Shown here one piece after another: positions 1 to 64,000 of a DNA stretch of 64,000 nt (position 1 is its first letter; every line of letters starts with the position of its first letter). Below the pieces are notes generated by a model. It did no database searches. It had not been told where the DNA came from and saw nothing but the letters and a program-made list of their open reading frames with translations. Source of the stretch: Yuukianura sp. NJ FZ-2021 (Eukaryota); contig CM102287.1 of NCBI GenBank assembly GCA_046563655.1, forward strand, positions 6,758,001 through 6,822,000, given 5' to 3'. Position numbers and translations under genes: made by a program.

Positions 1-1926
1 ATGCAGACAGAAAGTGGGAAATGACAACTAAGAGAAAAATTGAGCAATTGGAAATGACCGGTAGAAGGTCAGTTGGCCCAAGGTGACCTCTTAAAAGGTC
101 AAAGTCAATAAGACAATCAAAGATTCAGTGGCCACGAACAGGTAGGATGGGCATGGCAAGTTTCATTTGACCTTGCTTATTAACACAACTCAGTAACCAC
201 AACCACTTTCACTGGCCGATTCCCACACAGTGAATCCGGTTTCAATTGCAATTTTGTATTTGACAGTGCTGGATTATTCAACTTCGCTGTTCATTATTGG
301 CTCTGAAGCAATCAAAAACCATTTATCAATTCATCCTTTTCCTTACACTTGAAGGTCGATCGTTGCCAAATGACACTAAAGGTCAAGGGTGTGGAGACAG
401 AGTGTGACCTTCACCAAATTGGCACTCGGCAGAAATGCATGGGAAATCGATCGAATTGAATAATCAAATAGAGCTGTAATCAGGAAGACAAGAATTTAAA
501 GGATTCTAATTTCAGCTGAAATTGGTCAATTTATTATTAACAAAGGTCAGGTCAATAATTTCCAAAGGTCAAGGACAAGGAGTGTCTTTCTCAAATTCTA
601 TTCAGATTCAGAATGAATCCGATGTTTCTGTTGGATTCTGCATATCAGAAGATTCGAAATCAAAAGAAACTATTCTTTCTCCAGCAACAAAAGAATTCTT
701 TTTGCTTTGACTGTACCACCGCTGAAGAACATCAAAACATTCGAGGAGCACAAAGGACCCACTTCCAAGGTTCTGGAAGGCCTCACACCTCGGCTATTCT
801 CAAACACTTTTCATCCCACAAGATCCAAGGGCCATTGTGGGGAGCCCTTGATCTCCCTCCACAATCTCCCTATTTTTACTTCCACCGAAGCAGAGGCATA
901 AACAATTTCTAAATTGCGATCCTCGGGAACATTTCAAAACTAGATTGAACACGAGAGCAGCCGAGGAAGTTGCTGACTTGGAATGGAAGTGGCTGGAACC
1001 GCGACTTCCTTTTGGTTTCCGAAGTGATTTCGGTGTTGAACGAGGTTGAGGGCAACCCAATAGCAAGGAAATCCCAACAATCCACAAATACAATGTGAAT
1101 CCACATTGTTAAACTTACTGTTTATGCTAAGGTCTTCAACATAGGTGAAACATGAGGATCATTTTGAACAATCGTTCTGTTGTGAAGTTCATGAAAATGA
1201 GGCCAGTGAAGCAACAAACTGCTTCTTACTCGCACCGTTCCCATCCTAATCCTCAACTGAAGCTTTGAAATTCAATCGACCAAACAACTAAAAAATTGGG
1301 ATATTTCAAAATAAGCGTCTCACAACAAAGAATTCAAAAAAGAGGCAGTAAAAGTGAATGGAAATTGAAACGGAAGCTGCAGAATGCGGCCATTTATTGA
1401 CTGATGCCGCAGATGGTTTCGTTGTTATTTATTTTCCCAGATTGAATTCCTCCCATTTTTCTTTTGCTTTCACTTTGCAATTCATGAAGTTTTTTACTCG
1501 GGAACTCATATGCCTTTTACAAGAGTTTTACGATTTCTGTTTGATTGCAGAGAACAGCAGTTATTTTGCAATATCAAATTAAGTCTATTCCTTCGAGTAA
1601 TTTCGAAGCATATTTGAAACTCCTTCAAGAAAACAAAGAACGCAAAAGAATTTGTGTAATAAAATTCATATTTGAAACAAAAGCGTCTGAACATACTGAA
1701 ATTGAAATATTTCTATGTTCACTGGTTGCTTGGTCTGCGAATAACTTCGGTTGTTGCAGAAGTGATTCCATATTTCAGAATGTGAGTAATTCCCATGCAC
1801 ATAATTTCCTGATGTGACAGTTTTATTCCTGCTGTTTCCTCGTTCCTGAATTTACGTCCAGAATAAACATGTCAGTGGCTCGTAGTGTGTCAAGTGTGTT
1901 GTAAACGCCGACATAAACTAGGTCAC
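1..1926 (+). repeat. Arm A of a large inverted duplication (partner 15510-17433); probably continues beyond the window start
   Basis: Base 1 atgcagacagaaagtgggaaatga is the reverse complement of 17410-17433, and 1887-1926 mirrors 15510-15550. ORF pairs are duplicated on opposite strands (707/16551, 613/16612, 1358/15838). Confidence 0.95.
66..571. promoter_or_regulatory. Cluster of AGGTCA nuclear-receptor half-sites (candidate enhancer)
   Basis: Nine exact AGGTCA/TGACCT hits at 66, 84, 96, 168, 380, 405, 544, 549 and 566. Function is inferred from the motif only. Confidence 0.4.
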
Positions 1927-4900
1927 TTCTGAGGCGTGTGAGAAACACATTCACGAAAAGATGAAAAGTGACCAACTGATTTCGGGAGACAGAAGAGGTC
2001 AAATTGCTATTCACAGCTGGAGCTGCAGTTTATATTTATATTTATTTTAGTTTTCATTTTTGTGTTAAATTGAAACAAAGGAATGAAAATGTGTTTGACC
2101 TGCTTGAGGTCAAGTGTCAAATCACATAAAAACCACATTTCAATTGTAAACGACCCATTTAGAGAGAAAGTAACTTTCACCTTTCATCATGTGGTTACCA
2201 TTTCGGCTGGCACTAGTAGCTGTTTAACTGCGTTATTAATATCTGTTATGGCCTCGTAAAATTTAACTCCATGCAGGCCTTACACAAATTTCAACACATA
2301 AAGCAAACTCGAGTTAAGTAGTGCTAGGATCTTAACTTGATTTTACTTACCCTGAAGATAATTTATATTCTTTCGAACCTTGATTTCAAAATCTCAAAAT
2401 TTATTTGATATATTTTGGAAAATCGTTCAGAAAAGACAAACTATGTTCGAAAGGTATGATTTTGGGTTCTGAAATTTCTTGTGATATCAGCGTATGATTT
2501 TCTGTGTTCAGTAGTTCTCCTGTTGCATTGAGATTCATGTGAGACGCTTAATGTGATACCAAGGGACCTCATGAGTCCCACCGAAGGAGCCAGTCCCACT
2601 TCGTGAGTAAAATAAAACATTGGATGATTTTGAAGAAGCCCTTGAAGCAGAAACAGAAGCATAGAATTTCCCATTTCTTCTGCTGAAGTGATCATCTGAA
2701 GTCCTTTGATTATGGTGAGATCCAATGTGACTGATCCACTTCCACGCAATTTCTGAAATAATACATCCAGCAATAAGTTGGAATTGAGCCCAGGGTAGCA
2801 ACAGAATATCAAATACCGTAACAGTAGTAACAAAATCTACTAGAGCAAACGAAGTTAACAGTAATTCGTTGTAAAGTTATGTAAAAATGGAGTTCTTTCT
2901 TTTAAAGTAGCCGTTTTGTCATTCTGGCTCAAAACTTTTAAAATAATTTGAAAATGGTGCGTGCAAAGAAACTTTTTCAAAATTGGAGTGCTGCTTCCTG
3001 AATTGGATTTTGAGCTCCAGAAGTGTTGTTACAAGTGATATTCTACTTGACGTGACATTTTTATTATTTCACCCTCTGTGGAAGTGGGGGTGTTGTGCTG
3101 ACGCTTCGTGTTTGAGCAAGGGGTGAATGCAACATGCACTTTGTTACTAACCCATTGTTGTGACCTTTCAACAAAAACACAACAATCAAACCAAAGCGTC
3201 AAAATTTCAAACAGAAGAATCAACAGGAAGCGTACTAGTTTACCAAATGCTTTCAAATGAACCTTAAAAACTGAAGCTTTTTCAATATTGAACAGCACTG
3301 TACATCATTTTAACATGCTTATACGGCAACAAATTTCTTTGATTTTGGTTATCTTCTTCAAGATGTAATCCACTGTCAACCGTTTTTGTTTAAATTCTGT
3401 CCGTGACGAATTCATAATTGTACCAAAATTTGGCTTTACTTTCTCTTTCTCGGATTCGTCGCTGGAGTGAAGCTGAAGTTTTGTGTTAGTAATTCACCCG
3501 GGGAAAAGGAAACTGGACGAGGAAGTATGCGGTTGATGAATGGTCACGCAAGGGACGGAAACCCCAAAGTCACGCTCCCTTAACACAAACAAACCACGCA
3601 CAACCCAGTCACAATTCATTAAAGGTCACTCCAACACACACATACAAGTCAGTTATCGCAATTTCTTCTTTTTTTCAACTTTTTTTTCTGCTGCATTTCC
3701 AAAGCCAACAAGCCACATTCCCTCAGCATTCGGAACAACTAAAAAGTACAAAAATCCTTAGGAATCGAGTGGAGATTTATGCCATGACAGATTGACTTTG
3801 GAGAGAGATGCATCTTGTTGTTGATGCAGGATGCAGGTAGAAGTTGCGGAATTTCGTAATTGATGAAGTTGATGAAGATTCGTTTTCCCCAGTCCCTGTG
3901 TATGTGTGCCCTTCCACTGGATCCTATTGTTTTCATATTCATTTCCTAATTCAGATTCCACAGGAGTAGGGTGGCTGGAGTCTATTAAATTCAAAGTCTA
4001 TTCCAAATGCATATTTCATCGTCCTTTCATCAGGCCAAAGAACTCGAAGTGCTATTTAATTAAGCCCTTCGTTAGAATTCGCCACAGAGGGGCATGTCTA
4101 GTGACAATTGAGAGAGAGAAAGTTACAGCGACATTGGCAGAACGGAGAAGGCATTCGGTTGGAATTGGAAAGTGACATGAGAGAGGACGACGAGCTTGGA
4201 CAGTGAGTGTGCTTAGTTTACTTTTTGATGCGTTTCAAAATAATCAACCAAATTGAATTCCTTCGTAACTTTATTCGTTTGTTAGCCACAACTTCGGTTT
4301 GTTAATTAACAAGATTGATGCATGGACAGGTAGAAATTTGATCAAAAAATGAGTAGGAAGCATGCCAATTCCAAATAACTTTTAGTCATTCACGAGTAAT
4401 ACCCGTTACTCATCTCTTTATTACCGCGACTGTAAATAAAAGAAATTTGCGCAAAAAATTTAAAAATGCCAATTTTTTGAAAAAAAAAAAAGAGATTCTC
4501 TCTCTATCTGCAACAGAAATTCTGCACCGATTCAGCTTCCGGGTAGGATTTGGAGGTTTTTAAAATAAACTGAATGCGTAGCAATAATAATTTTGAAACT
4601 GTCGTCAACCTTTAGTGAGTCTTAAGTGATGGAAATGGTGTAAGCGTTGTTAGGTGTGAACCACTTAATCAAGTCACCTGTCAAAATGACACCATGTCAC
4701 GCACTTCACCTTACTCACTCAGCTTTTAGCTTGATCCTTGTCTTCATGTACATTTCCATCGCGTCAGCTCGTTGCAGTGCAAAAACACTACAAAAAGTAC
4801 TTTGAACTTGGGCAAAGTCAAGTGACTTTATTCAACACACGCCACTTCCAGCACCCTTGCAAGCAATATTTACCTAGCGACAAAGTTTTCCATACATCAA

Positions 4901-5099
4901 CTTCAATTCAATTTGAACTTAACAAACATAAAACGATACAACAATTCAAATATTTTTAAGAAGTTTTAATTGAACATTGAACTTCTACCTCCACAACATA
5001 GTCTTAAGTTTGTCTCGACAAAGCGAGTTACAGCTAAAGTCTGAGCGAGATTCTTGTTTGCTTTTGTAAATATTAATCAAACAGCGGCGTACACCCAAG

Positions 5100-5955
5100 T
5101 TTTCTAAAGCAAACTTTGTTCCAAACCGGAGGGTTTTCCAGAAGAGTGTAACACCTAATGATTAATTACTGTTTAAGATCAAATGAAGACGCTGGGGAAT
5201 TGCTTTGGGATTTAAGGATCCCCTGGGGGTACAAAACTTAGCCTCAGGCCATCCTGCACTAGCATAAGCTAAGCATTACATAACGTACGATGAACCCTCC
5301 CAACTTTCTCCCGTGCTCCTTCTCAGGAAACAAAAAGTAATTAAAGCAAGAACTGAAGGGGGATTAATAATTCACACCAATCCAATGACTAACTTTCTCC
5401 CCATACGCAACTAAACCTCCAAAATTTTACCCAAAATGTGCCCATTCCGTATTCTGCTGAAACTAGCTTCAAAAGCGGTGCTGAGGTAAGGAAAATTTCT
5501 GGAGGGAAAGAAAAGTTAAAAATTAATTGCAGAAAGCAGGAAAGGAGAGTTTGCAATTTTTAGCACAATTTTCCGCTTTCTTATGGCTCAACCAAAGCCA
5601 TCACATCAATATTCAAACTCCCGTGACATCATTTTCCTACTTTTTGTCAAAATTTTGAATTTTGTAGTATGACATGACAACTTTGCTTCACTTTCACTGC
5701 TTTATGAATCATGAAAAATTCTCGTGTATTTTGACTTGAATTACTTGAGTAGGAATCTTCCGCTAAAAGTAAGACTTGTTGCCGACGCTGTGAAGTCATG
5801 CGATGATATAACGAACCAAAAACTGTGGCGGTAGAATTAAAAGCAAATGATAGAAAATTCTTGCGTGCAAAAAGTAAAAAGGCGCCGAAAAGCGAAATTT
5901 GGAAACGTCAAAGCCAATTGTGCTCTTCCTGCATGTACGTCTACAAAACAACCAA
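5100..5955 (+). repeat. Arm B of the same inverted duplication (partner ~14505-15460)
   Basis: ctttctcccgtgctccttctcaggaaacaaaaagtaattaaagcaagaactgaagggggattaataattcac (5304-) mirrors 15066-15138, and ~5150-5210 mirrors 15378-15440. Weaker similarity continues to ~5955/14505. Confidence 0.85.
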
Positions 5956-8900
5956 AAGTTCCTTGACCTCGAAGGTCAAGGTCTTCATAGACTTGGTTTG
6001 AAATGTACAACTTAATCAGGTACCCGCATCTCTCTTTTTCGTTTCAGAAATTCAAAATTGGCATTAATCTACGTCTATTTTTGCCAGAGGTTAAATTTGC
6101 AATTGATAGATATCTTAAACTCACGATTTATGTTTGATTTCATCAACGAATAATTGAAAACGTTTGATTTATTTGAATATTTGTTATTAGAGCCCGCATT
6201 TGCCCTTTAGACGTTACCTACTGCGATGCTCTCGCTAAATCTTCGGGCATAAAATTTGAACAACAATTCCAAAAAAAAGTTTGGGAATTTAGAGGCTCTT
6301 AAAGCTTCCACACGTATCATCTTTTGGAATCGATTTGCCACATTTTGTTCTAAAATTTCACACACATCGTAGTCGCCTCTTTTCCAAATTGTCAAATCTT
6401 TTCTGGCACAAGGTCAAGTATCCACTTTGAATTCGATTTTCCATTCTTGCTCTTCTTGACTACAGCTCCATTCCCAGTAAAAAGGAAATCCCCGTTCAAG
6501 TAAAATAGAAACGCTACGATTTTGTTCATGTTCCAAATCTGTTCAATCTTCCGTTTTACAAGTTTGGAACAAGAGGAAATAGATCTTGTGATTCCCTTTC
6601 CCTGTGTCTCAGTAAATCCTAGTAGAGTTCTGATAAAAATCAGAAGCTTTGGATCCACTTTCTCGGATTCCCTTCCGCCCTTAAAGGCCCTGTTCTTACG
6701 AACAATCTAGATGGAAGATAGGAGTACTCGCACAAACTGTTTCATCCACATGGAACCACTCTGCATAGAAACTGAACAATTCAGACGCAAATGGTCAAAT
6801 GAAATGGAAGAATCTCACTCCAACGGTTATTGTGGCAGTTACAATTCTAAAGGAACAACACAGAATGCGACTCAAAGTGTTCAACTTAAATTCAAACGCA
6901 GATTTAAGCAGAGCTGTAAAAAAGCTTCAATTTCTCATTGTTGTTTTTTTTCTGTAAAAGTTACTTTTTCCGTTTCCAAATTACTTTTAGTACTCGAAGC
7001 CCCCTTCACGCCCAGTGCGATTCGAGCAGAGCAAATGGACCACTTTTAGGATATTTTAGTGTTACTGGAATACACCAATAAACTTTTTAAACATGCAGTA
7101 CATTAGCCTTCCAATTTCTTTGAACTGGAAGGAAATTGTTTCGGAATTGAAAGTAATTTTTTTTTGCAAATTTAAAATGCAAAATTCTTAAAATTGAAAG
7201 ACGCTATGGAATTTTACATTTTGTATTGCTAGTTCCCGTTTTTGATTAACTTTAAAACGGATCACGAGCAACATATTTTGTGAAGTTGGGTTGAATTGAA
7301 CCGGAGACTGAGCAGTCAGTGGCTGTTTCTATTTTGTAATCTAAATTTTAATTGGAACAAGATGAGATTCCAGTCCGTTGTAGTGGAGAAAGCGTTTCCT
7401 CCAAAAGACTTTCACTCAGAAACGGAGTCCTAGGAACCATTGTCGTTAGTCAATCAGCAGGAAAGTGGAAGGGAATTAAAATTAATGAGAACTTGGGAAC
7501 AATGGACCACCATATACCGAAACTAACAGCAACAATGCCATACACTTTCAGTCTGCAAGAGAACGCTTATGATTGGACACAAATTAGAACAAATGAACAT
7601 ACGAGGCTTAGAGGTCAGGGAGATTGAGATCTGACAAAACAAAGGATTAGTTCACACCTCAGTTCAATTTCACCCTGGGGTGAGGTCAAGTGCTGAACAA
7701 AGGTCATAACTCCAATTAATTTCAGTGGTAAGAGGCACTTAAAGGTGTACGTTTTAATCAAGGGGATCATTTCCGTCATTTTCAAAATTCTTATCAAAAT
7801 TTCTTTTTTGGAAAGTGTGGAGTATTTTTTAGGAACTGAAGTGTGCGCAGTGTGGTAAAAGTGCGCAAACTGTGGGAGGGAAGGGCGTTTGAGACCCTTA
7901 AGAGGGTCTTCACATGCAAACCAACGATTAATCCAACCAGCCAAACACAAATTACGCATTCGTTTTTCAAGTGAAAATTGAAACGTCTCAATTTCCAATT
8001 CCTTACACAACGGGGGAATGATTTATGAATTCGACGCACACAATGGAATATTTTTAGATTTTTTTAAACTTTTTTTTAGATTGTGGTCAGTTGGTCGTAG
8101 CAGAAAAAATTGGCAGCAAGGAAACTTTTAGCTATGAACTTTTAAAAAATTCAGCTTAAAATTTATCTTGGTTATGTTCATACGTTTTTTTTGTGTCGTG
8201 TATAGAAAACACTAGAAAATGTTTACTTTTCTGCCCTCAAAAATGGTTCTAAGCAGCACATTTATTTTTGTTAGGTTAACTTTAGGTTATTATGCATGAA
8301 CTTGTGCAGTATTTGCGAATAGGAAAAGATCCTAATCAGGTTCTCACCCAGTTGAGCCTTTTACAATCAACACTTTACACAGAGACTCCATTAGGTTAAT
8401 CACCCATAACCAACTTCCTCAACACGCACCAGGTTGCATTATAAACACAATTCAAAAGTCACTTCCAAAAACAAAACATAACTACACACAATTTGAAAAA
8501 CTCTAACAGTGAGCAGGTCTGCAAGGACCCTTGGAGTTGAGAGTCCTTAAGGCCACTTTAATTATGCGAGTGGACTTGGTCATTTGGAAGCTAAATAGCC
8601 AAGGGATCCATTTCAAAATCCAGGAAAGTGGAATTTAAAACGGGTATGAGGGTGGGACTGCAGTTTGTAAGTGGATTTTGAGGCCCTTGGTGGTATGACT
8701 GGTCTTGGAATTCTTTGTGTTCTGTTGATTGTTATGAGGCAGCAATAGGCCCATTAGTCCCCTTAAGTACCCCCTTAGTCCCTCTCTTCAGTTCAAGGCC
8801 CTTTATTACAACGTTTAATTTTAAATTTAAATTCCTTAAACATGAGTCTACAATCACCATAACCATAATTCAGATGCCCAGGAGGAAACCACTTTTTAGT

Positions 8901-11674
8901 CAAGGAGAAAGTCATAGTACAAACCCATCAAATGACGACTTCAAAGAAAATTTTTTCACCCATTTCTAGTTGAAAGTTGAAACCTCCGAGAAAACTAGTG
9001 TTTGGTTTCGAAATCACGTGAAGCCAGGTACACTTTGTTCATGGGTTAGTGGAAAGTGTATTTTTTTAAAGTATGCTTGTTTGTTTGTCTGTTTTTTTTT
9101 GCTTTAACAATTGCAATTCTATTGTTTTCCTTTTTTGTACAAAATAAAACTGGAGTAATTGTATATAATCTTCCAGAAATTACAAATATCCGTTCTACTC
9201 AACAAAGTTCCAGAAAATGGATCATTTCCAGATCTCAAAAGTTGATCTGACTCTTCCCAGTGTAATTTCCCTTTCAACATGAACCTCGTACTGCCAGGTA
9301 CACGCAAGTAATTGGCACATCGGTCTAAGAGCCCCCCTCCTTCCTGCCTCTATAATTTACAAAAGTAAACAAGATTATATAACATTTGAGTCTTTTTTAA
9401 AACGGGAAAATTCTAGAAAAACCTGTGCTTGTACTTGTATTTTCTGGAGGGCTTAATCCGAACACTTAAGTACCCCCATCACCCCTTGCCAAAAGCCCTT
9501 AAATGTTCAATAGTACAGAACAAACTAAAGCAATTTATGGAGTAAGTAGCTCAAAGGCAGGAGCAGGAGTGGAAAAATATTTCGATTCCATTATCCGAAG
9601 ATGTTCAAATTGTTTTCTCCTGTTTTTCATCTTGACTAAAAGTCAGAAAAATGGAAAAACCTGGAACAGCAGAAAAAGTTACGGAATTGGAAAAATTCGG
9701 AGTTGGATTCATTCCAAAAACTTACCGGAAAACGGAATTGAGCCTCGCCTTTCCGTTCTTCCAACTCAACATACAATTTCATATTTTTTGCCAAAATTGT
9801 TATTTCTTATCAAGTACTATACATGGGAAGTTTATTTTCATCCAGAAAATTTTCCAATTTGCCACATCCACTCACTCAAAGTCTTTCTAAAACTACTTTC
9901 AACCTACAGTGTTATCTTCCTCTTTTCCGCTTTTCAAAAGTTTCTGTTTTCTAAAAAACGAAAGTGTAGCCAATTTTACAATTTTCCTATCCATTTCCTA
10001 ATCAAAATTGAAACAACTTCCACCAAAAAGGTTCTCAAAATAACTTTTCAAAAAAAAGTGGTCCAAAATTGCTTACACCAAAGATTAGACGGGAGATTCG
10101 GAACTTTTTGCTTTCACTTTTTTTGGAGATAGACAATTCCACATGGGAGAATAGCCTTATTTGTCTTGTAACTTTCCCTTTAATCTTGTTACTTATGTTA
10201 CTCTGTTACAACTTGGTTACTACAATGTTACAACGTTACTTGTGCCATAACATAAAAAGTGAGTTATGGGTGCTGATAGTTGCTAAAATTTCTTGTTATC
10301 GTTGGACCCTAGGAATTGGTTTCTGGATTGACTCATCTAACAGCCCCCAAGTGAAAGTTCTAATCAAGATACCAACCACTTTGTCTTACGAAAGATGCTT
10401 TCCCTTTCATAAATTCCTTTTCCCTTGTGCTTTGTCATAAGGTTGAAGTAAACCAGACAACCACCACTATAAGCACGAACCAAACACAGGATTATGTTTC
10501 AAAAGTACCTAAATTTTATTTAAAAAAAAAATAAAATAAACAACACAACATTCAAAATATTTTTTTCAAGTTTGTAGAGTTACTTTTGGATTTTCAAAAT
10601 TCGAGTTATGGTAATGTTAGCGTGATTGCGGAAGTGCGATGAATACTTCCTTGTCTGTGATCGTGATCAATGGAGAAAGTCTTTCGCTTCCACTTCAACT
10701 GAAATTCTGTTTACTTCCTTCCATGAACTCGTCTCTGATTGGTTAACATTGTTTATGAATCGATTGTGACTGGGGAAAGTGAACAGGAAATTTCACCGCT
10801 TCTTGGTTTCTCTTTTCTGTGAAAGCAATGAACCAAGACAAGAGATAACGATGGAACAAATCAAGGCCATTATTCCATAAGGAGAGACGAATGATTCACA
10901 AAATATTCGAAATTTGATGCAATGTGTCTCTCTCCCCCAATTTCTGATTTTGGACAGAAACAAATGCCGATTGAAAATTCAATTCTGAAATCAGTCTTCC
11001 GGACTTCTTTTTTTTCCTGGAGAATCACTGGTGTATTCCTAAATTTAATTTCTGTGAGGGAGACATGTTAAAATTCAGGTAACGTTTACCAAAATTGGTG
11101 ACTCGGTGTGCGTAGGTGGGATTCGTTGTGGTGGGTCTCGGTGGGGCAGGTGGCTTCCGTGGAAATTGGTCAATTACGAAAATGTTGAAGTTAGAAATGA
11201 AGTTGTAGCTATTAATAAACCTAGAAATTGGTTCACTTGATCTGACAGTTGATGAAGAGGGGGCGTGAGAGACTTCGGTATTTGAAATCCAAACAGTTGG
11301 AATTGTTGATCCAAGGAATTCGTGGAGAGTCTGTTGATTCAACCCCCACTTGGGGGTGAGTAGCTTCAGAGACTAAATGCTTCCAGGTAGGATTTACATT
11401 TAGATCGTCTGTTTTGTTTATTCAGAACAGCACTTCCAAGCATTTTCAAAATAACAGTTTAGTTATTTTAAAACCGTCGTGGGACAAGTCTTGGAAAAGC
11501 CAATGCTTCAACCTCACTGAAAGTAAAATTCAGGATTTTGCTGAAAAAAATTCTACGTATATTTTCAAAATTGACTTCGAAACGCATCATAGGATTGTAA
11601 GGTTCACCGAATACAATTCACCTTCAAATTGTTGGAATGACTTGGCTCGTCAACATTGTCCAGCGTAGATTATT

Positions 11675-12340
11675 ATTCAACTTTAAAAGAAGCGTTTGAG
11701 ATGCTCATCAATCATTTTCATATGGACCGATGAAAGAATGAGAGAATGAGACACTTTCAAAAAGTTTCTAAATTGCTGTGATTCCGGCAGTGACGGAGTC
11801 TGACACCTATAATCCTATGACACTCCTGCGCAAAAACGCTGAGCGTACATTGTTCCACGGTATTTCCAAAAATTGAAAGCGATTCAAAAGGAGGGCGGGA
11901 AACATTCATTGTGCTGCGACATTTGAGAAAGTTGCTTCTGAGTCAGCGACTGACTAAAAGTGTGAATTAACAAAAGAATTGCAGTGAGGCCAAAGTAATT
12001 AATCACAACAGTTAACCTCCTTCTAAAGCCACATTCAAAATTCTTTTGTGGAAGTAAACGAGGGATGATGCAATTGGGATTAGAACAACATTCGAAGTTA
12101 AACTGAAGTCTTTTCAAGCCAACTGCAATGCAGAGTCACAAGCAAAACAATTACAACAAAAGATGTGAGAGAGATTTTTCCTAAAGTCATCTTTAACTTG
12201 AAGTAACTAAACACTCATGTCGTTGGCATTTGACTAATAAGGATTTTAGCAAGTCGCTTGAGACGTGACATGACGAAATAATTCTCGAAATCTGATCTCA
12301 AAAATCGAGGACAACACTAAGACGCTGACGTCTGTTTTTG
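11675..12340 (+). repeat. Arm C of a second inverted duplication (partner ~30310-31048)
   Basis: gtaaacgagggatgatgcaattgggattagaacaacattcgaagttaaactgaagtcttttcaagccaactgcaatgcagagtcacaagcaaaacaat (12054-12151) is the reverse complement of ~30553-30650. The flanks are progressively more diverged. Confidence 0.9.
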
Positions 12341-14504
12341 TTCTGAAAGATTTTGGCTGTGTCATTTTTAAAATTGAAACTTAACACAGTGGGACAATTT
12401 TTGTTTTTCTTTGAACCGTAACTTGATTTTGACTGTTGATAATTTTATGACTTTCAAAAAGTCATGGAAAATTATATCATTCAGTTATGTTTGGGAAAGC
12501 ATAAGACTCATTAAGATCTCTGCCCTTTGACCTCTCATTGGTTGAAGTGAGTCATAAAACTTGAAATTGTCTAATCAGCTATGACGATGGGAAGATGAAA
12601 CACGAGACTCAAATTGGGTTGTTAAAAATTTATGGCTTGAAAAAATAGGAAATCCTTTGGAAATTTTTAATTATGACTTTTATAATTTATTTTCAGACGT
12701 AGTTGAATAAAATAGAGAAGCTTTACTGTACGAGGGAAAGTTTGTGGAGTGAGAGGCTTGTAAAAAGTTGCATTTGAAACCGTGCTTAATTTTGGAATTC
12801 ATTTTTATTCTCCCTGGAAAACTACTAATTTTCCAAATTAAACTTTTATGACTACGCAGCTATAAACGGCGACAGGAATTAGGCCCATTATCATTCCAAA
12901 GACAAATATACATTTGCTGATGAAAATGAAATTATGACTAAACAAAATTTATTATACACGGAAAAAGTTACAAATAATATTTGTCCAATTTTTGTGGACT
13001 CGCCAAAAAAATGCACAACTGCAGCAGAATGTGAATTTAGGTACAGTGAATTACCGATCGGTAAACCGAACATAAACTCACATTTTTCTATTTCGTACGA
13101 ATCGAAAGAAGTGAAAACTTCATTAATTTTAGCCCTAGAAAAGGAGATGGAGCGGAAAAAACTTTCACCCTCAAAAAGATTTCTTTTTCTGTCCACAGTC
13201 CACAAACTTACTTCGTCCAACATTTTTTTCCAAGTCACTGTAGAAAACTTTCCCCTCTAATCAATTAGAGTTAAGAAAAAAGTTTCTACGATTGGTTAAT
13301 TTCAAACCAAACTTTTTCTGAAAAAGAGTCCTTGAAATGAGATACTCATCAAGCTTACCTAAGCTTGTGGTCACGCGTTTCAAATGAACTTGAACTTTAA
13401 ACTTTTACCAAACAAAAAGTTACAAACAGGATTTAAAAAAAAAAACTTTAATTTAAAAAAACGCTGAAGCCTCTATAAAGTTCAACAACAAATTCTCCAG
13501 CGCTTGTTTCATTTCATTTTAAATTTCAACAAAAATGTTTATGAAATCCAAACCACACGGAGTAATTGGAGGACATTGAACTTCAAAAAAAAGTACTGAA
13601 TTTTTGAAAATAAAAGAAAGAAACAGGAAAGCTCCTGCAGCTTTCATTTTAATTTATTGAAACAAGTGCTGGAGGAGTTCTTAGTATCTGAAAATCGTGC
13701 TGATGTTTCCTAGAAATTAAAGAAAAAGACAAACCACGACTGTTAAACTCCCAATGAATTTTCTAGATCAAGAGATACAAACAGAGCCATTTCCAAAGCA
13801 TTCAACCAACTTCTCAAAAACTTGAATTCATCTTCACCAGGAGATTCAAAGTGCCTCTGGAGAGCCCACTTGAGCAACAAAAACAATGGACCTCAACATG
13901 CAAAAAGGCGTGACGGAAGATAAAAGTCAAGTATGCTCTTGCTCAAAAACAAATTCTTCCAGCACAATTTCCAACTCCAATCATAAATCGTCCAAGCCCT
14001 TCAAGTGGTGTTAAAAAACTGGAAATTTTTAAAACAAAATAAAAGCTTTCGAGAGTTTCAACATTTAAAACCGAAACAAAATTCCGAATGAGCAAGGGAA
14101 CGAGAACAGAAGTAAAAGATTGTTAGAATTTCATAACTTTTGAACGAATTTGAACAAAACTTCGAAAGTTTAAAAAAGCTGAACATCGCGTGATTTGTTT
14201 AAATTAAGTAATACAAATTGTATAAATTAAGTTCACAATTTGCCTTTAGGGAATTTTGAAATTACATAACAGTTTCGTTTTTGAATATTCGAAAGTAAGT
14301 AACAAGTTCCAAGTTTTTTTTGCAACTTGAAATTGAAGTAACGAGCCACACGCACGTACAATTCTTAAGATGACAACTTCCAAATGATTTACATCCCTTC
14401 CAGAACTTTTTTGGCACGTAAAACTGTTGCATAATTTTTTTCCTAACGTACTTTTACAACGTCTGATTTCTCGCATGCAATGTTAAGCTTGTGTTCATTT
14501 GTTT

Positions 14505-17433
14505 CGCCTGATTTTGGAGGCGTAGCGACTTCAGCAACAAATGATGAGAGCACGACACTTTGCTTGACATCGAGACTTTATCACTTTTCATTTTTGACTT
14601 AAAAACCAACGCCTTTTTATACATACGTTTTAACTCAAATGTCAACACAGACAAGTCAATCCATTTTCAACACGCCATTTATCCACATCAACATATTTCA
14701 AAACGACTTCATAAGATGATTCCATATTCTTAGGTACGCATGGGAAAAATGACATGTACAATTTAAAGTTTTGACAAAAATGAGGAGAATGAGGTCGCAG
14801 GATTCTGAATATTGATGTGATGGCTTTGGTTCTTGGCAAGAAGAAAGTTGAAAATTGAGCTAAAATTGCAAAATTTCCTTTCAGCTTTTCGCAATTAATT
14901 TTTAACCAACTTTTCTTTTCCCTCCACAAATTTCCTTTACCTCAGCACTGCTTTTGTGGCTCGCTTGAGTAGAATTTGAAATGAGTACATTTTGGGTAAA
15001 ATTTTGGACGCTTTAGTTGTATTTTGCGTATGTACCGAAGAGAAACTTATTGCCATTGGACTGGCGTGAATTATTAATCCCCCTTCAGTTCCTGCTTTAA
15101 TTACATTTTGTTTCCTCAGAAGGAGCACGGGAGAAAGCTGCAGAAAGCAAGAATTTCTTGCTTGCCAGTATTGCCACAATTACGTACTAAAGTGATTTTT
15201 AGCGCCAAAAATAACAACCCTGGCAAGAAAGTTCAACGTATGTTTTCAAATGTTTTTAATTGCGTTTAACGCTAAAGCCAAATTCTAAGAGCTCAGTTGG
15301 AGGTTACAGGCTATGCTTACTTTATGATAAAGATTTGAATGACCTTGAGTTACGCTTGGACCCCATCAGTATCCCAACTCTCAAAGCATTTCCCCAGGGT
15401 ATTCAAATGATTTTAAATAGTAATTAATCACTAGGTGTTTCTGACTTACAACTGGAAAACTACTATTTACTACAACAAAGTTAACGCGATTGTCGTGAGC
15501 CTGACTCGCGTGACCCAGTTTATGCCGGCGTTTAAAATACACTTGACACACTATGTCTACTGACATGTTTACAGAAATTCTGTATTCTGGGCGTAAATTA
15601 AGGAACAAGGAAACTGAAACAATAAAACTGTCACATCAGGAAATTATGTCCATGAGAATTACTCATATTCTGAGGTACGGAGGATTCATTCTGCAAAATT
15701 CAAAAAACATTTGCAAAGAAATCACTTACTTAGTCAACAGAAAAATATTTCAATTTCTATACGCCGAGACGTTTTTGTTTCAAACATGATTTTATTACAC
15801 AAATTCTTGTGAATTCTTCATTTGATCGAAGAAGTTTCTATATTTTAAACTTACGGGAAGGAAAGGACTTAATTTGAAATGGCAAAATGTTCAATAACTT
15901 CTCTTTTCTGCAATCACGTAGAAATCGTAAAACTCCTGTAGAAAACATGAGTGCCCGAATAAAGGAATTCATGAATTGCAAAGTGAAAGCAAAAGAAAGA
16001 TCGGAGGAATTCAATCTGGGAAAATAAATAACAACGAAACCATCTGCGGCATCAGTCAATAAATGGCCGCATTCTGCAGCTTCCGTTTCACTTTTCATTC
16101 ACTTTTACTGCCTTTTTCTTTGAATTCTTTGTTGTGAGACGCTTATTTTGAAATATCCCAATTTTTTAGTTGTTTGGTCGATTGAATTTCAAAGCTTCAG
16201 TTGAGGACTAGAATGGCAACAGTGCGAGTAAGAAGCAGTTTGTTGCTTCACTGGCCTCATTTTCATGGACTTCACAACAGAACGATTGTTCAAAATGATC
16301 CTCATGTTTCACCTATGTTGAAGGCCTTAAGTATAAACCGTAAGTTAACAATGTGGATTCACATTGTATTTGTGGATTGTTGGGATTTCCTTGGTGTTCC
16401 CCTCAACCTCGTTCAACACCGAAATCACTTCGGAAACCAAAAGGAAGCCGAGGTTCCAGCCACTTCCATTCCAAGTCAGCAACTTCCTCGGTTGCTCTCG
16501 TGTTCAATTTGGTTTTGAAATGTTCCTGAGGATCGCAATTTAGAAATTGTTTATGCCTCTACTTCGGTGGAAGTAAAAATAGGGAGATTGTGGAGGGAGA
16601 TCAAGGGCTCCTCACAATGGCCCTTGGATCTTGCGGGATGAAAAGTGTTTGAGAATAGCCGAGGTGTGAGGCCTTCCAGAACCTTGGAAGTGGGTCCTTT
16701 GTGCTTCTTGAATGTTTTGATGTTCTTCAGCGGTGGTACAGTCAAAGCAAAAAGAATTCTTTTGTTGCTGGAGAAAGAATAGTTTCTTTTGATTTCGAAT
16801 CTTCCGATATGCAGAATCCAACAGAAACATCGGAAGCAGTCTGAATAGAATTTCAGAAAAAAACTCCTTGTTCTTGACCTTTGGAAATTATTGACTTAAC
16901 CTTTGTTAATAATAAATTGACCAATTTCAGCTGAAATTACAATGCTTTAAATTCGTGTCTTCCTGATTACCGCTCTATTTGATTATTCAATTTCGATCGA
17001 TTTCCAATGCATTTCCTTCTGCGGAGTGTCAATTGGACAAGGCAAGACTGTCTCCACAACCTTTGCTATCATTGGCCAACGTCCTACCCTTCACGTTTGA
17101 CAGGAAGAATAAATTGATTGATGGCATTTGATTTCTTCAGAGACAATATTGACCCGCATAGTTAGTTGAAGGTCAAATGGAAATTGCCGAAAAAAATATC
17201 ATTCGTAGCGGTGAAAGTGTCCTTTTAAATTGACTCTGTTGAATAATTGATCAAGGTCCAACGGTACCTGCCACAATGTCCGTCCATCCTACCTGTTCGT
17301 GGCCACTGAATCTTTGATTGTCTCGTTGACTTTGACCTTTCATGAGGTCACCTTGGGCCAACTGACCTTCTACCAATCATTTTCAATTGCTCAATTCCAA
17401 TGTGATTCTTCATTTCCCACTTTCTGTCTGCAT
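14505..17433 (-). repeat. Inverted copy B'+A' of 1-1926 and 5100-5955
   Basis: A largely contiguous reverse-complement match. The ~3.2 kb between A and B has no visible counterpart here. Confidence 0.9.
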
Positions 17434-20400
17434 GATCCAATCGATTAATCAATTGTTTTAGCAAGGGAGAGACTCGGCATGACTCAAAAGTGATCGTAAC
17501 AAGGTACGCACACACTTCGGGGGGCACTTCCACCCCCAGGAGGGAGGGGTACTTGGATCATGAAGTTGCCCGTGGAGATGGCGGATGAAGTTCCCACGGG
17601 GAGAGTCGCACCATTTCCAAAATCCAAAAGCGTTTCTTCCCACTTGAGAACAGAAGAAGGATGTGATTAATTTCGATTCAAAAAATCCCACTGACATGAA
17701 TCTCCCCTTTAGTCTTTGTGATTCCGATTTAGGCAATGGGGCTTGTTTTCTTTGTGCTCAGAACCAATTTGTTCGGGGAATTTTGCAATTGAATTGAAAG
17801 GCAGATTGACGGTTTGTTTTGAGTTGTCAATCTGAATACATCGTGTACATTAACTAAAGTTTCAATCAATCAAATGGTCAATTTGGTAAAGAAATTCCCA
17901 ACTTTGTCCAATTATTTCAAGGCTTTGTTGATAGTACAAGATTGTATGTGCATAGTATTTCAGAAGTAAAAAAAATCCGAAGAGTGAAAGTTGTGCAAAC
18001 GACAAATGGATCGACCAAGTTCATTTTCACATCCTCAGCTCCTTTCTCAAGGAAACCTGTGTCTCAATCTTTGTCTCTTTTGAATATGCTTGATGTCTTT
18101 AAAGCCCAATTTATACTTTTCGTGTCCCTGGCGTTTCCTAGGCAAAAGTTTGTCGTAGACGTCTATAACAACCGAATTTTAAATACAAACGTCATGAAGT
18201 TTTCGTTAAAATCGTGTCCTACGACCTAACCTAAGGAGTATTCTATTTACCTTGTCCTACGACAAACTTTTGCCCGGGAAACGCCAGGGAAACGGAAAGT
18301 ATAAATTGGGCTTAAGAGTTATATGAGTGATGTGCAGACACAATGCAAATATTTTGGCAGAGTGTGAAGAAACTGTGCAAAACATGGAGGATATATATGA
18401 TGGCGATGTGGATTCTGGAGGTGATTGGTGGGAATTATGGGGGCGGGGAGCGAGTTTCACGGAAATGACTTTTTCCTGGAGTCCACAGCGTGGGGTAAAA
18501 CTGTGGGCATAAAAATGTCACCGTTCCTTTCTAGCCTGAGGACAAGGAAGCTGGAACTTTGCCGCTGGTCTCCCGTGTCGGACGAAACGACACTGACAAA
18601 TCACATACCATTTTCCAAGGTGCAAACGTTTCTCATACATACGTCGGAGTGAAAAACGTGCCAGTGACACATGAGATTGTAAAAATCAAAGATGACAAGG
18701 TGCAGAAAAAAAATGTGATGAATTTTGGGTCGTCAAATTTTCTGTTGTTGTAAGTTTGTTTTGATTTTAAACTGTCAGGATAGAACTTCGAAGTGTTTGT
18801 TTTCAAACTTGGTTGAGATGAAGAGAAAGTTGTAAAGAACCGCGAAAGATCTGCGACAGGTAAAAGATAGCGGAACAATGGAAACAGTTTTTGTTTTCAT
18901 TGTTTTAGTCCCATGTGCATTGTAAACATGGTTTGTGTCCCAGTGTCTTTTGTTGTTTTCGCTGCAAAGCGATCAGTTCCACCAACGGTTAAGCTTTGTC
19001 CCACCAGAATGAAAATGTCATCCACTCATAATTCACTCTGGACTCTTCTGGAAGGGAGTTTGGAATGGGATTCTAATGTTGGATTCTAAAATGGCACTTT
19101 TTCCATTGTGCGATCCAGTGTGTGTATTTTACATGTAAAGTGACCAGTTTTCTATTTTAGGCTAACCCACAGCAGTGTGTGTTTCTTGTGGAAGAATGCT
19201 TCGTTCGGTGGGTTTTTGGTGGTTTGATTCCCGTGGGTTTTGCCCCACTTTCTTCCAAAGGCAAATGAGATTTGGCAGTCATGCGGAGCCTTCGGAGGGC
19301 GCAAAGGGCCATCAAATTTTTCATGGACTTTGTAAATGACCTCAACTTGAAGCCACTTCCAACTTTGAAGTTTCAACCTTCTTCTGAATTTGTGGTGTCT
19401 TTCCATTGCGTATTTTTGTTAACCCTTGTCGTGGTGGGGGATTTTTTTTGTGAAAATGATGAGGGGTGAAGTGCTTAACCAAATGCACAGGGAAGGAGTT
19501 ACATTATTTCCTTGACTTCTAGTGTGACCTGTGTGCCCTCGTGTTCTGATGGGGTGACTGCAGAGATTGAATCTAACTTTCTCCTGACTTTCCCTCGTGT
19601 CACATGACACATGACACGACATAACTCACATCACTCTCCCTCACCTACGCTGCATGGGGAGGAAAGTTAAATCTAACTTTTTGAAGTGAATTTTGAAATG
19701 AGTATCAAAATAACTTTGTGGAATTGAGAAATGGAATGACATCCATAATGTCACATACTGCACTTTCTGATGCAATTCTGATTATTCCAACGAAAAGGAG
19801 AAAAATGCTGTCCCGGGAGTACTTGAAATTGAAGTTCTAGAAATTGTCAGCAAAGCTATTCCTATTACCATAAATTTTAAATGTTGAATCATCTCTATCG
19901 AGTTCAATATGGCAGCTAGTTTTCAATTTTTTTTCTAATTTTACTACGGTGAGGGTTGCAAATCATACAGAGTACACCATTTGTGTTGGCAATTAGAGTT
20001 GCCAGCGTGCTTTATATTTTTGAACAGAACATCGAAATTTTTCATTTTTTCTTCCTCCAAAATTTTTTCTTGGCATTTTTAACGAGAATTATCTAAAGAA
20101 ATGAAGGTGACAGTTTTGACGCCTGGAAGACAAGAGGGCCCTTGACAACATTCGAACTGCGAGAGAGGTGTGACTTGGACTTTTTAATCACAAGATCTGG
20201 AAGATTCCTTCAGTTCCCACTGTCTCTTGCCTCATTTTGTCCCACACTCGAAAGGCACAAAGTCACAATTAGCATCACACGATCTCTTGTTCTTCGTTAC
20301 ACCCCAACTGTCCCCTGTCAGAACCACATTCAGAATTTCAAAAATAAAAAACACAATTTCAATTTTTCCAAACCCAATTCTTTTGAATGCAGATGAAATC

Positions 20401-23400
20401 TCGTCCTGCAACTACCAAACCTCCATTCTGTTCCTCCTCATTAGCCACTCCTGCGGAAGTGTTTCATTTGAAATCCTATTGAGCCCTTTGGAACCCTCAA
20501 GGACCAGTTCAGAATGTCACCAATTGTGAGTCTAAGGGTCCTTTGTCCAAAGTGGCAGCATTGCATTCATCCCGCAGTTCAATTGGCTACGATCTTTTGA
20601 ATTCAATTAAAATCCAATGAATTACTCTTTACAAAGTACTTTCCCAGAGGGGTCCAAGGGCCCACCCCTTTCTCGATTGACAATTGTAACCATTTTACAT
20701 AGCATTTGTGGCATGCTACAAAGCATTCTGTGACCAATTCATGTGACATCCTCTACAGCCACATGCTTCTTCAAAACTATTTTGAAAGTGAATCACACAA
20801 ATCAATTCACTTTCCAATTGGATAAACGCTGATTTTATTTGTTTCAAAATGGAATGTTTAAAAATAGTTTTTTTTTAAACTTGTGTTTGTATGAACACTG
20901 GTGAGTGGGCAGTGTAGCCAAAATAGACAAAATGCCAGGCACGCTTTTCGTAGGCGCGTTGAATGTCGCTTGTATTGATCCGCTTTCCTTGAATTCAAAA
21001 TTACGTAAACACTTTTCTAATTTTGGGCTTGGACTTTGTTTGGACTCGTCAAAAATTTAGAAAGTGAATGACGGAGGTGGAGGGCATTTTACCATTATTT
21101 TTGCCTCGTGCTGAGAATGTTGTGGGATTTTTGAATGGTTGATGACGTCAAATACCCGTGTCACTCTGTTAACCTTTCCAACATTATTGACAATCGTCGC
21201 AAAAATATTTTTCTGACGTATTCGGTTGGTAAATGTCAACACGTTTGTTGATTGAACATTCAAAACACAACGACATCAACATTGCTAAAAATCAATCGAC
21301 AATTTGCTCAATTCTCACTAAAATTTCAACTTTTTTTCTATTTAGGTGATGCAAAGTTATTTCATGTCGTGTATTGAATCTGCATGTTCTGACTGTTGTT
21401 TCACAAATTGTTGGTCTCTAGGGATCCATTTTTCAGTGGTTGGTGCCTCTGCGTTGAAGGGAGGAAATTGAATGTCGAATGGTTGAATGCTGTCATCAGA
21501 GAGGCTGGGGATGGTGGTGGGCTTTAGATTTTTTCGGAGAGAGAAAGCGGGTATCTTTGAGATCTTCGTTTTCAACCCTCTCGGAATTCCCCGAAATACC
21601 CGCATTCTTCCTTCTTCTGCGTACTGAGCTTTCGAGTGTCTTTTCAGTTTGTGAGATTTGTGTTGGAAGAAGAGGGAGTTGGTTGAGATCTTTATGGAAT
21701 TCTTGTAGACGAAGTCAAGCGGAAGAAGGGAGAAACAAGATTAGGAACAAGGGTTGAAAAATAGTGAAACCATTTCTTATGCTAAAAATGCTAACGTAAA
21801 CTGGTGGATTTGTCGATGCTGTCCATTTCCAGTACTCTACAAAACTTGTTTCGTTTTTAATCTCTACCTCCAAAGTAGAGAACACTTAAATTCCACCTTG
21901 TCATTGTTTCAATTTAAGGCTATCACGACTCCAGTGCCTTATGGATTTGCATTACTCGAGACTTTTAGAAAAACTGCCTGATTGAAAACAAATCCCGTGT
22001 TCTGGAAGGGTTCTTGTCAAAGGCTTCGTTCATCACGGACTCCAACCCGGTTTGACAGGACGCAAAGGGTCCCCTAGTCCGTTGGACATTCTGGCATCGA
22101 AGCACGAAAAGACTGGAACTGAATCCTAGGGTGGTTTCCCTCTCAAAGTTAATTCGGTCCAACGCGTTGTGCATCCAAAGACGCTTAAGATTCTTCAAAT
22201 CTAATCCTGTTGAATTGTATTCGTTGTTTTATCCTGACTGTTTTCTAATCGCTTTCACCTCCTCTTTCACCTTTCGAAGACGTAGCGTAGGGACTGCGTA
22301 CCAATTTGGAATGCTTAAGTTCTGACTAGTTTAGCTTTGGTGCGTTAAGGTGTGTGATTTGTGTGTCCTATGAGTGCTTATCTGCCGGAGTAGAAGTGTT
22401 TTCTTGTAGACGCTGGTGATGAAATGATGCAATTGGCAATTGGCCATTTTGGTGCAAATTTGAGTCTGAGGGTACCTAAAGCTGTGACATGGGGGACATT
22501 AGTAGTGGGATCTCGAAGCACTTGAAGGATTTACACATCCAAATTCTGAGGATCATGATAAAGAACAGAGTCCATTTCAAGGAGCCATTACGCCAAGACG
22601 TGGTTGGAGTCGCTTAGCAGCTAAGCTTAACTTTCACCTCAAGTCTCCAACACTGACTTCATTTTCGCCCACTCCTAGCTGATTCAAAAAATTAGGCAAA
22701 AAAAATGCTCAAACTCATGTTTTGAAAAATTCTAGGTGCAGAGCAATGGTGACCTCTGACCAGGTGAATGACCTGGGTCATTTGGTTTTAAAACTTTCCT
22801 TTAAAAGGAGAGATGTTAAGCCTAATGGATCCAGAATCTTTGTGTCTCCTGATGTAATGATGATCATTACCATTCCAGTCCTCATCTCCTCTGAGATCTT
22901 TCTTTTAGCCACATTACGTGCCTCTCTCAATCTCCCTTCACTTCCATTGTCTTAATTTTCATCTTCTCATCGTCGTCCTTTTCCAAAGTGTAATTTTCAT
23001 TCCTGAGTAGTTGAGCTTAAAAGCCTAGGCACTCCAACACTCCTTTCAAAAAGATCTTGTTTTTGTGTGTCTCTCGTGAGATGTTGAGCAGACCGAGTCA
23101 TAAGCTGATTAATTCAAGCCATTTAGATCTAGTTGACGAGGAGGCGTGTAAAGGTCTTAAGTGGAAGAAAAGCCGCTTCGGAGGCAGTCATAGTAGGTAG
23201 GTCTGGCAATTCCAAATGTCAGGTGAATCAGAAAACACCAGAAATCATCATGACTCACCTTCTTTTGTAGTTTGAAAACATGTCTTAAGAACTATTCTTT
23301 AAGTAAATTTTTTACAGGACAACCTAACTTTCCTAATTTTCCTAAACGTAACAACCATAACCTAACCTGGAAGCTATGCTGAACTTCTGGTGTCTTCAAA

Positions 23401-26400
23401 AAGAAAAGATGCACCAGAATTAAGTTGGGGCATCTTCAAGGTTAAGGTAAAGCCGAGACATTTCCGAGAGGAAAGCATGCAACTGAAGGGATGAAACGCT
23501 ACAAGTTCCTTTTCGGAAATTGAACTTTCCCCCGCTTTTTCAAAAGAAACCGCGGAGAAAGCGGGGGAGAGCTGCAGGCTTTGGTGAAGTAATTAATCTT
23601 TTCTTTTCCACATTAGGAGACAGAGGGGGAAGACAACTGTCTTCCCGCATCTCTGGGATTAATCGATTCATCATTCCACTTGAATCTCTATCTCTCTAGA
23701 TGTCAGTTCCTCTTCATGTCATGGTCATCCGAACTCCAATGGTCACCATCACTCTTTAAGGTGAAGGTCAATGGTCGTTGCATCTTGGTTTCAGTTTAAA
23801 AATACCGAATTCATTGTACACTCCGATTAGAAAAAAGAACGAATTCCAAAATTCCAGAAAAAATGAATAATCCAATTTCGCAAATTCGACGCTCTATTTT
23901 TAAAAAATGTTATGAAATTTTGCGGAACAGAAACAAGTAGTACTTCTATTAGTAGTGAATTGAAGCACTATTAAGGGTTCGTTGAGGTTTGCACACATGT
24001 AAATTGTGTTTTTGTTGGTTGTAAAGACCAAGCTGTGTTAGCGGAGACTGAAAACAAAGAGGCATAGCTTACGACGCCATTGAAGTGCGGGAAATTTCGA
24101 TCTGTTTGAATTCAAATTGGAGTGGTGTGCTCTACGCACAGGGAAAATAATAATACACAAAAGCTTAGGCTTTGTAGAGGGAGAATTCATGAATGAATGG
24201 ACCGATAAAGACTTGAATGGCTTTCACTGGATTACTAGCCCTTAAACAATATTCCCCTCCATCATCATACAATTCACTTTCACTCTGCTAGTTTACTTGT
24301 ACTTCAACTGGGAAACGTACTTGGTTTAGTTTAGGTTAGGTTGTATGATGGTACAACTACAGTTAGTAGACGTAGTAATTTCAAAACCAAATGAACACGC
24401 AATCCTACCACTAACGACAGAAATCAAATTCAATTTGATTTGGTAACAATGGACTTTACACTTCTCCTAATGCCAAATTCCTAAAATCAATAACAAGCAG
24501 AAGGGGGAAAGTGGGACTCATCAATTGCCTTCACAGAGACACAATAGCTTTGAATTTTTTTTCTGGACAAGGAGAGTGATCATTTTAGGAAATCGGAAAA
24601 AAAAACTTTAAAAAATCTCGTTAAAAAATTGAACATTTGAAGTACCGAAGTATTGTCGGCACATAAATGTCCAGACATTTTCTCTGTCCCGGGTTTCATA
24701 ACAAAAATTTTGGGTCTCAAACGTACTTTCCTTTCTGAATTTCTTAATTCGCCCCTAATTCTCAAAATTTCCACTTATAAAGTAAAACTACAAAGCTCAT
24801 TCATCATTTTAGCAGGTTTCTCCACAGAACCTCGCTTTTTCAAAGATGAATTTCTCAAAGAAAGATTTTTTTTTTGTGAAAATGGAATAATGGAGAGGAA
24901 AACGTTTCTTTTTAGGAACGTGTTTCCATCACTTTTTAAATCCTTCATTAACTTCTTAAAGCTTTTGATTCCTCCGCTGTCTCAATCTAATCTGAACAGA
25001 ATCACAGTAGGATTTTTGTGACCATCGAGCAGTGAACATTGAACAAAAAGTTCATAATTCTCCAAAAAAAAGAAGTCATTTTTCTTCATCAATGGAATGC
25101 CAACTCCCCTAAGTGAAGAGAAAAGCCAGGAGAAAGTGAAGTGTCAGTTGAAAATTAAGCTCCAATCTAATTTCTTAATTGCGGGATTTTAGAATCCCAC
25201 CATCTCAACTTTTCTAAATGAAACTTCCAATCAGGACACTTCTTTAAAAGCTGAACTTTTTTTTATCAGGAAATATAAACTTTGTTTTACTTTTCTAAAA
25301 AGTTAGCCTAATGTAGCCTAATCAGAATTTGGAAACGCTTGGGTGGGCTTGGTGCGTTAAGTTTTAAAACAAAACACGTATAGTATCAACCCGTTCCCTC
25401 AAACGATAAGTCTAAAGGTGGGATAAGATGAAGCAGTTCTTAAGTAAATATTCTTGTTTACGAAAGGGCATTAATAGATTGTCGGCATCACCTGAAAGGC
25501 GCAATTTTTTTCAAAAACGATTCATTTTTGGGAATAAAAAGACAAAATCAAAAATAGTAGTTTTCCCTAAAATTCTTGTTTTCTAAATTTGCCAGAGCAC
25601 CACATTAGGGTTTGATTACAAAGATTTGCGGAAATGAACTTTTGAAGGTTATAAGCTTTTACGAAATAAATCTCACTCAAAAAAAGTATCGTTGATTTTG
25701 GAGTGTTTAGTAAATTACTATGATTATTTTCAAAGTGAAAAAACTGGAGCTGTAGGGGGTGGATTTTTATTTTAGTTTGAAAGTGATCTTGGATTTCTGG
25801 ACAGGTTCATTTCAACTGGATTCCAGTTCCCAAGTGCCCAAGGTTTGAGTTGGACTTCTTCAGTTGAAGTGAGTAATTGCACAAACCAACTGAGGGTTTA
25901 GGTTTCATTTGAACAGAATTCGACCCTCCATTTCCCACCATCTTCCCTGTGCTCCCTCCCCCAATTTCCTTCTTATTCGATTTACCTTACCCGAAGCACA
26001 ATTCCATCAAACTTCGAAGGAACCAGAGGAACTGTGCAATTGAAGCTCCATCCAACTGCAAAATACAATTAACACTCACCCTGTAATTTTCACCTCATTC
26101 GGAAACCAAAAACTAACCTCACAAACACACCCTCGCAGTTAACTCATCTACTGCTCTCTTTTGAAAATGGGAAAATAATTTGTGGTTTAGGTTAATTCTG
26201 GAGGAAGCAGTTGCAGCCTGCTGCGTAAAATGGACTGTAATTGTTAGGTTAATCCAAAGTAAACAAAAGTAGTTTCAAGATTTATGTCTACAGAAATAGA
26301 AGTATTGAGGAATGCGCATGTGCAGCGGCGAAGACACTGGAGAAAGTGGGGAGCATCTGCCTCAATGTTCCAAGTTTAATTAGTTTTCGAATCTCTTTTG

Positions 26401-29400
26401 GATCAAAGTGCACAAGAGAGACACTAATCCACCCTCCAACTTCCAATCTTCTACTTTCACCCAAGATTACAAAAGACAACAGGGAAAATACGATACTTTC
26501 TCCCTCGGAACATGTCAAAGGTCAATTGAATCTTAACTCAAAAATAGACTCCACAAAGCCACATCCATTTGTTTTCACTTGGCTAATTACTCAGACACTT
26601 CCAGCCAAGAACACGCTCTTCATCAACACAAATTCACCCCGTAGTGCAGTTCATTCATCACAAAATGGCCTCTGACCTTCGTTCAAAAGCTGCTTTTCTT
26701 TTGAAATCGTTGAGGGTGCAGAAGCTGCCCGTGATTTCGGTTGAAGTGAGGCAGAAGTGAGTTGGTTTATTTTGTAAAGTTGCATTGAGGCTCTTGACTC
26801 TGCCACTCCAGTGGATTAGTCTCTCCACTTCACCAGAAACGCATTAAGTCATTTTCAAAAACTTCATTTGAACAGGCACAAACCCAAACGGCAGATGCAC
26901 TTTTCAAATTACGCGGATTGTGAATAAAAAGGCTTCTGCAGTTTCCGCTCAACAGCCCACTTCAACTGATTAACATTATTCTGCCACTCCACAAAATCTG
27001 AATAGTGAAAAACGTTACTTTTTCAAAATCTTTTCTTATCCAGCCGCATTTTAAACCGAAGACTCTAAAAATGTCGGGGTTTCCAGCAATTTCCGGGCAA
27101 CAAAAGAAGGAAAGCAGAGAAAGTGGTTGTTCCTATTCCAACTTTTGTGCCTTCATCTTCATATGCTTCCTCCATAAAAGAATGTGGCAGAGATTAGCCG
27201 TAGCATTGTCTGGACCATTCCTGAATCATGGATGGAGGTGACTGCCATTGCATAGATCAGGAACAGAGGCCTCTGATGATCATCCCTTGATCCACCCACA
27301 CTCACAATTTTCATAAGAATTTGAGTCTCCCTAGAAATAAGAAGGTGATTCTCCAAATTTATGAGACTTTTCCCGTCTTGGCTTTCTCTTCTTCCAGGAA
27401 CTTTTGGACCCACCCAACCATCTTACTCCAGCATCCGGGCATTTCTGAATTCCCTCATAAGACTATTTGACTTTCTCTCCAAACTACCATGTGCCACCAT
27501 TATTCACTCAATCACGACTACTTTGCTAGGTTTTGAAAGGGGAAAGGAAAAAATTCCAGTCAAACGTTGCTCGTTATGCTCCAAAAGTTAAGTCAAATTG
27601 GCACTTGTGTAGAATTTATGTCTTTTTAAATTTTGGTGATGTATTGGCACTAGTTAAAAACATTCATTACAGCCAGAAAAAGTTTCAAGTTCACAATAAA
27701 AACGGATTCGTATGTTTCTGAATGAATTGCAACAAAAATGGACTTTCGTAGAATTTAAGACACAAAATAAAACGTTTAATCATTTTCTTTACGAAAAAGA
27801 CTATTTAAAAATGCTTTGTTTCACATTTTTTTCTAGGATCCTACCACTCAGCTGGTGTATTTCTGTTCGTGACCTTACCATGTGTCTGCTCATTTTTACG
27901 AACAAGATGAAGACGACGATGAACGAGACAAGCGTGTGAATTAAGGAATTTGAATTTCCCTGTCTCTCTCCATAATTCAGAAATCTACAACAGCCGTAAC
28001 TAATTTAAAAGCAAAGAAGGAGACTACAGTTTCTCCCTATATCTTGTTCTACATTTGAATCTGGGGTGCCCTTTGCCTTCAAACTTTCTCCCTTTCTCTC
28101 TTCTTAACTCTTCATCTAACAAGACAAACGGCACGCGTCATATTATTTATTCATCTTTTCCATATTCCAAAGTGTATATAAATTCATTCAGAGGGTATCA
28201 AATTTCTTAAATTTCCATTAGAACCAAGCAATTCATGCGTCACGTTTCAACTGAAGTTTTTGAACTAAACTTGAATCTGTAGGAGTAATTTATAATTAAC
28301 AGTAGAGTGAAAATTGATCAGTTTAAGGTTGTTGCTGTTGAGTTTAGCATCTGCAGAGTTATTACATAAATTAGGTGCAAATCGGAAGATCAACGGGGTC
28401 AGGGTTTTAAGGTCCCCGCCTCCTCGTTTTTGTTTTGACATCCGAAACGCATGGACTCGTGTTAACTCTAATCTGATTTGGTCGTATTTCATAATAATTC
28501 AAGCATTTTCAAATTGGAGATTCACAAAGTACTAATATTTCATAATCTCTTGCTAAGATTAGCATCAGGAGGAGCAATGTGGTGCAAAGTTGTTCTCCAG
28601 AGCTCTGAAAACCCGGGTATTGTCCCAGTAGTAACTCGGTTTTTGAAAATCTACTTTGATGGGCCCACAATCACTACTATCTTAATCACCAAAAAGTTAT
28701 TAACGCAACTAGTCAGCTACCCCTAGCATTATCCAAAATTACACATGAACTGCTCTAGTAATTCCCAATTCACTAAATTAAACTCCAATTATTTTTGGAA
28801 TTGGGACGCTTAATACGTTCTGTCCTGTGAAATGGCAGCGCTGCTTTACTTTTATATCGTCTATTTTTAAAAGAAAGAAAAGGAAACAAAATTTTGAATT
28901 TTGGTCCAGTTTAGATAACTTCTGAACACCGTTTCGAAAAATGAAAAACCTATCTCCGTTTTTTCATTTTTCGTTAGCATAAAGTTGAGAGGCGACTGTG
29001 AAGTGTCATAAAGTGACCACACCAGGCACCAGGAACCACCAGAGAACGCATGCGCAGAACAATTAGCCAAGCCTTGATTAATCGTTTCTGGATTGGATTT
29101 GACAGTGTTTTGACAGGCAACAGAGTGAAGTGGACTTGTACTTAACCTAGGCGAGGGCGTTTGTGTTTCTATTGTTTTAGTGATGGTGGCCAGTTTGTCA
29201 ACTTTTTTTTAATGTTCCCAATTTGTTCTCCTCGGGGACCGCACCCACTCCGTACACCGTGTCCACTTTGAAAGGGAATCCATGTACCTCGGAGGCTAAT
29301 TTCCAGCCAGTACTCGTAAAGTACTTGCTCAAACATCTTCCGTCTTCGTTTTAAAACAAAGCGATGTCACTGGATATTCAAGCACTTTGCCGTCAAGTGT

Positions 29401-30309
29401 ATCAGGTTCTCAGAAGTCCAGTTCAGACGCGACATCTGCACTGAGACGGAAAATGAATGAGAATTCCTTCTTGTTCTAATCTGAATTCTTCATCTCCATT
29501 TTTTTGTTTTTACAAATTCGGTTCACAAGATTTGTTTTGTAAAAAAGTACAAATTCAGTCTTTTTAAAAACGTTTAAATAACATCGTTTCTTGTTCATGT
29601 GCATTTTCAAAATCTAAACTTTAGGCATTCAGGATTTCTTGGGGGTTCATTTCGAGTGAATTCAAGAAAAATGTCCGGAGACACATCGAATAATTTCTTG
29701 GACAAATTCAAAAACTATCCTAACTAAGATTTTTGAAACAATGTATTTCGGTTTATTAAATAAAATTTATTATTTAAATTTTTTATTAAATTAAAAGAAA
29801 TGATTCTTTAATAAGCACAAAGAATCAGAAGTCAAGGTGAGCTACTCAAACTCAACAAGGTCTGGATCATAGCAATCAATTTTCCATTGTTACTTAGCCT
29901 ATCCCACATTCTCATTATTTTCATTGTTAAAAATATTTTGGAGATACAATTGCCTGCCGCAAAATGCAAATGAAATCTATTGTTGAAGTTTTCTTTTGTT
30001 GAACTACCTTAACATTTTTTTTTACCTTTCTCCCTGGTTCCTACATAACCAAAACCTCTCGGGATTTGCAACTTATATAAATTATCATTATATATTTTAG
30101 TTCTATAAATAATTAAGCTATGAAATTAAACTCAAAACTGAACCTAATATATTCGTCGATGTCAAACGTGTAAAACTTATAGTCTCTAGTACAGTAATGC
30201 GCCTGACTATGACGCGTAATATCGGCTGGGTTTCTTGAGCAATTCTTGTCACTTTTTAGTATTCCTATCCACGTATTGAATTGTTATTTAACAAGCTTGA
30301 AACGTTGAA

Positions 30310-31048
30310 AACAAAAGATGAAATGGTCGTCTTCCAAAAATTTCTTTTGGGATCAAATTTCAACGATTTCATCACATTTCACTCACATCCTCCGAGTCAG
30401 TTTACATGTACGTGCTAAAATCCACAATTACTAGTCACCGACACCACCACCAACGGCAACAGCAGCATCTAACCTAGCCCTGAAATGAAGAGATGTTACT
30501 TACAATCCAAGAATGACTTTGGAAAAAATCTTCCTAGAATTCTTTTGTTCTTATTGTTTTGCTTGTGACTCTGCATTGCAGTTGGCTTGAAAAGACTTCA
30601 GTTTAACTTCGAATGTTGTTCTAATCCCAATTGCATCATCCCTCGTTTACTTGCACAAAGGAATTTTGAATGTGGCTTGAGAAGGAGGTTATGTGGTTGT
30701 ATATGTTGTGATTTGTGATTAATTACTACAGCCCTTTTTCAATTCACACTTTCAGTCAGTCGCTGACTCAGAAGCAACTTTTTTTGAAATGCCGCACGAC
30801 AATGCTAGTTACCCGCCCTCCTTTTGAATCGCTTTCAATCTTTGGAAATTCCTTGGAAGGATGGACGTTTGAGCATTTCTGCGCAAGAGTGTCACAACTT
30901 TGTACTTGACGTTCCGTCGCCAGCTTCCGTCACACTGGCAATCTCTGGAACTGGAAGTCAAAACTTTTGCAAAGTGTGTCTCATTCTTTGATCGTTTCAA
31001 TAGGAAATGATTGATGAGAATCTTCGCACTTCTTTTAAAGTTGAAAGG
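30310..31048 (-). repeat. Inverted copy C' of 11675-12340
   Basis: See arm C. The peptide IHTFSQSLTQKQL is shared by ORFs 11884(-) and 30715(+). Confidence 0.9.
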
Positions 31049-33260
31049 ACTCACTTTTTAGTAGAAGCAGAAAGTTATTTTGCATGAAAGAAAAAAGTTG
31101 AACAACACTTAACTTTATGGCTTCATTTTTCAAAAAGTCCAGTTGAGCGACATGACAGCGTCTCCGAAATTTTCGCAACTTTTCAAAATTAGGAAAGCTT
31201 TCAATGTAGGCTCAACGAATAAAAAAAAGATACTTCTTATTTTTTTTTTGCTTCACTAAAAGCTACAATGCGTCAGTAAGTGTTTACTTATACTAACTTA
31301 CGTTGTTGCAATTTTAAACCGAAGTGGTTTAATTTGAGTGCAAGCATTTCAAGCGCCATCTTTCACTCATAAGCTTCATCAAGCCTGCAGTCCGATTAAT
31401 TTCCCTTGTTTTGTTATGAGTACTGGGAATAAAATTAAAAATTAATTAACTTTCATTTATAAATATTTCAACTAAAAGTGAAAGTTTGATGAAAAGATTA
31501 TTGTTAGATTAAAAACTGTTTTTAGAGAAAATTAATTTATTGTGATGCATTTTTCGTGTTGAAGAAGGGTTGAAATTTTCGATTTCAGGCGTCTAGGGGT
31601 CAGTTGTGCTTCCGTTTGTTAACTGCTAAATAATTTTCTAAGCATCTGCTTCTCCTCACACGTCAGGAGCTTGTTGAGGCACGACTTATTGTGAAATTCT
31701 GCTGTACTTCGAAGTTGTTACTAGGAAATGCTGTTCTGAATAAACAAAACAGACCATCTAAATGCAAATCCTACCTGGCAGCATTTAGTTTGCAAGCTAG
31801 GATAGTTACGAACACTTCCAAGTAGGGGTTGCATAAACAAAGTTAGGGTAGACAGTGAGAGGGGTCGAGGGGGCCCTGGAAGGGGTCTCAGGACTGATTT
31901 GCTTCCATCACTACTATCTGACATTTCGCTTCATTGCTTCAGAAGAAAAGAGAAGAGATGGAATGGAAGTTCCAGGTTGCTTTCAGCGTCCATTTTCGAA
32001 ATTTCGAAAGTAACGATACGGAATCAAACTTTTCTTTTGGATAAGTTTGAAGAAGCCTGGAAGGATGGTGAAGATCCAGAAAAACTTGAAACCGTCAAAG
32101 AAGAAAGTCATGCTTTTCCCCTTTGTTCATTCAATCACAATAGGAAATGGACTCTAGTTGTAGCCTCCAGACTTTCCACTTTTACCAAAAAAAGAAAAAT
32201 TTAGAACAAGCTATTCAAGACTTTGGACAAGAAAAAAAACTTCGGAACTTTGACAAATGGATCTTTCTTTCGCCTTTTTTTTCGCCAACAGCACTCCACA
32301 ATTTTCTTTTTTGAAAATTTTAAAAACTTTTTTCTTTCTCAAAATTTTCCAGGATCTCATCATTTGTGATTGTGCAAAGCCCATTCTTTAGTCTGGATTT
32401 TTTTCCCTCGATAACCCAAATCCATCCGAAAGTTGAAAGCTTCTGTTGTACCCTGAAGCTAAATTTGATTCACTTAATTCTTGATTTTTACGAACAAAGA
32501 TATTTCGAGGCAGAATAAAAGTTGTCCAAACAAAATGAAACTTTAAAATACGATGTTTCAATTCAAAGTTCTGTATGAAATCAAAACTTTTTCTTTACGG
32601 TTCACTTTTCATCATTGTTATTACTCAAAAACATTTTTTATTTTATTTTAGGTTTTCATAGTTTAATTTGTCAGAATACCTTTTCAGAATACCTAACTTT
32701 TTGCGAACTCACCATTGGGTATTCACAAATAGTGTTATCAGCTTTGGTGGGTTCCGGACGTAAACTGATGAACATTTCAGAATTCGCCATCACGGCAATT
32801 CCATAGTTAATTACATTTGGGTTTTCAGTTGATAGATTATGTGTGGACAACTGAACCAAAAATGGAATACCCAATGAAAGCAACGCACATTGCGTTGATG
32901 CGTACTAATCACTCATTCTTATTCTTAATGTCATATACAATCTCATATTCTTATGTGTAGTGTAGTATGAATGTGAATTCTGAATTTCAGGCCGGACGTA
33001 AATTCCATGTTGAATGTACAACATTTCCCAAAATCCGTCTCGAACTCGATAGAACGAAGTGACTTGACTGGAGAATTTGTGATGGCTAAAAGCATTTTAA
33101 AATAGGTGTATAAATGCTACTACGTGCGTTGATTTAAACGATAAGCTGAAATTATAATTGAGATCATAAGGAGCAGGCATTTACTACTATTGGCTTAATA
33201 GAAATTAATTGTGAAACTAAATAACTACTAAAAATACAAATTTTAGGGTCGTATTTAACG

Positions 33261-35445
33261 CTAAGTAAGAAGTATGATGCTAAAAAATATCAGCATGCAG
33301 TTCAACCCTACCAGGACCTTCAAATTAGCTGAAAGAATGACTTCCTTGAAGGAACGCGAAGTGGTTTTAGCGTGGTGACATAGTTCCACTGCGATCACGC
33401 TAATGTAAATGATGTCTGTTGACATAAACAGAAGATCCCGGAGTACTTGATGTAGTCTTCCTTTACCCAAAAGCACATTCGAAACGAACTGGTCCCAGCT
33501 TGCTAGAAAGATGTGAAACAGCGCGATGTTGGCGATAACCAGGAGAGGCAGAGGTTGAAGGTTTTTTCTCTTGTCCAAGTAGTTGAGCACAAGAAGTGTA
33601 GTCACAAGTTCTGATACGGTAAAGAAGAGTTGGTGGTACCACTGCGAGAAGAAGTCATCGTTGTAGTAATTGATGGTTCCCCACCAAGCGTAGTAGTTAG
33701 AAAAGATGGAAACGACGAATATGAATGCCATGGACCATCGAAGTTTTCGTTGAAGGAGTAGGTTCACCACTACCTTACAGGATTTGTACAGCGAAACCAC
33801 TCCTATTACAGTGATTGCCCAGATTTTGGAAGTCGTCCAGGTAGAATTGAAGTACATATGCTTGAATCGTATACCCCCCCCCCCCCTGGCCAGTCGAGTT
33901 AGTTCCTAGTCCAACAGGTGATTCATATGGACCTAAAAGATAAGATTCATTCAATTAACCTGTATTCTATTAGCATGGATGTGATCATCCGTAAGGTGGC
34001 AGTTTGTCTTACCTTTGAATACAGTATCCCAGCAAGTGCAGCTACAATTTTGCCGGTCGACGGGAAGTTTGGAGCTGCTCCACATGACGTAGAAGATCAT
34101 CATATGCAACGACGGTAGAATTATTGGGAGCAAAGTTCCTATAACGGTTGGCAGTAGAGGGATTCAATAGAGAATGGGAAAAAACCGAAACCAACCACAA
34201 ACCTCGAAAAACTAAAACCAACCCAAAGCTAAACAGAAGTTGAAGCTCGGATTCAATTGGAAACTTGAGTTCAGCTTCTCTCGGTTTGGGTTTCCAAGCT
34301 GAAACTGAGCCGATCGTCTCAAACCTATACCTCCTTACAAAAGCAAGTTGGGGCGGGAAAAATTTTGAATTGAAATTTCAAATTGAAATTGTGTTTACCT
34401 AATCAGCTAACTTTTACAAAACTAAACTTTATAACTTTTTTACATTCCATATCAAGTCAATTAGTTCCCATCTCACTACTTTCAACTTTTGAGACAAGGA
34501 ATAGGCACTGACCACTAAGGCGCTGACCTCTTCCTTGCTTCATATGATGGATTCGATTAATTGTACTTGCTTTTATGAATTTGCTTTTATTATAACGAAT
34601 GTTACCAGTTATGAACTAACTTTCATTCCATTCCATACCAATTATACCAATTAAGTTTGTTAAGGGCAATTACGTTTAATGTTTATTCTGGGAATCAGTT
34701 AAAGAACCACCGGATGGTCAGAGCCATGAAAATGGTCAGCGCCTCCGGTGAGTCCACATCATTTGGCATACCCGGAGAACGCTTAAGACATAAAACGACT
34801 TACTGTTAGCAGAAATCTAAGCGTAATGTGCAAATAACATGATTAGGTTAATGCAGATCTCATTTTAATAGTATAGTTACTCCCTCCACTGCATAAAACT
34901 AGGGTGTTTCTCTATTCCGAACTGGGAGCTCACGCCATGACTTTAATGTCACAATCACTGCACAATTAGTGTTGTTGGGTATGGTGTTAGACTTTACAAC
35001 TTTTGTAATCTATCGGACTACTGTGCTGACCACTTATTACGGCGCTGACAGTAGTCCAAACAGTGATAATTAGTAATTAGTAATGCCGAAGTAATGGGTA
35101 AACCCGTTCCAAGCCTGGTCCGGACCTGGATTGCAAAAGCTTGGTTTCGGCAACCTTTTAGCTTACTCCAAAAGTCTATTGAATAACCCGATTCAATAGA
35201 CCTCGAGTTTTCTCCTGTTTGGCTCGGTTTCCTCTCACTTTCTGGTTGGCTTGGGGTTGGCTTGAGCAAAAAATTTTTGGATTGCATAGGTTTCGGCTAG
35301 CAATCCGGTTTGAAGACAAGCTCAAGCCAAACTCCATTCTCTATTGAATCCACCTACTGAGATACGTTTCTATCTGGTAGCAGCTGAATGTCGACTTGGA
35401 ATGTCTTGGCTTCGAATATGTAACAACTGCACCCTCTTGTGGCAT
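33261..35445 (-). CDS. Uncharacterised multi-pass membrane protein (~294 aa), 3 coding exons; apparent +1 frameshift in a G13 run
   Basis: Exons 35445-35358 (MPQEGAVV..IETYL), 34138-34013 (TLLPIILPSLHMMIFYVMW..NCSCTCWDTVFKG) and 33932-33261 (PYESPVG..FKHMYFNSTWTT..YYAWWGTINYYNDDFFSQWYHQLFFTVSEL..). Introns are GTAGGT..TTATAG and GTAAGA..TTTTAG, both phase 1. The 198-aa ORF has several hydrophobic segments. The frame closes only if the C run at 33874-33886 is 12 rather than 13. Exons 2-3 are solid; exon 1 is less certain. Confidence 0.8.
34152..35359. mobile_element. Non-autonomous TIR DNA transposon (CAG-starting, hAT-like ends) forming intron 1 of the membrane-protein gene
   Basis: 26-bp TIRs: cagtagagggattcaatagagaatgg (34152-34177) and ccattctctattgaatccacctactg (35334-35359), 2 mismatches. 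Subterminal aaaccgaaacc/ggtttcgg-type motifs. No transposase ORF and no clean TSD seen. Confidence 0.8.
34503..34744. mobile_element. Degenerate nested inverted-repeat element inside the 34152-35359 element
   Basis: aggcactgacc..aggcgctgacc on the left mirrors ggtcagagcc..ggtcagcgcct on the right. Confidence 0.4.
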
Positions 35446-35460
35446 TATATCGGCCCTGAC

Positions 35461-35594
35461 GCGAGAACCCTTTCAGCACCGCAGCACCGCACATTACGAG
35501 ACGTAAGTTAGGTTTGTCCAGGTTAGGTTAGGTTAGGACAACCATAACATACGCTCCGAAAAGTGCGGTGCTGCGGCGCTGAAAGGGTTTTCCC
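35461..35594. mobile_element. Mutator-like MITE with 9-bp TSD and TTAGG-repeat core
   Basis: TSD ggccctgac at 35452-35460 and 35595-35603. Inverted arms gcgagaaccctttcagcaccgcagcaccgcac / gtgcggtgctgcggcgctgaaagggttttccc. The loop contains ggttaggttaggttagg. Confidence 0.85.
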
Positions 35595-36189
35595 GGCCCT
35601 GACCCTGACTAAAAGTTTGACGGGTTATCTGAAATTACTGTCTGAAGTGACGTAGCTTGGCCCAGGAGCTTGGGAAATGACCTGAAACGACAAAAACAAT
35701 TTTCCCGTTAACTCTTTCCTCGTTTAGACTGCTGGAAAATGCTGGGAAGTCACTGGGAAAAGAAGTAAACCTCTTTATTCTGTTATCTGAAGTTGGACCT
35801 ACTATTCCACTGAATCGTCTGAAGTGACCATAGTTTTGGGTAGTGGGAATGTGGGAAACGAATTTTTTCGGCGATACGAGTTAAATTCCTGAGTTTGAAC
35901 GTTGGAAAAGCTCTGAAGTTGAGTTTACTTTTTCTGCGGGGTGGATTGGGGCAAGTTCCAAGGTTGTTCACAATAGAAATTTGAATTTCTATAAGATAAT
36001 GAAGATAATAAGAATTGTGTTCTATGTCACCGCTCTGAAGGCGCGCGTTAGGTTATTCAAATATAGCTATAATGATCAGGTTTATCAAAAATGATCAAGA
36101 TTTTCGACGTTTTCATGTTTGGAACATTTGCTGTTGCGATCATTTTACTTCGGATCAATTCACTTTTCCACTTTTTATATTGTGATCTT

Positions 36190-36265
36190 TTTACATTGCG
36201 ACGATTTCACTTGCGAGCTTTTTACCTGCGACCTTATTATTTGCGACCAACTTATTTTGACCATA
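36190..36265. repeat. Degenerate ~15-bp tandem repeat (ttgcgac core), probably a MITE arm remnant
   Basis: ttacattgcgacg / ttcacttgcgagc / ttacctgcgacc / tatttgcgacc / tattttgacc in succession. Confidence 0.5.
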
Positions 36266-36288
36266 TTACGTGCTACGTGACCAGCAGG

Positions 36289-36362
36289 CGGACAGAAAGA
36301 CAGACACACAGACAGAGTCGGAGACAAACACAAAGTAGCTCATACTTTCGCTACTTAATAAA
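36289..36362 (-). mobile_element. DINE-1/Helentron-like element end (GACA microsatellite + conserved terminus)
   Basis: ttcgctacttaataa is the reverse complement of the ttattaagtagcgaa terminus at 43234. The adjacent (gaca)n-like tract is ggacagaaagacagacacacagacag. Confidence 0.55.
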
Positions 36363-36612
36363 TCGTATGGGACTTAGGGAAGGTCGCTAATCCAGCTAAA
36401 TTGTTGTGCTCGCCGCTTTAGTATTAATGACTACCCGACAACAACAACTTTAGTTTCGTAATTTTATTTAAAAAAAGAAATCAATTTCTGATAGCGTTTT
36501 TGCAAAAAGAAAGTGTTGGAGTAACTTTGACTGTAAGGAAGTCGACGCCATCTGATGAGTACACTATATATTACTCTAATTAATTTATTAATATATTACT
36601 CTAATTAATATA

Positions 36613-36890
36613 TTACTTTTGGAAAAAAGTGGATTTTCAAAATTTATGCAGAATTTCAAAAACTACAAAATATTGTTTTTTTTTTTCAAACGTCATCACA
36701 CCTTCTGAGTTTCTAGCTTTTTTTACTTTTTGGAAAAAAGTGAATTTTCATAATTTATGCAGAATTTCAAAAACTACAAAATATTGTTTTTTTCGAACGC
36801 CATCACACCTTCTCACTTTCTAGCTTTTTACTTTTTGGAAAAAAGTGAATTTTCATAATTTATGCAGAATTTCAAAAATTCCAAAATATT
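36613..36890. repeat. Tandem repeat, ~105-110-bp unit, about 2.6 copies
   Basis: ttactttt(t)ggaaaaaagtg(g/a)attttca(a/t)aatttatgcagaatttcaaaaa recurs at ~36613, ~36723 and ~36828. Confidence 0.85.
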
Positions 36891-36999
36891 TTCGAAAATT
36901 CCATGTATACATGATTTTGCACACGCGCAACTCAACCCGCGCCGAACAAATCACAATGATTAGATTTTGAGAATAAACAAGTAAACGAAGAACTTCATA

Positions 37000-37137
37000 C
37001 AATGAGGATACTAAAGAACGAGAGTAAGTTTGAGTTTTTCTCCACCCGCCAGTTTTTTATAGTTGAGTTGGGATGGCTAAAAAACTGGCGGGTGGAGAAA
37101 AACTCAAACTTACTCTCGTTCTTTGGTATCCTCATTG
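37000..37137. mobile_element. Short near-perfect foldback/MITE (~59-bp arms, ~20-bp loop)
   Basis: caatgaggatactaaagaacgagagtaagtttgagtttttctccacccgccagtttttta pairs with taaaaaactggcgggtggagaaaaactcaaacttactctcgttctttggtatcctcattg (1 mismatch). Confidence 0.8.
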
Positions 37138-37666
37138 GTAGGTGCTCATTCATTTAATCCGCATAAAATTAGAACAGCATGATGCGATGCACGAGGAATT
37201 AATCAAGAAACAGATGTCTGCAGAAATTAAAGTCACATCAAAGTCCCCTATCACCTTCCTCGCTTCGCCAAAAACCTTTTACTCTACCCACATGCTATGT
37301 ATACGACAACTACACTTTACCTATATTCTGTATACCTAGTGTTTACTAAAACTGAGCAAGAGGAAATGAAGGCTAGGAAAATCCGTCGTCTCCCTCAAAG
37401 TCTCACTCTCACTGTGTGTTCTGTTTTGTGATCGGGCAGTCATCGAGTCATCCTCATCATTTAGATTTAGAACATCGAACATTATTATTACAATCAGCTG
37501 ATCAAATCAAAACACTAAAGTTTGTGTTCCGTTTTTGCAGTACACGGAACTTACACAGGAGAGAGCAATATTAATTGACCTTAATTTAACGGTTGGAGCA
37601 ATTCGTATTTTATTAACTTGTGAACTTGGATTATCGGTACCGTCAACGTGTATGGGTAGGTGCATT

Positions 37667-38388
37667 AGCTTGTTTCAAATAAGGCGATTATAATCCATTT
37701 TAGATTAATCTACGGTTGCGCGGTTACTCCAGCCCGATTATTTTCCCGATTATAATCGCCCAAAAAAGAATCCACAAAAAGGAGGATTCTTGCAGATTAA
37801 TCTGAAATTCCAAGTTTAGAAAACCATGCGACGAGACAGGGAAAGCCATCGAGCGGTCACGTAAAGTCATCTAGCGGTCAGAGAAAGTTATCTAGCGGTC
37901 ATAGAAAGACATCGAGCGATCGGAGAAAGTCATCGAGCGGTTGGTGAAAGTCATCGAGCGGACGGAGAAAGTTAGCGAATGGTAAGAGAAAATCATTCAC
38001 CGTTCAGAGAGCTTCACCTAGCGGTCGGTGAAAGTCATCTAGCGGTCATAGAAAGTCATCGAGCGGTTGGAGAAAGCTACGCACATTCCAACATTTCATT
38101 TATGGAGTGCTCCCTAATCGTCACTCTGACAGTTTTTTCACTTCCGCTCGATGACTTTCTCCGTCCGCTCGATGACTTTCACCAACCGCTCGATGACGTT
38201 CTCCAGCCGCTAGATAACTTTCTCTGACCTCTCCTCAACGTTCTCCGACCGCTTGATGAATGTCCAATCCTTCTCGCCTGTTGTCATTTTCGCAGCTGGA
38301 TTAATCTGCAAAAATATTCGGGCTGGAGTAACCGCGCAACCGTAGATTAATCTAAAATGGATTATAATCGCCTTATTTGAAACAAGCT
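37667..38388. mobile_element. MITE with ~70-bp perfect TIRs and an internal inverted 21-bp minisatellite
   Basis: agcttgtttcaaataaggcgattataatccattttagattaatctacggttgcgcggttactccagcccga matches its reverse complement at ~38318-38388. It is flanked by ATT on both sides (or TA if trimmed by 1 nt). Internal gaaagtcatcgagcggtc-type units at ~37841-38075, with reversed copies at ~38143-38260. Confidence 0.9.
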
Positions 38389-38749
38389 ATTGACTTCTGT
38401 ACTGAACACTGAATCTTTTTTTGTAGTTTTTAAGTTATAATTTTTTGAAAACAATTGTGTTGTCTGTCATGTTGAAGGCTCTGTGTTATCTATAAGCATG
38501 GGATATGTTAAGTACTATTGCAAGTGAAGTATGTAAACGCTAACAGTAACACCTCATTTGTGTGTAAATTAAAGGTTGATGTCCCGCAGTTCAAACTGGG
38601 ATCTTTACTGAATTTTCGGAGACGGGGATACGAAGAAACATCGAAATTCTTCAAACTCTCTAACAGGGCTCGCTGGTTTCATCGCTGGAACTGGAAACGT
38701 AACAATAGACTTTGCAGCGTAGAAGGGTCCAAACAAAAGCAAAAGTGCA

Positions 38750-41700
38750 ATGTTGGATACGGATAAGATATCGAGATGGTCCGACATGGACCTACGTCAT
38801 CTCGACCTACAAATGAATGGATACGTCCGAAATTATGAATCCAGTCCTTTTCCTGTTGATCCTGTAATCAACGGACGTGTGGCGTTATGGTAAAAAAAAT
38901 ACATTCATCAGTAACTCCGCATTCGTTGCTATTCCTCCACAGCTCTTGAATCCTTGTGGTAAAACAGACTAGGAATAGGAATACGACACAAATGAATTTC
39001 TTCGTGTTATTAATGTCTGGAGGTCACGGAACGAGGTGTTAATTGCTTCATTGTTTTGATTTATTGCTGCTTTTTCAGCTTTTCCTACCTCAAATCCAGT
39101 TTGCATGCGGAATCCTGGTCAGAAACGCCGAAGCTTTCCATTTAGCTCTAGTATTTCGTATGTCGTACTCAAAAATTGTTTTCCATTGGGAAAGAGAAAA
39201 CCAAAAGGATTATGGAAATTCTCTCAGTACTAGAATTTGCACTTAAGTTAATTTTAATTTTGAATATGGGAACATTCATCCCGTTTTGGTTAGAGCAGGT
39301 TACAGAACATAAGTTTAGAATCTGTAGCAAGTTTAGTGAAAATTGCAGGCCCCCTAAAGATGTTCTACTTTCCATCCATACCGACTTATCAATGTCGTAC
39401 CGCACTGAAATATTGTTGGACTTATTCTCATACTCAGACTATAGGAATTATGAAACAGCTTCTCAAATCGCAATAGGTAGCATCAGTTAAAGTGATGTTC
39501 GCTCACACCTTTTCCAATGACAAGGTCATCCTCCCATCCTAACGTCAGACTATGGTTTGAACAAGATATTTATGTTTCGTCATGCGCTAATAACGTACAA
39601 GAATGCAAACTTCTGATTCTGCTGATTGAGTGGTGATGATAAAAGCCAAAGTGGGCTCTTACGATAATGTCGCAAACATTCATAAAGTAAGTTCAGGAAA
39701 CAGATAGCAATTAACATTTCAGTAGAATTCATACCAATTTTCAGTCTAGAAACCTCGATGACCTAACGTTCTCTGGTCTCATCATCATCATCTTCAGTAT
39801 TAGGAGTACAACTGCAGAGTGACTAAAAGGCTAAGTTTAATTAACTAATCAACTTAAAAGCCATTTAACTTCGGGACCTTCAATTTTATATTAGACAAAT
39901 GACATCAAACAATCTTACCGACAACACTCTATGTGTGTCGTGGAGAATTGTTATATAATTACTTAACTAAATTGTTCCCCCCACAACTTTTGTGAGTCAC
40001 AAATTGTGACTGAGAGCAAGACTTAATTCCTGGCGACAAGAATGACGCATAAAATGTGAAATGTCACATATGGAATTTGCATGTGAGTGGGATTGTGCGG
40101 ACATCGATTTCCCAGCCTGTCAGTACTATTATAGTGATTGTAGGTTTGACTGATCAATACTGTTTTTTAATACTTCCCAAGTCCGAAGTACTTGTTTCAT
40201 CACTTCCTCACCTGAGAAAGTATTGTAATTACGGACGCGTAAGCTAATAAGTTTGTTCATTTTGTATTCGCAGGTATGGAGACGTCTTCTCATTGTGTAT
40301 GGATGGCTTGACACAATTGACAAATGAAGCCCTGTCCGATTTTCCTCCTGGATTACTTGAAAGGACTGGGCACGACTACCAACGTGAAATTCGTTCTGAA
40401 ATTCATTCAATCCGAACGGGTGATGCTAAAGTAATTTTAATTCAATTCAACGTTCAAAAAACATTTGAAGTTCTTAAACTTTTCTCTTGCTCAGAATTAT
40501 ATTGATGAATGTTTTATTATTCGTTTTTAGGTGATCAAATCTCATCCAAATCTTCCATGTCGACATGTCATCCTTACTGTTAGTCCTAAGTACTCGGATC
40601 AATACAAAACTGCTGCACAAACTGCACTCTTTAGTTGCTACAACACAGTACTTCAGGTATACTACATAATTCAAGTAGTAATACATTTGATTTCTCCGTT
40701 CCAATTTTTTTTTCAAATCAACTTTGTTTTTCTAAGCTTTCTCTGGAAAGGAGCTTGACAATTGTTGGAATTCCACCGCTTCACTACGGTGGAAAGACAT
40801 TGTTTCCGGATGAAATTGGTGTACATATTGCAATGCGGACAGTCAGGCGGTTCCTGGAGAAGGGCCACGCGTATCCAAGTCTTATCATCCTCAGCGTTCC
40901 GGATCCAAACCTATTCAGGTGATTGGGTAATATGGGAGGAAGAGTTTATATTTACAATAAGCATCCTGAAAAGTGCAGATAATTAGAGCTTCTGGATCAA
41001 AGCACTTCGCTAAATAAGAGCAGAGTGCAACTTTCACTTAACTCTTTTTTAATTTTGGCAGTTTGTACGAGTCTTTGATGGTTTCCTATTTTCCAAGAGA
41101 GTCTTCCCATGAAGAGTTCGCCTGTTCACGATTGCCAAAAGAAATTGGAGATGAAACTGGTGCTACATGGTGGCCAGACAGGAGAATTCGAATCTTCTCT
41201 AATCCCGCGGAGAATCCGAATCTGAGAGACGTTGATGATGATTCCAGTCAGCGCATTCTTCCAGAACTTAATCGGGATTTTGTAACGATGAAGGACGACG
41301 TGGACAAAGAACGGCTATTGTTTGACGCTCACGGTAGGAGACGGCCCAGTTTCCAGAGTATGAACGATAAGGAACGCCACATTGCAATTGAAATTGAAAC
41401 GAGAGAACGGTGAGCAACTGAATTTTATTACTCAGAGTCAAACTCGAGAGGTTATTGTTTTTATTTCTACAGTTTTAAATTCAACAACCAAATGTAAATA
41501 TAGATTCTTTTATGTCAATAGCTGACAAATCGATGTCAAGTGATTCCACTTCACTTGACAGTGCGTCAAACTTTAGCACCTAAGCAATAACTTTAGTAAT
41601 AGAGATTACTCACCCTGGTTCAGAATTTTTTTTATCTTTACTTTCTGAAGTACGGAAGAATTTGGATTTTCGTTAACAAAGCGCAATTCAACTAACTGGG

Positions 41701-42807
41701 AGTCAATTCATTATATCTCTTCCTTCCTTATCCGTTGTGGTGTCATTTTATTACTAGGAGCGTGAAGTTAAATTTCAAATCATCTAAGCTAATTTCCCCG
41801 GATTTAAAATCGTTGGCCCAAGTTCTCCGCATTTAATCATTAGTTTCAAATTCCTTTTCGAAATTACTTACTGTTTAAGTGTTAGAAGAAATGGAGTCTA
41901 CTGTGATAGGAATCCATGAAGACTCGTTAGTGACAAACAAAATGTTCATCGAACTTGGTTGATATTTAATTTGTTGTTTTTGTTTTAACAGGCAAGCTAG
42001 GATTCTGCGCAGAGCTCACGAAGAAGATTTGAGTTCCATTGCAAAAATTGGTTGCCTTTATCGAAGCGGTCTTGATAGGTTAGGACGTCCCGTGCTGGTG
42101 GTTGTCGGGAAATGGTTTAATCCAGATAGCATCGATTTGGGTAAGACTCTGACTCACATCATTATTATAATAACTTTAAGTAAACTGAACTCATAAATGT
42201 GGATGGAAAAATTAAATTGCGGTTAAATGGTTATAGATAAAGCGTTCCTATATTTGGTGAAATTGCTGGATGATATCAACGGTGACTACACAGTCATCTA
42301 CTTCCATACGAAAACGGAAACAGAAAATCGACCGTCCTTCCGCTGGATGAGATCTGTCTATGACAACATGGAGTACAGATTTAAGAAGAATCTCAAATCA
42401 CTATGCATAGTCCATCCAACCTTGTGGACAAAAGTAAGTGAATACATTAGCGCTAATTTTTGTACATCATATTAAACTCCTGCGAGGTCCACTCCGGAAA
42501 GCTTAAGGTTCTTGACGTTTTACAGATCTTAACCTGGTGGTTCACTACCTTCATGGCGCCTGCAATCAAGCCTAAGATCCAAAATATTGCTGGACTACAA
42601 GAACTGTTTACGATCATTGCGCCGAACCACTTACAGATTCCAGGGTACATTTCGGAACATGACATTACGCTGCATGGATTTGGCGGGGTTGCGTACTCCC
42701 TGAACCATTCTAAAACAAACACGCCTACTTCGGGAACAGTGCCAGGGATTGAAGGAACTTCTGTCTCTCTGGCTGATAGCCATTCTACAGCTCCACTCGG
42801 CGTTTAA
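38750..42807 (+). CDS. GDAP2: GDAP2 orthologue (N-terminal Macro domain + C-terminal CRAL-TRIO/BCH-like domain), 8 coding exons, 526 aa
   Basis: Exons assembled by hand with GT-AG junctions and consistent phases: 38750-38889, 40274-40430, 40531-40656, 40737-40918, 41062-41409, 41992-42140, 42237-42433, 42526-42807 (1581 nt, ends TAA). Family-typical peptides: SPFPVDPVINGRVALW-YGDV; IRTGDAKVIKSHPNLPCRHVILTVSPKY..YKTAAQTALFSCY; HIAMRTVRRFLEK; YFPR..LPKEIGDETG..PDRRIRI; LRRAHEEDLS..LYRSGLDRLGRPVLVVVGK; YRFKKNLKSLCIVHPTLWTKILTWWFTTFMAPAIKPKI. An in-frame TAG at 38720 lies upstream of the ATG. Probable 5'UTR intron 37656-38589. Confidence 0.95.
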
Positions 42808-43233
42808 AATACTTCGACTAACATAACTTTAGAATACTTCTTTGGTCATGAATCAGGACTCATGATTCAGATGGTTACTGAATCTTAACGAATTTTCTGC
42901 TCAAGACAACTAATAGTAGTTTCATAAAGTGGGCTACCGAGATTCAATGAAAACCATGTCAGTCCTTTTTAAGTTCCGACTTTTAACCTCAACACAACCC
43001 CTTTTCTCGAAAAACGCTTAAGAATTTAATTTAGTAGATTACAGACATTTTTTTTTCAGTTCCCGCAGTAGATGCAACATTCAACGTATGAAACGGAAAA
43101 GCAGAAAAATGTATAACCTGCGATTGTTTTTTCCCCAAGATTTCGATTTTTATCACGCTTCACAGCAGACCGCTGAAACACCGCATCTTCGTTGATGATT
43201 TTGATTTGTTGCAATTTTAATGTAAAGCTTTAA

Positions 43234-43774
43234 TTATTAAGTAGCGAAGCTACTTTATGTTCGGATTCATGTCTGTCTGTCCGTCTGTCCGTCTGTCCGT
43301 CTGTCCAGCGCAATTATCTCAGGAACTAGTGGACCGATTTGGTTCCGGTTTTCACCAATCAACATCCCATGACCCCAACCTGGTCACTATTGAATATTAT
43401 CCCGGTGGCTCAACTCCTTCCGGGTCAAAGGTCAAGTGCTTCGCTACTTTCGTATACTCCGGGTTACGACCGGATTTTTTTTCAATTGGTTTTGCTTTTG
43501 CTTCATAAATAGGAATTAGCTCTCCGTACCTTCCAATACGAAAACCAACCTTGCTATTAGCATGCAAATAAACCAGCTTTAAATGATTTCAACCAGAACG
43601 GAGGTAGATTTGGAGACGGATTTACTTTTTTCCAGTCAGTGAAAGTTGCACTGAGGTAAATGACTGCCCCATGTAACCGTATTGGTATACGACAGTAAAC
43701 ATCATAGTCCTTCGATTAAAATGTTAGTTTTAAACGGTCCTTTTTCCAGTGTAATAATACCGTTAGCTACTTAA
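43234..43774 (+). mobile_element. DINE-1/Helentron-associated non-autonomous element
   Basis: Starts ttattaagtagcgaagctac (hairpin gtagc-gaa-gctac). GTCY microsatellite gtctgtctgtccgtctgtccgtctgtcc at 43271-43306. Inverted subterminal copy tagctacttaa at 43764-43774. Confidence 0.65.
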
Positions 43775-44212
43775 CTAATTACCAATAACAAAACGACTTT
43801 AACCAAAGTAATACATATTCAATTATATGAGTCTGTCTCAATATATCGGTGCGTTTCCCGATTGTTATCTAGTCATTACGCCGTTGTTGAATAATGAGTA
43901 AATTAGTTTCCAAGTGTTAATGTACGTAAATATAATTTTAATCCCAACCAAAACCATGTAGTAGTAGGAAACGAAAGATATGCTTCATCGTGAACTATTT
44001 GCTGCAAATCTTAAGCGTTTATACAAAGGCGCCACATTTCCCAATGCACTTTTTAAATGTGTGTCTATTTTCATTCACAAACTGTTGCAGCTTCGACTGA
44101 TTATACCAAAGTTCCAATTCGATTACCATCCCGAAAGGTCGCCGATTTGCTTTTCAAGAAGCTAAATTGAAATTGACTCAATTTCTTGAAGAACTGAAGC
44201 AGGATAAAAGCA

Positions 44213-44989
44213 TTAGTGTCTATGAGATCGTATTTGATACGCCCCCGCATCTTTCGGCCTATTCTCAGCAGCATGTTTGAGTTCACGGAACGGAATATGA
44301 AGCGTCCTTTCTATTCCAGGAACTTTCACCGATCCCATACTTTCATCTTTTTTAAGTGGGAAAGACCTAACAAGGGCCAAATCCAGGGCTGCAAACAATA
44401 TTTTCTTAAATATTAAATATTTTTATATTTAAAAAAAATATTCCGCCATTTTAAAAAATATAAATATTTTTCTAAATTTTTGGCTGTTTTTGAAAAATAA
44501 TCAATATTTTTGTAAATATTTAGCCATCTCAGTGTTTTTCAAACCAAAATTTGGCATATTGGTGATATTTTTCGTTCGTGGTTAACAATTTTTTCTTCTT
44601 CAACCGATAAAAAAACACCAAAGCCATCTTTGGACAAATTCGATATCCTGTTAACTTTTAAGTCAAGCAAGAAAACATTGGACAAGTACACAAACATTCA
44701 AAATCCCGGTTGCGCTATATATCAGCTGATAAATTAACAAATGGCAACTGAATTTATGTGATTTCAAGTTAACATTTTGTAAATATTGACTTGGTTAGTA
44801 AATATTTTCTTAAATATAGTGCCCTTTTTTAGTAAATATTTCAATAAATATTTTGGGGGTTTTTAGTAAATATTTTTTGCAGCCCTGCAAATCATACTGG
44901 TATTCAGGATGCGAGGAAGCCGAATGAATGGAATCTTCTGGGTTGACTGCAGCATAGCGGAAGACTTTCACCTTCTCTCGGCTTGAACG
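44213..44989 (-). pseudogene. Possible decayed coding fragment split by the hAT-like MITE
   Basis: Removing 44384-44887 plus one TSD joins an 88-codon stop-free frame (..KVFRYAAVNPEDSIHSASSHPEYQYDL/ALVRSFPLKKDESMG..). No family recognised. Confidence 0.25.
44384..44887. mobile_element. hAT-like MITE (CAGGG TIR) with 6-bp TSD
   Basis: TIRs cagggctgcaaa / tttgcagccctg. Direct repeat caaatc at 44378-44383 and 44888-44893. AT-rich interior with many aaatattt subterminal motifs. Confidence 0.85.
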
Positions 44990-47900
44990 TCATTCCATAC
45001 CAAGATTGGAAGAGGCAATTCGGTTTACTTTTGTGTATCTAGTACAACCGTAGAAGTTATTGTTAGAATTAATAGAGCACCGTACTTTGAACCGTACGTA
45101 GTTGACCTTGATGACGTAGGAGGCGGGGGTGAGGACAAACTGTAACCTTCCAAGTGTCAAACTTTATTACGGTGAGACTTCAGCAGAAAGTTTGTCCAGA
45201 GAGTGGGGCAACCACAACGGTGGTTACTTTTAGAGCGTGGGTGGATATTGGCGAAAAAGCGGAGTCTGACGTCATTTGAACGTCGTGTTTTCTTTTGGTA
45301 TTCTTCCAGAACACGGTATGACGTCGGAGCAGAGCACGACACTGGAAGAACTGCTGGAACTCTTATCTTTCTCCAGCAGCTGCTTCCTTTCTCCAGTCAA
45401 ACACAAGCTTGTCAGCTCCACTTTCTACTTCAAATGAGACGCAGTAAGTCAACTGCTCGACGTATTTTCGTCACGGTTCCACGGTCATCCCAGGACCGTG
45501 CGCTGCCGTGTGCTCTTGGGACTCTCCAGGATTCGACTTGAGTACATAAGCAGTTCTTACGTCTATTTTTAAACTATGTATTTGATAAATAATTTGACAA
45601 CAGGGAATTGTAATCCTAAAGTAAGTGTAGGTATTGGCTCGACACCGAAAGTCACTGGAATAAATTGCAAATACAAACATGCCTACCTAACCTTGCCTTG
45701 ACCCATCGTTTTTCTGCAGGAAATGACATTAGAGCCTTTCTGCAAAGTTTTTGATTTCTGCTCATTTCAATTTGATTTTAAGGTTTAGTTAAAAGCTGAG
45801 TTATTAATCACATTTACAAAATTGCAATTTTGCAATTTCCAAAGTTAACCCGGGAGGTTATCTTCAGCACTAAGTTGCAGATATTCCTTTCATCAAGTGT
45901 CATTGCCTTTCAAGCCTTCCCTTTTCGTCGTCCATGAAATTGACAGATTTGGGGGCTTTTCAATCTTTTTGCAGTCTCAATGAATGACGTGAACCATGAA
46001 GTTAACATTTGTTTCAGATTTGCTACTCTTATTCATTTTTTTTCATTTCATATTCGTTGGTCACCAATGCTATCGTGCCGTACTTCGGTAGACATTTTTA
46101 ATTCACACATCGTTTTAAAAAACATCGAAAAAAAGTTGAGAATTTTTAAACCCTAGAAGTGGAAGAATCCACGAGCGCTTTTCATTCGCAGTAACCTTGC
46201 GTAACTTTTGATTTTGGCGAAAGGTTTTAATTCCAACACATATAATTTAGTATGATACATAACTAAAATTATTTACATGAAAATACTTTCGCTACATAAA
46301 ATTTATTTGAGAAGACGCTTTCTAGGCAGTTGGAACAAACGGAATTATAAAAACTGGGTGACAACTTGTTCGTATTTTGACGAAAACTTAACCAAATGCG
46401 TAATGTATTATGTCAAACTTCGGAAATCTGGATACAGAAAAATTCGAAAAAAAAAAATTGGTTTCCAAATTCGGAATTTCGCGAAGAACTCTTTTCATTT
46501 TTATGTATTTCTCTGCATCTGTTTCTGTACTTGTCTCTTCAGATGCGATGAAAAGTGTAGTGGGATGCAATGGGAGGATTGCCTCGTTAATTCCTTAACG
46601 GGAGCCTCACGGACGTAGTATTTTTTGGACCGGCTAGTGATGAACCTTAAAACTTATCATAGAAGTCTGCCTTGAGCATGTGAATTTTTGTGTTAAGATG
46701 TTTAAGTGTATCATTAACAGGCCAGCAGACTTTAGTTCGTTGAAAACGAATTCTGTACAATCAAATCCGTCCAAGAGTGTGCGAGAATTGCCTGTTCTAG
46801 GTTTTTCTCGTTTTCTCTCTCTCGTTTCCTGCCTTGTTCGTTCGCAAAACCATACCCCATTCCCCAGCTACCTACATTTGAATCTTGACACTGGAGGAGT
46901 GAGCAGTAGACAGGCATCCGCTCCTCAGATTTCAGGTTTCAATCTTACTCTCTGCAACAATAGCACTACGGTAAGGAGCTGTGACCTTTGACATCAAGTC
47001 TCACTACACTCTGAAGTTAGAAGTCACAAAATCGCTGATTCTCCGGTGGTTGTTTAATTATAACCTCCAGTCCAAGTCCTTGAGTGAGAAGTGCCGGCTC
47101 ATCTGGAATTCAGCAGAAATCAATTGACACCAATTTAAGAAAGGCTCATTGATTCTCTTCAAATTTCCAAGAACATTTTTAATTGAGCATTTGGGTAGAC
47201 CATAACTTGGAAGTTTAGAAACAAAGTCGCATCTTTGCTGTTGTTTGCTTGTGTCAAGTTCACCACAAGAAAAAAACTTTTTAAGCTCCAAATAAATTAG
47301 AAAGGAAGAGTTTTGGTTCTGGAAGTAAAACTTCTTCATCCATTTAACATTGAAAACTGACCCAGGAAGGACATATAACAGCAACTGGCTAGCAACAAAT
47401 CAACTACTGGACTCCACAGTGACTTTCAAGAGGAAATCAAGTTCAACTTCCCATCGAATTCAACTTAAAGGTAATAAAACGTTTACATTTTGAATTTATT
47501 TTGAAGAGTTGCATTAGTAAGCGTCAACAGTGAACGAAAAGCGCTGAAGTTGTAAAATCGCTCAAGCGATTATCATAACCCTCAATTATTCAGGAAGGTA
47601 CGGCTCGTGGTCAACCAATAGTGGTAAATGTTATGTTGATAAACACGATGGATTTAGCTTCTTCAAATACTTTTAGTAGTAGCTGACAGCGTCAACGTCA
47701 ATTTTTTTAGACACGCAACGTTCATTTGCCCTTACCTAAAGCTGTCTTACGCTAATCCAGTTTTGTACTTTGAATTATTCACAACTTAGCACAGTTTTGT
47801 CAAGGAAAAGAATCGTTTAAGAATCAATACGTTCCTAATTTAAATCCGCAACAATGGGTCATTGCAAATTTTGCAAAATTGCCAAGCGTGTGCCTTTGTC

Positions 47901-50900
47901 ATGCGCTCCAGAATTTTTAGCTTTCATGCTTTCATTTTTGTTCGAATGTTCCAAAATCTGGAGCGGCATACACAGAATCAGGGCACTATTTTTAAATGAT
48001 CGTAAATTCGGTGCGGCGCCTGCGTACTCGAGAGGAATCTTCCTTCGCTTCAGGTCTTAGCGCTTGCGCTAAAATCTTATGCCCAGCCAGAGCTCATCAG
48101 CATCGGTTCTTGGAACTGAGCCAGGGTGTACGTGTTAATTAATAATTTACACACGAAAGACAGTGTTATGCGCATTTATGGTACTGGCTATGAGTTACTA
48201 GGATCTGAGAAACCAAGGGAATCAACCTGGATAAAACTTGCCTTTTCATCCTTTTGACATTGACAAAGCACTTGAGTACTTTGTTGTTAGCTGTTTCTAC
48301 CTTGGTCCATGGCTCAAAGGCACAGATCACAGCTTCAGGTTGTGAGATTCTGATTCAAGAGACTGCGAAGTAAAGAGGTATAAATTCATTCCTGCATTAT
48401 CAACTTCGTATTCTTTTTTGTTTAAGCTCCTCCTCTTAATATACTTGAAGATGCGATGATCTTCAGCACAGAGTTCCTATCTAGTTTATTCCATTTGGTC
48501 AGGGAAAGAGGATACTGCTGGACAAATGGACTTGACATTGTACACTCTTATAAAAGATTTAAAAATGCAGCAACAGAAATCAAACAGCGCCGTGATTTTG
48601 TTTGCTTTGACCCCGCAGGCCATCTTAAACTACTCGAACATTGTGTGTTCTCCGCTTGGTGATACTGATAGCCTTTTATTCGCAAAATACAAAATTGAAT
48701 CTTAGGTACTCGCAGAGGCTTTTGCCAAAATTCAGCACTCTGGATAGCTATGTCATTAGTTTACATTGAATTTGATTTTTATTCTTTTAACAATAAGAAA
48801 GAGTATGAAGTTGCAGTTAACGGAATTCATTTTGACATGTGGTTTGTGCTTCTCGCTTTCCAAAAGCGTGATCTGACGTAAAGCAATTGTCGTCTCCTAA
48901 TATCATCTCGTGGAAAAACAGCATCAGCATCACTGAATATTGTTTAAAAACAGCTTAACAATAATGTACTTCAAATTGTGGTTTTGGTTTTTTGAAAGAA
49001 CCGTTGATGTAGGTCTGACGTCATTGAAACTAAATAAGCGTTTAATCTTTTGCAAGCTTTTTACACAAAAAGTATCGAAGTTGGCAATTCTGTTCCTGTG
49101 GTTCTTTGTCCTGTCCTTTACCTTTTTGACACAGACGAGGATTTAAGTGTCGCCAATCGATTATTGAGATGTGCTAACTGCTAGTAAAGTGTACAACATA
49201 ATATTATACTGTTAAGGGAAATAACGTTTGGTTTGCTAAACAGTTTAAGGTCGAATTGCTTTAAACTATTAAGCCAATTTTCCCATTGGAAATAGCTGTC
49301 AAATTGCCTCAGACACAGTTTGACAACAACATAGTAATGTTGTCAGTCACTAGTAGTCAGTGGAGCCACGGATGAGGTGACACTTGCCGCATAGACTTGT
49401 TGCAAATGTTTTAGCGTTTCAGTGATGAAAGGCATCCTTTATGGAGCAACAATTCAAAAGCGAAGCTTATGCACCACTCAACATAAGACTAGTGATAGTT
49501 AGGTTAGAACTGTTTCCAAGTATGAAAGTACTTTGTTTTGTTGATGAACTCTACTCTTGGGGAGCGTTTATGTTTTATGAGCATTTTGCCTCTACCTGGC
49601 TATTGTAAACTGCATTTTAACAATTTCCGAGGAACTTATTTGGTGACGCACCTAGGGATTTTTAGACTAATTTTGGAGTCGAAATGACTATCATTTTCAG
49701 TTTGCATTCATGAGTACCAAAAGCAGAATTTGAATTTTCAAAAAACTAAATTTTACAAAAACAGCTTTAGCATTTTACGCCTCGGGCTAAGTTAGGCATA
49801 ACAATTTAGTGTATCAATACATATGTCGATAAGAATGTAGAATCTGTGTCACTCTTGAACTGAGAACCTTGAAAAGTACCACAGTATCTCAAATATCATC
49901 TTGAACAAAAGTTTATGCAGCGAAACATTTTAAAGGTAAAGCTGAATTCGAGTTGCCAAAAGGGAGATTTGGCAATACCCAGTGGCATTTAATTGGAAGA
50001 ATCACACTCACATCTTAATTAAAAATCGACGGAGCCTAGAAGTTAATAAACATTTTGTTATTTTCTTTTTGTGTACAAGGGCTCTCCACCACGCCTTAAC
50101 TCGTTTGTCTCATGTTAGTTAAATTCATGGATGAACAGGAATCACGATTAGCCTTCTTCTATGCCTCCTTGCACACATTAGCACTTAACTAAAGTTTTAG
50201 AAGTCATTTCTCAATCAATTTTTATTACATTGTTTTATAATCGCTGCATTACAGGTTTAAGAAAAGAATAAAGTAAATTGATTCCTAACGGCCTTCACAT
50301 TTTGTTTGTTTTTAGAATGTTTTCCTTTTTGTCACCAATTTAGTTTAGTCTTCCGGATTTATTATGTTTCTTTTTTTCTGCAGTTTAGTACCTCGTGGTA
50401 CAAAAAATGTAATTTAATGTGTCAATTTACGACCTATAAAGCATAAGTAGCGAATTTCTGCTATTGCTTTCTCATTTTGTAAAGTTGCACTTGACTTGCA
50501 TATTGATTGCACTAATAACTTACGTTTAATTTTTCCTTGTTCTTAGGTACATATCTTTTTTTTTGCTAGTTTTGCCATTTCTGTTTTGATATAATTAGGA
50601 GGTTAAGCTAACGCTGAAAGGTAACTTTACACGACTAGTGTAAAGGAAGTTACTGACAAGAATTGTAGGCTTGGGAAGAATATTTCCTTGTGTGTGGTTT
50701 TTAGCCAGTGTCCATGTAGTTAACAAGTCGAAACTGAAATGGAAACTGATTCTGAAATTGAAATTGTTAGCAGAGAGCTGGTTTTAAATTTTTCTGAATG
50801 TAGTTTTGCAACTATGTTTTATATTTTTGATAATTTACAAATTTTAAATTACAATTTCCAAAGTCAGTGGTTTTACAGAAAAACCTGTCTTCTAGCAACT

Positions 50901-53900
50901 AGCTCCAATACCGTAATTCTCCGATTACATCGATTCAGTGATATGATATCACTGATATCATAGTCTGATGCAAGCGGACGACTCAAATTCTCAACAATTT
51001 TTTTTAAAGTTAAGCTCCCTCGTAAAACTTACGTTTTCCGGTGTTCCGACAAAAAAAAGATAGTTTTCATAAGAGAAGTTCTTCTGTATGTGGGAAACCA
51101 AGGTACGGGCAGAACGCTAGTGTTGTTACACAAAAGAGGCTAATGCCTTGGCTTCTCATTAATTACTAGGCTTAAGAGGTGTGAAATCTTAATTTCATCT
51201 GATGAAATAAGCGTAGGCTTAATGACTAATTTACCTTAATTTCCTTCTCCGCTCCACTCCAGCATAAATCTAACTTTAATGTTTTATTTATTGTAACTCC
51301 TCTCATGAAATATGATTTTGAATAGCGTCTATTTTTTTTTCATTTATCTTGAGTATTTTTTAAATAATCCTACACACACAGTATATTCCGAAATGACCAC
51401 TTGCACTTGCAGAACCACTTATAGAAGTAAAGTGGTGTTTTTGCAGAGCGAAACTGACGTGATAAATGTAATTTTCCGTTCTTAGGAAACTTTTGGGAAC
51501 ATGGTCTCTGTTTTTTTTGAGGATGATTCGGTGCAGTGATCTTGTGATGTGCGATGGACTTTTTGCAATCGAAAGTTGTAAGCAGATGAAAATGGTTGTA
51601 TGAACTCTTCCTACGGAACCTCCGTTAGGATAAGTGGAAAGTGATAAATGCCTGGGCTTGTTAACTTTTTTACGTAAGCTTTTAAGCCGCTTTGCAACCT
51701 TCAACTTCTTTTGTCGTCTCGCATTTGATCTTCAACAACTGAAATACGAGTTGCAAATTTTTGAATGATTTTCCAGCCGATTAATTTTTCTGTCGTAGAA
51801 TTGAAGTTGTTTTGCGTTAGAAATTGAAAAAGGTGCAAGTAACTGCAACTCAAGCTCAAAAGCGTCAAAATTTCAAAAGCTATTTTCAGGAAAGGTCATC
51901 TAGGATCACAATGTGCTGAACGTCTAAATCAAGTTAGTATGCTACTCGACTTATAATTGTACCATTTTAAATCAGTCTGATTTCGTTTTCCCTACATTTT
52001 GACATTGGGCTGCTCTGTAAAAGTTTCGAATGGACACAACAACTGTGGTCATTGTGAGACCATTTTTTGCAAGTTACAAAAAGTAATTTAGGTACCGGCG
52101 CCTTGAGATGGCACCGTGGTACCTCATAACTTTTGTGATTTGTTCAGCAGCATCTTTTTCTTTCTAATCTGAACTTTTTTAAATGCAGATATACATTTTA
52201 TACAACATTATATTTTAATATGCCAAGTGAAAATATATGTGACTAACAAGCAGAGAGAATTGCAGTTTTTGGATGACGAAAGTCAACGTGACAAGCTGAA
52301 ATGATTTTTTAAGAAGTGTGTACATAAGTGTAACCTGTAGAAGGTTAATTAATGTACGACAAAACCGCAATCGCATAAAAATGAAACAGTGTATCAGTGT
52401 ATAAGAATTTGGAGGTAGGAGCGGCGGTTGGTTGTGCATGCCATGTCCCCAATTTTCCACGTGCGAAAACTAATTTTGCTTCATCTTGGGCTTGGCACAA
52501 CCTAGTTACACTTACGGAGGTTCAGTGTATGCTGACCACAGGGTTTTACACAAAAGTCAAAATGTCAAGGGCCGAATGACTTACAATGTCTTTTTAAATT
52601 GGGGCTGATTTGGGGGTAGAATTGGATCTTGTGCAAGGTTTAAGTTCAAATCACTACTTTTCTAAAATCGTTTGAAATTAAGCGCCATTTTTTAGGTGAA
52701 AGGAGTCATTTAAGGGAATGTTCCTTGGTGAGACGTCGTTGAAGGTTTACTTTGATAAAGGTTTCCTTTCTGTTAACCAACCCTAACATGCTGAGCAGTT
52801 TTTGCAGAGTTGCTAAAATGTAAATAATGCTCTAAACTTGTGTGGTTTCCAAAGATTGTCAAGTTAGGTTTTGGGATGATGATGATGAGGAGATTCCCTT
52901 GTTTCTTTGCCCTACTCTCCACTGAGACTCTCACTCACTGATCTTTAATTTAACAAAAGCACGGCCTGGTTTGTAATTCTAATGTGAAGAGGTTGTACAC
53001 TAGAATACAAGTTTTCGTCGGCAGTCTTTAAATTTCTAAATGCTTTTCAACTTAACTTTTTAAGGGAAAATTATATCTTGTCAAGGTAGCCTAAAAGTCA
53101 TTTGGACTCTTAAGATTAGTAAGCCAGGAAGAAACAAAAATTTATTCAAGGTTAATAGATTGGTTTTGGCTGATTTTCTCGAAGGTGAGGGTGTTGTTGT
53201 TTTGGAGTCGCAAATTACTAATTTAGGCCTCTTTTCTTTTAACACTATTCAAAACTCGATAGCCTTTGGCATTGAATAATGTACTCAGAAAGTAAAGCGT
53301 AGCGTTTACAGTGTACGAAACGCAAAAAATCATAAAAAGTGTGTTTTTGTACATTGTTGTTTATTGTTTTCGATCCCGGATTCCGGATTTGAAAAAGTCC
53401 TATTCAAAATCCCGATTGCGTCACTCTAGTCTATTGCTGAAACCACAGACGATGCTAGATTACTGCGTTCACTAAAATCTATTGTTACAATTTAACCAGA
53501 ACTGGAATGTAGCCATATTTATGTTAACTAGTAAATGCAAACTATGTAAACTGACATAATTGTTTTTTGGTAAAATTTTATTTCAAAAAACAAGAAAAAA
53601 AAAATCAGACTCACTCTCTCTCCTCACATCAAATCATGCAGCGTTTTTTTTTGTTGACATTTGTTTTGATATCATTTGTCTCGTATAGTGAAATGCTTTG
53701 TCTTATTTTTTGTTGAAGTTCTTGCTGAAGTTGAAATGGACAGATTTGATTGAAATTAATGGATGGGGTTTGAAATTATTTTCCGCAATGACGAAAATTT
53801 GAGTGTCTATTGCCATTGCCACTATGATGCGATGTGGTTTATTGTGGGTGAACGTGTGTGGACGTTTGAATTGGGTTGATTTTTGTATTCGTTTTGGAAA

Positions 53901-54334
53901 AGTTTTTCGTTATTTTTTTTTTTTTTTTTTTTGCAACGGAGAGCCAGTTTTTGTGAGCGAATGAATCAAACCGCAGACCGGATCCACTTATGGACGCTTG
54001 TTAGTGTTAGAAAAATACCTGCGACAACTGTCAGTCAATGAGGATGATATTGTTGCAGTCAATCATCACAAAATAGCCAGTCGGAAGTGACATATCATAG
54101 GGATTTTGCATAATGGAAGAATAGTTCAATGTCATGGATGTCACGGCTCCATTTACTTGTTGACAATTGACCCATCGGGAAGTACGTAGCTACTTCATTG
54201 TCTGCTGAACATGTTCAAAAATCAACATAACATGTGACCTTTTGGTCGTCATTAATTGATGATTTCAAGCTATAAATTCAAATTTTAACTCTACGGGAGC
54301 TCGTGCAGTTTTTGTCAATTGGTACAACTGGCAC

Positions 54335-54603
54335 GGTTCCATGCCATTGTGTCAATTGAATTGTATCAACTGCCATTGCATCAACTGAATTGTGTCAATT
54401 TGAATTGTATCAACGCTCAATTGTATCAACGGCTACTTGTATCAACCAACGTAACCTAACCTAACCTAAGCTAAATTAAGCATTACACTCGTTGATACAA
54501 TTAGTCGTTGATACAATTGGTCAGTTGATACAATTCAAATTGACACAATTCAGTTGATGCAATGGCAGTTGATACAATTCAATTGATACAATGGCGTGCT
54601 ACC
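54335..54603. mobile_element. Mutator-like foldback MITE with CCTAA (TTAGG) core and 8(9)-bp TSD
   Basis: actggcac is duplicated at 54327-54334 and 54604-54611. The long arms are built of attgtatcaac/gttgatacaat units and the loop contains aacctaacctaacctaa. Confidence 0.85.
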
Positions 54604-55778
54604 ACTGGCACTCCCTGTGCGTCATTATCAGGTAAACAGCGCATGTTGTGATGTACTGATTCAAGTCATCTTGATCATGCACAATTACCCATGACATTGA
54701 AAAACAGTATGGGGAGCCGGAGTAGTTGTATGTCATATTAATGAGAAATTTGCATTTGACCTCCAGAACTAAACCGTCAAAGTACATATTTGGTGAATTC
54801 GACCGATAGCATAACACACTCGTAACCCGCGTCTTATGCATATTTTTCGGATCAAATTAGAATCAATTCTATATTTTGCGCATGCCGATTTTACATATTA
54901 CAAGAATAAATATAGCATCAATAAAATAAAAACATTTATCGTTATTAAGACAAAAAACGTTTAACGATGCCTATGCACTCGGGAACTTGACATTCCAATA
55001 AAAAGTTTTAATGCAAAAATTGTGTTGACGAGATGCTGGATTAATGTTGCTCTTGCTATGTGGTAAAAATTGTACGAATATGAAAGCATTGACACTGGAA
55101 CTTTTGAATGTTCGTTAATGTACGAATTTAGATAAATTATGGCCAATGTGCTCGTAATAAAGCGGCATTTGATGGATGCTTTTATTACGAGGGAGCATTG
55201 TTATAGTCGAGTGCAATTCCTTGTGCTCAGGAATGACGTAGGGGATAAGTGGGTTACGTAAATTGGATCATGTTATAACAGAAGTGTTAAGCATTTACTG
55301 CATGTCATTGTCATCCTCTCGTATTAAGAGCATCTTGAGCGTTTTGCAAAACCTGCAGTTTTGATTTGGTTTTGCAAAGTCACAAGGACGTTGGTTGAAG
55401 ATTCTGACAAGTATTATTTTATCTTGACCTGTCTTAACTTTTAGTGATTTGTTTCACATAAGATGAATTTGGGTCACGTGAATTTTAGGTCAAGTGATGT
55501 TTATGTAGGCTAGAGTAAAACAATTCCAGGAGCTGTGACATTGACGTCATTCACTGTTGGTGACATGTTGAATCAGTGAAAGTATTCTAGTGACATGGAG
55601 TAAACCGAAGAAAGTTTTTTTCACTTTTGTGCAAGTTTACTGTGAGCTCCAGAAAATTGTCTCTGATTTGCTCCAGCCAAGCACAAGCAAAGCCGGAACC
55701 ACGTCAAGAATATTGACGTCAGCCAGAGAATTATTAAGTGAGTTTTTCTAATGCCCGAATTCTACATTTGCTGCATTT

Positions 55779-57075
55779 TAGTCTTCTGGAGACGCACGTC
55801 TACGACGTGCTGAAGAAGACTATTGATACGACTTTGTCCGTCTGTCTGTCTGTCCGTCCGTCTGTCACGTTTTTTAGGACTCATTGCACTGAAACATTAG
55901 CCCCATCGCAGTCGGGGGGTTATGTTCGGCTCAAACGTTTTCATTAGCTCTACATTGCACTCAAAGTGTTAAATTAACAACGTAGAAGCAGGCGGCTACT
56001 TTACGTACCCGCAGTATCGTGGCTCCGCAAAACTGTTTTGGTTTCGATTGCACTCAAAATATTTATAAACAACGGAGTTTTGATCTGGTCATTTAATGGC
56101 AGTATGTTTAATTACGTTGTTAAATTAACACTGATCAGAGGGTAGAAAATCCGGCTTAAATGTTTAGCATGTGAATAGTGCATAACAGGGGTCAAAGTTG
56201 CATTTACTAGAAATTTTTATAATTTCGAATTTCACAAGCGATATCCGACCCCTCGAGCCAGCGTTCATTTTTGTGCATGACGCATACTTATGACCAACAG
56301 GGATACAAAACGTTGAATTGTGCATTTACATAAACCAATTTTGATTTAGAAGAAAGTATATCCGACATCCTCCTTAGCGTTCAATTTTGTGCATGATGCA
56401 CAAAGCTAAATTTCGATATCATTATTTTGACGCTGTTAGGTTCACGCTCTTTTCGCTATTCGCTAATACTACATTTCCATGGCAACACAGAAAATACATT
56501 CTTGTGCATCTTGCTCAACGCATTAATGACATCAATTTAGTGCAAATATTTTGGGGCTCAAAACTCGAACATGATTTTAGTGCATTTAAATGGTAGCATT
56601 GCCAAACCAGTTTTGGTGCAACGCATGCAAAAAGCAAGACCTCACATTCGCGCTGAAAACGAGCGGCGGTTTGGTACATTCGCTACATGAAAACGGTTTC
56701 TCAGTTTTTCTACAGTGTTGACGCAGGTCGGTTTAAGTCGCATCAATTGCCAACTCCCTCCAGAAGACCAATGCTCAACCCTTGAGCATCGCCCTACCTT
56801 GTTTCATTTTTGCGAGGCTTCTTCTATGAATGAATGTTTGAAATGGGCACTTTTACTTTACATCCCTGTCTTTCTGTTTCCAGTTTGTACATGAATTAAA
56901 TAATTTTTGTTAAAGAGTTGCAAAGACTGTGGTGACATTCATCTTATTACCTTGAGAAATTCATCGCAAGATTTGTCTTGCAAAAATGAAGTTTTCCTTA
57001 ACGCAACAGCTTTAACAGATGCCTAAAAAAGTGAGACAAAGTCGCCTCCGTCTAGGTCTTCGCACTCGCAGAATT
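55779..57075 (+). mobile_element. DINE-1/Helentron-like element (second family)
   Basis: 5' hairpin tagtcttc..gcacgtc-tac-gacgtgc..gaagacta, followed by a GTCY tract (55835-55866). cgactttgtc (55829) is inverted as gacaaagtcg (57035). Internal direct repeat at ~56240/56358. The right boundary is approximate. Confidence 0.5.
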
Positions 57076-58646
57076 TCTTAACCTCATTCAGCTTCTTTGA
57101 AACTTTCCCAATGACTTTCTTCTTTTGTACATTTTTACTCAACTGTTGAGTAAACTTTTAAATTAAAAGGCAGAGGAAACAAAACTTCAATTAGGAAAAA
57201 AATCTAGTGCTACAAAATGTGAAAGTTCTGGAAAAGTACCAACCGAAGTTATTCACAAAATGAGAAACAATTTATGTCAATTAGAGTTTTGGTTTAGGAA
57301 GCATTACGTTCATTAATTTGAATTCATTAATACGAATTCGGAGAAACCGGAGCGGATTTTTTTTTTTTGAATTTGCTCAAACTGCCCTTGGAATAAACCT
57401 GCTGCATAGGTGCTTTCCATCCTCTGTTTTTTGACGTAAAGGTTCTGATCAAATTGGGATTCGGATGGCCCAGTGGCCCATTTCCCTTTTGCATGTCTGA
57501 CGAGTTAAAGGTTTTAGTTTATTTTTTCTATTTTAGCACCCATCGTCTGCCAATTTTCTGCACATTTTCAATGTCCAGATTCGTCTTGCATTGATTTTGG
57601 CACGAAAGTTTGTACTATTATACTGATACTACAATGTTTATGAATGAGCGTGACGCGGAGATTTTTGGCTGACGACCGGATTTTAAAGGTTCCGTATCAG
57701 TTTCCTTTTTCGGATCGACTGGAGGTCTTGAGACGTCCTTCCCGGGTAACGCGCGTTCTTGCGGATGAAGTTGCAAAACCGGGTAAAAGCACCACGAGTT
57801 ATGCAATATTCTTGTACTATGGCTGATCACGTAAGGAGTTAAAGGCGGATGGGAAGGAAATGGGGTTCCTGGGTAGTTCTGTTGCCAAGATGAAGGAATG
57901 TGGTCCACATCTTCTGCCAGAACGAGGCTTTTTCATTGGTAAAGTTAAATAAGAATGTGTGCACAAAGTTTTTTGGCGAGGAGATGCGGATCTTAGGAAT
58001 TATGTTTCCCATGTGCAGAGATCCTGAGAAGTGGGATTCTGATTCTGATGATGAGAGATGCAGTATGCAGAGAGCCTTAAGTGTCTTTTCGACTGATGGG
58101 AAAAAGTTTTAAGAACGCAGAGTTAAGACACGAGTTAGTCCCACAGGTTTCTGTGGCCCAAAAAAACAAATTCCAATTTGCAACTACTTACTAAATCATC
58201 CTTTTGATAACTCAAAATTTTTCAATTTCCGTAAAGCTTTTTAACTGTAAGTGGATTTAATTTAATTTGGAAGAAATGTTTCAAATGCGTAGGCGTTTAA
58301 GCTTGATTTGAAACAACAAGAGGGAATAAGGCTAAAGCGACGTGCTGTGCTGCAATGTTCAAGTGTTTTTAGCAAGCTTTTGAAGATTTTTTCAATTTCA
58401 AAAATCTTTTTTTGAAGAGGTTTTTAGAACAATAATTGAGTGGATTGAATCGACTTATTCTTAGAATCAAGGAAATAAATTTCAATCGAGCAGCATTCGG
58501 CCGTGGAAATCTTTCATCCACTTCACTTTTGTTTGGCAACATTGTGTTTTTTGCCCATGTTTTATAATCGATGGAATGAAAAGGCGATTGGGTACGAAAG
58601 ATGAAGTTGACTGCTATACTTTAGGCTTTAGCTTAATTTTCTGCTA

Positions 58647-59242
58647 AAGGGTATGGCCCAAAGTCCATAAGAAAGTTGTCCCGGTGATATTCGAATGAAA
58701 TTTTTACCAGTTGTTAGGGTCAATGCTGTGATCATATGTGCAAATTTTCAGACCCCTAGAAACAATAGGTCACGGTTAATGGGGGGTCAAAGGTCACCAT
58801 GTCATCCTATGACAACCCCATGCATGTAGCATATCATTGGAAAGCCCTTGACCTCCTGATTCAGAAAATGTATATATGTCACTATCTACGACGTAAGACA
58901 ACAAAGTTACTACCTACAACATATCGCAGTGGGAAATTGGAGAGCGATTGCGACATGGGTTTCAAGATTAAAGTCGCAGTAACTGTGTTGTTTTACGTCG
59001 CAGATAGCGACATATATACATTTTCTGAATCAGGAGGTCAAGGGCTTTCCAATGATATGCTACATGCATGGGGTTGTCATAGGATGACATGGTGACCTTT
59101 GACCCCCCATTAACCGTGACCTATCGTTTCTAGGGGTCTGAAAATTTGCACATATGATCACAGCATTGACCCTAACAACTGGTAAAAATTTCATTCGAAT
59201 ATCACCGGGACAACTTTCTTATGGACTTTGGGCCATACCCTT
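58647..59242. mobile_element. Large foldback MITE, ~260-bp arms, TA target duplication
   Basis: aagggtatggcccaaagtccataagaaagttgtccc.. is mirrored by ..gggacaactttcttatggactttgggccataccctt. TA at 58645-58646 and 59243-59244. The outer ~230 bp are nearly perfectly complementary. Confidence 0.92.
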
Positions 59243-62200
59243 TAATGGAACAATAGAATTTGGATGAGATGATTGAAGATCCGGGTCGGCATATGTAACT
59301 AACTGCGTACTAGGTCCTTATGGAAATTTGCTGGAGACGATGATTGTCATTTATAGTGGTTTGGCAAGAAAGATTTCCATTATAAACTAGATCTTGATTC
59401 TAATTGGTTTTGGTTGTAGCTTAGGGATATTGTTATAGTCCTCGTAAATTGTGTTGATGTTTTTCAAAACGCGATTCTTTTTTACAAAAAAGGCGAGGCT
59501 GACACGCGGATTTTTTTATGCAAGGGCTGCTGGACAAAAAAAAATGAACCAAATGAATTCATCTTAATGGAATTTATGGACCCATTAACTTTTTAACTTC
59601 GAGTTAAAAAAAGTTAGAGTTGGGCGGTGCCTGTTTATTTGCCACAATATGTGCTATTGGAAATTGAGATCTTGCATAATATGTTGGAGTTCTGGCTGCG
59701 GCCCAAGTACAACAGCCTACCGCCTCCAGCTAGGTCGCGTTTTTAGTTTTTTTAAGGTCACGGATAGTCGTCGATTTTTGCACACTGATTGGCAGACTAA
59801 GATTTCATCAGTTGAAAGTTGTTGGCAAATGTTTCCACTTACTAAGAGGTACTAAATGTTGTGCGTCTTAGCTAAAAAGTGTCGAAAAATGGTAACACCG
59901 GAATAGGGAAGTTACAAATTATGGCACGATTTGCCGCTTGTTTGCAATTTCGCGTAATAGCGGAATTGGTAGTAGTGTTGGCACATGCAAAAAAGATTTG
60001 GCACTGAGAATGTTGAATTACGAATGCTTGATCTGGTTAATTAGAGGGGAAGAGGATGCTGCATTTGAGATGATTTCGCAATAAGCGATGAAGTACTAGA
60101 CGAAAAGTGAACCAATCTCATCATCTTCTTACAGAATTAGTTCCTAACTGGATTGACTAATTCCAAGAGACTGATGAGATGACCATGTAGTTGAATACTT
60201 AATTGTTGTTGTTGAAATGGTAATGAATGAAAGTAAATGAAGTTGTAATTGGGATTTCATGTTCTATCCGACCTCTACGATTTACCCTAGGTTCTCAAGT
60301 TAATATTATTTTCAGAAGTGAAGTGGATTTCATTTCTAACGATAATGGAAACATGACAATGTACTAATACCTGTGTGTCTATATGTCTAAAAACATTTCT
60401 ATTTAGCATCGGAATTTTGTGACAGCGATGACGGATATCATATTTTGCTATGATTGAATTTACTCTGTTTTGATTCAATTTGTATGGCCAATACGCTTTC
60501 ACATTCCTTTCTGGAAAATGTGTGCCAAAGGCCTCATGTTCCAACGCGAACTTTTTTTTTGTACAGGTTTGAAATTTTAGTAATTGAATTTGCACGCGCT
60601 TTTGGCGGTGCTGCGATTAAGAACAAAGTTGGGTGATGGAGTTTGTAAGTGTGAATTATGTCACCCAACAGAATTGTGAACATTTGTGTCCTGATTTTGG
60701 CGTGGAAGTGAAACTGGTTGAGTGTTGATTGTTAAAGGCGATGAATGCTGCATAAAGCGTATCGTGCTGAAATGGGCTGAATGAAACTGGTCTTCTTTTG
60801 ATGGTAAACAAATTAAATGGGCTTCATCTGGCGAAGTTTCGCAAAAGTTGAAATTCTAAGTAGTTTGCCTATGCTAAAACTAAAGCGTTGCGTTGCGGAA
60901 TTTTAGGCTCCAATCCACATAAATACGAATTCTTGGTTAATAATTTCTTTCAAATTCCAAAACGTTTTTAATTTTTTTAACAACATTTTGAGTAACAGGG
61001 AACACGTCACTTTGATTTGTGCTTACAAATAATTTACTTGGAAAATGTTAATTTTTCGGAATCAAAAATTTCAAATTATAACTTTCACATTTTCCAGCAG
61101 CTGAATTTTAAATAAAGTGACACTAATCTTGATGTCCTGAATGCACTACACCAATTGACGTAAACCTCGACGAATTTTTTCAATTTTTTTGACTTCGAAT
61201 GTCAAGTACTTTGTTTTTCTTTTTTGCAAGAAGCCCACGTCACTGTTAATCCGAAATGCTAATTAAGTGCGCCAATTTGCATGGGTACTGAAATCAATGT
61301 AATTCTTCAGTTTTTATAACCCGCGAGTTTGGAAAGTCCTATTTGAAAGAGCGACTAGATAACGTGCAAAACGAACATTAATGTATCACCTGTGGATAAG
61401 TGTTGCGAGGCATGCGTTCCACCAATGAGGAGGTGTGAATTTTGACATCACTTTTAGGTATGTTCGTAGGTTATGGTGTGATAGAGTGTTAATGTACTTT
61501 GATAACCTTAATAACATTGTGATTTTACAGAATCGGTAGCAGCCGTAACCTTAACCTATTAGGGGCGTTAGAGACTAAAATTCAATTTAGCTGGAATTTG
61601 AATTTCTATTAAAAAAAAACTGTTGAATAGTCCGTTTCAAACAATTTCATCAGGGGCGGAGTTAAACGTCGTAACGACCAGGGGCCAAAAGGTGAAAGCG
61701 TTCGTTCCGGTGTACAGGTTGAATAGGCTGGGTTTTTATTAATATTTGGGTTTTTTTTTTTGTAAACTTCAAAATCATCCCTGGGTTTTTATTCTACGAG
61801 TCGACTGACAGAAAACTGTTGTCATTTTGAAATTAGTTGGCGACTAGAAACAAACTAGAGAGTGACACTGACATCACAGTTGATTTTTTAGAAACGTTTT
61901 TCGAATGCGGGAATTTTCAGGGAAAACTTTTTAGAACAGACAACAAAGTGACCTTATTTTTTATTTGGATAAGCAAAACCAAAATTTCCCACAACTGCTG
62001 ACCGCTGGATTCAGCACTTGGAAATTTCGGGATCAGGTACCAAAATTTTTTAAATTTCAAAAATAAAAAATTGTGATGGAATGAAGGCCGCTGTTTAGGG
62101 TAGGGTAGGTTGTGACCTTTAGCATAGGCCAAGGCATACGTAAATATAGAATCTGTTCCTAATTTTGTGAAGGTCACCAGCTTTTAAGTTTATAACAAGT

Positions 62201-64000
62201 GCCCTTTTTCCTGAAAACTGTGACAAGGGGATTCCCCTAAAAACGTATGCTTTGCTTAGGGGGCCCTTACCTAAGATTAGGCCGGGCTCCTTTTATTTTT
62301 AGATCCGTGTTACCAAATTTTCTTTTGTTATTATGAGACTGTTTTGATGTCCTTGAAAATGTATTCCCGTAAACGTCCTTTAGGTCTGGTGACTTGGTTT
62401 AAGATTTTAAGACAGAGTACCGTACATTTCCAAATGGTAAACCGTGTCCGTATGAGTACTCCTCCTTCCCTCAAAGACCAACGAGAGGATTACTATCTCC
62501 GCGGGTACTTATTTGAAACTGTACGGTATTGGTCTAAAAATTGGTCCTTGGAGGAAGTCCATTTTTGTACTTAAAAGGATCCCTGACTTCTTGTTGTCAA
62601 CCCTGACTTCTACTTTACGATCAGCAGAAACTTAATGATTCGAGAGATAGGGCCCTTAGCCTACAAAAAGTGTGTAATTTAGACTGTAACTGATGATTTC
62701 AGCCAAAAATTGAGGCAGTGGAATAGTAAATGCTGTTAGAAAGTGCAAGAATACTAATGAAAGGGAGTGTGTCTGCTCCTGTATGGTGAGATGGTTGATT
62801 GGAAGATGCAGTTTCCCTTGACATGGAGCCTTGAAATGATCTACAATTTTCGTTCCTAATTCCTTGCCGCGTCTTTCCGCAATTCCGTCTTGAGAGAGAA
62901 ATATATTTACTTCCCCCACTTGCTGCAAGCAATCTGCATAACGAACGTTCTGTTATCGTAGTTGCTGCACCCTCGATATTTGCCTGTGATCTTTGGACAT
63001 TGGAGGAAGATCTTACCTTGTCACGTACTAATTGTTTCAGATCGATTAATTAAAATTGATTGTGTTCCTTGCCTTGTAAAAATGCGATGTGGTTTGCACT
63101 GAAACTTTTTTGGGAGTGCTTAAAAAGTGTTTAATTGGGCACAGGGTGCGCAACACAGTTGCAATTTTTGGCGTATTTAAACTGTTTTTGAGCAGATCTC
63201 GTCTTGCACGTCTCGCCGCGTGCGTATGGGTTGACGTGCCTCCAATGTTTTTCCATAACTCGTTTTGCTAGACTAAATTTTCTGTTTGAGTTGCAAAAGT
63301 GAATGCGGATGGAAAAGGATAAGGTTGTGTTCGTGATATGATACTTTATTTTTATGTTTTGGAAATGAATGGAAACGGGACTGATTTCACTTGTTTGGCG
63401 TATTTATGATCTTGGGAAGTTATCGGTGAAAGAATCAGAAAAGAAAACATGAGCTACGGTGCTTTTTGACCATTTAACCTCTACATCAAGTGCTGTCCTA
63501 CAAGTGTGTTATCATTAAGTGCAATTTTGTGCTGCCAATTTAAGTTTATGAGCCATTATTGATTGAGGGGCGGTGAATGTACAATAATACTCGTAAAGGT
63601 GAAAGACAAGTTCAAGGAAGATGGGCGAATTCGAAATGTGTCTCTCGCATGGTATGGCACGAGCGAAAAAATTAGGTTTGCTTTGCGAAAGAGTCGAAAA
63701 TATTTTAGAATTTAAAAAAAATTTCTTTTTAACATTGGAATTGTCACAGAAGATCGTTTGTGACAATGTTAAAAATAAAATAAAATTCCAATGTTAAAAA
63801 GAGCCTACGTGTAACTTGGTGTATAACCGAACTTTTTTTCTTTTTCAAAAATGTATTTTTTTTGTTTAAAAATGTAGAGGAAAGTTATTTTGTTTGATGT
63901 GGACAGTGTGTGGTTGACTTTTCATAATTAGTGGTCAGTGTCAGTGTGTGAAGTGGGGAGTGACGGATGTTTCTGGAATTAGCAATTTGTACGTACAAAG

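What the first reader, a model, noticed from the sequence alone, without database searches (positions are those of the whole stretch)
34139..35359. Transposon-made intron (introner-like): the TIR supplies the splice donor
Seen: intron 1 (35357-34139, - strand) coincides almost exactly with a TIR element. Its donor GTAGGT lies inside one TIR. The only two differences between the TIRs (cagtagGTgg vs cagtagAGgg) are donor positions +5/+6 and improve the consensus. The other TIR gives a pyrimidine-rich tract, and the acceptor AG is 13 nt outside the element. Those 13 nt (CCA ACC GTT ATA G) read P-T-V-I-G in frame with exon 2, as if they were former exon. Splicing restores the frame (..ETYL-R-TLLP..). 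Established: introner DNA transposons create introns by carrying one splice site and co-opting the other. Inference: a recent intron gain rescuing an exonic insertion at the cost of ~4 residues.
Basis: partly seen in the sequence, partly recalled or inferred. Interest (0 to 1): 0.75.

Follow-up and report, generated by a model that had tools for sequence, protein, structure and literature searches.

The report
Young transposon insertion, possible new intron
A 1.2-kb mobile element sits inside the first coding exon of an arthropod membrane-protein gene in this assembly but is missing from the same spot in other sequenced samples of the species, and its ends carry signals that could let it be spliced out as a brand-new intron, which has not been tested.

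Summary
A 1,208-bp element (34152-35359) with 26-nt terminal inverted repeats (24/26) interrupts a coding exon on the - strand. A GT (35357) lies 2 nt inside one repeat. The other repeat is pyrimidine-rich, and the first AG after it (34140-34139) is 13 nt outside the element.

Contigs of four public DNA runs from two studies hold the same locus without the element. Rebuilt from them, the site is one open 78-codon exon reading ..ETYLRLLPTVIGTLLP... The element is multi-copy (about 10-30x flank depth in one sample).

- Splicing at 35358|34138 would stay in frame but remove 7 residues (LLPTVIG), not about 4. All 10 homologues compared keep these residues in their first membrane helix.
- There is no target-site duplication. 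Nine of the 10 replaced host bases equal the element's own tips.
- A second, out-of-frame GT lies at 35353.

Not shown:
- Splicing, because no RNA run was listed.
- That other copies form introns.
- That the two repeat differences were selected.

The same haplotype also has a frame-breaking G13 run in exon 3. Verdict: a candidate nascent transposon-made intron, with a plain null allele as the main rival.

The parts
34152..35359 (-). Non-autonomous TIR element, 1,208 bp, 39.6% GC, no ORF longer than 92 aa. Its subterminal regions also pair with each other.
   Evidence: Contig depth over it is 10-30x that of the flanks in runs X1, X3 and X4. Five X1 contigs with unlike flanks start matching exactly at 34152.
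35334..35359 (-). 5' TIR in gene orientation (CAGTAGGTGG...). It holds the proposed splice donor.
34152..34177 (+). 3' TIR in gene orientation (CAGTAGAGGG... on the + strand). Read on the - strand it ends a tract with 26 pyrimidines in 33 nt.
35352..35357 (-). Proposed donor GTAGGT (context TCA|GTAGGT). A competing out-of-frame GT is at 35353-35352 (TAG|GTGGAT).
   Evidence: No RNA evidence.
34139..34140 (-). Proposed acceptor AG, the first AG after a 63-nt AG-free stretch (34203-34141).
   Evidence: No RNA evidence.
34139..34151 (-). 13 nt of former exon (CCAACCGTTATAG) that would become intronic.
   Evidence: The stretch is contiguous with exon 1 in the contigs that lack the element. It is in frame there.
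35358..35445 (-). Coding exon 1 as split by the insertion (ATG at 35445-35443, 88 nt).
   Evidence: Read-through into the element stops after 34 codons.
34013..34138 (-). Exon 2 of the insertion allele. It is the 3' part of the ancestral first coding exon and ends in phase 1 before GTAAGA.
   Evidence: It aligns with the homologues' ..CWDTVFK motif.
33933..34012 (-). Ordinary 80-nt intron (GTAAGA...TTTTAG). It is present in the DNA contig that lacks the element, so that contig is genomic and not cDNA.
   Evidence: X2 record 10 spans 33874-34157.
33261..33932 (-). Last exon. It encodes the conserved body of an uncharacterised, arthropod-dominated membrane-protein family (stop TAG 33263-33261).
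33874..33886 (-). G13 homopolymer inside exon 3. It shifts the frame between GPYES.. and ..RFKHMYFNS; 12 or 15 G would keep the frame.
   Evidence: Whether it is an assembly error is unresolved.
35451..35603 (-). Neighbouring 133-bp MITE (35461-35593) with a perfect 10-bp target-site duplication GTCAGGGCCG, 5 bp upstream of the ATG. It is also absent in some contigs.
   Evidence: Joint 35450->35594 with 10 letters fitting both sides.

Best explanation
A young, still-polymorphic insertion of a 1,208-bp non-autonomous TIR DNA element split the first coding exon of a conserved arthropod membrane-protein gene. Ancestrally this was one 78-codon exon.

Shown: the element is multi-copy. The same locus exists without it in other samples. 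The empty site is an open frame whose residues match homologues.

Inferred: the insertion allele is rescued, at least partly, by splicing. U1 would use the GT 2 nt inside the 5' TIR (TCA|GTAGGT). The 3' TIR and its subterminal T-run would serve as the polypyrimidine tract. The first AG downstream, 13 nt into former exon, would be the acceptor. That removes 1,219 nt and yields an in-frame mRNA lacking 7 codons (LLPTVIG) at the start of the first membrane helix.

I put about 0.9 on the insertion and empty-site part. I put about 0.5 on the claim that a useful fraction of transcripts is spliced this way. The confidence given is for the whole statement.
For: TIRs and uniqueness in the window.

Empty-site contigs: the joint 34156->35357 with 'AT' between appears in X1 (2 contigs), X3 (1 contig) and X4 (2 contigs). 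The joint 34157->35357 with 'T' between appears in X2 (1 contig, depth 18.5 against flank depth of about 22). The X2 contig has 1 other letter over 33874-34157 and includes the 80-nt intron 2, so it is genomic DNA of the same species.

Frames: the rebuilt empty site is a continuous 234-nt ORF, and the spliced form is a 213-nt ORF.

Homologues: LLPTVIG aligns without gaps to first-helix residues in 10 of 10 homologues (for example SLLPILAG), so the empty form is ancestral and not an excision scar.

Multi-copy status: depth is 1,300-4,400 over the element against about 140-280 in the flanks in X1. Several contigs have 0-4 differences per roughly 200 nt.

Splice signals.

Precedent: element-borne plus co-opted splice sites, with gain or loss of neighbouring codons, are described for introners (PMC9860276, passages read).
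Against: There is no RNA evidence of any kind.

The donor is mediocre (A at -1, G at +4). A second GT 4 nt downstream (TAG|GTGGAT) would give an out-of-frame product.

The 7 lost residues are kept in 10 of 10 homologues, so the spliced product may be impaired.

The same haplotype has a frame-breaking G13 run in exon 3.

At 35401 all 8 laid contigs (4 runs) carry G where the window has A. So I saw no read-derived contig of the window's own occupied junction, and the occupied state rests on the assembly alone.

The element lacks a target-site duplication, which is atypical for transposase-mediated insertion.
Confidence: 0.5

Rival explanations
1. Plain loss-of-function allele. The element landed in a coding exon of one haplotype. 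Transcripts read through to a stop after 34 codons or are mis-spliced and degraded. The allele persists only because intact (empty-site) alleles are present. The GT...AG arrangement and the preserved frame are coincidence.
For: Empty-site forms dominate what could be seen in 4 of 4 runs. Read-through stops after 34 codons. The carrier haplotype also has a G13 frameshift in exon 3, and another polymorphic MITE lies 5 bp upstream of the ATG. The donor is weak and has an out-of-frame competitor. A preserved frame has a prior of 1 in 3.
Against: The combination is more than one coincidence: a GT within 2 nt of the element's tip, a pyrimidine tract with 26 of 33 pyrimidines, a 63-nt AG-free zone, then an AG that restores the frame. 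The G13 run may be a homopolymer error of the assembly.
Confidence: 0.35
2. Member of a specialised introner family. The element family is adapted to create introns, so many of its copies genome-wide coincide with introns of unrelated genes and use the same TIR-borne donor.
For: It is multi-copy, TIR-bearing and non-autonomous. The donor lies in the TIR. Introner families with TIRs but no TSD, and families that add or delete codons, are described (PMC9860276).
Against: No other copy could be examined for overlap with an intron. No genome is held, there is no further copy in the window, and no true match turned up in metagenome contigs. At 1,208 bp it is longer than the median lengths reported for introner families (30-654 nt, PMC9860276). 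The 3' splice site here is an accident of the host exon, not of a TSD. In the opposite orientation the other TIR reads GTAGAG, a poorer donor.
Confidence: 0.1
3. Assembly artefact. The element was placed at this locus by mis-assembly, and no chromosome carries it there.
For: I saw no read-derived contig of the occupied junction. All 8 contigs laid at 35401 differ from the window there.
Against: The junctions are clean to the base at both TIR tips, with host sequence continuing in frame on both sides. Short unitigs across repeat borders are easily missed, and most laid pieces were not listed (622 not shown). The best holder has only 0.58 of the sampled words, so the source reads are probably not among these runs.
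Confidence: 0.05

Closest known systems
Introners / introner-like elements (Micromonas, Aureococcus, dinoflagellates and others; Gozashti et al. 2022, PMC9860276; review PMC11282704; passages read)
   Same: It is a non-autonomous, multi-copy DNA element with TIRs that lands in an exon. One splice site is carried by the element and the other is recruited from outside it. A small change in codon number is tolerated. Families with TIRs and no TSD are on record.
   Different: Only one copy could be studied, and neither splicing nor family-wide coincidence with introns is shown. The acceptor comes from unrelated exon sequence 13 nt away and not from a TSD, so 7 codons are lost. The element is longer (1,208 bp) than reported family medians. 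The host is an arthropod; among animals the passages I read name only copepods.
Single transposon insertions processed as introns, such as the maize Dissociation element (Giroux et al. [quoted passage not shown] I saw this only as an entry in the reference list and Table 1 of PMC3443670; its details are recalled, not read.
   Same: One exonic insertion of a TIR element whose terminal sequence offers splice signals, giving a near-normal in-frame message. No specialised family is needed.
   Different: That case has transcript evidence and this one has none. Ds insertions have 8-bp TSDs (recalled); this element has none.
Polymorphic 'neointrons' of Daphnia pulex attributed to double-strand-break repair (PMC4202315, passages read; review PMC3443670)
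   Same: An arthropod, a presence/absence polymorphism of an intervening sequence in a coding exon within one species, and junctions that look like end-joining rather than transposase action.
   Different: The term 'transposable element' does not occur in the main text of that paper (0 occurrences). Its neointrons are described with short direct repeats from staggered breaks. Here the inserted DNA is a complete multi-copy TIR element, and the junctions show overlap with the element's tips instead of direct repeats.

Membership tests
Introner family | Multi-copy family of closely similar elements in one genome | tested here: met
   Summed contig depth over 34154-35293 is 1,300-4,400 against about 140-280 in the flanks in X1, and similar in X3 and X4. 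Contigs have 0-4 differences per roughly 200 nt. Five contigs have unlike flanks at 34152. Depth is a rough guide, not a copy number.
Introner family | Many copies coincide with spliceosomal introns of unrelated genes | not testable with these tools
   No whole genome is held. There is no second copy in the window. The metagenome scans gave only chance hits.
Introner family | The element supplies at least one splice site and the other is recruited from the TSD or exon, shown by transcripts | tested here: inconclusive
   The sequence signals are present: GT 2 nt inside the TIR, a pyrimidine tract, and an AG in former exon. No transcript data were available.
Introner family | Absent from the homologous site in other isolates or relatives (recent gain) | tested here: met
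   Contigs with an empty site occur in 4 of 4 laid runs from 2 studies. The empty form is an open frame matching 10 of 10 homologues.
Cut-and-paste (class II) TIR transposon | Terminal inverted repeats | tested here: met
   26 nt, 24/26 identical. Further imperfect subterminal pairing appears in the fold.
Cut-and-paste (class II) TIR transposon | Target-site duplication flanking the TIRs | tested here: not met
   The flanks are ..TATCT and CCAACC... The empty site equals left flank + CAG-A-CTACTG + right flank, so the two shared parts do not overlap and one base is lost. The neighbouring MITE shows a perfect 10-bp TSD by the same test.
Cut-and-paste (class II) TIR transposon | Transposase gene (autonomous copy) | tested here: not met
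   The longest open frame in the element is 92 aa. This copy is at best non-autonomous. No superfamily could be assigned.
Spliceosomal (U2-type) intron | GT...AG borders with a pyrimidine tract, and frame kept after removal | tested here: met
Spliceosomal (U2-type) intron | Exon-exon junction seen in RNA | not testable with these tools
   No RNA material could be laid, and the single calls of both run tools are used.

The most novel reading that the evidence does not exclude
The element was not inserted by a transposase. It was captured whole at a chromosomal double-strand break by microhomology-mediated end joining. The host site CAG-A-CTACTG shares 3 nt with the element's 5' tip and 6 nt with its 3' tip, there is no TSD, and one base is lost. 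In the same step this made a splice-competent intron. That would join the two leading models of intron gain in animals (transposon insertion and break repair) in a single, still-segregating event in an arthropod.
Probability: 0.2. Interest if true: 0.7.

Novelty: new member of a known kind. Interest (0 to 1): 0.45.

Why it matters
Intron gain in animals is rare and is almost always inferred long after the event. Here both states of one locus, occupied and empty, appear to segregate in one species. The ancestral exon sequence is known to the base. The element is intact and belongs to a family that looks recently active.

That makes a direct test possible. Genotype individuals and ask whether the carrier allele is spliced, how efficiently, and at what cost to the protein.

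The junctions, with no duplication and 9 of 10 replaced bases identical to the element's tips, also bear on how such DNA gets into exons. If splicing fails, this is an ordinary deleterious insertion allele and of little interest.

Tried and rejected
(1) My own alternative model. I proposed 35-nt TIRs (repeat finder I2) flanked by a 5-bp duplication ATAGA/ATAGG, with the acceptor AG in the duplicate and a net gain of 4 codons. The empty-site contigs refute it, because they retain CCAACCGTTATAG as host sequence.

(2) The empty form as an excision scar. I rejected this because the 21 nt encode residues that align with the first helix of 10 of 10 homologues, and because the same structure occurs in contigs about 10% diverged from the window.

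(3) The joints as cDNA. I rejected this because the X2 contig with the joint contains intron 2, and the joint is not at the GT/AG.

(4) A TA duplication (Tc1/mariner-like) with the element starting at GGTGG. This predicts CTCAG-TA-CTGCC, which is 2 nt shorter than observed. It also does not fit 5 contigs that start matching at 34152.

(5) RNA evidence. No RNA holder was listed, so nothing can be said about expression.

(6) Other copies of the element:
- The 26-nt TIR pattern gave 0 matches in metagenome contigs.
- The 18-nt core gave 20 loci. None extends the match into the TIR tips or the body of the element. L017 and L019 lie in what looks like a coding region. I treat all 20 as chance hits.

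(7) Whole genome: none is held.

(8) Earlier notes of this scan: 3 look-ups, nothing.

(9) Homologue searches:
- A search for longer relatives of the C-terminal part found none.
- A search with the 42-aa exon-2 peptide for longer proteins found none. So intron positions in close relatives could not be examined.

(10) Pfam: only a sub-threshold Tmemb_18A hit for the protein. Six other long open frames of the window gave no hit, so the organism was not pinned down beyond 'arthropod-like'.

(11) Whether the TIR variant GT or AG is the family consensus: the rows shown do not include those positions, so this stays unresolved.

Full report
WHAT IS THERE

On the - strand the window carries a small gene for an uncharacterised membrane protein.
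- Its last exon (33932-33261) has 31 homologues at E <= 0.001. The named ones are a springtail, a wasp, a cockroach and a copepod.
- The best hit is only 62% identical and unnamed.
- A feature search placed a homologue in clusters of 'hypothetical proteins', mostly arthropod.
- Pfam gives nothing above threshold.

Upstream, a 1,208-bp stretch (35359-34152) is bounded by 26-nt inverted repeats that differ only at positions 7-8, GT against AG.
- The repeat occurs nowhere else in the 64 kb, even with 6 substitutions allowed.
- The element matches only itself in the window.
- It has no open frame above 92 aa.
- Its subterminal parts pair with each other in the RNA fold.

- The GT at 35357 lies 2 nt inside the 5' repeat (TCA|GTAGGT).
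- The 33 nt ending at the 3' tip hold 26 pyrimidines.
- There is no AG between 34203 and 34141.
- The next AG (34140-34139) is 13 nt outside the element.
- Joining 35358 to 34138 gives an open frame..YQIETYLRTLLP...
- Reading through into the element instead meets a stop after 34 codons.

THE DECISIVE RESULT

No whole genome is held. The run search listed five DNA-type runs: four from one sample of 'organism A' and one from 'organism B' in another study.

I laid four of the five runs on 32900-36300 at 85% likeness. All four hold contigs that join the two flanks without the element.
- X1 (2 contigs), X3 (1 contig) and X4 (2 contigs) show 34156->35357 with the letters AT between.
- X2 (1 contig) shows 34157->35357 with T between.

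The X2 contig is allelic genomic DNA, not cDNA or a paralogue.
- It differs from the window by 1 letter over 33874-34157.
- It has the depth of the unique flanks (18.5 against about 22).
- It runs through the ordinary 80-nt intron 2.

In X1, X3 and X4 the listed joint contigs are about 10% diverged (11-12 other letters per 100-134 nt). From the depths, one X1 contig is reference-like over exon 2. So several haplotypes or lineages share the empty state.

Rebuilt in a script from the window plus the reported letters, the empty site is a single open frame of 234 nt from the ATG at 35445 to the end of exon 2. It reads ..YQIETYLRLLPTVIGTLLPIILP... The C/T difference between the two forms is synonymous.

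Aligned with the N-terminal parts of 10 full-length homologues, LLPTVIG falls without a gap on hydrophobic residues of the first membrane helix (for example SLLPILAG). None of the 10 has a gap there. My own competing model (35-nt repeats with a 5-bp duplication, +4 codons) is refuted.

THE ELEMENT IS A REPEAT FAMILY

- Summed contig depth over the element is about 10-30 times that of the flanks in organism A, and about 1-3 times in X2.
- Some contigs differ from this copy by 0-4 letters in roughly 200 nt.
- Five X1 contigs with unrelated preceding sequence (agreement 0.49) begin to match exactly at 34152. This fixes the 3' tip at CAGTAG.
- Depth from contigs is a crude guide, not a copy number.

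WHAT DOES NOT FIT A SIMPLE TRANSPOSITION

There is no target-site duplication. The empty site is left flank + CAG-A-CTACTG + right flank. The occupied site is left flank + CAGTAG...CTACTG + right flank.
- In other words, 10 host bases were replaced by the element, and 9 of them equal the element's own tips (3 at one end, 6 at the other).
- The CTACTG encodes the two leucines that homologues also have, so it is host sequence.
- Chance agreement of 9 bases is about 4 in a million.
- By the same test the MITE 100 bp upstream (35461-35593) shows a textbook 10-bp duplication, and a contig lacks it with exactly 10 letters fitting both sides.

I read the focal junctions as end joining at microhomologies, that is, capture of an element at a break. 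This is an inference from one locus, and a transposase with an odd target rule is not excluded.

WHAT IS NOT SHOWN

- Splicing.
- Donor quality. The donor is middling, and the same two variant bases also create TAG|GTGGAT at 35353, whose use would break the frame.
- Product function. The in-frame product would lack 7 residues that 10 of 10 homologues keep.
- Integrity of the carrier haplotype. It has a G13 run (33886-33874) that breaks the frame between GPYES.. and ..RFKHMYFNS. Twelve or 15 G would keep the frame. I could not tell an assembly error from a real lesion.
- Read support for the occupied state. At 35401 all 8 laid contigs differ from the window, so I saw no read-level confirmation of the occupied junction. 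The best holder has only 0.58 of the sampled words, so the source reads are probably not among these runs.
- Donor selection. The idea that the GT/AG difference was selected to improve the donor cannot be judged without the family consensus. Given the youth of the insertion, I think inheritance from the source copy is more likely.

COMPARISON WITH WHAT IS KNOWN

Introners are multi-copy, mostly DNA-transposon-derived elements that create introns.
- They carry one splice site and recruit the other from the TSD or exon.
- They were found in 175 of 3,325 genomes.
- Some families have TIRs and no TSD, and some cases add or delete codons (PMC9860276, passages; review PMC11282704, passages).

This locus works like that on paper. 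Membership fails or is untested on the defining point, that many copies are introns. The element is also longer than the reported family medians.

A single Ds insertion that became an intron in maize is the closest one-off precedent. I saw it only as a reference in PMC3443670.

Polymorphic neointrons in Daphnia, ascribed to break repair, are the closest population-level precedent in arthropods (PMC4202315, passages).

Supplements of these papers were not consulted. The introner species tables there might list arthropods beyond the copepods named in the text.

VERDICT

'Intron' and 'introner-like' remain hypotheses.

My odds:
- Insertion real and polymorphic: about 0.9.
- Spliced in frame to a useful extent: about 0.5.
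- Plain null allele: about 0.35.
- Specialised introner family: about 0.1.
- Artefact: about 0.05.

If splicing is real, this is a new member of a known kind. Its main value is that both alleles exist, so the matter is directly testable.

Noticed in passing
window 35451-35603: A 133-bp MITE (35461-35593) has 60-nt inverted arms, a loop with three CCTAA units (the complement of TTAGG) and a perfect 10-bp duplication GTCAGGGCCG. It ends 5 bp upstream of the gene's ATG. Some contigs of X1 and X3 lack it (joints 35448-35456 -> 35594-35629).
   Followed up: partly
window 33874-33886: A G13 homopolymer lies inside a stretch of about 13 extra residues (..PVGLGTNSTGQGGGG..) that homologues lack, and it breaks the reading frame of exon 3. 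A diverged haplotype has a base change inside the run (33876). It could be an assembly error or a real lesion; this is unresolved.
   Followed up: partly
window 35421-35450: The X2 contig that lacks the element leaves the window's sequence at 35421 (34 unlike letters). Another X2 contig holds a diverged version of 35422-35450 with a one-base length difference just after the proposed ATG. The 5' end of the coding region may differ between samples.
   Followed up: no
window 35596-35860 and 36092-36300: Contig depth is also raised here, about 3-15x that of the unique flanks in organism A. The gene's upstream region therefore looks repeat-rich beyond the MITE.
   Followed up: no
window 35170-35200: Inside the element, the TIR core motif ATTCAATAG recurs as a close inverted pair (35199 and 35184). 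This suggests extra transposase-binding sites or a nested small element.
   Followed up: no
window 1-1865 vs 15583-17433; 11372-12163 vs 30541-31789: Large inverted duplications, with arms up to 451 nt at 96% identity, lie about 14-20 kb apart. They are probably further repeat families.
   Followed up: no
window 37814-38097: A tandem array of 21-nt units lies next to an inverted copy (38127-38280), flanked by 82-nt inverted arms at 98% identity (37663-37744 / 38311-38392). It is a foldback-like structure.
   Followed up: no
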